A DNA stretch of 64,000 bases from Bugula neritina (Eukaryota > Animalia > Bryozoa). The position numbers were made by a program, and so were the translations under genes. Location of the stretch: contig OZ037765.1 in assembly GCA_964035545.1 (NCBI GenBank), forward strand, positions 24,737,504 to 24,801,503, written 5' to 3'. How positions within the stretch are numbered: the stretch's first letter is position 1; each line of letters starts with the position of its first letter. A model generated the notes under the pieces. The model was not told the DNA's origin. It saw nothing but the letters and a program-made list of their open reading frames with translations, and ran no database searches. Shown here piece by piece: positions 1 through 64,000 of this stretch.

Positions 1-2988
1 AATGCTCCATGCACGAAATATGCATTTACATATGAAAGGTCTTCAACTTCATATAAAACTGTGCTATCTGGTCCAATGTTATGACAGTCTAGGTTTGGTG
101 CCTTGCATCCAGTAGGTTTTTGTAGTCTGCTGTCTATGTAGTGAGCACCTACACAAAACAGACATATATAGGCTATGCTACACTCGTAACCAACAGAAAT
201 TAAATGCACTTACTTGCATGACAAGCAAACACAAAAAAGTTCAATTTCCATTCAATTTCAAATAATCTCAAGAAATTTAAATAAGTATTCAAGATGGTGC
301 AGTAATGGAGGATTTGAGAAAGTAAGTATCTTAGATAAAAATGTAGCAAACAGAGTTATGTTTCCCTGAGAATATCATCACTTAACCAAGTTATCAAACG
401 AAACCAGCAGTTGTGAGATGAACAGCATAAAAAGTCCCAAAAAAATCCATCACCATTTTAATTATGCATATTCAAATAATACAGGACAGATCACATTTCA
501 TTTACTGAAAAGATTAGGAAAAAATTCAGGTTTGACTAAACTTTGAAATTTGATTAAAAAAATAATAAGCACTTAGACACACTACTTTAACAGGAGCAAG
601 TTTTGGTTCTTGTTTACCAAATGAAGATTCACTGCAAATATTATGCACAACAACTATAAGCCTAGGGCCACACTGTGCGTATTTTCGCATGCGAAAATTG
701 AAATCACAAGTAGCAAAGGTGTCCACTGTGCGCGTTGAGAAAACATTCGCACTTGTCGCTCTGCATTTTCAACGCAAGTGCGAATCGTCTCTGTCGTCGT
801 CACCTAATTGGCTGGTAGTTATTCAGCGAGCCCAATTTCTTTATTTTAGTGCTGAATTCCGGTAAATTTCGTTTTATTGAAAGCGAGTGCGATTTAAAAA
901 TGAAAGCTTTATTTATCACGCATCACTGACGCTACAGTGGACGCCTTTGCTACTCGTGGTTTCAATTTTCGCATGCAAAAATACGCACCGTGTGGCCCTA
1001 GGCTAAGTGTTTCAAAATAGTCATTATAACAAAGAAGATCACTAATTGCAATAATTAGCAATTCACCTATAAGCCAGAAAATATTATTTGTATTTTGCAG
1101 CAATACCTAAACATATTTCAACCGTTACTTTTACTCCCATAGCCATATGAATGATAAAATCTCAACAGTTTAGGGTAAAATGATTGCTTAATAATTATAA
1201 ATAAAAGTTATCATGATAACCATGCTCTAATACAAAAAAATGCATGTTTTCACCAAGGTTTAAAAATTTAGGTTGTATGAGAAGGCAACTATCAACCTTA
1301 GCCCTACTATTCTATTCTTTTCTTTTATACAGTATCCACATATTCCTTCATACCAGTTTTCTAGTTTACCTTACTGCCATACATACTGATATGCTTCAAC
1401 TAACTTTTCTTTAACTATACAAATTCTTACAGACAAAAGGTATAAGAAATCAATTCAATCATGGTAAAAGTTTACCTTCAATATGCCAAGCATCACCAGT
1501 GGAAGATGTCACATGAACTGAAGTTCCAGAATAAATCGTGATGTCACACAGCAGGGGCTGAGAAATTTCTACACTTGTGTTACCACAATCTAGAGTAGCA
1601 TTATGGTCCAACATTTCTCCCTCAACAGTAACAAATGCCCACGTATTCAGTCCCTGTAAAACGGAATAATAAAACAACGTTTTTACATGTATTTATATAC
1701 AGCTAAAAAATTTAATACAATCGCATAAATTATATTCTACTCAAAAGACCTGTTGCCTACACAGTGTAAAGATATTAAATTCAACAGTTTAAAAGCAAAG
1801 ACGACAAAATACAAAGTATTTATTTTGTCTAAACAAAAACTAATAATATTCACACAGCTGCTTTAATATTTTCAAGCAAAAAAAACAGCGGACTCAATGT
1901 TATTATAACATGTAAAAAGTAACCTGGCCAGTTTGTAAATCTGTCACAACACCGTGTATGATATGCTCAGTAGGAGAAATGAGATTGACTGAGATACTAG
2001 AGGAGTTATTAAGTGACTGCAGTCCATAGCCAACATCAAGTTTATATTCGATGTCCATTTCGCCAGGAGGATAGAAGGAGAGCGTGATGTCTGAGTTTGA
2101 TGGAGATACTAGTTTACCAGAAGAGCTGATCAGCAACTCTATGGCCTAAAATTATAATACGAATAGCAGAAAGGAAGTCACCATTCTGCGTCATAGAAAT
2201 ACATTGTCAAGTAAGGCAGTAATTGAAAAAATACTAATCAGATTTAAACTTAAGCAGATGCATAATACTATTCTATACATCTAATGTAGAAAATATTTTG
2301 TCTGTAGAAAAAACCTATCATGAATAAATTTTCTAACATCTCAGTTGGTTAATAATAAAGTAAGATATAAGTATTGTATATAACATTTGAAGTACCTTAA
2401 CGTCTTGAGAAAATTCATACACAACCACTAGATTATCCGGCTGGCATGATCCAGAGCAAGAACTATTACAGTATTGAGAGTCAGAAACCCTTGGAAGCTG
2501 CACACCACACACACAGTAATGGTTTTCAACAACCCCTGTTCAACAAAACATTTCATTTTAATGAATTTAGATGCATAAACAATTACAGTATATAACGATC
2601 CAAATTTAATAGGCAAGCATGGAGTAAATAGAAAATATAACTTGTTGAAAGATTAAAAAAACAAATTTAATTTTACCTGCAGTCCGCTCATTCCACACAC
2701 CACAAGAGTCTGTGCAGTATTGAGCTGAGAGATTCTGAGCCAAAATTACGCCAGTTGAAACATGAAAGGGCAGCTCATCCTGGACATCCGACATGTTCCA
2801 GCACCCGCGCATCACATAAGCGCCAACACACAACCGCAGAGTAATAAGTAATAAAATGTACCTAACGATCATCTAAAGAAAAAAAAGAAGATTAATTGTC
2901 ATACTAAAAGAAAGTAAAAGGTTTAAAAATCTACATAACCAATGTATAAAACATAATATTTTACCTTCTGAGATGGTCTGCAGCTCAT
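1..2988 (-). CDS. Secreted/membrane WSC-domain + PKD/Ig-like protein (polycystin-1/REJ-like N-terminus); 5' exons only, gene runs off the left edge
   Basis: Spliced exons approx 2988-2965, 2872-2677, 2535-2396, 2145-1924, 1653-1477, 148-1. Signal peptide MIVRYILLLITLRLCVG, then WSC Cys pattern (YVMRGCW...YCTDSC...GVVENHYCVCG...YCNSSCSGSC...VVVY), then beta-rich PKD-like segments (IEYKLDVGYG; LCDITIYSGTSVHV). Confidence 0.7.
660..1003. mobile_element. MITE / non-autonomous DNA transposon (PIF/Harbinger-like), 344 bp, intronic
   Basis: About 70-bp imperfect TIRs (gcctagggccacactgtgcgtattttcgcatgcgaaaattgaaa... / ...tttcaattttcgcatgcaaaaatacgcaccgtgtggccctaggc) flanked by TAA at 657-659 and 1004-1006; CpG-rich compared with flanks. 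Confidence 0.85.
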
Positions 2989-3771
2989 AGAGTTTTTAGC
3001 TTAAATGACTTTCATCAACTGCGAGATTTTTAACTTCAATACAATCAATATTTTAATATGAACATATCTAATGAGAAACTGAGATCAAACAGTAGAGTAC
3101 TATGGAAAGAAAGCTTTTTCATTTGCAAAATCTATTTTGTGAATTTAGTTGGTAAATGATAAGAGTTCACTCAACTGAAAAATGACTATGGAAAAGGAAA
3201 ATTCATTTAAGTGAGCAGAAACACACAATGGTATATTTACTGATATATCCAATTCATTTAGTAATGGATAAATTTCAATAGCCTTAGTTCTATTCATGTA
3301 TATCAATTTTGGTTTGGGATGGAAGTTGAAAACCTTCCAAGAATATAACTTCTTTTGATATACTTTTCATTCACAACACAGCGCTTTCTCATTTCCCCAC
3401 ATTACAGCATTCACCATTAAAAGTTTGAAATAACAAAGTAAAATCATGGCAAAAACTACAGTTAGTCAAAATAATCAATTCTATGTAAAAATATAATACA
3501 CCAGGTATAATATGTTCAAATTCTTAATAAGAACACTCTTCATCAAAGTAATGCTAATTTTTTCATACCGAGCGCATTCGATACTATTATTTTAAAACCC
3601 CAGAGTGAGTGTTGTTATAAATTTTATTGTTTGATCATAACAGACTATTCTACTTGATAAAATTCAACATATAAATATTATAGCAAATTTGAGGAAATTG
3701 ACAATACTTAGTGAAGCAATAATACTGAGTGAAAGACTCAAGGTAAGTGCACATAGTCGCCAATTGCTCAA

Positions 3772-3837
3772 ACAAGATATCAACTAAGGCTCTCCCGACA
3801 GGTTTTGAACCGAAGCATCATAGTGACTCATTCTTGC
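3772..3837 (-). promoter_or_regulatory. SECIS element (type II-like) in SELENON 3' UTR
   Basis: Minus strand GCAAGAAUGAGUCACU-AUGAU-GCUUCGGUUC-AAAA-CCUGUCGGGA-GAGCCUUAGU-UGAU-AUCUUGU: AUGA/GA core, 10-position helix II (8 pairs, 2 mismatches), unpaired A run, apical mini-stem, helix I GCAAGA/UCUUGU; about 240-300 nt after the stop codon. Confidence 0.8.
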
Positions 3838-4073
3838 AAATGACAAACTGTTCCACTCGAACATATTGACGGGCCATATCAAAATGCTTCATCATTGAGC
3901 TTTTCACTCAGCAAAAAATCAAAAAGCAAAGTATTTTCCTATTAAATTAAAGGCATACATGCCAAAAGTATGGTAACTGTAAGACATAATGCAACGCCTT
4001 TAAAACTCAGTAACACAATCATAAATGCATAAATCAAGAAAAAATGTCCAAGAAAAGAGTATGAACAACAATG

Positions 4074-7000
4074 TTAAACAGAAACTTTCGTATCATGAAC
4101 GATGGAAGCTTTTTCCAGACCTCTGGTCAGAAACTGAGCATATCGATAGTTTTGAATACTTTGAAACTTCAGGTGGTTCCTAGGAAATAAAACAGCATTC
4201 TATTATAAACGTTGAATCAGATGAAACATAAAACTAAAAACCATGAAGTGTTCAACTGTAGAAACTTTTTATTGTGGTGTTTTTTACACTTATCAACTAA
4301 TAATTAACAATGTACTCATTTTGGCTGCTGCCTAATATAATAAAAGATCTTCAAAGTACATATTTTGTTGATTTGGTTGTTAAACATGAAGCTCATAAAT
4401 GTACAAATTTGAGAGCTTGAGATCTTGATCATTTAACTTGTATTGCAGAGCACAAGTTCGAAAATGCAGGATAACTTAAATAGTTTTTACCAAAACACAA
4501 ACACAATAATATTTTTACTGCTAAATATCATGAATATTTTTGATGCAGTCACTGAAGTTACTCTTTGCTTCATGAGTATTACAAACAGCAGCAAAACTCA
4601 GACTATAATGTTCTGAAGTGAATGTTCAATAATCTCAGACCTCATTGGCCCTTTGTTATTACAGTATGCCATAGAAATCTAAGTAAAAATTAAGTTCTTC
4701 ATGATTTTAAATTGATAAAATGCTCTAAAATTGGACAAATGATATGTTGTTATTCAAATTTTGTGATCTCAAAACAGTTGCAGCAGTCCAGTCTATAACA
4801 GAACATCTATATATAAATTATCAAGCAATATGCAGATTTTCACATTAAAGTAACTCAACGATTGGCAGCAGACATTCAATAGACAGTCGAGAGGTTATCA
4901 CATGATGCATATTTCTTCAATGATCAAAGAATAGTCAGTACATAATCTTCGTTGACTAGTTTTTCCAAATTATAAATTTACAATGCATTTTGAGTTTGTT
5001 TATTAACTACTGTAATTAATCAGTATAACTAAAATTGATTGCCACAAACTAAAACAGGCTATATTAAATTGTTAACTATAGAAGATCGAAATACATGGCT
5101 CCAAGTAATATTTATTATGCTTAAGATAGAAACACAATATGTCAATGACCTTTATTGGCAAATCGGTTTGCAACATTTGGAATTATACTTTGAAATTCAA
5201 ATCTTTGTCATTGAAAGTTATAGAGCACAGTCTTATTCGAAAATCCTAATTTTCAGGTTTGCAATCTCCAATGGAATCAGGCAATCAAGTAGCCACATTA
5301 TACCTAGTAGGTCCAAAATTATATTTTTAATTTTTAAGGAACAAAAATCCTCATACAAATTAAAAGGAAAACATTGAAGTAGTATTTGCATGAAATGCAT
5401 TATCTAAATTAACCTATGAAAGAAGTTTTTCTGCTTTAGAAAATTTCCGTAGAGTATTCAAGGCAAACTTACAAGCCATCTTGTTCAAATTTCTCCTGTA
5501 ATTCTTCACGATTCTCTGGGAAGAGAATATCATTAAGGTTCTCATGATGAATGACAGTACCGTTCTCGGAGTGAATAACACATTCTACAGGAAAACTAAA
5601 AACAAAAACAGAAAACTTTTCCAATGTGTAGCAAAACAATGGAAAAAATATGGGAACTACAACACAGGTAATTTGAGCTCAGCACACAACTAGCTATACC
5701 TGTACACTTGTAGAGTAGAGTTATATTTCTGTTTAATGGACTCATTCAAGGAGGTATCGTTAATCCCTGACTTCAGCTCATTGATCAATACCCATGTATT
5801 GGCAAAATGCTCTTTTAAAATTTTTTGAACGGACGAATTCTCGAGTGGCCCTTCTCGAAGAGTTCGTCCGCTTCCTACAATTAGTCATGACAACTAAATA
5901 GTTTTAGCATTATATCGTATCAGCTCAGTTGAAACTGTGAGATACATGATGTAGTATACATTGCAAACAGCTGACTAACCTCAGCATGACTGATCATCCA
6001 GACTACCCCACAGGGTTATGCTGTGTACCAACTTTTTCTCAGCTGCCGCGTGATCAAACGTTTTGCTGAACTCATGGTACGTAACCTGAAATCAAGATCT
6101 ATGTTATAACATCACAACCGTACATTCATTAGTTATTCAGTTGTTTTCCCTTGCAACTAAGGAACTTTGAATAAAAAGCCGATCATCTGTATAACCTAAT
6201 ATTAATAACAAAGATAGAATAGTAATATCAAAGGTCCTCTGTTGCCTAGCCATGTGCTGTATACCATGCAAACTTGATATTCCTCTACCTTATTTATCGT
6301 GAAGAATTTAGTCTATTTAGCAAGTGTCCTATAAATACATTATGCAACATCAAGTTACATCAAATTAATACATTTACTAGAAAGCAGCAGCAAAACAGTT
6401 TAGATGTAGGCAGTAACAGAGAAATATTAACAGCTGAATTTTTCAATTATAAATGTATGAATTTTAGTTTCAGATACTAGTTGTCTATCTTGTAAAAGCA
6501 GAAATTTCTTGTCTAGAATACAGGTTGTTCTAAATTTCTCCATTACTGCACCAACCTCAAAAAAACATTATGTTGATTAAAATCAGTAAAACTCAAGTGT
6601 TCCAATGAGACAAAAGTGCAAGAAGAAAGTCTCTAAAACTAAATCTAACATACGTGATCAAGTCAGACAAACAACATGATGAATTGGAAAACTAATATTT
6701 GTTCCCAAAATACGATACCTCTTTAAAAGGATAGTACATCTTTTCTAATAGGGAATATGCCACATCATCGGAAATACTTTCAGTCCATTTGAATTCATTG
6801 ATGTCTTCACCATCTGCCTATTAAAAAGCATTATTGATTGTAAATGTGTTCAAAACACCAAAAAAAAAACAATATAATATACATTTACAATTATTTCAGT
6901 AAAATAAAGCATTGTAAAACAAACAAGATATATCAGTATTTAAATCACTTGCCATTAGCATTAACTTGCACACACCCATTTTTACTTTAATTAGTTATTT

Positions 7001-9356
7001 TCATTGGGTTTTAAATCTAATAAGGACTCAGCTGTATCTATTAACCTTTGACACGATCTTGTTGATTTGTATCTGGCACTTACATCAATATCAAATGCTA
7101 CTATGGAATGACAAAGCATTTTTTACACATGCCCAAGGAGAAAATTTGAAAAAAAAAATCACATTTATATGAATAATAGTAAAAGATAGCCATATGGGAT
7201 GTTTACCATATGGAGTGCCATTTTTGGCTGGTGAGCAATCTCTACTTCCATTCTTTCTGACTCTCCAGTTTCCTTATTCTCCAGTTGTGTAATCCACTCC
7301 ATGTCAACATTGAGTTCTCTGTCAGCTGGCAGATTCAAGGAAAAATGTTTTACATGGCGACAATCTTTGCTTATTATTAGGTTTCCCGTGAACTGGGCGG
7401 GTGTGAGCCAAAATGGGAGGCTTGGTAATTCATTCATTTGAAACTCACAATGAATTCTAAAAATAACAAGAGGAACACTAAAAATCGCTCAAATACTTTA
7501 TGACTCAAGACTAAAAATCTTACAACATAAATAGTGCTGTTCAAACAACTCTCCAAAGTCTAAACTGAGAACACGTAGTAGCTACTTTATAAATAGTATT
7601 TAACATCAATGTAGTTGAGGAGACACAAATTTAAAATGCAAGTTATTCCATGTTTTAGAATTTTAGCAATTAACCCACAAAGAATTATTGTAGAGCTAAT
7701 ACCATTCATACCTAAACTTAATATTATAATAATCATTATTGTGTGATTGAACCACGGCAGCTGAACCATAAGGTCCAAATCTTGTAAACAAGAAAGGTCG
7801 TCTATGAAACATTCTCATCAGCTTGAACAAAATTTCTTCTTTCAACCCGGGATTTGGAGGATAATATTTACCGCTATCACCTTAAAAAAATAATCATCAG
7901 TCTATCAATGTCAACTTGCTATTAATGTGCTTTGAGTACAGGCGCATAACTAAAAGCAAGACTTAACTTAAAATCATAACATATTTTTAACAAGATTAAA
8001 ACCAATAAGTTTTATCTTTATCTTTAGAAAGACAATTAGTAGCATGCGTTTAGGAGTAGCTCATGCTTCTTTTAGAAATTGCTTTTATTTGTGGCTACCT
8101 ATTAAACTTTTAGTTACTAGTGAGATGAGATACATTGGAAAATAGAATGCACCCAAATTGTTAGCCATGCAGAAACATTAATTTTTATCGAGTTTGTTCA
8201 ACATGTTTCACTATAACTGTTTGCAGGGACAAAGTCTCAAACTGAATCACCCAGTTAACGAACTTTCCTAAACAGGTGCAGAAAGCAATCTGTTGTCATC
8301 ATATTCTGCAGAACATCTACAACTTAACTATATTCCCACAAGCTCTATACAGTGTTTAGAATAATAGACTTTTGCTAACAGAATTGCGTGCATTTAGGTT
8401 GCATCACATTAAATTCACAAACCAAGCTTAGCTGTGCCTTTATATTATCCTTATATATTTATGCATGAACCTGCAGTCCTACCTTGGTGCCAAGGTTCAA
8501 CAGCAGGTTTATATAGCCAATATACTTTTCCAACTGACTCATCACCAACTTGGGGAAGAAAACTAAAGAAATCTCTACTGTAGAAAGAGGCTTCTGTTTG
8601 AAAAGGCGTTTGCCATTCCCTCAGCCCCAACATAGATTGGTAGTGTCGCTAAAAGTAAAATTTCCTCTCTCATCACAATTCAACTAGAGATATTGTGAAT
8701 GTTTAGAAATTTTGTTGCTAACAAATTCTCAACATCAACTCTATTACAAATATTGATAGTAAGTTAAACCTAGAGCAATAAACAAACTCTCATCAGGTAA
8801 AATAACGTTATACCATCATTCCATCAACACCTTCCGTCTCATAAGTCTTCATACTCTCGAAGTCAACTGGAAGAAAATCAGTAAACAATGTTACTGAATC
8901 ACCCGTTTCAATATTTGATCTTTGATGTAAGAGTACAGGTGGTGCCTAGAACAATTTAAAAAGCAATTGATTGAATCATCACAACCTTACAACAAAGAGA
9001 TCATTCAACAGACCTGGAAGATTACACTATCCACTTACCTCTCCAGTAAGTTTTTCGACAATAGTTCCAAACTCGTTACGGCTGATTTTTCCATCAGAGT
9101 CATCATCTAGAGATTTAAATAACAACTCTCCCCGAATGCCGAGCAGTCTGTGACCTGCCCCTTGCAAAGGGGGCTTAGCAAGATTGGGTGTTGAAGCATG
9201 GATATACTCCGTGCAATGTTTGTTATAAAAGTAGGCAATAAGTACTCCAATAAATAATGTTAATGCGTATTTCGATATAACTGGTAAAAACGACATACGT
9301 GATTCAGTAGAAGGGTGTGAATCTCTACCCTTATCACCCGAATTCACATAAGTCAT
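4074..9356 (-). CDS. SELENON: Selenoprotein N (ER membrane, EF-hand, SCUG redox motif), multi-exon
   Basis: N-terminal TM + EF-hand ([18 protein letters not shown]); YYPP...[16 protein letters not shown]; [17 protein letters not shown]...LNVDMEW; YPFKE|VTY; [19 protein letters not shown](5983-5981)-G|[11 protein letters not shown]; [17 protein letters not shown]; last exon YAQFLTRGL...VSV* (stop 4076-4074). Confidence 0.95.
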
Positions 9357-10445
9357 GATGACTTCATTTATCCATCAATACTGTAACTGCCACCTGAGCA
9401 AGTGGCCATTTTCACTATGAAGGAATACATACTGATGCGTTGACAAGAACAAATATTTCTAATCTATTAATGGGAATGCGCAGCTGGGCATTTAAACAGA
9501 TAGTGATGTTCACCTTGCTATATATATATGTTTTAAAAGTTGAAACACTGTATAGAAGAGAGTGCTAAACATATAATAACTAAAGCGATATGTGCAGTAT
9601 AAACTGCTTTATAAATTTATTGTCAGCCAAATTTTTTTTGGTTGGCTAACCAGATACCGAACTTCCATTCACTGTTCATCCTGTCTTTTGGTCTTAATTT
9701 AGATAAACTTTGCAGCACACCACATTAATATTTCTAAAGCATAACAATTACTCGGAAATAAGTCATTGAAGACGTATTTTATTGTTGTATACATCATAAT
9801 ATATCACAATGGAACTACATCAATGCTAAAAAGATCATAGCTTTCATATCGTTAATAATTACCTTCCATTACAAATATACTTATTTTTATGTACAAGCCC
9901 ACAGCGTATTATTGAGAATGCGCTTAAAAATTGGTGTTTAATTAAAATAGAGTTGCAAAGATGTAGATTTAAAACATTGCCAAGGCATAAATAATTGCAC
10001 TTACACTATCAAAACAATTGTTTTAAAATTGAAGGTATGTGTAAAAAATAGCAGAAAAAACCATTATTGAGACATAATAGGTGCATTAAGATGGTCATAA
10101 AACAAAAATTGATAAATGAAGGTAGCATTGGACTGGTGTGAAAGAAGATGGAGAAAATACTCTGACACGTGGTTTGCTACACAGATTGACAAGCAACATG
10201 GAGATGATGCAATGTAAATGATGGCGATGTTTCCTAACCAATTAGATAGTGAAAGCAGTGTGCGATAACAGACCACCACTCACCTAATGTTAATAGGTGT
10301 AACTAAAGAAAAATGACCTGCATTTACAATTGAATGAGCAGCAGACTAGTTCCAGGTTGTTTCAAATGTAAAAATACTGCATAAAATGGATTGCTGTACC
10401 TGCAATAAGTACACAGGTTTGTTCATCATGAAATAGCCTATATTC

Positions 10446-13400
10446 TTATTGTCTGCCAGCCTTCCTTTGGTTTACCATTCGGTTATCAGGCCGAGATCCA
10501 CTGCTCTCCCTGTCCTTCGGTCTAGAACCAGCTCTTGGCAACTGCGGCTTCGGACCTCTGGCCATGCGTGAGGTGCTGCCAGGCCTGTCTGATCTTGCTT
10601 TTTTCTCTTCAACGTTTAGCCTGTGACCTTCCATCTCCACACGCTACAAATATTTGCTGGTTGTTTAAAATTTAAGAAAAAGGTCAAAAATTATTACAAA
10701 AATGACACACGATTGGTTGGTTGAAAGTGGCAAGGAAATAATTAGCTAAAAAAATGAAAGTATCAAAAATAGGAAAGCCAGCTCAAAATTCTAACTAATA
10801 AGCAAAACTGGATACAATAAAAATGGCCTCAAGTCAATTCATAATATTTTTGATCTCTAGCAACATTCATTAGTGAAAATATTATTATTGCAAAAATTGA
10901 AGTTAACCAGAAATATTGATTTTTTTACCTTCATTTTAAGAAGAGTTTGGACTGGTTCCTCACTATCAAACACCACAAAGCCAAATGGAACTTTTCCACT
11001 TCCACCACCACCTCTATTGATCCTAATGTCCAAGACCTTTCCATAACCTGTAATCAAAGTAATGCTTTGACGGTACTGATATCAAATAAATGACATCTCT
11101 AGAGAGAATAAACCAAAGAATTAACCTCTAAACTGCTTCACTAGCCAAGTAATGACTAAGCACTACCTGGTTTAGCATGTGGCAAGCTGTTAGATGAAGC
11201 AGGTTCACCAGTGATGCCACAACAAAACGCACATAATTTTCTGTTCAACTAAACATAATGACTCAGGTCTGTGTGCAAAAGTTGATAGCCTAAGAATGAA
11301 TTTTCAAAAGATTGATTTTGGTTGCGGAGACAATTAGCTCTTAGCAATGTGTGATTATATAAGTATTACACTAAATGAAACTGACATTAGCTCACAATGT
11401 ACAATTTGCAGCTAGCGCAAAACTTCCTTAAACATTTGCAATGATACATTACTAGGCAGTCAGCTTAATCATCCAGAAGTTCTCACAGAAAAAGAACATC
11501 AGCACATGAAATATCAAACAAGCAGCCTAGCAACATAATTGACACTCTGTTGGTTTCAAGACTTTGTGCCTGCAGATCTGAGCATAAATGTAAATAACAT
11601 TAGTAAACAAGCACAAGTTTCTGTTCTACCATAGCAAACAAAAAAAACAACTCAATTCTCTCACCTTTGAAGAAGTTCTTAAGTTGCAACTCTGCAACAT
11701 CTTGGGGCAGGTTACCGACAAACACCTGCTGGTTATCAGGAAATCGCTCATTGGTTCTCCTGTCAACTCCATAATCTCTTGGTGGTTGTCTAGCAGAGGG
11801 AGCAATGTCCGGCCTGAGAATACACATTAGATGCAATAAACCACAACAATGCTTATACTATGCCTTCTTTGAGGCAACAACCAACATCTGCAGCAAATTA
11901 CACTACAAAAATAAGTTGGAGATGAGAACTATTTCAAGGCCTTTGCCTCAACTTAACATAATGTCATAAGTGACTATATATACAATTCTATGGAAACAAC
12001 AGGCATTAAGAAATGAATGTTACTCATCTATTTATAATGAAATGTACAACACAGCAACCCAATTACACTTAACAGGAAGAGTTAGCAAACAGAGGAAATT
12101 TGTACCTGTTAGCCTTGACTGCTGGTTCTTCCTGTGTAGCTGGAGCTGTCACAGCGACTGGGGCCATGCTTTCCTCCTTCTGCTGAGATGTAATGACAGA
12201 TAAAGGCACAACAGGCTAAAAAATACAAATGGCAATTTTGTTGACAAAAGTGACAAAAAAAAAACATAAAATCTCCCAACTCACTAACAGGTGATCACAG
12301 TGGCTCTATTTCAACATTATACTACATAGCAAAAAGTATGAAATTTTATGTGCAGTAACAAACCACACCGGTTACCTCCACAATAAAAACACTGTGAAAC
12401 AGCTTTTAGCTGTGCAATATAATGCTTGAATGTCAGCAACACAAACATTACTGTCATATTCACAGATAGCAAAACTACATAAAGTCATGTGTAATGACAC
12501 CAAAATACAAATCACAGAAATCACAAAATTACTTGATGAAATTTCACGTATTACAGTTTTTGAACTTTGAAGGATTGAAATTGAAATTATGTATTAATGT
12601 TATCATCTGCTGAAACTTGCTGTTTGAACAAATTCTACTTCTCAACATACCTTCACTGTATTGACCGAGTTTAACGGAGAAACAACCGCCACTGCTGCGG
12701 TGCCAGCAGATCCACCACTCCCACCACCAGCAATCTTCGCCCAGGAGGAAGTCTTCATTACCGGTTCTACAATCTCTTCAGTCTACGGGAACAAAATTGT
12801 ATATTGATAGCAACAAAGTCAATTAATAAGTCTAGTATTGAAATTAAAGCACTTATGTAGAAGCAGTGGGCACCTTAGATTCAGATGACATAATCTTTGG
12901 TTGGTCTTGGAGAGGTTGAGTTTCTTTTTCAGCAGGCATGGGTTCATCAAAGTCCATAGTGGTGGTTGTTGGGGCAGATTCAACAGGTAAGGATTGAACA
13001 TTCAGTTCCAAATTTTGTTGACTAGCTGGAACATCTACATCTTCCACTCTGCTGTTCACTGAACAGTCAACTTCAGGCTCTGCATGCTCAGGTTCAGCTT
13101 CCATCCCATTAACTACAACTGAAACATGATAAAAGTGCATTAGGTAAACTAAGATACTTTCAGATCTTCCCTATACTCATCATAGTCACTAGAGAAAAAT
13201 GAAATGCATTCTGCAAAGCAAATATAATATTTGTTACACACTCCAAATGCTATGTCTATGAAGCAGGTATGCAGCATTTGAAATGAAAAAAATTCACTCA
13301 ACCAACCATAGCTGATGAAATCAAAAGAGTACGTTGCGACTTTCTCTACAGAGTTTTTGAATAAACATATTTACCAGGTTGTTCATCGGCTTTGGCAACA

Positions 13401-14960
13401 GGTTGAGAGTCAGAATCGTCTACTTCAGAGCCATACAGGTCACGGAATACTTCATCCTGATACCTGAAGATGTCATTGTGAACATAATACTGCTTGGGGG
13501 TCTGGTGGGCAAGCACAAACGTCTGCATAAACCGCCTCAGGGGCCCAGAACGGTTGGAGAGCTCACCAGTTACCTGAACCACCACAGCATTGCCGACGGT
13601 GGCCTGGCTGTCCACCTGGCGAATCTTGGTATGGCAATCTTGGAAGTTCAACTCCTGGATCTTCTTGTGTATGTCCTGAATGCAAGAAATATGCAGAATA
13701 GAGTACCAAACTAATGACTATGAATAGCTTTTCACTGCACGACAATGAAAAATATAAGGAAAGTTAAACTCCATGTAGAGCAATAGATAACTTTTATGAC
13801 TAGTTTTTTAAATAATTGACTTCATAGAAAAAGTTTAGTGGAACAATTTTATGAATTTTAAAATTTAAAATAAATATGAAGGAGCTGAGAGAACAATTCT
13901 AAGCTGCCTTCTTTTTATAAACAAGCAAAACATGTTTTTATTTTAAAATAGTTTGAAATAACATACGAAATGTTGCTTTGCATTACTATTCAATATAAAT
14001 AATAAACAATAACAATTGTAAGGCTTGTATAAAATCATGTAGTGTCATTCCTTAAAAGGTCATTCTGGTTAATTGTTAAAATGATAGTACATATATAGAA
14101 CATGGTTGCAAAACAATAAACTCCCATCTAATTATGTGTTTCATAGTTTAAAATAGTTTTTTACAGCTGTATGCAATTTGTGTTAAAAAAGACAAATCCT
14201 AAGTAGCTTCGAAATTTAATAAAATTGCCTTTGTTTGGAAAAGGTGGCAAAGCCTGGCCATTAGTGTTAAATTAGAAAGACTAAGCTTACCTTTTGACCA
14301 TACACAGCCTCAGCTTCCCCTGAAGACAGATCTGCTTCACTATGCACAAAGCTAGAATCTCCACTGTAAAACCTATTAAAAACATGTTGAAAGTTAATGT
14401 TAACCGTTACTAAAAGTAAACATTGTAAACCTTATAACACACACTAATAAAGAGCATTGAAATGGTGTCGTTCAACTAAGCTCTTCCATTACATATCGAT
14501 ACCATAGAATAAGAAATATTGTTAGAGGTGGCAGAATCAATAAAGTGTATTAATTTATACAGCAGTGTTGGCTAGTATAGTACACATAATATTTTACATC
14601 CATAAGTTGATAATTTCTTTACTATCTCATGTAGATTTTAACAACCAAGTTATACTAATGGGTTACGCCAAAGTCAACCTAGCATTAGTTTCCCTAGTGC
14701 TTACATGTTAAAGTTGACATGGAAAATCTGTGTCAGAATAAATTCCATTCAGGTGTTACTGACAAACTAATGTACTGACCAATAGAGATGTTTGGCCAAA
14801 AAATTACAGAGGTGTTTGATAAAAGTATACAATTGATATGTTAGAAGATCTCAACATGAAATTACCTATGGAGATACTCAGGAGCTTCATTCATCAGGGT
14901 GTAATACTGCCGAACAAACTCCCGACCTACATTCTGAGCACTTGGCAAATCCATTACCAT
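10446..14960 (-). CDS. G3BP: Ras GTPase-activating protein-binding protein (G3BP/Rasputin): NTF2-like, acidic IDR, RRM, Arg-rich tail
   Basis: [32 protein letters not shown]|[10 protein letters not shown]...[28 protein letters not shown]...[10 protein letters not shown]...[12 protein letters not shown]; [35 protein letters not shown] non-coding first exon is probably near 17040-17110. Confidence 0.95.
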
Positions 14961-16359
14961 GATTCTAAAATCACATCATCAGATGAAGAAACTATTTAGG
15001 TAACATTCAAACAGCTATATTTAACTCATATAGCCTCATATAAAATCTTATAAATATGAATTCAAACAAGTTTAAAGACATTCAATAATGCACTTTTATC
15101 AAAATATGTGGGCTTCATCAAAATACTGTTTAGGTTAATAATCATTTCCTAAATCTATTAGTTAATGTACTAAGAGTTCAAAAAGACCCACAATAGGAAT
15201 ATTGCACTCGACTATGAACGGTGAAATATATAATGTCTTGTAAAATAGTCTTTAAAACTATAACCAATACATTTGCAGGCTAAATGTTTCCTCTAATGAT
15301 GTACATTTTCAAGAATATGGTTAATGTGACAAAGCTTGAAAATGAGGATTCTCTGATGGAATGTGGTAGTAGTGTAAAGACTATTATTAGTATCTTATTA
15401 GTATTCTTTCCTCTGTCTGAATGAACTAGTACTTAAATTTTTGGAAAATATAATTATACATCACCAGCATTGAGAAAAGTAGAAAGTAAATTATGTTCCT
15501 GGCATTATATTTATTAGAGCAACATAAGTAGTATGTTAAACAACATAAAGAGAATTGCCAAGGGTTATACTAAAATCCTTTAGCAACTCTTACTTGGTAT
15601 TCTGTAGTACTGAAAGGTTAAAAAGGTAATACTGTGCAATTGGGCAGTTGTTCTTTTGTTAACTTGGCTATTTAGTAAGATGTTCAAGCTGGTAAATAAT
15701 GCTGCAATTTTCTGGGAAGTGAAAATATAATTATAGTAATGGAAACCTAAAAGCAGTGATCTGCTTGTTAAGAATGGGATTAATTGCTATTTTGCAAGAG
15801 CAGAATATATATAATTATAGCCTGCACTTGGTACAGTTTCCAAGAGGTATTCTTAGTTTAAGGAACTACAAAATCATGTAGTTTTCTGCAATGCAAGGTT
15901 ACCTATGCAATTAGTTGAGATAAGGCTACACTGAATAGGTAGGTTTCTACTCTTTAAAAATAAACTTTATGGGTAAGCTATTGGTAAGTATGGCTATTAA
16001 CTTTGTAGGAACTAATTGAGTTTCCCCCCAATGCATTTTCTCCCTTTCTCAATCTATGAAATTTTAATCATAATTTAAAAAATATGGAGCATACATCAAC
16101 CTGAAGATTAAAGTAATAGCTAACATATGATGATTGATATTATAACCCTTATGAAGATAATTACAATAAGTTACTGTTGTATGGTATTACTATCACACGA
16201 AAAATAATTTCCATTGGCATGATAATTGCCATGACTATTTTTCGACTATATTTATATTATTTTCTTATAAAATACCACTAGTGAAATGATATAGAACTAA
16301 CAAGTAAAACTATATTACTTTACAGTGATAAAAATAGGTATAATAATATCAGATTCATA

Positions 16360-16990
16360 TTATTACTGATACTACTTACTAGCCGATAATATTAATATGG
16401 TGTGAATAATTAACATCATGCTCACCAGCCTATTGATATTGCAATTACGTATTATAATTAGTATTAATAATAGTATTACTTTTACTAATTAGTAATACTT
16501 TATTTACATTAATCCCAACTTCAACTTGAACTAGAGTCTCAGGCTGAAGGTGAAGAATAACTATTACAATTAGCATTACATTTACTCAATTACTATTCCT
16601 ATCAGAACCTGAATTAAGAATAAGAATTAGTATGATTACAGTCTGCGTTACACTTACTCTTCGACTTAGAGTTAGTGACTTATACTTACAGTTACAGTAA
16701 CTTACTCAGTAGCTCAGTTACCGAGTAAGTGTAGCAGTAACACTAACGCTGACTTCACAGTTCACCGTACTACTACTACTACTACCATAACTATCACTTA
16801 CACTATGTCTATTAGCTACTATTACAGTAATATTAATACTATCAGTATTAGTATAACTATAAGTATAAGATTAAGTGTTACTCAAACTGTAGGTGTCGGT
16901 CAAACTCAATAAGTCAAAGTCAATTTCAGTCAATTTGAATTTCAGTTCGAACTTGAGTATCAAAATGAATTAGAATAAATATAGTTTATA
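16360..16990. repeat. Promoter-proximal degenerate hexamer-periodic low-complexity tract (G3BP leader intron)
   Basis: Units such as tattac/tagtaa/ttacag/tcagta/ttgagt; G and C mostly occur singly between A/T. Confidence 0.75.
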
Positions 16991-17139
16991 TTGTATTTAA
17001 AACTTCAATTTTAGTTTGACAAGTAGAGAAGTATTGCATTGCCTCAATAAGTTCTTGAGCAGTATCAAAATGAAATCACCAAGTCGTAAAATGAAATGAA
17101 ATTCTACAAACCATATATATGCCACAGCCTAAAGCGACG

Positions 17140-17320
17140 TCCATCAAAAGAGAAACATGCCCCTTTGTATCCGCCAAACACGCTATCCGTACTAACGTCA
17201 TCTAGCATTGGTCAATTTTAGTAGTCAAGTGAACATATATTGGTCAGTTTTATTAGGTTATGCATAAGCTGCGAAAACACTCGCCATAACTATTGCCAAA
17301 GTTTTTAAGCCTGCGTAAGC
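17140..17320. promoter_or_regulatory. Bidirectional promoter core between G3BP (-) and DYNC1I (+)
   Basis: Short CpG-containing island between divergent genes; two ATTGG (reverse CCAAT) boxes at 17207 and 17239 in a repeated ATTGGTCARTTTTA context; CRE-like TAACGTCA at about 17193. Confidence 0.55.
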
Positions 17321-17570
17321 ATTTTTGGAGGATTTGTTCAATTACTCACCGTACTAACAAATGTGTCAGAAAAGTATCTTACCTAAGCTAAAAATAATTG
17401 ATTTCCCAGAGGTCACAAAACTGAAGTTTGTGGTTTAATCATTTTGATTTGTTTCGGTAAATATTACTTTACAAAGTATTTTCATTGCAAATAATTATTA
17501 GCATTATCTAAGCAATAATTATTTAATAGTTAAATAGACGCTCAATATCATTATTAATAAACAAAGCCAA

Positions 17571-20500
17571 ATGGCTGATAGAAAAGCAGAACTAGAAAGA
17601 AAAAAAGCGAAGCTTGAAGCTATTCGAAAAGAAAGACAGAGAAAAGAAGAAGAAAAGAGACAGCGTGAGGTTAGGCCACCTAAATTGAAATACAGTTATA
17701 TTGATCATGGTATTATAGAATAGATGAATAGTTTATCTGCAAAGCTAATAGTAATAGTATTTTTCAAAATGAAAATTACTAAATTCAAATTGAAATTGTT
17801 ATGTATAACTATATAAATCATTTTTATTGTTATACTGATAGTTATTGTATAATAAATATAAATAATCAATAATCATAATGTTATAATGTATTTTTGTATC
17901 CAGTATGAACTATGAGATATTTGCAAAGTGTTCAACAACAATTTCATAAACTTAAAAACCATCCGTTACTACTTTACTAGGAAGAAGCTGCTAAAAAAGA
18001 ATTGAAAGCCAGCACTGAAAAACCAATTGAAGATAGGCTTTCAGAAGCAGACAAACTACTAAAAGACCTTGGCATTGGTATGACATCTCAAAAAGTTTAC
18101 ATTCTATGTGCACTACTGTTGCATCTCCTTTGTATTTTTTTTAGTAATGAGCACACAATAAGCTGCAACATTTAGATTAAGTTTTCATCACACCATTATA
18201 ATTTATATATAGGAGATGCTCCTCCACCTACCCAGGATGGCACAGCATCTAAATCAGATTCAACGAATAAAGTAGCAGCAGATGAGCAAAAACCAGCTGT
18301 AACAACAGACAAAATAACGTGCGTCTACAATTTATTATTAGATAATTGAATAAAAGTTTAACAAATGCATATAATCGCTTTTGATTAAACTTTTTCATTA
18401 AATTGCTCTTTGGGTATGTGTGTTGCAGAACTAAAAGAAAAGAGATCAGTTTGACTATAGCCCACCAAGTTACTCAAACTAGTATTCCTCCCAGGGAATT
18501 AGTTTGTTATGAAAAAGAGACTCAAACTTCTACAGAGTTAGCAGATAAAGAAGGTACTAGATGCTAACTTTTTTGGCTCCAGCAATGGCTACTTTTAAGG
18601 ATCAAAATCAACTGATATGCTTTGTATTGAGATATAGTTGATGTTAATTGAATGTATGATAGTTATAGGTTATTGTCAATGTATGATTTTAGCTCTTTGG
18701 GAGTCCTATTATGGTAAGTTTTTGTGTACAAAGTGCACTTTTTAGTTTTTTTAGTTCTTCATCTTTGGAACAGCTTGAATTTATAAATACATATTAGTGA
18801 CAGTTATTCACCATGTTGTAACATCAATCTATACGGCTTTTGCCTCTGGACAAAACTTATTTCTCGGTTTATCTCTAGGAAATATCAAAATGTAAATGTC
18901 TGTAGCGTAGTTTCTGCATGGTAGTGCACAAGTCTTAAATCACCCGTAGCCAATCCAAGAATGCTTTCAACAAATTTACATCAGATATTCTCAACACCTT
19001 TTTATATCTGATAGGAATAGCTGGTTACCTATCTAATGCAGTTCAGCATCATGCACATTCCCACACACTGAATACAACAGATTTCAGTGTTTGTGGTACA
19101 TCTCACAGAGATTTTGATTCTTCACGAGGGGGTTCCCCGGCATTTTCATTTGGCTCTCCTAGATTCTTCTCTAATTATCTTGAATGGGATGATGAGTTCA
19201 GGGCTGCAGGTATAATTCATGTCCTAGGATGTCTGTGTAGCTCTTTACCTGCTTGCTATTGAAATTAAGTGATTGTTCCAGACTCAAACTCTTAGATGTG
19301 TTTTTGCACTGAAACACGGACAAGCATGGACAGTTGTTATTGTATGATTGCTGCACCAACATATGGTTTTGTTGTATAGCATTCCATTATCATCAATCAT
19401 TAGCCTTAGAAGTTCTTTTATCAAATCGCTTTCTCTTCATGGTTTGCATTTATTTCTCCAGTAGTAATTCAATGTGTAAATGCCACCCAGGGGACCCCCA
19501 GTCATATATCATCATCTGTTGAACCACACGCTTCTTATGGCCATCTTACCCGAAAAATACTCGCCACTCTTTCTATAGACCAAGCTTGTGGGTGTGACTT
19601 GTGTGATTAGTTCTAGGGGTCTCCGGGTGTGTATGGATGTTGTAGCTATGTCGTACTCCTTACTATAATGAGCATTTTCTGTCTTTCGAGTAGAATGCAT
19701 GCTATAAGACAAAGAAGATAGTCACATATCTATTAAAATGAAATTGTAAAGTAATAATAAAATGTATTGCTATAGAGTTGGAAAATTATAGTAGTCATTA
19801 GTAGCTTTTTTTACCTCGTAATCTTTAATTTTATATCAATACCCAATTTTAATTAAAATGTAACGGTGCAGAATGTCTTTCACTTTTATGAGTTTATTAA
19901 GGGCAATTTGGTTGACCAATACAATATTTCATGACTTGTGTTATCTAAACAAAACACATCGAAGTATTTCCTATTTGATATTTTGGTCCACTACCTATTT
20001 TAGCATACTAATGCTGTAGAGTGTACTGACAGCTAGCTATGTTAATATTTGTAAGGGAAGAATTAAGATGTGTTCTTGAAAGTTAAAATAATAACTCGAA
20101 AAATTTGTTAATTTTTAATAGAGTATTTGCTCAAAAATAATTTTCACAGCTTTGTATGTCACTAACACACTGGTTATCATTCTTTTGCATGCAGATCCTG
20201 CTTAGTTGGTTGCTACAATTTCTTGAATGTAGAATTTCCGAGTGACTTGTTTTTTGTATTCAAATTTCAAATACAAGAAGTTTCCAGTCTCTTGTCATTG
20301 TTTTTATTTTCAATATATTTCCTTCTGTTTTGATTAGTATAAAATTTATGTTTAGCTTTGACATACGGAGTTAGGGGAGGCGATGAGGACACTGACTCTC
20401 TTGAGGTGGTGTTAGACTCAGCTCTGTCACACACCAAGATGCCTGTGGTTGAAATGGTACAGCCCGCTCACACTGATGAAGATGACAAGAAAACTGAGGC

Positions 20501-23500
20501 TACCGGTTAGTGTTCTGCATGTGTTATTCGTATTCACTCTAGCTGCTGGGCTATATGTCTTTATTTAGGACCTTCCTGTGAAATTTTTTAGGTAAACTGT
20601 GCTTGTGAATTAGTGCTGGCAACGGTGTATATATACTCACTTAGTTATAAGTTTGGTTTATGACAGGTTGTTTAAGGTAAAATCATTTACGTACATATTA
20701 TACTGAACCATATTGGACATATTTCATAGACACAAATAGATAGAAATTGGAGAAAAATTATCATAGATAGCTGAACATTTTATACATTATTGGATTATGC
20801 ATTATTTAAATAATTTTTTAAAACTATCTTGTAGTGACTAGCAATAGTTGTTTGGTGGAAGGCTAATGTATTTAGATTACAATCTAATGATGAGTTGTAT
20901 GAGAAGATAAACCTCACCTTATACATAATATGTGTAAAAATTTCATTCAGTTGTGGAGTTGAGTGAAGAAGAAAAACAGCAGATAATGATTACGGAAGAC
21001 TACAAAAAGTTTCTAGATCGTTCTTCTAGACTAATGGAGAGAGCGCTAACACAGGATGTAGATATTTTCGTGGACTATACTGGGGATCTATCAGATGACG
21101 GGTTAGTTATTACCTCCCCTTTTTTCTCAAAAAAGTTTTTTCTGTTTCCACAAACCCACATTGCATGCTCTAATCCATGGTTCAAGTAAAGGTTAGCTTT
21201 ACTCTAGGGCCTAAAGCTCGTGTTTGTGTTGCTGATTGGTATCAATTATTGTATTATTTTAGTGACCATGGGTTCGGCGAAAAGCTAAAACTTCAGAGAA
21301 TATTTTATGACGAACACTGGACTAAGCATCGACATGTGACATGCATGGACTGGTCCAAACAGGTTAATATAGTTTTCAATATAGACTTTTGGTTGTCTAC
21401 GCACACTGTATGGGGGTCACATTCAGTACACATTCAATTTCATTAGTTTTTTACAATTCTTAGCTGCTAGTATATATGTTTTTCTACCTGAAGCTAATAA
21501 AATGTTGAATAAAACGAAATAATTATTTTTCAACTCTGGCTATATTTTCTACATTTCTACATGTATATGTAGAAATCATTGTTGCATATATGTTCAGCGT
21601 ATGTTGTGTTTTTATAACTTACTTTATTAATTTGACTTACTCTTTACTGGCTCATTATTGTTTGTAGTATCAAGAATTGTTACTTGCTTCGTATAATGCT
21701 AATACAGAGTTGCCCCATGAGCCAGATGGTGTCTGTCTTGTATGGAACTCCATGTTTAAAAAAGATTCTCCAGAATACATCTTCCACTGTCAAGTATGTT
21801 GTGTAAAGATATCTCTATTTTCATATGACTTCTCATCTTATATTAGTGTGCATACTGCATACATCTGAATACAGCAGAATGGAGCTTTTATTATCACTAT
21901 AATGCCGGTGTCTGTTATGTTTCTGCAGAGTGCTGTGACGTCGTGCTGTTTTGCGGCTTTCCACCCCAACCTGTACATTGGCGGTACATATTCTGGTCAA
22001 GTGGTGCTTTGGGATAATAGAAGCAGTAAACGTATGCCAGTCCAGAGGACTCCTCTCTCTGCTTCGGCTCATACCGTAAGTGTTCACAAAATCATCCATT
22101 ACTGATTGCCTCATGTAATGGCAGGGTTATAATACACACTAGTGCAGACTATATAGTATTATATATACAGTATGAACCATCTGAACGCTATGCTGTATAT
22201 ACAGTATATACAATATACAGTATATACAGTATATACAATGGCAGTATCAGGGTGTCTCGCCTATCTTATCAATGACTGTTAATTCACACACCTGTTTAGT
22301 CGTAGATGTGCTGTTCAGTGTGTGATTGTACTGCTAGGCTCTTGATTACTTCAATTACAGTGTGCACTTTTCCCAGTATTTTGCTGTTGATTGTTATGAT
22401 AACTTTTCATAGAAGTAATTTACTTTAGGTATTGGTCTTGCAGTATCAGTAGTCCATCATTGTTTATTTAAATGCTGTATATTAAATATAAATATGTCAA
22501 GTGTGCTTTGTTTGCCAACAGCACCCAATCTACTGTGCCTCAGTGGTTGGTACAGAGAATGCTCATAATCTCATTACTATATCTACTGATGGGAAAGTAT
22601 GTTCATGGAGTCTGGATATGCTCTCCCAGCCGCAGGTAAATAGTCGAGTAATGATTTGTTATTATTATAACTCAGTGCAGTGACTGTTTCAGGATTTGTC
22701 CTCCCATCAGTACATAAATTATTTATATGTTTGTCTTCCAATTTTTTACTGAGTGCTGTTCATTTGTTGATATTTACCTGATACATGTAGACACATGTGT
22801 ATATGTATATGTTGGCTAATAAAACAAACTAAACTCTAGCAGAATTTCTACATGGAGAAGTGTTTAAAGCTTATCTCTGCTAATTATCTTGTAGAATTTC
22901 TAAATCTTGATTAGTTTCTTCAATTTCATTGTTTATACCATATATCTGAAATGCACTTACTAGTATATATTTTACAGTATTTTTTATTTTTTTGTTTTGT
23001 TGTAAATAAATGGACCAGAAAATCAATAATTATTACTTATAGGATTCAATGATATTGACTGCAACTAATAAAAACAAACTGCCAGTTGCTGCTCTGTCCA
23101 TGTCATTCTTGTCTGGAGATGTCAACAACTTTCTGATAGGTGGAGAAGATGGTGCCGTTAGCTCTGCATGCAGACATGGCAGGTAAATATTACTCTGCCA
23201 TCTGTATGTTTGTCATATGTGTGTAGTGCACTCTACAGCTCTTCATGTTCACCCTGTATGTTATGACAATGCCTACTCACAACACCCGACCAAGTGCAGT
23301 CACTATAATCTAAATAGGCTGACAGGTTTTTGTTAAGGGTAGAACTGGTTAGTGATGCATATAGCTACATGTCCACACATGCTGCAATGTCTCATTTTTA
23401 TACCACCATTTGTTTAGTGCTGATATGTTTAATGCAAGTATAAGCAAAAGTATTCATCAAAGGCACGCACATACCCTGAGTTAACAAGTTTTTTTTTTTT

Positions 23501-25067
23501 TAAATAATGCATTTATGCTTTCTTGCAGCAAAGCCGGAGTTACTAACTCCCTAGATGGGCACAATGGCCCAGTCACTGGTATTGATACCCACTGTGTACA
23601 AGGTGCTGTAGACTTCTCCCACTTATATTTGACATCATCTTTTGATTGGACAGTCAAGCTTTGGAGTACCAGGGTGAGCTTTGCCACACTTTCTTGCTAC
23701 TACAATACTACAACTAGGTGTGCTTTTTATATTACTAGTACTTTGTATATTACCTGTACTAAGTATACTACTGCTTTTTGACTATCACTAATAGCATTAA
23801 AGTGCTTGTAGTAATAGCATAATGGCGGAATAGTTAACAGTATTAAATGCTGTAACAGTGATTGTCACTTAGAGCTGACCATTAGTATATTGCTTATTAC
23901 AGTACAGCTACTCTTACTCACGTGAACTTTTTAGCTTCTAATTCATTTCTAACATTAAAAGCTGACAATTCATTAAAGTTGAGAGAGCTGCTGACATTTG
24001 TGTTTATGTATATAAGTAGTTTTAGCAAGCTTAATATTCAATGAGTCAGCATGGATTTGCTGCCTGTCACTGTATGCGCAAGTGCAATGTTTTAGAATGA
24101 CCATGAGCTGTACACATTCAAGGATGGTACTGAGTATATGATGGACGTAAGGTGGTCCCCTATTCACCCTGCACTCTTTGCTTGTGTGGACGGAAGTGGC
24201 AAGCTGTCACTGTGGAATCTAAATAATGACACTGAGGTAGGATGAAGATGTTATAACTAAAAACATAATTTTATCTGAACACTGGTGAAGTAGAATTTTA
24301 ATGGTACCAGATGTAGCTGGTGTGGCTATACTATTATGAAAGAGCACTGTCTTTTTACTTTGCTTTGGATTTGCCAATAGTTTTTTTATACCAGTTTTAC
24401 ATGTATGTGATTGAATATGTAAGTTTTCTCTCGATGCTCAGGTTAAATTAGCAATACAGTCAAAAACATCTCCCACCCATATGCAAGCATAATAAAACAC
24501 AAACACGAAATCTATGAAATTTTTTTGATGTCTCTTTGATCTTGTGAAATTATCTCTGCTCTACTCCCAAAGTAGTTACAAGTTGTTGACATTTCAGGTG
24601 CCGACTACTAGCACTGTGCCAGACATGCAAGCAGCTCTCAACAAGTGCAAGTGGCACGGTAATGGTTCACAGCTGGCTGCTGGTGGCAACAATGGAAAGA
24701 TTTACCTCTATGACGTGTCTGAGGTTAGATAATGATATAACACCATTAATACTGGTTAAACTGTTCAGTATGTTCAGTCTACAGTCATAGTGTTTTGCTT
24801 TAAAATGTTAATATATTAATTTGATATTGTGTACATATAGTTTATTTTTGATAGTGACTTATATTTCTGCATACGAAGTTGTGTTTAGCAAGTCTGCTTT
24901 TAGGAGCAACTTATATTATTGTTGATGAAGTCTTTTGGCTTGCTCATTTATAGAAGCTGGCAAATCCCAAGCTAGATGAGTGGAACAAGTTTGCCCACAA
25001 TCTGCTGGAGATGCAGTCTGAGTCAGCCGATCTGGACATGTCTGGTGTTGGTGCTCCTCTCAGATGA
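17571..25067 (+). CDS. DYNC1I: Cytoplasmic dynein 1 intermediate chain (N-terminal coiled coil, light-chain sites, WD40 repeats), multi-exon with alternative exons
   Basis: [29 protein letters not shown]; [20 protein letters not shown] (Tctex/LC8 sites); [31 protein letters not shown]; WD repeats ([44 protein letters not shown]|[31 protein letters not shown]); stop TGA 25065-25067. Confidence 0.96.
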
Positions 25068-25640
25068 CTCATCTAATCAACCATTCTGTTCAACATGAAG
25101 AGCAAAAGCTTGCATACAGACATTGTTTTGCTTGAGTCAATTTATTTCTGTATTCATGCTTTTTAGAATTTTTGTAATGCTATATCTAACTAAAGTTTGG
25201 TGGTGTTGCTCTTTTCTATATTCGCCCTTTACATTTGTAGTCAAAAATGTTATGTTATTTATTACAAGAAGAATATATCAAAAACTTGTGAACATTTTGG
25301 TGATTTAATAAGTTGCATATATTTCTACATATTTATTACAATTGTAAAATGTACATTAGTTTTTAGTTTTAAGTAATAGTGTGTTGCCGTACTTATTTGC
25401 TAGATAAGTACTCATGGAGATAGCAAGCACCAAGCGGTACTATAGGTACACATGGGATGTAGAACACATAACTTGTGTGTTTTGACAATCTTGTCAAATT
25501 AACATCTCATTGCAATAGCATAGCATTACAAGGTAGCTTGCTGAGCCAGTCAGTTGGATAATTTTTGCTCCAGACCATTCGCAGTGAAAGCATAAGTTAC
25601 AAACAAATAGTGCAAATTTGAGTAGTAACCAGAACGTAGT

Positions 25641-28600
25641 ATGGCTACGATCAAATGCTTCTGTAACATCTGTGGTAAGGGAGAGAATTCGATCTGCACA
25701 TCTGATTATATGGTTGGTTCCAATATTACTTGGCTAAGTTAATAATGTTATATTATTTGCATTTATATCAAAGTTGTGTTGTATCATTTACAGCTGAATA
25801 ATGTGCTCAAGTCTAAATAGTGTCCAACTTAATGAAATTATGCTTCTCTAAAAGTAAAATCAAATAAATTGGTGTGATGTAAAGGGACTCATGGGTTTAT
25901 AAATCAATTTCTGGTTTATAATTTCTTCTATCAAGGGTTGACCTAAAAAAATTTTCTTCAAATTCTCAAGTTGCTAAGATATTTTTCATTATGTTGACTT
26001 TCTGTTCCAGTGTTTAGTTTGGTGGCAAAAAGATAATGGACTGGTAAAAGATTGTGTTTTGAAATCTGAAAAAGAAAGTGATGATAGGTGTAGGTTTGAT
26101 ATGCCGGAACCATCTTTGTGCTGCAACACAACCAAATGCAATGATTTCAACTTGTTGAAACAAAGGTTTTTCTTGGACCGACATGATAGTACGTTATAGT
26201 ATCCATGCAATAACTGCGTATAATTTCCAACTTTAGCTATAATAATGTTTGAAAGACTAAAGTGTTAATGCAAAATCAAAAAAGAAAGTTCTGTACAATA
26301 AACATTTGAAGGAAAAAAATTGACAAAATAGTTAAAGGAACCTTATCTAAGCAATGAATAATATAAGTTATACCATAATGTTTGTTAGATATGTATACTT
26401 TTTATAGTATAATATTGGTTTAGCTTATAAGTTATAGTTTCCAATTTTTTATGGTACTTTTTAGACAAGTCTAATCAGATTTTTGCCTGTACTGCAGCCA
26501 CATTGGTAGCTTTGCTCATACTTTTGATAATGATGGCATACATCCGTAGACTGCGTCAAAACAGATACAAGAGAAAAAATCTGTTGGCTACGGTGAGGTG
26601 GTGCAAAACATGTCATTCCTAATGTTACATGAAAGTGAAAAATTAACAATATTTTGTTTTAACAAAATCTGTTGAGAGTTATTTCTGATGCCATTTTATT
26701 GAACTTGAGTTTTTAAGACTTGATTTTGTGTTTAGATTTAAAACACACCTTTTTAACTTATATTGGATAACAGATTTGATTTTATAGTTTATAGGTTTGT
26801 ACAATTTTTCCTGCACACAGCAGCATAATAATATACTTGCTGTTGAATAATTTATTTTAGATAGAGGGAAACATTAGTAGTGGTAGAAGAAGCCGAATAT
26901 TAGTGGAGAGAACAACTGTGAATGATGTTAGACTTATTGCAGCTATTGGTAAACTATTATTACATATAATATCATAAGCTGTAACATATGCTTTTTATGC
27001 TTCTAACTCTTTTTCCCTTCAACTTCATATGCACTCATACAATCCACTGTCTGTGTAACACTGCAATCCTAACTTATGTATGTAATTCATGTAGGCTGCT
27101 GCTTTCTGTTTGACTGGTGTTAAATTTGGTAGACTTGCCCAAGTAGGTTAATTGTGTAAAATATAAAAAACTTGAAAATTCAAAGAGGCTCTTAAATATT
27201 AAAGCTTACCTGACAAGTATTAAGCAATCATACAATCACATAAGCCACTTGATAGATTCAATACTATTATGATAATGGTGTACATAATTATACATGTGCA
27301 ACAAACATCAATTTGCTTGTTTAACATAAATATAGCCACAGCATGATTCAATAAACCTCCTTAAAGGTGAAGGAAGATTTGGGAAAGTATACCATGCAAC
27401 ATACAAAGGGGACGATGTGGCTGTAAAGATTTTTAGTACCAGAGAAGAGGCTTCATATTCCAGAGAGAATAAAATATATTCACACTGTTTGCTTCACCCA
27501 AACATACTTGGTTTCATCACTTCAGATATAACATGCCGCTCTTCTGTGACTCAATTCTGGCTGATAACATACTACCATCCAAATGGTATGCAAGTCTGCC
27601 CAACTACTTACAATTATAACTTTGCTTCACACTGAGGCTATTACCATTTGTAATTTATAATTATATTAGGCTATAGTGTTTCATATATTATGCAACTAAA
27701 TGTTAATGGGCCACCATTTTGAAAACTATATAACCTAGGCTATATAATTGTGATAAGTAAATTTAATTATAGCTAGGATATCAACAGTCATCTGATGTCA
27801 ATAATTCAACAAGTCAATAAATTGACCTGACCATTGAAATATTCATTACTTTCTAATTAACTTATACTTATACAGTAGGTATATAAATATTTATTTCAAT
27901 TTTTGGAAATAATTATGTCTATAGCGAAAGTTAAAATACATGTAGTTTACCACTTGCAGGTTCGCTCTACGACTTTCTAAACATACATAAGCCAATAGAA
28001 CTCAATAAAGCTTTGAATATGCTGAGGACAGCTGCCAATGGAGTGAACTATCTTCACCTTAGCATAAACGGTGCTTCTCATGGCAGCAAACATAGACTGT
28101 GGCAGCCAGGGAAACCAAGCATAGCCCATCGTGATATCAAGGTTTGCTTATAAAAACAACTTTTAGCTTAACATAGCTAGTGGTATGTAAGTGACTAGTT
28201 TAAAAACAGTTTGAGATAATATCCGTATATGCGTGTGTAGCTGTGTTGAAAATATTAGTTTGTTTTGTTTTGATATGAATAATGTAGTAACAAATTTTTT
28301 TTCTCATTTATTTATCTCCGATGAAATTACTAGCCCATAAAGAATATTCATATTATGTATATAAAGTCACAAAGTTTGCAACTTGACAATTTTGTAGACA
28401 AAAAATATTCTGGTTAAGCTTGATGGGACATGTTGTATATCTGATTTTGGACTTGCTACAACTCAGCAGGATTTGGATAACTCAAGGATGGACGCATATG
28501 AAATCAGGGTATTTACATTGTGAACCTTTTTCTAATGTGGCTAATTTACTAGAAAATAAATACTGAACTAACCGTATTTAATTGTCATTTCTTCAGATAG

Positions 28601-30033
28601 AAAAATTCTATTTTTCGATTATTTATTCAAAATATGTTATCAACTTCCAACATTTGTTGCTTGTATTTATGAAGGCTGGCACTAAAAGATATTTGGCTCC
28701 AGAAAACTTAGATTTGACAATAAATAGCAAGCATATTGAAAGTTTCATGAATGCTGATGTGTACTCCTTTGGGCTGGTTATTTGGGAGACAATACAAAAT
28801 AGCCAAGGTGGTAAGTTATAAACTAATATAAGTATTGTATCTATATATAGATTCAATGTTACCTGTAACGATTTATTTGACCAATAATTTTTAAGACTCA
28901 CAAATTAAGTTGCCTGAGATGCACTATTATAGCAACTTTAACTATACACATAAACAGCATGCATCTAATTTCTATGCTTTTGTGTCAGGAGACAACTACC
29001 ATATACCTTATGAAGGGCTGGTGCCAAAGAGTCCTTCATTCACAGACATGGAGAATATTGTCTCGGCGCAGAAAATAAGACCATCTACTAGGGTAATCTC
29101 ACAATATTAGATGCACAATTTATTACTTTGATTTTAGTAAATGTATTTTTACGCATTTTGACTTAGACATTTACAATGGTATCATGTGCTGTGGTAGACT
29201 TAGTTTGCATCCATGCCCATTTACAATCTGTTGAAAACTAAATGTTCTTCATAATCAGCAGTAAAACACTTTTGAATCAACAGTTTTGGCACAGCAAAAG
29301 ATGGCTTACAAAGTTGTTACATTATTAAAAGTTTTTAACTATGTCGTTTAACATGAATGTTGACTTTCATTAGATATATTGCATTTACTTTAGAAATTAT
29401 TTGAAGATAATATCATTTGCAAAAAATTATTTGTAACATTTACAAACAATATGCATCGGTCAATTTGTAGTATTAAGAGCATTTCATAAAATAAAACCAA
29501 CATTATGTTAAAATAGGCTAACTATTTATCAAGTTAACAATAGATGGGTTTAAAAGTTCAATTTAATTCTGCGTGCAATTATTTGCTTCTAGAGAGTTTT
29601 GGCTGTTACCAATCTACACCCTCAACTTCAACTAACTTTTTCTACCTTTGGTCAAATGCTTTTTGTCAATGCATGCTTAGAAAAACACTATATTATGTGT
29701 GTTTGACCTAAATGGCCATTTATTAGACAAGATAGAGCAATCCTTGAAGTTGAAAATTTTAATATCACCAATTAAATTCTTTAGACTGTGCACATACTGC
29801 TGATATGCGTTCTAAACTGTGTAATATAATACTGCATACACTTATTACTGTTGTTCTATACATAGTTTGAAGGCATAACTAATGAAAATCTGAAGGAAAA
29901 AGTTAAAGCTCTTTTAAAAGAAACTTGGTGTTCTAAACCGACCTCAAGAATTACAATGCTCCGTTTACTAAAGAATATTGAAACTATGCAGAAGTGCGTT
30001 GTTGACCAGAACTTTGCCAAGCTGCCTAATTAA
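25641..30033 (+). CDS. Divergent TGF-beta superfamily type I receptor Ser/Thr kinase, ALK1/ALK2 (ACVR1/Saxophone)-like
   Basis: Exons about 25633/25641-25712, 26011-26188, 26465-26592, 26861-26948, 27367-27585, 27960-28141, 28398-28508, 28675-28810, 28989-29092, 29866-30033. Ten-Cys ectodomain ending CCNTTKCN; TM IFACTAATLVALLILLIMMAYI; kinase GEGRFGKV, VAVKIFSTREE, L45 loop TSDITCRSSVTQ (ALK1/2 type), HRDIKTKNIL, DFG, GTKRYLAPE. Signal-peptide exon not identified. Confidence 0.9.
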
Positions 30034-30100
30034 CAGTGCCCTCAGGTTCCTATGTGATACTTGAAGGCCATCAGATAGAGAGTTGCATGTACTCATTGTA

Positions 30101-30276
30101 TGGAGTGCCAAATGGTTAAGAAATAAACCTAAGAGCATGAATAATGAGGATATGCGAGCAAATTAAAGACCTATGAAAGCGTTTTGTGAGCTTATGAGAA
30201 AGAATAATGGCTAGATACTTTATTGTGAGCATATGATACGCAATAATAAGTGAATTTTTGACCATTTGGCACTCCA
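30101..30276. mobile_element. Small MITE (Tc1/mariner-type TA TSD), 176 bp, just after the receptor stop codon
   Basis: TIRs tggagtgccaaatggttaagaaat / atttttgaccatttggcactcca flanked by TA at 30099-30100 and 30277-30278; internal degenerate gagcatatga-like repeats. Confidence 0.75.
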
Positions 30277-30316
30277 TATGCATTGTATGTACTGTATGTA
30301 GGCTAGATGCATTGAT

Positions 30317-30410
30317 TAGCCCCAGTAAGCTATGTGTAGCCCTAGTAAGTGATGTATAGCCCTAGTAAGATATGTGTAGCCCTAGTAAGATATGTATAGC
30401 CCTAGTAAGC
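30317..30410. repeat. 20-bp minisatellite (tagccctagtaagatatgtg), about 4.7 copies
   Basis: Direct tandem units visible in sequence. Confidence 0.9.
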
Positions 30411-31117
30411 CGACAGCACTCTCAACTCGCTGTATAGCTGGGAGTTGCAATAATGTATTATATTACAGAAATATTACTCAATATTTAAATAGTATGGTTA
30501 TATAGGTACTATGTACATTTTATGTGCTAATTCATTTTCTACTCTTTTTTCTCTTGTTAAATCTTTTTATTTTCACAAGCTACAAATATTATTATTACCT
30601 ATATAATATATGCAGTCACTTTTAAGCTTGCAGAAACTTGATGGCAATTTATAAGTTCATGAGTATTAAATATCTTATGAAATTATGCTACAATAACCAT
30701 ATAAGTCGTAACTTTTGACCCTATCAAGATGTGTCCCTAAAAGTTAGATCCTGTTAACAATGATGATTTTCTTTTAGCAATTTCTTATCAATTTTAACAA
30801 TAAACTCCTTGATTTTTAAACATAATTGCTTAGTCACATGACGCACAAAGATCAAAATTAAATAATTTACAAAATTATATTACAGTAATAACCACATAGC
30901 AAAAATATTTGATAATCCCACAGTTATCTGTGTGCACTCCCTAAGCTGAAGCTTACATGCTTATATTAGCGGTATTACATAACTCAACTTGCTGATTAGG
31001 CAGCCATAGGTAGACATATGAGAAATAAAAAATGTCACGATGTATTTAAGTTTAATAGATCTCAGTAATCCTCTGTAGTCTCACTTGCGGTCAGTGTAGT
31101 AATGAGTTTACCCAGTG

Positions 31118-31189
31118 GTCCCCGTGGTGTGATGGTTAGCACACTTGCTTGCAAGCCAGAGGTCTCAGGTTCGATTTCCAGTGGGGGCA
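31118..31189 (+). mobile_element. tRNA-derived SINE head or tRNA pseudogene
   Basis: Acceptor GTCCCCG/TGGGGGC-A, D-arm GTGT/GCAC with A box TGGTGTGATGG, B box GGTTCGATTTCC; anticodon stem does not pair, so unlikely to be a functional tRNA. Confidence 0.6.
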
Positions 31190-31801
31190 ATTATTTTTCA
31201 GTCAGCTAAAATATAAATCACCATTTGGATTTACAGCAACCTCAAAAATTTTATGATATAAAATTTGTTTCGATTTAAATGTACACGTTATTACAGTAGG
31301 AAGCAGCATTTTGCAGTTACCATTATAGACCGTTCAATGCACCCTCACAACATTTAATAATCTATATGGTATGTATATGCAGGTTTATATTGCAATTGGA
31401 TTAGCAAAATGCAAAAGAGTAAATTAGCAAAATCACACCCTACTCTGTTATCTCACACCTGTAGTAAAGAATTTTTTCTACATTTGATGTAACCAACTTG
31501 CTCAAATAAACAAAAATTATCCTAACAGGTGTAACCTAAATTACATAATAGAATTACAACATTACATAATCTAATTTTGCAGAAACCAAGTTATTCAACG
31601 GGGTGAGATGACTCTCACTTAAATGCAAGTATGTAATGTACTATTATTATAATAATAATAATATTATCTAGCAACGCTTCTTTTAAACATTCTCGAAATA
31701 TCTGTAGCTCGTAATCCTCTTGGTTACAAACAATTCAAGTATTATCCGCCCCGTATTACACTAAAGATTTGGCCGCAAGATCGCAGGCTCGTTCATATAA
31801 A

Positions 31802-34800
31802 ATGGCAGAATCAGGTAACGACACCACTGGAAATTCTACAAGCAGCAGAACTACAAAATATTACTGTTACCAATGTAAAGGAGAAGTTCAGTTATCATCG
31901 GATAATTTGGTTAGTAGTTGATTATTTTGCTCACATATACGGTTTAATACAGCTCATAATTAAATTTCATACTCCTAGATCAGATACTCATACTCATACT
32001 CATACTATGACTATGAGTATGAGTATCTGATCTAGGAGTATGAGTATGAGTCATAGTCATAGTCATACTGATAGTGAATGTGATAGTGATAATGATACTG
32101 AATATGGTAGTGATAGTGATACTGATAGTCATACTCATAGTCATAGTGATACTCATACTAAGGTAGACGTAGACTTACTCTTAGAGCCAGAGGATTGAGC
32201 CATTGATTTTGAAAATAAAATAAAATTTAAATTTGAGTCGAGTCTCGGTTTCAGTTTGACTTTCAGTTTTACCTTTCACCTTCACAGTTTGAGTTTCACT
32301 TTGACTTTGACTTAGAAAATTATTCTCACTCTAAATATGAATATCAGTTTGAGTGCAAGTTTGAAATTTAGTATTTTACTATTTTTATTTTAGTATTTAC
32401 TTTGTGAAACTGAGTATTTACCAAAGTTTTAGTTTAGTTTTGATGTTAAATGACACCTCTGCTTTGGCCCCTAGGAGTGGGCTTTGGCTATGATATTCAA
32501 TATTCATATATTAATAATTATGATTATTTAGAAATAATATTGATATATTTATGTAATACTATTTAGTTTATTTCTAAAATTATTATTTTTACAGTAGGCT
32601 ATCACTAATACTGTAAAAATAATAATTTTAGAAATGAATATTACTGTGACTATTACTCTTGCTATTAGATTATTAATATTAATATGATTAGTATTATAGT
32701 AATTATAGTTTTAGTACTAGTATTAGTAATACTATTGAACTTAGCATAGGGATAGTCATAGTGGTACTATTGGTCATACTCTTAGTTACACTGACACTGA
32801 TAATATATAAGTATAGGTATAACTCTATAAATTATAACTTATAAGTATAACTGTAAGTACAACTATTCAACTTCTTCTATTTGATAAATTATTAATACAA
32901 TTTGTATTTGGAAATTGTTTAGCATAGTAATAACCTGGAGTTTAATTTAGATTTTAAAATTAAAAGTTGTAATTTTTACAGCGCCATTAGTGGCTCATAG
33001 CGATAATAGCCTATAGTGATAGGGGCTTGGGCTAACAGTAACACATACCCCTCATTCACACTCACCGTAGCGTATGCCATAACAGCAAATGTCAGCCATT
33101 TTTACAAAGCTTCCTGTACGGCGTTGCGGTACGTTAGGATCAAGCACTGTTTGATTAAAAAATGTTGCGGCGAACTCCTATTGGACAGAAAAGCTTCAGC
33201 CCGAACACATTAAAAATGGCTAATATTTTACGTTGCGGCCTACGGTACAGTAAGTGAATGAGGGCTTACACTTAACTTTGCAAGTTAAGGAGTAAGTAGG
33301 ATTATTGTTGTTGCGTTTCCTCTTGCAAAAATTTGAGCACTCTTATAAGTTATATGCAATGTTTATATATATCACTTGAGACTTAGTAGTTTTTGCTTAG
33401 GTATGTGTAGTATATAGGGTTTCAATTAGTAACTAAGTTATTCTGTGTATTGTGAGATCATACTTTTAAATATCGGATGCGTTGATTAAGAAGCATGAAA
33501 TATCGTATCGCTATGTATAACTATAAATAATATCATGATGATATTAAAATAATCAACGTTGATAATTGATAGATGATAGCTATGAATAGTAGAATGATAA
33601 ATAATACAAATAGAAAGTTTATTCGTTATGAGGATAATCATATTATAATTTATAGTTATTACCATATCTTTATAATTAGTAATAGTATTAGTCATGTTCT
33701 AATTTATTAATAGAGTTATATAAATAACTGCCATTCATATTATTGTTAGTAAAAAGTAACTGTTCAATAATGGTAAGCCTACTTTAACTTAAAGTAGTTT
33801 GATGTTGTGCATTTATGAATGTTTTGGAAATTAGTGTAACAGCCTTTGAGTCAGTATCATATTTTATGCTGGGTTTGAAGCAAAGCCAGAAACTAGAAGA
33901 AGTTGTTAAAATTAGCTGAAGTTAAAAGTATATCAAGAGCAACTTCTCTATCATTATATATATGTTTATTGGGCTTTTTATACTAAATTAATGGTTGTTT
34001 TTATATTTGTTTTAGGAATTGAAATGTCCAAATTGTCAAGAAGGTTTCCTTGAAGAAATTGAAACTGAAAATGAGTAAGTAACGTGTAGTTCCCATAAAT
34101 AACATGAAGAATCTGGTATCCAAATGGTTGATTATTGATTTCTACCTGTTGAATTTTTGGTGATACCTTCTAACAAACTGTTTTTCAAAATTTAATTCTT
34201 TTTATGTTGTCTTTTTTCAGAAATGCAGGCAGTAGTACTACCAGAACGGTAAGCACTGTACTATGTTCTGTATTTGTAGGTTGAATTGTCTATAGTTATA
34301 AATTACATTAGAAAATACATGTTCATGTGTTATTTTTTTTAATTTTGATGGCTAGCGATCTTCATTTTAGTTAAAGAAACTTGTAAAAATCTATATGCAT
34401 TCTCTTTGATTGTAAAGAAAGTAAATTTAGTCTCATGTGTCATTTCAGAGTCATCATACCTTCCCATCTTTCCCGCCATTATTCAATATGTTGGGAGCCC
34501 TTGGACGTCCACCCGGGGGTGGCGGTGCCAATATGTTTGCAGAGCCAATCATATTCAATATGAGACATCGTCCACAAGGTGGTCAGGGTCCTCAAGGTGT
34601 ACAGCTTGTCTTCAATGGTATTGGTAATAGGCAAGCTAGCCCTTCACAACAAATGCCTGTGGAGTTCAATTCGTGAGTTTGCTATGCTACTATGGTGTCT
34701 GTTAAAAAGGCAATTTCGTTTTTTTACCATGGTCTGTACTTTTTGTATAAGAAATCAATTTATTTGGTCAGTTGTCTCCAATATATTGACTGTACCTGCA

Positions 34801-36587
34801 TGCCCTTAGTACTACTCAGTTGTTAATTTGTGTTTTTGTAGGTTATTTAACCTTCTTTCTAACATGGGTGGCCTTAATTTTGGAATGCCTGAAGTGTAAG
34901 TGTTTTATAATCCATTATTTTTGCATTTTATGGAGATGTCTTTATTAATTAGCTGCTTATAGTTATGAATAATATCTAGTAAATGATGAAATGATGCTAA
35001 ATTTACATCGTTCAAACATTTTTCTTTTGTAAAATATTTTAGTAATGAGTTGATGGCAAGTTGTTGTAGAATTGTACTCTCGTATTTAATACTCGCACGC
35101 TAGCTTTATAGTTGGACAACCCCTACCATACTAATACATGTTTTCATATTTATTTCAGCCACGGGAATCCGGGAGATTATGCGTGGGGGGCTGGTGCCTT
35201 GGATACAATAATTACACAGTTACTCAACAGTGTTGACGGAGCTGGACCTCCCCCTGCTGACTCTGCAACTATAGAGGGACTTCCTTCAGTCAAAATAACT
35301 GCTGCCCAAGTTGGTAAATTTCATTTAAGGCCTCCTTGATCTATATTTGTATATCTGTATACACACAGATTAGTTGGGAAAATTAGCTTCTGTGCCACCT
35401 AATGTGTCGGACATGTTACCAGCATGATTTGTTGCAAAGTCCATAACCAATCCTTCATTTATATTTGATTTGGGGTTTGGGGCTGCAAATTAATTTGAGG
35501 CTATGAACATGTTATACTTTTAGCTTTGTATAGTATATCAAAATTAACAGATTTGGAAATTTCAAAGTGGTAATTCCAAAGAGAGGAATATAAAAGGACG
35601 TTTTATTCTCATTAAAGTTGAAGCTCCATACAGCTCTAACAAAGAGCTTTTATGGAACATTGAAGAATTTAGGTTGCAAAATTGTATTGTAGTTTAAAGT
35701 CACTAAATAACACAGTAGCTCCTGGAATGAAACCTGGACCATACAGCATGACAGTCAGGCTGTTCACTAGTCATAGTTGGTCCTTTGATTAGACAAATTA
35801 TATAAGTCACACTCTGCTAGTGTATTATTTCATTATTGTTTTAGAAAATGGTATTCAGTGCTTTGTGTGTTTTGATGAATTTGCGTTAGACGAAGAAGTA
35901 AAAGTATTGCCATGCAAGCACCATTATCACAGGGATTGCATAGTTCCCTGGTTAGAGCGTGTAAGTGTTCAAATTATTTTATACTTGATATATTAACTTT
36001 TATTGGATATTTTCTAAATAGTTTTATAATCTATACTAAAGCAGGGCAAACTAGCTGTATTTATGTACAGATAAAATATAAAAAAATACCTTAGCTATCC
36101 GCTAACTGCAGTTTCATGATTGTGTACCCTTTTGATTCAATATGAGAAACTTATGTTCATACATGTGGCACTGAATTATTCAATTCGTTAAATTACACAT
36201 GTATGTTTTCACAGTATTCATATATGCTAAAGTAACAATCGAGTCAGTAACTTGTTAAGGGGAGGGTGAGAGTCATGTTTAGTTTGTTTTGCACTCAGCA
36301 TTTTCATTTGGAGTTTAAAGATGATTAACAAATAAAGTTATTATTTGTAGCATGGAACATGCCCAGTATGTAGAAAGGATCTGCAAGGCTCAGATACCAC
36401 CACTACAGAGTTTGATGCTAATATAGGAGAGACTTTAAGTTCAATAGAGCAGCGTACCGGTGCAGAATCTGCTAACTCTTCAGCGTCACAAAATCGAAAC
36501 AATTCTGCACTTCGGTCACGTAGACACAGAAACAGACCGTTACCTGGGGATCCACCATCACAGTATATGGATGATGATATTGAATAA
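31802..36587 (+). CDS. RNF126: RING-H2 E3 ubiquitin ligase of the RNF115/RNF126 family
   Basis: N-terminal Zn finger [10 protein letters not shown]...|[15 protein letters not shown]; [33 protein letters not shown]; RING-H2 CFVCFDEF...[18 protein letters not shown]|HGTCPVCRK; stop TAA 36585-36587. Symbol is for the family (likely co-ortholog of RNF115/RNF126). Confidence 0.93.
31960..32880. repeat. Promoter-proximal degenerate hexamer-periodic tract (RNF126 intron 1)
   Basis: catact/catagt/gatagt/gatact units, then ttcagt/ttgact/ttcact units, then tattag/tagtaa units. Confidence 0.8.
31967..32043. repeat. Perfect 32-bp inverted repeat with 13-nt spacer in RNF126 intron 1
   Basis: tcatactcctagatcagatactcatactcata (31967-31998) is the exact reverse complement of 32012-32043. 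Confidence 0.92.
33048..33265. mobile_element. Degenerate MITE in RNF126 intron 1
   Basis: Termini ccctcattcac / gtgaatgaggg with further imperfect inverted matches (ccgtag/ctacgg, agccattttt/aaaaatggct); CpG-rich interior. Confidence 0.65.
35715..35778 (-). mobile_element. Decayed tRNA-like (Asp GTC-type) SINE fragment
   Basis: Minus strand ...cctgactGTCatg...ggtccaggtttcattccaggagc resembles an anticodon loop plus B-box arm; heavily degenerate. Confidence 0.35.
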
Positions 36588-39543
36588 ATTTATTTCCCAC
36601 TCTTCAGAATGTAAAAAAAATATCTCGTATAATCTGAGAATCTAAGGACTATTATTTTAGTGTAAAAGCTGTCTGCTGCAAATCATAGTTTTATCTAATT
36701 AAGATTTTGATGAGTTCCGCAAGCTCATCATATAAGCTAGTAAAGGGGGTCATTGAAATATATTAATTCACTTTAAGTTATTAATTTTTAAATAAACATG
36801 GTTAGCTAATAAAATGTTTTGTTCAAAACAAGCTTAAAAATTATTTATTGCTTGAAAAGCATGATTTATTGAGCAGTATTTTGATTTATTTATGCATACT
36901 GTTTTTGTGGCTTGGCTTTATACCTCTTGATCGTACTAACATGATGCATATAAATCACTTTATATGGCATCTGTTTGGGAGTTGTCTTCTCATCACAAGG
37001 AGTAGCAATGAGGACATAATTATAATCTCCTTATAATTCATTACTGCTTTATAACTACAGTTCATGGTAAATGTGCCACAATTATTTTGGAATTTAGCTC
37101 AAATTTCCAAGATTTAAAGTATTATGGAAGTTCAGAACAATCCCAATGATGTAATACGAATATTATAACTTGAGGTTAGAAAAAAGTACTAGAAATATGC
37201 CTAACATTATGATGATAAATTAGGACATTATTTAGCATTAAAGCAAAGAAAATTCTGATGAGAATTTAAAACAAATGACATTAATCACAATGAGATTTGC
37301 CAGTAAGGCTCATGGCAACTGAAAACAACATCTATATAATTAAATTGCTCTTTTCCTCAATAATACATATATATATATATATATATATACTGCATAGGTG
37401 AAGTGTGCCAGGGATTCTTTAAATAACTATCTTTTGCATGTTATAATAACATTTTGTTGAATTTTGAAAAGATTGTTAAAGTTAAAAACAAGATTGCTTT
37501 ATTTTATAACCAGACAACTTTTCACACTGCAAAGCCTTGCTACCAAATACATTTCTTGAACTGAAAAGGTGATAATGTAGTGAGCTGCACACACAGTCTA
37601 GCAGGGGAACTTGCATGAAGCAATGCATGGATAGTTTGTTCTAAAAGCCTGAGTTATTTATTAGTTTTTTCCAGTATTCCATGCACTGGCTCATGAGCAT
37701 GTTCCATTGATAGATTATACCGTACTTATTTCTAGAGTAACATTAAGAGTTTGAAACAGCACAACTTGGTAAAAAGCAAGTTGCACTGTTTTAAATTATC
37801 ATGTGAGATTGCAGTATTTCGCAACACCATTGCAATGACTCTGTGGCAATGTGCCTGTAAACCTCAATGCCATTTACTACTTATCGCTAGTTGTGCAATG
37901 CTTGGGGTGGTGATATCATCTTAATAGATAAAGGATGAATAGCTTATCAGTATGTGTGATAGATAACATAGCCTTCATCTATTTTTAAAGCAAAGAGGAT
38001 CATGTGATACTGACACTAAAGCCCTCATCACATGAACACTATTTAGTATCTTTAATATTCATAATCATATTCTTATAGTAAAATGATCAGTATTTTTTCA
38101 GCACACTATAATAATTCACATATATGCGCAGTTTGTAGTTATTTATATGTTTTTGTCCTTCTGTATCTTTTCAATGTAAATTTATGTTTATTTTTATTTT
38201 TACACAAACATAAGATTTTAAGGTACCTCTTGGTGCATTTGAAAAAGAAAACTTCCCATTTTATTTATAGGCTATATATACATGTAATAGTGTTATCAAT
38301 TGATCACATGCTTGGTTGTGATTAGCTTCACCATGTCACTAAGCATGGGGCTGCAGTTTAACAGGTAAAGAGCTTTACCTGCTTGCTTACTAATCTTTAA
38401 TAGCACAACATTATACTAATAAACAGTTGTTGGGCCGATTGTTAGGCTTGTGGCATCTATGTGATGACCTTTCAACTTTAAACATTTGTGGGGGAGGGAC
38501 ATGGGCACACTAACCCTATCATTCTGTTTCAGTACAATCAGCTTTAGTTGAATTTCTATGTGTTCGGTACATTTCTAGGATTAACTATGTATATAAATCT
38601 TGTATTTTGCAGAGCGATATATGTGCCCTTAACTCTTTGGTATTTTGTCAAAATACATTCTAAAAATATGATCTCATGTGACCTTTAAACCTTGTTTGTC
38701 CATGTATAATATTGTATGCAATATGATGGTTTTAAATATCTATAACATTATGTTCACCAATAACTGCCCACGGTTATACCATTATGCTTATTAACAATCC
38801 ATTCTTAGTAGGTTTTGAATTTCTTAAAAGTACTCCATTTAATATCATACTTTAAATATTCTCGACATTAGTGGTGTAACAGAACACATGGTGAGATCAA
38901 GATTTCTTGTATGCTACCACTTTGAGGTACATTGCTACCATAGTATAACACATCTGAATACATTTTCCTTTACATGCAGGAGTTGTGATCACAAAATATT
39001 AAATCTATACTATTATGCTGAAGCTATGAAAATAATTAGTAATAATGTTTTTTTTATAATCAAGGGCTAGAAGTGTGATTTTTTAATGTTGGCAGTTCTA
39101 AGGAACTATTGGTTACCCAGCATATTGCTGAATCCTGTCAAAATATTTGTCACATAAGTATTAATAATCATTTCCTGTGAACTGCCTTTGCAATTAACTG
39201 CTGTATTTCATGATAAACTTTTGTATATATAATTATACGCATGTTTGATTGTACAGCTCATTACTCCTTATTTGGAAACATATTTATAAACAGGCTCAGC
39301 TAGTTGAATGTAACATCTTATGAATGCTCAAATAACTCCTAATAGTATAACAGAAACTTTATTAAAAAAATCAGCAAAGTAGAAAAAATATAATGCATAA
39401 CTTGAATGAGAATTTGGAACAATATTATTTGAAATTAAAACATAAAATTGATTGTATTATTTATAGAATCAAGTTTGTCAGACTTAAGGCAGTCAAATAT
39501 CCACTGCATAGTTATATTAATATATTGGCCAGCAATTTGTAGA

Positions 39544-41307
39544 TTATTTCTGTTCTGATGAATTATACTGAGGATAAGTAGTACCATTATAACTCGGAGG
39601 AGCGGCTGGGCCTCCAGGGTAGGTTGGTGGTGGTGGATAATTGGTGGATGAAGGAGGGGGGTAACTAGCAGGGGGCGGAGGGGGATAGTTAACGGTTGTT
39701 ACACTTCCGTAATTTGTCTGATATGGAGCAGGTCCAGTTGGGTAGGTTGTTCCAGCTATAAAAGTTAAGCATACAGAATACAGGATATTGCAGTAAGCAA
39801 CAAAGAATTAATTGCTCTAGAATTGTGCAAAATTTCCATTATGTATTCCAATATGATTTCTAAAATAAAAACGAAGAGCACATTCGCACAACATTGTGTA
39901 AAAATTGTTGCCTTATATATAGCACTTTGTAGACTGTACAGAGATGGTAGGAGAAAAACGAGCACTGAAGTGAAAATTATATAATCTTACAAGTTGCGAT
40001 TATAACTCGTCTTCTATAGTATCTACGTCCTCTGACAACAGACAGTATTACCACAAGAACCACAAATACAAAACAGCCAACAGTTATTCCAACAATTTCT
40101 CCGACATTAGTGCTGTACAAGTCATCTAAAATCATAAATTATCTGTAAACATGTTTACAGTCTTATATGGGGAGAAAATTAGCATTGCATAGTAAATACA
40201 CCTTAGTTTGTCTAAAATCAAAAGTGAGTAAATTAGCTTGATCACAATTCACTTTGGCAAATCTGAAAACCAAATAACTTATTATGTGTAATATAAGATC
40301 ATAAGATTATGATGAGTGGTGTGACATATATATCTGTTATGTACAATACTTCATATAATGTTAAGTAGTAGAGACTAGAGAGAGTGTTAATTTATGACTA
40401 AGAAATGTTATATTTGGAAGGTTAATATTGAGTGAATGGAACCAGTAAGCCATAGCCCTTCTATATACTTGGTAGCAGCAATACTTACCATAGTTGGTTA
40501 CAACAAGTGTGAAGTCAAAGTTGACAGATTTGCCATAGTTTACCAGTTCTACCGTAATGTATTCATCATGTGTGTGCTGGTAGGCTGTAGGTAGGTAGTC
40601 TGGGTATGAATATGAAGCCTTCAACAAAACAAAACATAGCACGTCAGCATTTGAAGTCTAACAGCTAAGAATATAACGGCACCTAATCAGCTACACTATG
40701 AAGCATAGCCTGAATTGCTAAACAATGTACAAAATTATATTTTTTATAAAATCAACCAAGGCAGAGGAGAAAATTTAAAACTTAAACCCAATTATTCAGC
40801 TGCCTACTTAACAGAAGTTTATTTCTTCCATTACGCTGAATTTTTAGCCTACATTCACCTTGTCTAAGATGTTCTCCATAACTTTTACAAACAGAAAAGG
40901 GCTTAGTTCTCTTGTGAATAATGTGAACTAGCTTATATTTATTTACTTACCAATGTGGTACCATAAGTTGTCTGTCCCGAGTAAATATTCAATTTAGCAC
41001 CTCCACTTCCTATAAAATCTGAGCTGGATAAAAATTTAAACCGCATCCCATAAGCTCCAGTAGAAGCAATAACAAGAGAGCATGAGGAGCCAAGTGGAAT
41101 TTTGCTGGATGAAGAAGTCCATGCATTCACATAGACTTTATCACTAAAGGAGCTCAAATATTCAGTATTGTAACCAAAGGTAGTGCATTGGAAACGGTTG
41201 TCCAGATAGTAATTGTTGTAGCTTGAGCTCAACTGACGCGGTGTTGTTGTTGAGCAGTTAGCCACCACACAAATGGCCAACAGCAAAATAGTAGCTTTTG
41301 TAAACAT
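39544..41307 (-). CDS. Single-pass type I membrane protein: signal peptide, CUB-like ectodomain, TM, Pro/Tyr-rich tail with PPxY motifs
   Basis: MFTKATILLLAICVVANCS; CUB-like (GSSCSLVIAS...MRFKF...AKLNIYSG|...YITVELVNY...FDFTLVVTNY); TM IVGITVGCFVFVVLVVILSVV followed by RGRRYYRRR; tail ...NYPPPPTYPGGPAAPPSYNGTTYPQYNSSEQK* (stop 39546-39544). Four coding exons about 41307-40951, 40618-40488, 40125-39991, 39756-39544. Confidence 0.8.
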
Positions 41308-41659
41308 GTTAGTATTGTCTACAGAGAGCTTGTATACCGTTCAATATCAAACTTCTAAAATTAGAAAATAGGATTTTTATTCAACTCAAGCCTGAAACAG
41401 AAATGATAAATTTAAATGCTCATACTGTCTATAACCATTATCACAAAGGTAAAACTGTATAGCTCTTAGTAAAAATTAGATTCAGTAACATCAAATTCAA
41501 AAAACTATGTTTCAGAGAGCAAATATCTAAAAAATATTGAGTAGTATTTATATTTCCAAAGACATATTATCATTATACATGAAAGTTATAAGAATAAATA
41601 TTCTATTTCTATAGGTATGGGAAACTTAGTTTACAGTTTTTGTGTCATAAAAAGTATTA

Positions 41660-42110
41660 TACTTATTTATATTATTATTACAGCAATGCTATTACTGTTA
41701 GTATTAGTGCCTGTAAAATACTGTAACACATGGATTACTAATAGTAATATTATTAATACAGAAACTTTACACTTGATAATTCAAATAATTTATATTAAAT
41801 AATTATTGGACTTGGTGAATAGCAAATAAAAAATAAAGTTAGTGCTATTATTACCACTGGTATTAGTATTACTTTAGGCTGTAGCCATAGCCATAGTGAT
41901 AGAGTTAGACTGATAGTGATACTCATACTGATAGTGATAGAGTATTAACTATTATTACTTACACTTATAGTATTAGTATACCTGTATAGTTATACTTATA
42001 GTTATAGTCATACTGATATTCATAGTCATAATGACTATCGTGAGTCTATTAGTGTATAACTCAAGTTATTATACTAATACTGGATCTGGTTCTCGTACTT
42101 ATAGCACCGT
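41660..42110. repeat. Promoter-proximal degenerate hexamer-periodic tract (CUB gene leader intron)
   Basis: gatagtgatactcatactgatagtgatag..., ttatagttatagtcatactgatattcatagtcata... Confidence 0.75.
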
Positions 42111-42551
42111 GATACACATGATAACCATTTAGCACATAGTGATAGTTCAGTGATGTCCTACAGCTACTGTGACCAACAGGGAAATATTTGTACATTTCGG
42201 AAAGCGCTCGAAACAGCACGGAGTTGGGAGTGACCGGTTTTAGAGTTCGAAAGTGAGAGTTTGAACAACAGCGTGTAAACGAATACTGCTTTCAGTAACC
42301 CCTAATTCGGTGCTTTTTCTAGCGAAAAATTCAGATTTCACAAACACAAAATTCTCGATAATATAAATCTAATTTATAGTTCCGCGTTGTTTATATCTCC
42401 AAATGTAGCACAACTCCAATGTAGCAAATCTTATTTTAACCTAAGCAAAAGATGTGAGCAAGCAGTTGTTGTCTTAATAAAAATATAACTTTTTAAATAT
42501 GAGATACGTAAGCAGAATGCCAAAATTAACATATCTACAGGGCTTATAAAC

Positions 42552-42572
42552 TATATATATACATATATATAC

Positions 42573-42605
<33 letters not shown>

Positions 42606-42647
42606 CATATATATACATACACATATATATATATATATATATATATA
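42552..42647. repeat. (TA)n/(TACA) microsatellite
   Basis: Visible dinucleotide run; a shorter (TA)n lies at about 37367-37389. Confidence 0.95.
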
Positions 42648-43898
42648 ATCACTACCTTTTAACCATACCAATTGGCTAGGTTGAAGTTAGATGGACAAAG
42701 TAAGTAGTAACACAAGCATATATAAACTTAAGTATTTATAAATAATTACACAATATTACAATTAAGCTCTCCCATATGTAATTTGGTTCTATGTATTTGT
42801 TTCTTTTCATTTTACCAATTTCTCATTGAGCTCGTTTAGGGCCAGGAGTTACATGTACATAATACGTCACCCTGGTATAGGGAGCAGATCTGTCAAGTAC
42901 ATTTGGTGTCCTAGTGCATGAACTATGCTAAGGTTGCGCTTAATAAGCTTAAGATGAGGCAAATTGAACTTTAGGCACCTTAAAAACAAACACTTTCTCT
43001 TTAAAACTTGACTCTACTGGATTTCCAAAGGTTCCAGTGCAAAACCATCGAATTTCTCATATGCTGGATTATTGCTAATGGCTCCTTTGCTAGCTAACAA
43101 TATTACACCTACTTATGGCCTTTGAAAGCTTCCTTGAACATGGTTGCAATATGTGTTCCTGGCTACCCTTAAGCCTGTGCTTTGCTCTGATGACTTACAC
43201 GTTACACCATAATAATTATTATGCTAGGTTAAGGGCATGGGTTATTACTCATTTTGACCTCTCAAAACACAGGTGTATGATGTCATTCTTTATATTTATC
43301 AAATCTGCACAGTGCATACATACCTACACATCTCTGGTATGATAACCATACCTGCATCCCACTCCCTCCACTCTAGACTTGGGCAATTGTTTCCACCTCC
43401 CGAGTCCTTTGTTGCATGTCTCAATAAAATAGGTAAGTTCCTTTCCCCTGATTTTGAGTTTTTCCAATACCGGATTCCAAGTTTCTGTACAAGTGTGGAA
43501 ATTGTTGCAAATCGTAGTATAATCCATGGCAAATCTGGTAAGTATTAAAAATTTTTAATCCAGTTTAATAAAAAACAAATTTTTACCACACCTAATGTGT
43601 TATAGCATGCATTATCAGTGGACCAAGCAAGCACTACCTTTATGTAACGGGAAATGCTGTAATCCTTGCTGAGCATGTACGAAGTGTTTTTCTTGCGGTG
43701 TACTCAGATTTTGCCAAATGTAGCAGCCATTAAGCTTCACAATAGGAATTTAGTACTTGCCAATATTAAAATGTGCTATTTGCATGGTACTGTAAGCCCT
43801 GATTAGAATATGAATAATAAAATAAACTAGTTACATTTCCTTTACAGACAGTTACATATTATATATGGATTTTTTATGTTGGAAAAGAGCAGAGAATT

Positions 43899-43975
43899 GT
43901 TTTATAGTTTTCATACCAACTTCGAATTTTTCAAGTATGTTGAAAAATTCGCAGTTGGTATGAAAACTATAAAAC
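43899..43975. repeat. Near-perfect 36-bp hairpin (1 mismatch, 5-nt loop) downstream of the NGRN stop
   Basis: gttttatagttttcataccaact-t-cgaatttttcaa [gtatg] ttgaaaaattcg-c-agttggtatgaaaactataaaac. Confidence 0.9.
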
Positions 43976-44401
43976 TTGCATTCAGATCTGTCATGTAGTC
44001 ATACAGTAATTCTGGCATTTTCCAAAAATAAAAAGATTTGAGTATCATATCATAGTTATATATTATATTTTAATAACTAGACTTCCAAAAATTATAACTT
44101 TTATATAAACTACATCTCCTAAATAAAAGTAGTTTAAAGCAAACCGGTTTGCCATCAGACTTTTACCTGATTTAACAATATAGTGATGCAAACAACATTT
44201 TTAATATTAATGCAGCTAAATTTAGACTATGGTGTATTTTTTCAATCATGGTTGTTGAGAAGCACACTTTTCTAAATTTAAAAGAAAACATTGTCTCCAA
44301 AATAGCACCGTAACACTTGGGGGATTAGAAGAGCCAGAAAATTTTACAGAATTGATAAAAACTGACTTATATTACTTCATCTCATTATTAATAACCAAAT
44401 G

Positions 44402-47400
44402 CTATGGAACTTTAAACACTAAATCATCATTTTCATCAACAAACTCTTTGCCCCTTTGGCTTAACAAATTCGAATTACATTTTATATCTTCTGTATAGTG
44501 AGAGTCTCTGTCAACACCATATTCCTTTTCAAAAGCCATGGAGTCTTCATCGTACAACTGGCCAGAAGTTGAATCATTACTCATTTTCAAGTAGCGCTTT
44601 TTAACAGCTTCTAATATCTTTTCAACATCTGTTGATGGATCATCATTCACTGATGACTGACTCTTTCCATCTTTCAACACCTTCTGGTTAGTTGCTCTAC
44701 TAGATGACTGGGAGGGTATGCTAGGATTACCATGTTTCAGCAATAGACGAGACATTTTACCCAACTCTGCTGGTTGTCTATGAGCTACAAAATATATGCA
44801 TCCAAAATAGCCTTTGCAGTACAGCTATCTGGTTCATAACATCATCTAACTTTCAAGCAATAAAAGTTTGAGCCTGCAGAATTTAGGTTGTCCAACAATT
44901 ACATGTTCAACAATTGAGTGAACTAATTGCTGGTTTCCAATTAATTTTGAAACCTGCAGAACATTTCAGCAAAACACTTTTAAATAATTACAATACAAAT
45001 TAAATCATCACTTGGAAATACAAAGCTAGTCTGTATAGCTTATTTCAGTTTAGGTTTTGAATAAATGAGTAAAATGCAGCTTCCCAGGTAGATCATGTTC
45101 ACCTCATGTTTCTTTTTTACCTAATGCAGGTGCAGCATCTTATCACAGGCTTAAAACTATCCTTTTGGAGAAATAAGATTCAATCTCAAACTTGGACAGT
45201 AGTGAAACTGTCTTGTAATACATAACCTCAGACTAAGAAATTAACCAATTAGTGACTAGCTACAAAATTTAAATTTTCACTAATAACTTTTAAAAAATAA
45301 GATTATTTTAGTCCACTCAACATATTTACAGAGTGCAGACCTGCTACTCACTTAAATATTCATTGATTTATTCTTAAACAATTTATCTGTAGTATCTAGA
45401 AGTTTAAGACACATCTTTAAAAAACTAGAGATAAATCATTATTGAAAACCTATAAATGTAAACAGGGATGGGTGAATTTACCTAGCTCATGTAGTGTAGG
45501 TGAGCCCAGCTCAGGTATATCTGTTACTCCGGCTGCGTTATGCAGTAACTCTATCTGCTTGCTATCTAAGAAACAGATTCATGAAGTTATAGGTAAAAAA
45601 TATTAGTCTATATATGTGCTTTCTAAATATTCAGGTACAAGATAGGTATAGGAAATGATTGAAGCTTAATTGCAGACAGGAATTGGTAGAGGCTGTTGAC
45701 TCTAGACGCTAGTCACGGGGCGGCTAGTGCAATAAATCTAACCTATCAATCCATCTAAAGTTTGCTTCAGGGGTGGCGGCAGGGTTTCAGTAGGTTCTAA
45801 AAGCTTTCTCCATTTCTTGAAAACAAGCTCATCATGCCTTTGAATGTCAGCTTTATTCTTTTTCAGAGCTTTATTTTTTAATAAAGACTTTAGTTCCTAC
45901 AATGTTGAGCATACACCATCAGTTAACTTGATGTTTCATTGCTGCAACTCATTATGTGTCCAGTTTATGTTTGTGGCTCATAATGACTAATACTGCTGCC
46001 TACAAAACATTTAATCTCTAAAACCCAATAAAGTTTTATGCTACTAGAGAAATGAGCAACTGCAAGGGTATCAATTTTTTAAAAGGCACTACGTTTAAAA
46101 AACTATATTCATCAAAAATAAAGTGACTAAAACCTGCTCCACTTCTATACAATCTCAAAAGATATTCAAATAAATATTTTAAATTAAGTTTTCAAACATC
46201 CCATTTATTTCTTGAAGACTAAATAAAACTTTCAGCTCATATAAACCCACCGCTCTAAAACTGGTAACGTCTGAATTGAAAAAACAACTAGTAAAAATAA
46301 AGTGCTCGTACCTTTTCACATATAGGAAACCTCTCCATAATAGATTCCAAAGTCTCTTCATTAGGCGAGGTCGAGTACATGTATCGAATCTGCTCTTTGG
46401 CCCGCCAGGTAAGAATATTTGCAGAAGAAAGAGGTCTAAAGTGCTTTCTTTCTATAGTCTTGTGCTTAACAATTTTCTTTGATAACAACTTCTGCCTGTA
46501 CAACAAAGCTGTTCAGGAGAGAGTGTTGACTAAGTTTATGCATGTTGTATGTCACTGCATAGTACATTGCGGTTCATATTAATAGTACTTAGCAGCTGTT
46601 TCTACCATAAAAACTATGTTGAAATATATATAAATTCTCTGCAAGGTGTGTTAGATAGAAAAGTTTAAAGAATGCATCGAATAAAAAAAAATATTGGAAG
46701 ACCTTTAAAGCATAATGCATTAAAATTCAATGATAAAATAAGTCAATCTGTGATGACAAATGTCAAAAATATTAAATTTAACAATAGAGAAGAAAAAATA
46801 ATATTCATCAATTGAGTAGAATGACAATTTTCACCAACCAAGTGCAAAATGGCATCTTTTTAATGATGATGCATAGATATTGCAAACATATATCTAAACA
46901 TGTCTAAATTTTCAAAAGCATCAAGTTACCTCATCTCTTCATTGAATTTAGAACGCTGAGCAGTTAAGTCCGACTGCACAAACTCTTCAAAATCACTTGG
47001 TTTCAAATCAGAGTCTTCTGGAACCCATTCAATGCTTTCATCGTCTGGTGAAAAGGCAAATCTTTTATTTATGTTCCGCCTGGAACTGAGGGCAGTTGTA
47101 GCATGATAGGCAGCTTCAGATGGTCTGTGCAATTAGAGGAATAAAGTTAACAGCAAAAAGCAACTTTTTTTGCAAGGAAACCAAATTTTTTCTAGCACGA
47201 TTAAACAGCTTGAGCCTCACTAATTCTAGCCTGCATAATGTTCTGTACACCAAATACATATATTTATCGGTATGTTACAGAAAATTTGATTTGCATTACA
47301 AAGCATCATTCAAATATGGCTTTTGCTTTCTACAATAGAAAAGTCCATTTTTGAAGCACCTACATCCATGCAAAATAGATTAAGAAAACTCATGCTTTCC

Positions 47401-47552
47401 AATATAAATAAGAGATAGTTGGGAGAAAATACATTGAAAGAAATAGTAGGTTGAAAGCACAATAAAACTTACCTGAACAACTTTTCAACAAGAGATTGGT
47501 GAAGTACGGTTCTTAGAATGCAACACTTTGACAGAAAGTGAACAACAACCAT
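44402..47552 (-). CDS. NGRN: Neugrin-like mitochondrial ribosome biogenesis factor
   Basis: Basic/hydroxylated N-terminus MVVVHFLSKCCILRTVLHQSLVEKLFR|PSEAAY (mitochondrial targeting-like); conserved core ILTWRAKEQIRYMYSTSPNEETLESIMERFPICEK|ELKSLLKNK...IQRHDELVFKKW matching neugrin LTWEAMEQIRYL...; six coding exons; stop TAG 44404-44402. Confidence 0.8.
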
Positions 47553-48956
47553 ATTTCCTGCAACAGACGAGGCACACCGGACGATGTCACTCTAAGCTCA
47601 GTTTAAATCAGCTGCAGAAGAAAATACCCAATATAGAAAAAGTACAATCAATTCACATTTAGATTGTATTTGAGTAGATGTAATATAATAGCATGAACTA
47701 TCAATTTGTTTATAACCTCAATGCCAATAAATTTTAAGAATAGAATAATGTACAAAAAATTCTTTTAATCATAATGGTGATAATAGAAAGCTACAAATGA
47801 CATCAACATAAAACATTGTAAATAAAAACAGAAACTAAGCAAACTAGTGAAAAGAGTAAATATTTCATGTGTCCTTTGGAGTTGCATAGAGGAATGAAGT
47901 GATTTAGGAGATGAGGCAGTGGAAGTATTATCAGATGCCCATCCTAAGATGGACTAATATGAAAGTTAAATGCTTGACATATAAATAACACACAATAAGT
48001 GACTCGTGCCATTACAGTCAATTAAACCTGCAGCTGCAGTGATACACTTAAAATTGATGCTTGCAACCTGCAAACAGATGTTAAGTTAAAGGCAAATCTG
48101 CTTAAAGCCGCATTTACACAACTTTGATCACTTGCACCTACCAAATCATTTGCTTTGGCCTTACAAAATATGACTTTAAAAAACCTAATATTCTATTAAT
48201 TTACCCTAAAGGCTTAATAATAAATTGACACTGATCTTGCTGCAACTTTAAGTTTCTTATAATAGAGTTTTTGTTTTATATTATATACAGAAGTACACAA
48301 CTCCATCGCAACTAAATATGACGCAATGAATTTAGGAGAAATGAGCTAATGGAGCTTGACACAAAACAAAAATTAGTCTATAGCAGTCAGCAACATATTA
48401 AAACATTGTCACAAGTAATTTGAACATGAAATGTTTAGTGCCGGAACCTTTACATCGCAAATATCAACTGCAAGATTAGGCGAATTTTTAATATTAAAGT
48501 ATTTGATGATTCGTTACTTTGTCAGTAAAATGAGTTTAATGTCAACATGAATATAGCTAAAACTTCAGGTATTTTACTTATGCTCTGCAAATTTTAAATC
48601 AATACCATTGTTAAAACTTAAACAAACATTATGATTATCAAACATAAATGTATGCCCGCCCCCTCCTAGACTCGAGTGATCCAGAAACAAGTGCAATCAC
48701 ATTACCATACTGATACTTCACTGATACTGCAACCTAAATCTATCACTATGACTATGAATGATGAGCAGTATTACTATAAGCATTGAGCATAGCCATATGC
48801 GTAATACCAACACTATTTCAGTATTTGAGTAACACTAATAGTAATAGAAATACTAATAGTAATAGTAATACTATGAGTTTGTATAATACTAATAGTAATA
48901 TAAATGTTGAGCAGTCATTACTCTTACTGATACTTATAGTCCTACTCATACTGTTA

Positions 48957-50223
48957 ACTCAGCTGTGCTCAACATACCATGACATTGCCAAAGCGCACGA
49001 CCAATCACAAGACACACATGCAATTGTTCTAGACTTTAAAAAAGCATTTGACAAAGTCCCCCATTCCCTACTGCTACTGAAACTACGTCGCATTCCAGAA
49101 GTTAACCCACAGATTATAAATTGGATTCAAGATTTCATCACCAACAGAAAACAGAGAGTTGTAATCAAAGGCTCATGCTCAACTGAGCTCCCAGTAACAT
49201 CGGGCGTCCCCCAAGGATCTGTACTAGGACCCACACTATTCTTGGTTTATATTAACGATTTACCAAGTTATGTCAATTGTTGTGTCAGTCTTTATGCAGA
49301 TGACACCCTGTTGTACCAAAGAGTAAACTCAGAAGCAGATGCTGCAGACTTCCAGGTCAATATCGATGCAGTATATAACTGGTCCCAACAGTGGAAGATG
49401 CCTTTTAATGAAAGTAAATGCCATGCTATATCATTTGGTCGCCAAACAAGCCTTCCATCTTATAGGCTTGGGAGTACACCTGTCCAATGGACTGAAGAGA
49501 CCAAGTATCTCGGTGTGACCATGCAGAGTAATCTAAAATTTGACAAACACATTGTGCTGAAATCACAAAAAGCTAGCAGAGTCCTAGGAGCAATAAAGTT
49601 TGCTCTCCATGATGCTCCAAAAAATGGCAAACTCTTGGCTTACACCAGCCTCTGCCGTCTATTGTTGGAGTATGCAGATACCCTCTGGGATCCTTATTTA
49701 AAAACCACCATACATAATATAGAAATGGTTCAGAATCGTGCTGTGAGGTTCATATCAGGTCTCAAGGGGCGAGAGAGTGTTAGTGACGCTCGATGCGAAC
49801 TGGGTCTACTACCATTGCAAACGAGGCGTAAAAATCATAGACTCACACTATTGACACGTATTCTACAGTCTGAAGCCACGCACAGTACACTTTCATCAGA
49901 CTATGATGAGGTTGTGGAAAATCGCTCTCTCATGTCCGTAACTACGAGATCAGCAACCCAAGGTTTACCCAACTCCATTTCTTCTCACTCTAGCTGTTAC
50001 CATCAAAGTTTCTTACCAAGAACGATACGCGACATGAGAGGATTTACCTAGCTTTCCTATCAATTTTCTTTTTAAACATCACTATCTAAATTGAATAATA
50101 TCAGCGGTAATGCGGAAGCACTAAAAAAAAAAACGGAACACTCACCGTCACACACATGAGGCGCTCTACTAACGTCATATGATGGTCAAGAGCGTTCTAC
50201 CTCATCAGAGGTAATCAGAGGTA
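48957..50223 (+). mobile_element. 5'-truncated non-LTR retrotransposon (CR1/L2-group LINE) with uninterrupted RT C-terminal ORF
   Basis: Starts at TQL (of the CETQL motif); LDFKKAFDKVPH, SGVPQGSVLGPTLFLVYINDL, YADD, KYLGV; stop at 50051; 3' UTR stem-loop (cgctct/agagcg); tail (ATCAGAGGTA)2; 7-bp TSD ACTGTTA at 48950-48956 and 50224-50230. Confidence 0.93.
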
Positions 50224-51931
50224 ACTGTTATCAATATCAATATGAATATAAATGATACTGGAATATTAATATACTCAATCTCATAGTCATACTGACACTC
50301 ATAGTGAATCATGAATGTGATACTGATAGTCATACTCAAACTGAAACTGAGTCCTACTCCTAGTTAGTGGTCATACTCATACTGATACTCATACAGTCAT
50401 AGTCTTAGTGATAGTGATAATCATAATGATACTGATAGTGATACTGTATAGTGCTCAGCCTTATGTTTACAATTATTGTCAAATTTCAATTAGGATAAGT
50501 ATCATATATAGTTTTAATATTGACTAGAGACTCAATGGCTTGCTGTGAATCTAACTTGGTTCTGAATGTTAGTGTTCAGGAAGTGTTGATTCCACCATTC
50601 ATTCAAACATAATTCGAACGAGTTTTGGCTTTTGCGGCGCACGTGTTGTCACTGTTGAGAATTTATACTGTTGTGTTTAGTTTATAGTGAGACAATTCCA
50701 AAGTCATTCATTATAAGCTACAATACGCCTGTATAGTATTGCAAATGTTTTAGCATGATTTTCAAATATATTATTTAGGGTCAAATATGGTAATGGTATA
50801 TATTTTTCATAACTATACGACTTATACCAACCTGTTAAGTGAACATTTGATAGATTAATTGTATTAATATACATGCAAGTATATGTGCTAATTTTATTGA
50901 GACTTGGCAAGAATTTTTGTTTGTAATTATATAAGGGTTCTATTTATACAACACATTCAAGTCAGTAAGAACCTCATATATTTCTGACTGCAAACAATAT
51001 ACTATCAACTGGGAATTAAGCTGCAGATCACTAACACCGTCTGCTAATTGACTATTACACACTTTAAACTAGGTTATGAATAATTGCTATCTAAAATAAA
51101 CAAAATGTTGTCACATATATCATGTATGAAAACTTTTTCACTCAGGCCAAATTTTTCTAAAACTAAATCTCTAAAGTGCTAGACTTGCTTTATTTACATA
51201 TGTCATATATCAAATAAATCTACATTTGACACTGATATCAAGATACAACTAAAACTTAGCCCAAGTTCACACACCTGGATGCTAGCTAGAGCAATTCTGT
51301 CTCAACGTGATTTCAAACACAGCTTGCGTCCAAGCTCTAATCATACTTTTGCATGTGCTCAGCAAAATATTAGGTTACTAGTAATAAACGATAAGATAAG
51401 TCTCAGAGCTTCAATTTTGGTTGTTATTAGAATACTACTAAATTTGCTGGTGATGGCCACACAAGTAGAATCTGTCCCAGAGTTGAAAGAAAAGTTTAAT
51501 GGCTACAGAATTTTCGAGTTGCCACTTGTTTGGTTTAATGCTTATAAGTCATACTAAGTAACTGTATATTACTGTAAAGATTGTTGATACCAGCAACAGA
51601 CATTACTGCTGGCATATAATATGCTATTGGTAACAAAAAAATTTGCAGTTTAGACAATTTATTGGTGTATAGTAAAATGACGAAATCATAAAACTGCACA
51701 ACGCAAAAGAGAAGTTTTATCCATAAAATTATACATATTATAAATATTATTTGCATATTCTCATAGTTGGCTGATGAAAAAGTTGTATGTACAAAATCAT
51801 AAAAGGTTTTGTATTAATATAATACAAGAAGGTGAACAACTATTTACATGGAAAAGTTTAGCATTACATTGTATTTGTTTCACATTGAAACTAGTCATTC
51901 CAAATTTGACGTCTAGAGCACGTGGCTTTGC

Positions 51932-54892
51932 CTAAACCTGCAAAACATAAATACTCGTTAGTTTTTACATCTTACAAGAAACAATATTGAATTGTTAGCA
52001 GCAAAAGAACTGCAGATTTATCCAAATGATGTCCATGAACAGACCTGTTGGTAGCTTAAGATTTGTGATCAGCCCATCAATTCAAGACTGTTGGACAAAC
52101 TGAACTTGCTGCGCCTACAATTAAAAATGTCCCTAAATTGCTCAGCATGGTGGAAGCACAGCATTGGAACTATTATAATAGAACATCGATATATACAACA
52201 TATGATGCAGAGCTGTGTACAGCAGATGTGTATAGCAGATGTGTATAGCAGATGTGTATAGCAGATGTGTACAGCAGATGTGTATAGCAGATGTGTATAG
52301 CAGATGTGTATAGCAGATGTGTATAGCAGATGTGTATAGCAGATGTGTATAGCAGATGTGTATAGCAGATGTGTATAGCAGATGTGTATAGCAGATGTGT
52401 ATAGCATAACTACCTGAGTACCAGCTGCTGCCGTTGCATAAACCTGCTGCTGACCTTCACCAGGTGCTGTCTGTACTACTATTTGCTGTCCAGATCCAAG
52501 CTGGGCTTGAATAGCCTGCAGTTGACTTTGAGTAAGCTGTATCTGACAGAAAGAGAGAGAGAATAACTCCAGATGTTTAGAAACTATACAGTATTTTAAA
52601 GTTTTGTGGTAAATGTTATGTGGTTTCATTTATATAAATGGCATATACTATTTCTATGCCTTTTAATAATGTCAAAAGATATAAACAGAAACTAAATGAC
52701 TTAATTGAAAGATTTCAGTATCCACATATGATATAGTATTACAGGACTAATATAAGTTATGATGATAGCTCAGATGGCTAATGGCTAAAGGAACTTACTT
52801 GCTGGACAGGCTGGGCTGCCTGCTGTGTAGGGGCTTGAACTTGTAGAATCTGTGCACCGGCTGGTATGCCTTGGTTCTACATCATAGAGAGGGAAAGTAA
52901 TACAATGTAAGTGGAAAACTTCTGCTATATCATTTACACGGCTACCATAGAAAAACAGCTGCCATGGTATATATGCTAGCACAATGAGGAAGCGGTGTAA
53001 AGTAACTAGTAGAGTAAACACTACAATAACTCACCAGCTGGATAGACTGGTTACCAGCAACTGCTGGCACACCAGATAAAGCTCCTTGTGTCTGTACGGT
53101 ATAATATTGAACAGCCTCTCCACCATCCTGTGAGAAATTGAGTCATAAATATAATATACTAGCAAGACACACATCGGACACTAACATAGCTGAGCAATGA
53201 ACAGCAACTTTAGCCAACAGCAACAACGACCTACCAAGTAAGGAAATGTAACTTGGTAAATACAACATATCACTACAGATTATGATAACTTTTACTGCAG
53301 AAACCAAAATGTATAAATAAAATTTTTCCGAAATTTTTTTCAATAATAAACGGTTCAATACTCATTTTTGTGAATACAGAAATTATTTTCATTTTTTTAA
53401 ATAACAAAACGAAGTTTGATAGAAATAGTTTCTTCAAGTTCCAACTTCAATTCTAACATAGAGCAAAATCATTACGTATATTATCAAAAGCCATATGTAT
53501 TTGCACATTTAACAATAAAACCATTCCTAGCTTCCTATTAAGTGCCACTTACTACGTACTGGCATTAGAGAATAAATTTAAAGCATTAAGATATGCAAAA
53601 ATTTCAAATTAACAAACCTAACTGATGAAAATACAGAAATCACAAGCCTAAACTGAATAAAATGACGATATTTTATTAAAATTGTATGCATCGATAAAAT
53701 CACAAAAAATGTCTTGTATTTAAAATGTAACTATGGATTAGTACTAAAGACGTACAAAGTTTGAGGCAATTAGTAAAGTGCGTCGATAAAAATTGAATTG
53801 AATTGTTTTAGTAATGCATATATACATGAAATTTGACTTGATGAAAAATATGTATTAAATTCAAACATAGTATTACATAAATAATATCATAAATAAAGTT
53901 TACCCGTTTTGAAGGTTTAGTTTCAATATCTCGGGGAACTATATCAATTAGGAAATCAAATTGGTCAAACTTGGTTATTGCCAGCGATATGTCATTTCTC
54001 TGAAAAACAAAATTAAGAAATAGTATTCATTTATAATGTAACTAAAACATTGTCTAAATAGTCAAGAAAACTATTATGAGTAATAAAATAAAAATAAAAA
54101 ATGCTGCATTTGCTGACAACTAACCTGTAAGGTACGACGCTTACTGTCTTCAGTTTGAACCCAAGATCTTAAAGCTAGCTCACTAATAAATATTTCTGCT
54201 GCTTTTGCAAACAGTAGTGGTGCCTCTTGGCTTATCATCTTTACATCTTCATCTAACTTCATTATTTTCTTAATACGTGCTAGAGGTAGTTCTTGAGTTT
54301 TAAAGTCATTCTGAAATGATAGACAATATGCTAGAATAAACAACTTATACATTAATTGTTAAATAATACCAATGAGTTATATAAATTATATTTTAATGTA
54401 ATGATTGATGGCAGATGATAATTAGTAATTTTGTAAAGATTAAAATTTTCTATTTAGGTTCTGATGCTTAAAAAATTGTGACAAATAGTATGCTAAACTA
54501 AAACCAATTTAAATAGTGTAAACAAAATTAGCTAGTTAGCTGCTATTCAAGGTAATAAACAATGCATATGGCTAGCATTAATTAAACCTTACATTATCTA
54601 AATGGAAAAATTAATCCCATATCAAATTCAAAATCGTAAAAAGATGTTGTAAATGATCAAATGCTAGTAAAAAGCAAAAACCTGTCAAATCAATAGTATA
54701 TTATAAATAAATTAAGCGTGGAAAGATTTTAATTGATACAAAATTGATGCATGTGTATTTGAATTTTAAAGCTAAACTTACCTCTTTAGTTGCTTTAATG
54801 TCTGCCATTGTTTTGGGCCAAAAATCATTGAGCAGCTGGTGAGACTCAGATGGTCCTTGAACTTCTGAATATATAGCTTCTGTATCAGCCAT
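51932..54892 (-). CDS. NFYC: Nuclear transcription factor Y subunit gamma (histone fold + Gln-rich tail)
   Basis: [11 protein letters not shown]...[14 protein letters not shown]|[62 protein letters not shown]|[24 protein letters not shown]; Q-rich exons; last coding exon GTT TAG at 51937-51932. Confidence 0.96.
52214..52406. repeat. 13-bp minisatellite (agcagatgtgtat), about 15 copies, in the last NF-YC intron
   Basis: Nearly perfect tandem units beginning about 7 nt inside the donor at 52413. Confidence 0.95.
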
Positions 54893-55139
54893 TTCTAAAT
54901 AAGGCAATCCAAAGCAATTTGTTATAGTCAAACTATTCAGTTATAGCCTTATTAGTTATTATATTATAATACTGCTTGAAACATCACTTCAGGCACAACA
55001 TGAACAAGGCGTTATAGTAATACTTTATTATTTGGTAATTATTACTATACAAGTATTGTATTGTATTCATCCCATTATTATTATAATTGGTTGATTAAAG
55101 CTTTAAATAATATTTGGTAAATGAATATTGAACTATTGC

Positions 55140-57290
55140 ATACTAATACTAATAGTAATAGTAATAGTAATATTAATTTATAATTAGATTTAGTCCAAAG
55201 CTATATAATCATAATCAATGTGTATGAGATATTCTAATTTACTGTATAAGTATAAGTATAACTTATATTACTATTAGTTGTTACTATTACTATTAGTATT
55301 AGTATTACTATTAGTATTACTAATAGTAATAATATAACTTCTACTATTAGTATTAGTATAACTATAACTATAAGTATTAGATTTACTTTTAGTTTTAGTG
55401 AATTACTAAATAGTAAATACTAAGACTAAGAGTAAGTCTAATACTCATACTGTATTACTATTACTATTAGTATTACTATTACTATTACTATTAGTATTAG
55501 ACTAACTCTAAGACTTGGTTAAACTTGAAATTAACGCTTAGTTTTATGTTAGTGTTAATGTTATACTTATACCAAGTTACAGACACTTTACTTTTAGTTT
55601 TACATTCATAACTAATCATAAAGATAATCATAATGATAAAATTAAATTCAAATTGTAATTACTAATTTAGTATTACCATTAAATGATTAATTGATTAAAA
55701 CGTTAAACATTCTGAAACGGCAACACCGAACACAATAAAACTATTACAAGCAACGAGACTAATAGCTTACTTATTGTACTATATAAGGTAGTTCTCCTCT
55801 TAAAAAGTAGAATAATTTAAATTAAAACTAAAACTATTACTAGCACTATCAGTAGTAGGAGCGAGTCTAGAATTATCAGCGCTAGTTATTGATATTCGAA
55901 GTGCGGGATCTCTAATGAAGCGCGCAGGACCGGACAGCAAGGATTTTTCGAGCCACGTTCCCGACGGACTAGACCACCGATACGCTTGTTATCACTTGGT
56001 ACTTGCTAGCTTGGGCTATCCTATGAGTGGACTATTTTATAATCATTATGATGAAATTTAATGATGATCATCATGATCATGGCGATAATAATTGAATTTA
56101 CCTAATTTTTAATTCACTACCAGTCTCATAGTCGGTGTTACAAATACATTTAAAATCACTATGACTATGTGAATGTCTTAGTCTAAGACTATGAGTACGA
56201 CAGTGACAGTATGAGTATGACTATGCGTATCACCATGACCATGATTCCATGAGTATGACACACTCACACAGACTGACACAAGAGTATGACTATGAGTATC
56301 AGTATGAGTATTAGTCCACTATGAGTAATAGTCTGACTATCAGTGTCAGTATGAGTATGACTTGGAAGTTAGTCTTATAAGTTATAATAAATTAAAATAT
56401 AATAATAATTATTTAATTTTATATATTGACAATGTGAATGTGAATCAGAATGTGTCAATGTCATTCACAATGTAAACTAAATTTAAATGTGAATGATCAT
56501 CACTATGATTATGAATAATAATATTATTATCATTATTAATATTAAGACATTATGATGAATGATAATTGAAATATATTCTAATTGTAACACTAACAGTAAT
56601 ACTCTAATAGTTATACTAATAGTAATAGTAATAACTAATATATTAATACTAATAGTAATAGTAATACTAATAGTAATTCAATTTCATATACTAATACTTA
56701 TAACTTGTAAGTTATAGTTATAGTCATACTCATAGTGATAAGGGTATTCTTCTAGTTATATTTATTGATATTTACCATTACTATTAGTATTTAGTTTACA
56801 TTGTGATTAATAGTGAAACTGAAGATCAAGATGGTAATCACAATCACGATGATACTCATACTCATAATGTGAATCAAAATGACGATCACAATGACGTTAA
56901 TGACTATTTTAAGTCTAAGGTCTGTGACTGCCATGAGCAATGAGGCAAAGAGTTTCTGTGACACTGAGTCTGACTGTATGAAACTGAATGTCACAATTTG
57001 AAAATCAATGTGAGGGTCAACACTCAGTCAATAGCCATGCAGTACGAGTATACTTATAGCCTTAGTGACAGCTCATGGGCAATCACTATGATGTCAGCCT
57101 AATGATTTTTTACTAATGCCCAATTCAGTAATCGCGGTGACTACCACCATGAGTATCACAATAGTAATGATGGTTGATATCATTGAGTATCTGTGTTGCT
57201 GCTACTGTGTGTAGTGTTAGTAATAGTATTGTGTTTATTTCTTATTGTTTTTACAAACAGCTTATTATTATGATCGTAATCATAATGTTG
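55140..57290. repeat. Two degenerate hexamer-periodic tracts flanking the NF-YC/CCZ1 promoter core (55140-55860 and 56040-57290)
   Basis: tattactattagtattag..., actatgagtatgactatgagtatcagtatgag..., aatagtaatactaatagt... Confidence 0.8.
55860..56030. promoter_or_regulatory. CpG-rich bidirectional promoter core between NF-YC (-) and the CCZ1-ward transcript (+)
   Basis: About 170 bp with many CpGs, bracketed on both sides by low-complexity tracts, between divergent genes. Confidence 0.5.
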
Positions 57291-58606
57291 TATAATGTCA
57301 ATAAAAATATGAATCTCCATTTCACTTTGAAGCTCATCTCTTGAACATAAAAGGTGGATCATCCTAGGTCACGCTCACATTAACTTGTATTTGTAACTGG
57401 AAAATGCCTTTGGCTCAGCTAATTTTTATTATTAGTTGAGACAAAGCATATTATCATATCTATAGCTGTATGTTTTTTTTTGTAGCTCCTGGTAGGTGTT
57501 TCTTGTGCAAGTTTGCTTATGCTAAAATGAAATTTTCTCACCAATAGATAGAATCAGTATGATTTTTTACAGTGACTGTATTTCAAGTTAATTTGAGCTC
57601 TGTAGCCTACTTTACATGTTCTTTATAAATCTTATGCATTTACCTGTGATAACCAAATTTTTTTTACTAGTTCGATTCCTTCAATTTTCTTTGAATTTTG
57701 GTTTAGGCTGCGGTTTGAAAATCTTCTGATAACAACTATTTTACAATATTTCTTATCGAGAACATGCGCTTTTTGAAATTTATTTATTACCGCATCTACC
57801 TCATCTTATGGTAAGATTCTGCCCAATTTTGATGGCATCACATGCCTTATTTTCCAGAGGGTCTCAGAGTATATCTCTATACTTGAACACTAATCTACAC
57901 AGCCAAAACTTTACCCTTCTTAGATGACCCATTCTTTGAGGATTTGATACATTCGGGTTCCTACATTGATTAATATTGCAGTAGTAATATACTTGGGTTT
58001 GATTTGAATTCTAAAATGTCTGGTTCCTTGCATATTCTGTATAATCATAAGTTTCCCAGTTAGTCTGATCGGACAGCAAGGAATTTGGTGTGCCAAAAGC
58101 ATTGACCTAACATTTGTCTGTATAGAAAAGCTTTTTTTATTTTGTTTACTAGTCTTGCAACGCATTGATGTTTGCCTGGAAGATCTCCTCATTTATTAAA
58201 TTCGTCTCTAGTGTGATTATTGTATAATAAGAGTAGAGGCTTATGCCGCAAGCGCATGTGTTTTGGAACATCGTTGTTCTATACATGTACTAAAATAGCG
58301 TTGGTGCTAGTATTAGTGTGCGCTCTTGTGGAATGCCATAATATGGCAGTTCAGGGGCATCGTGTTTTTTACAACAGCTCCCGGGCGTCTGTCTGTCAAA
58401 AAGTTGTACCCTGTGGAAAATACTGGGATTTAATCTAGCAGTGTTTTCAGTTTATGCACTTCTGTATGTTTGACTTTGTTTGTGTTTAAGACTTGTTTTA
58501 ATATTACAATAGTTTTGTGTTTTATAGGCTGTGCCTTCTCCAATGTGAGTGCCATGAAGAGCAGGGTTGTTATTTTTTAAACAAGTACTGTAATTCGGAT
58601 GCAGGG

Positions 58607-61600
58607 ATGGCGACCCTTGGAAGCTTTTACGTTTTCAATGACACATATGGACCTAAAGAAGGAGAAGTAAGTATACAAGCTATATATGTATAACTTTGTG
58701 CATGCGTAACATTTTTTATGCAACGCAAGATATGAAATATTTTTGACATGTAAATTTACAAAACTCATTTTATTGCCATAAACTGCAGCAGGTTTAAATT
58801 TGCTGCTTTCCATCAACTCAAATTCATGTTTATATTACACTAGAATAGACAAATTGCAAATTTATGCCAAGCAATTCTTGTAGGAAATTAAGAAAGTACT
58901 CTATTACTATCCACCTACAGCTGATGAAAACAAAAAGTGCAAAGATGTGGGCCTGGTGGAAGCTATGATCAAGTTTGTAGAGTATGTATTAAATTGGTTT
59001 AATATTAATAATATTCACTGTTGCTGACAACACTTTGCCCTGAAACCTTTTGTCTTTGAAGTTAAATTCTTGCCACTTGAAAAAATCTTTTTTGATAATT
59101 AGTGTTTGGAAAAAAAAGTTCCGTGAGTTTATTTTATTTCCTGTTTTGTTCAACCTCGGCACTCTTGCACTTTTAAATAGCTGCAAACTCACTAATTGCA
59201 ACCAACATAATGCTTTAAACTTCTGTGGTGTATGGAGACATAGATAATGCAAAAGTATAATTGACAATATTTATTCTTATCAATTTTTGAAGCCACATTA
59301 CTCTATCATCTGTCATGAAATTAATATCAGCTGCTCATACCTCTGAGCTAGTTGGATTCAATAGATCTCAAACTTTCTGTTTATATAAAAAGCTGTGAAG
59401 TTGTAGAAGACCTTTTATACTTATGTTCTATTATAGAGTTTTATATTTGAAAGTAAATGTTGACTACCCACAAGGTATCATGTGTCTTACATCTTTATAT
59501 GTGTACTCTCTACATATAAAGAAAACTTGTAGCGTAAATGAATGCCTTGATATATAACAATGCTGCCACTGAAATGTAGTAGGCTTAATTTATCCAAAAA
59601 AAGTTACAGTTGTCTTTGTATTGATCTTATACATGTTCATCTCGAAACAATTTACATACACCAACGCTTTTTATGCTAATTATTGATGTAGACCAAAGTA
59701 AACATAGTATAAGTAGCTAGTTGAATTATATAATTATAATTTTAGAACATTTACCAACAGTCCATGTCAAGCTGTCTACACCCAGAAACAAAGGCACTTA
59801 TATTATCAGCCAGAGAAAAACTTTTGGATGGTTCTGGTAAGCTAGAGGTTTCAGTGTAAGTTTACAGTGTCTTATTAGTATTGATGTGATTTTTGTGCTC
59901 AGTGAAGACTTTTCTTTTTTTTCCTAGTGTGTTAACATACCTTGCACCACAAAGCAGAGAGATGATCAAACTATCTCGGAGTATCACGATGAAGCTGTAC
60001 ACGATAATGTGTTTGGTACAGTTCTTAGACAGGCTTACAATATGTTTAAGGTATTTGTTTATTTATTGGAAGAAACAATTTTGAAAATGTTGAGTGAAAT
60101 AAAAATTTTATTTATTACCAAGAGTTGAGGTTATAATTTGTTGTGAGAAATTAAATCTTACAGGTGTTTGAATTATAGTAAATTTTTCTGCGTGTGATTT
60201 AGTAGATAGAGGTAGTTATATAGCATGACATGTGTTGTGCTAGACTACTGGTTTGATTTCTACAAGGGTTATTAGTGATGTTAGGGGGGGGGGTAATTTG
60301 GTAAAAAAGGTATCTGAGCAACTTTTTAGCTCCTGAGCTGCGTTTCCAGCATCTTTTGAGGTGAGAAAATTTATGACCTTAAAAATGTTTTAACATCAAG
60401 CTCTAACAGGAATGTGACTAAATAACTCCTCTGCCTGTTCTATATATCATTTTCGTATTGTTATTGGCATAATTGAGTTTTCTCTCTTTACCTGAAGTTT
60501 ATCTCATTGTAGTTGTTCATGGGCACATTCAAAGACATTATAAGCAGAGCCCAAGGGGATGTGCAAAGTCTCAAGCTGAGGCTGGAACACTTCTACAGTC
60601 GTGTAAGTTTATAGAGTATTCAGTCTGTCACTATACTCTCTGGAAACTATAAATTTATTATCTATCATCTTTTTTTTAGTTAGTTTGCTAAAATACATTA
60701 TAAAAGTAATTTATACTCTATACCTGTGATACTGTGTCGATTACTTTTCTTTTCTTTTCTTCTCTACACAGTACTTAAGTACCCTGAAGCTGTCTCAGTG
60801 TGATATCCTAGACGTGTATAATGGTATATCATGGCTACCACTGGACAAAGGAATGTATCTTAGAATACAATGCCTTATGAATAGATTGGAGAGTAAATAC
60901 TCACAGATAGCTTACACTGCTTTTCTCTGTAGCGACTACTTAGTGTGGTGAGAGTTATCTTCTATTGTCAGTTGTATTTTTTCATAAAGTACAGTTCTTA
61001 GGTTTTCAAATACATCACACTTTTTATTATATTTTGTGTGTGTTTATCAACGAAATGAAACTTTTTTAACCAAAAGCACACGCAAAACACTGTTTTATCC
61101 AGTTATAGCTCTTTTTTACTTGTTTTTAGCAGATAAGTCAATTTCATCAATCTAAATGTCTTTTTTGAACTTGTCTTTATATTTAGACATTAGGTTAATG
61201 TAACATCTGTGAAATGCTGTGTGTTTATATTGCAGGACAGGAGTACCGCAGCAGGATATGCAAGTTATCTACCAATATCTAATCAGCAGTTTATTTCCTT
61301 CCCACCATGAGCAAGAGATGGCCTCCCAGGATGGCAGTAGACAGAGTTTTAGTGGCAATAATTATGGACAGTAAGTTTGATGTGAAATATTTACACATGT
61401 ATATATAATATTTATATTGTATTGAGTTAAACAGAGAATATATAGTAATATATGGTCAGCAAATTCATATGCTGTTATTGTGTTTGTTACTTTTGGCAAT
61501 AAGCACATTATTGGGTTGAGTTTTATGTATTTATTTCAAAACGAATTAAGCTAGAAATTTTATTAACCAACAACATAATATTCTAAATTGTTGATGAAAA

Positions 61601-63562
61601 AAACTCACACAAGTTTATAGTCACTATCCCTGTGAGAAACCCTTAAAGGGAAAGGTTTTTGTTAAAGCGGACTAAGGACTTGTTTTAAATGAAGCACAGG
61701 AGCAATTATGACTGGATGCTCTTCCTAACATCACCAATGGCCTTTGTCCAGGCTCGAACCCATGACCTCGCGTTTACTAGGCAAACGCTCTAACCCCTAG
61801 AATTGTTGATAGTGATATGAATAAAATATATTAATAGTTGGATATGTAAACTTTACTCCAACTGTGGGGTTGTATTAGCATTAATTTTTTACAATAGTGC
61901 AGCAGTTTTAGCATAATATTTACTTCAATGGTAATGATCACATAGATATATTTCCTAGGCTATTTTGTTGTATAACAGATTTATTACTGGCGTACCGCTG
62001 AGGCCGCAGGATTCTAAGCCCGCTCGGATTCCCCGAGTTTATATCAATGTCGATGGGGTTCTCAAAGATTTCCAATTGATAGTTTACAGAGCTCTTAGTG
62101 TGACAGTCTGTGCTCTAATAGATGGTAAGTGCTAATTATTCGGAAAATATGAAGCTCTGTCATAATTGGCTCAACATTTATAAAATATCTCTGAATACTG
62201 CTGTGTTGTGATTTGAATTTTTTTAACTGAATTTTAAGAAAATCATCTCAGCATTATGTTTGTTTTCTCAAAATTATAACAAAGCTTGAAAACCATTGAG
62301 TTTAGACTTGAATATTCTTTTGTCTAGAGGTACAAATAAAAATATTGTATTCAGTAAAACAGAGCTTTGCCTTAACTTGTAACATATGACAGGTTGTGCT
62401 TCAACTAACTTTGAAGTGGAAAAATATAGATAAAATTGTTATGAAATAGTAGAAAAGTGTTTATTTTTATCACAAGCAACTTATCAACTTAGGATTCTTT
62501 CCTAAACTTGTATTTACTATTTGGATATCAGTTTTATGTAATTTATGTTCATTTGTAGGATCATACACAATTACACCAGCCTTTTCCAAAAAATTCGATG
62601 CGGAGTTAGGTCCAACTTTGACTGAATTAGCATCAGAAATAGTGCAGAAATACCCTTCAAAGCCTTCGAGGTTAGTTTTTTCAAGTGCTGTGCAGTTTAT
62701 CTATAAATGCATGTTATAAGAATACTAAAATACATTCTTTACGTAAATGCCTGGTTAGTTTTAGAGCTTGAATTAAGCCGAGTTGTATTGAGGGAAACTA
62801 TTGGTAGAGCTCTAAGGAAATTATTAAGCTATTCTTTGGCTTTATTCTACCATTGTCTGTGTTGAAGTCATGCTTGTTCTATGTCTATTGAAGCGGGACA
62901 GACCTTACCATAAAGTATATTTATTTCAATCACATGAATTTGGCCACTAAGACCACAGTCCATGTAGACACTAGGAAGACTCGACTAGTCAGTGTACCTG
63001 CTGATATACTCAGCACCGTGGCTGACATGAATGCTAGTCTAAAACGGTAGGCTTATTTGGCATATTATTATATATGTGTATGCGTGTGTATGTGTTTGCA
63101 TGCGTGTGTCCTGAAACATATTTAAAGAGCGCGTGTACCAATTTGTTTGTTAGTGTGTATTAAATACTTATTGACTTTTTTGCCTTTCTCTTTAGCTAAT
63201 TCTTGTTATTTTACAACATAAGATATAACTTGAAGAACCAAACATATTAGCATGTGAATGTTTTGCAAAATTCAGATTTTTGATTAATGTTTCTCAAGTG
63301 TGTTGAGTTGCCATTTAAATGGCAAAGGTCAAAGTTTACTGCTGATATACAACATCTATCCAACAGTGAATTAATCCATATATTATTTCACGAGTATTAA
63401 CTTTGATTTAAAAGCATAGTTTAATAAATTGCAGTGTTGAACATGATGCAGAGTGCCTGGTGCGCACAGCTGGAGAGTATTGGGTGGTATGCAAAAAGTC
63501 AGACACCAGGGAATTATATGTCGTCATATGTGATAAAAATGCTAATCTCACCCAGATTAATG
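58607..63562 (+). CDS. CCZ1: Vacuolar fusion protein CCZ1 (Mon1-Ccz1 Rab7 GEF subunit); last exon uncertain or outside the window
   Basis: MATLGSFYVFNDTYGPKEGE|EIKKVLYYYP...KDVGLVEAMIKFVE|TF...YTQKQRHLYYQPEKNFWMVL; VLRQAYNMFK|LFMGTF; LPLDKGMYLRIQCLMNRLE; IVYRALSVTVC; KYIYFNHMNLA; EYWVVCKKSDTRELYVVICDKNANLTQIN. A weak-acceptor candidate final exon (DELLIKCAMY*) lies at 63862-63893. Confidence 0.92.
61615..61800 (-). mobile_element. tRNA-derived SINE with Meta-domain-like core, in a CCZ1 intron
   Basis: Minus strand: tRNA-like head (ggttagagcgtttgcctagtaaacgcgaggtcatgGGTTCGAGCC) followed by ttggtgatgttaggaagagcatccagtc, resembling the conserved aggaagggcatccgg core of MetaSINEs. Confidence 0.6.
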
Positions 63563-64000
63563 GTAAGACAGTTAGTATAGGTAGTATAAGTGGTTTACAC
63601 CTTTTTGTTATAATTTTCGTAATATTTTGAGAAAAAATCGTTTCACCTTAATTGATTAAATGAATATATTTTTTCTTCAAAAAATTATATTTGTTTAAAA
63701 TTGAACTGATGGTTAAGTAAAGTATAGAACTTTACTATTAGGGGTTTTCTACTAACATTGTTTTTTGCTGACGTGGGTATTCTTTGGTATAAAGACATTA
63801 TTTAGTCACTCTGAAAAGTAGTTTATTTTGTTGAGCAAACTTTTGAGCAATTGATAAACAGATGAGTTACTCATTAAATGTGCAATGTATTAAAATAAGA
63901 AGTTTTTTGTAACTTAGAATTTTGTTTTGTTGGTACCAAGTTCCAAATATGTCAGGTTATGATTTTAGATCACTGTATGAAATTCTTTTTGCTAATTATA

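Follow-up and report, generated by a model that had tools for sequence, protein, structure and literature searches.

Does the type I TGF-beta receptor gene found in the genome of the bryozoan Bugula neritina encode a kinase that evolution has switched on? The window, i.e. the whole stretch of 64,000 nucleotides that was analysed (contig OZ037765.1, positions 24,737,504 to 24,801,503 of the forward strand), contains an exon for which the initial annotation had read an aspartate at the position equivalent to Gln207 of ALK2, the position of the engineered Q207D allele, next to a destroyed GS box and FKBP12 site. From this it had proposed a Smad1/5 kinase largely independent of GS phosphorylation and possibly of ligand or type II receptor. 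The translation of the exon (26861-26948) and the GAT codon encoding the Asp (codon 22 of the exon, 26924-26926) are as claimed there, and the following analysis asks how much of the functional proposal can be built on them.

The receptor gene is described by a ten-exon model on the plus strand (25641-30033) having GT-AG introns and an open frame of 461 amino acids. Residues are given in ALK2 numbering, transferred via a vertebrate ALK1/2 protein aligned at G215 and checked on the ACVR1 chain. Beginning at the first ATG, exon 1 (25641-25712) encodes ectodomain cysteines 1-4, exon 2 (26011-26188) the remaining ectodomain with a CC-x4-CN box, bringing the cysteines to a total of ten, and exon 3 (26465-26592) the transmembrane helix and a short basic juxtamembrane segment. 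Exon 4 (26861-26948) carries a degenerate GS loop (SSGRRS), helix GS2 with T203, N206 and D207, and strand beta1, followed by exon 5 (27367-27585) with the Gly-rich loop, VAVK, helix alphaC containing W245Y and E250K, a deletion of R258, an L45 loop of the ALK1/2 type and the hinge. The rest of the kinase is distributed over exon 6 (27960-28141; alphaD-alphaE, a 10-residue insertion before G328, HRD), exon 7 (28398-28508; catalytic-loop Asn, DFG, activation segment with R375 retained), exon 8 (28675-28810; GTKRY, APE, alphaF), exon 9 (28989-29092; alphaF-alphaG region) and exon 10 (29866-30033; alphaH-alphaI, the NANDOR-box residues R485, R490 and K493, stop codon). Each exon was searched separately against the databases, and the spliced model assembled from window coordinates was used for alignments and trees.

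Spliced reads confirm this model over most of its length. Contigs from run X1 (library RNA-Seq, presumed to be RNA; from a lineage diverged by ~5% from the window in exons) contain joints for all introns from exon 2 through exon 10, including 26592>26861 and 26948>27367. An alternative or skipped GS exon is ruled out, as exon 3 is joined directly to exon 4 and exon 4 directly to exon 5, and because these joints flank exon 4 on both sides a normal GS box cannot come from another exon. The read-run comparison used 5,401 letters. Run X2 covers 26314-26995 ungapped, the GS exon included, making an assembly error at this exon unlikely. The frame is free of stops and frameshifts and is spliced in X1, so that the gene lacks the marks of a pseudogene.

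The 5' end is less firmly established. The joint between exons 1 and 2 (25712>26011) was deduced from the cysteine pattern and from an intron that the ALK1/2 paralog has at the corresponding position, and was not seen among the X1 spliced contigs; the joint between exons 2 and 3, near 26184>26465, has a depth of 2.5 in X1 compared to 9-15 for the joints downstream. The ATG at 25641 is not followed by a signal peptide and is preceded by an in-frame stop at 25626; the many candidates upstream are at chance level, and an upstream signal-peptide exon, though none was found, is possible. Exons 1-2 are covered by an unspliced X1 contig (25100-26171, depth 119.5), which likely belongs to the 3' UTR (25067-26171) of the cytoplasmic dynein intermediate chain gene lying upstream on the same strand as the receptor. 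Comparing X1 with the window, 34/651 bases differ in exon pieces without gaps and 33/379 in intron pieces, where 11 gap letters also occur (Fisher p=0.036), which gives an exon divergence between the lineages of ~0.6 of that in introns; as a measure of selection this is rough, and the pieces possibly derive from more than one haplotype. Two synonymous and two replacement changes fall into exon 1. Taken at face value, the exon-intron comparison indicates constraint, yet less than expected for a conserved kinase.

Several repeats lie in and around the gene. Intron 9 harbours a 158-nt high-copy element (29596-29754) with 288 candidates genome-wide, the 40 scored being 95-99% identical; it is absent from run X2, pointing to a young, polymorphic insertion family. 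Just past the receptor stop codon, a MITE-like element with 23-nt terminal inverted repeats (30100-30277) is followed by a 20-nt tandem repeat (30317-30416). The segment 31118-31190 looks tRNA-like by eye, has no ARAGORN call and is possibly a tRNA-derived SINE, and a reverse-transcriptase-like ORF of 422 aa (48783-50051) represents a LINE fragment by motif.

Descent from the ALK1/2 group is supported by several lines of evidence. The closest solved relatives in the PDB are ALK1 and ALK2, and type I receptors match at ~1e-20 compared to ~1e-7 for type II receptors, placing the kinase outside the type II clade. The initial annotation had called for a kinase tree; built from the kinase domain only, it places the receptor inside the starred spiralian ALK1/2 group (98/97), and a second tree puts it on the same side. 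The B. neritina ALK1/2 gene appears as a weakly supported sister (79/43), to be read with a long-branch warning since the branch of the window receptor measures 1.84 compared to a median of 0.24. Both genes share introns after IG of strand beta1, after HRDIK and before GTKRY, three positions at which the ALK3/6 and ALK4/5/7 paralogs have none. Kinase identity amounts to 42-45% to the B. neritina paralogs, the divergence therefore being either deep or very fast, and to about 42-48% to any receptor. By this placement and the shared introns, the gene is best described as an old, fast-evolving ALK1/2 duplicate of the bryozoan lineage and, by descent, an ALK1/2 paralog.

Searching assembly tzBugNeri2.1 (PMC11480708; 216,009,554 bases, 321 contigs) revealed the canonical ALK1/2 gene (C2:19.21 Mb) for which the initial annotation had asked, as well as ALK3/6 (C1:18.20 Mb) and ALK4/5/7 (C1:3.65 Mb) genes, all three having recognisable GS boxes, which makes the gene in the window a fourth, additional one derived from type I receptors. 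Unusual residues mark even the canonical B. neritina ALK1/2, namely Ser207, Ala328, Met375, the gatekeeper Cys283 and Lys198. A recent second copy of the window receptor gene is absent from the genome. Searches for orthologues in other bryozoans by exon, among 50% representatives, in metagenome contigs and with a related ALK1/2 query, all weak approaches for a spliced and diverged gene, returned none. The genome further contains four Smad loci, a BAMBI-like locus at C4:4476518, ~14 TGF-beta ligand loci including tandem clusters of three, two and three (C4:20.92-20.95 Mb, C5:5.92-5.93 Mb, C7:2.96 Mb), and three type II receptor genes, i.e. BMPR2-like, ACVR2-like and a diverged third (C5:13.097 Mb), the last being a candidate partner of the diverged type I receptor.

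The register of the GS exon is secure for its C-terminal half. Counting back from the adjacent Gly-rich loop puts the Asp at ALK2 position 207, and against 105 natural GS blocks residues 198-214 outscore shuffles (p=0.00015), fixing the register and upholding the Asp at the Q207 equivalent. The loop at 189-197, by contrast with the ALK1/2 paralog, scores -7.8 vs 31.8, and only four natural blocks, which are probable mis-predictions, do not score above it. PF08515 (GS domain) has no match in exon 4 or at the locus in the genome scan, a scan in which the ALK4/5/7 gene, with an intron interrupting its box, likewise went undetected. The SGSGSG loop of canonical type I receptors is absent and helix GS2 is recognisable. 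The alignment to ACVR1, initially described as gap-free, holds for 198-214; within the loop, MAFFT favours a 2-residue gap by which SSGRRS places Ser at 189, 190 and 194, i.e. three of the four canonical sites, whereas the ungapped register retains S192 alone and loses T189, S190 and S194. Pairwise scores do not decide between the two, and the loop register is ambiguous. This matters because in zebrafish T189 with either S190 or S192 is enough for wild-type ACVR1 signalling (bioRxiv 10.1101/2022.12.01.518722). Three serines remain in the loop, and in neither register does an intact phosphorylatable GS loop stand behind Asp207. The 20 residues preceding position 198 carry a net charge of +5 compared to 0 to -4 in relatives, and only 48 residues separate the transmembrane helix from the Gly-rich loop compared to 67-77, the juxtamembrane segment being ~20 residues shorter and helix GS1 shortened. 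Used alone as a query, the GS exon found no matches in atlas, PDB or BLAST searches.

How these changes would act can be read from the ALK2-FKBP12 structure, in which R258 buries the GS loop, R206 and R202 bond D269, Q207 bonds Glu55 of FKBP12, and R258, R206, Q207, L196 and G328 stabilise the inactive state (PMC3481300). In the Bugula receptor L196, P197, A205, R206, Q207 and W245 are lost or changed, E250 is replaced by Lys, R258 is deleted, the gap being visible against both ALK1 and ALK2, and the 10-residue insertion sits immediately before G328. Among 117 conserved ALK1/2 proteins A205, W245 and E250 show no variation and 116 have R258, and the residues T204 and V205 of the Bugula receptor occur in none of the 105 natural receptors. 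The loss of autoinhibition proposed initially is well supported and even extended by the R258 deletion, the short GS1/juxtamembrane region and the insertion beside G328; judged from the structure, autoinhibition is very probably weakened. The FKBP12 site fared less well as a claim: L196/P197 are indeed lost, while the residues filling the FKBP12 pocket are F198-L199 rather than L196-P197 (PMC3481300), and this pair persists as Ile-Leu, for which destroyed is too strong a word.

The catalytic residues K235, E248, D336, K338, N341, D354, the APE Glu and R485 are all present in the alignment, and the VAVK Lys, alphaC Glu, HRD, DFG and APE motifs as well as the ALK1/2-type L45 loop are intact, as had been stated. 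L199, V200, R202, T203, D269, G328, R375, R485, R490 and K493 are retained. K493 is the hot spot of the C-lobe patch that docks ALK2 on BMPR2 (PMC8368100), and the type II docking patch R485/R490/K493 is conserved. The ten ectodomain cysteines align with those of ALK1/2 proteins, and the CC-x-CN box and a single transmembrane helix are present, although the exon-by-exon search gave no Pfam match for the ectodomain. E250 belongs to a modelled interface presenting the GS loop to the type II receptor, an acidic residue whose charge is reversed by E250K. Two further candidates were dropped: the DFG motif (instead of DLG) as a type II-like feature, being common among invertebrate type I receptors, and F246S as a special loss, the position being variable.

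The weight of Asp207 depends on the comparison chosen. Conserved ALK1/2 proteins have Gln207 in 115/117 cases and Asp in none, and the B. neritina ALK1/2 sister gene has Ser. Among 105 in-register blocks of diverged natural type I receptors, residue 207 is acidic in 17 (Glu in 15, Asp in 2), mostly with intact GS boxes, and Asp207 appears in 5/137 in the gapped alignment. The named examples are from Hydractinia, Macrostomum and Strongyloides, and SMA-6 of C. elegans may also have Asp at the equivalent position. On these counts Asp207 is unusual, though not unique, and by itself no proof of activation. Experiments on ALK2 alleles bear on the question: Q207D is ligand-independent in mammals, yet needs the type II receptor as a scaffold (PMC8368100), and R206H signalling is abolished by loss of type II receptors or of the GS Ser/Thr, while FOP alleles lower the GS site requirement such that T203 can suffice with excess type II (bioRxiv 10.1101/2022.12.01.518722). 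Deleting the GS region yields the ALK2 form with the highest activity in vitro, and yet this form gives no pMad in cells (PMC10376983). The zebrafish equivalent of R206H is not overactive, so that the logic of human alleles does not always transfer. The initially proposed activity without GS phosphorylation, ligand or type II receptor is therefore not supported and was overstated, given that acidic residues at 207 recur with normal GS boxes, that Q207D, FOP mutants and GS-deleted ALK2 behave as described, and that the type II docking patch is conserved.

We tentatively favour, with a confidence somewhat short of even, a model according to which the gene encodes a de-repressed, low-threshold, type II-scaffolded Smad1/5 receptor. 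In this model an ALK1/2 duplicate would have shed parts that hold the kinase off and retained the catalytic and type II-docking parts. The GS loop would no longer be buried, with R258, L196/P197 and R206 gone, the juxtamembrane segment ~20 residues short and an insertion beside G328, and Asp207 would face Glu55 of FKBP12, predicting raised basal kinase activity and weak control by FKBP12. The receptor would still assemble with a type II receptor, and probably with ligand too, through its 10-cysteine ectodomain, and would phosphorylate Smad1/5 at a low threshold via residual acceptors (SSG..S, T203, T204) without the canonical four-site GS switch, behaving like a stacked FOP allele rather than a free-running kinase. 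Against this model, the net charge of +5 in the loop is the reverse of a phospho-mimic and Smad docking may therefore be poor, T204 and V205 may distort helix GS2, and E250K, the absence of an identified signal peptide and the zebrafish result on the R206H equivalent count against it as well.

A receptor that is kinase-active and Smad-poor is a possible reading on the doubtful side. Such a protein would bind ligand and type II receptor and lack the acidic phospho-GS surface, acting as a dominant-negative dampener or trans-phosphorylating ALK1/2 or ALK3/6 partners on their GS box. The Arg-rich loop with its net charge of +5 and E250K fit this, as do the hyperactive GS-deleted ALK2 lacking pMad, the dominant inhibition of the endogenous receptor by GS-site mutants of ACVR1 (bioRxiv 10.1101/2022.12.01.518722) and Drosophila Sax-only complexes, which bind ligand without signalling (PMC10847725), and a canonical ALK1/2 is still there for the ordinary role. 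The core of helix GS2 (L199, V200, R202, T203) and the L45 loop are retained, speaking against a Smad-poor protein, and a pure decoy would not need the full catalytic set; the genome also has a BAMBI-like locus already. We regard it as unlikely that the type I-derived kinase has moved past the GS phospho-switch altogether, providing tonic Smad1/5 phosphorylation set by the site of expression only or serving as a type II-like, always-on trans-activator of sister type I receptors.

Less probable still is a duplicate under relaxed selection or heading for loss, its regulatory changes being drift; the long branch, the missing signal peptide, first exons lying under the transcript of a neighbour, the low X1 depth and an exon divergence that is high for a kinase gene would fit, yet after such deep divergence the frame has no stop or frameshift, all catalytic residues are present and splicing is correct. 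A truly constitutive Smad1/5 kinase, switched on by Asp207 and needing neither GS phosphorylation nor ligand nor type II receptor, is the reading to which we give least credence: the in-register Asp, which in view of Ser207 in the sister could be a phospho-mimic, its absence from conserved ALK1/2 proteins, the stack of FOP-type lesions and the ligand independence of mammalian Q207D speak for it, whereas the recurrence of acidic residues at 207, the type II requirement of Q207D and the intact ectodomain cysteines and docking patch, arguing for continued complex formation, speak against it.

With ALK1/2 receptors (ACVR1, ACVRL1, Saxophone) the Bugula receptor shares the 10-cysteine ectodomain, one transmembrane helix, the L45 type and the position in the tree, and it differs from them in lacking the SGSGSG box, R258 and a signal peptide that could be found, in E250K, in the insertion before G328 and in the short juxtamembrane segment. 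It is not classed as a canonical type I receptor because no GS domain was recognised. Asp207 and the losses of R206, L196/P197 and R258 are shared with caALK2 Q207D, ALK5 T204D and the FOP alleles (R206H, L196P, R258S/G, Q207E), which differ in having an otherwise intact GS loop and needing the type II receptor, whereas the Bugula loop is degenerate and basic; the receptor is not a caALK2 equivalent. Degenerate or partial GS loops likewise occur in Hypsibius exemplaris (OQV23184.1), Strongyloides stercoralis (QWX95781.1) and Macrostomum lignano (PAA93745.1), the latter two also having Glu or Asp at 207 as in the Bugula receptor; we found no functional studies of these three. The Hypsibius and Strongyloides proteins differ from it in belonging to the ALK4/5/7 side and having acidic loops, and are independent cases; judged from sequence, these loops may mimic phosphorylation naturally, and the two receptors are arguably more promising than the Bugula one as candidates for constitutive activity. 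The pseudoreceptor BAMBI has no kinase domain. With it the Bugula protein shares a type I-like ectodomain and a possible decoy role, differing by its complete kinase. Neither the Bugula receptor nor any natural GS-less receptor was the subject of a paper found in our literature search.

Across animals the GS switch hardly varies, and the FOP/DIPG field still argues whether GS phosphorylation only lifts autoinhibition or also recruits Smad. With FOP-like losses stacked on a basic degenerate loop and a canonical sister as a control, the Bugula receptor offers a natural test for separating the two GS roles, and it adds to the extra TGF-beta parts of a colonial, budding animal having four type I receptors, three type II receptors and ~14 ligand loci.
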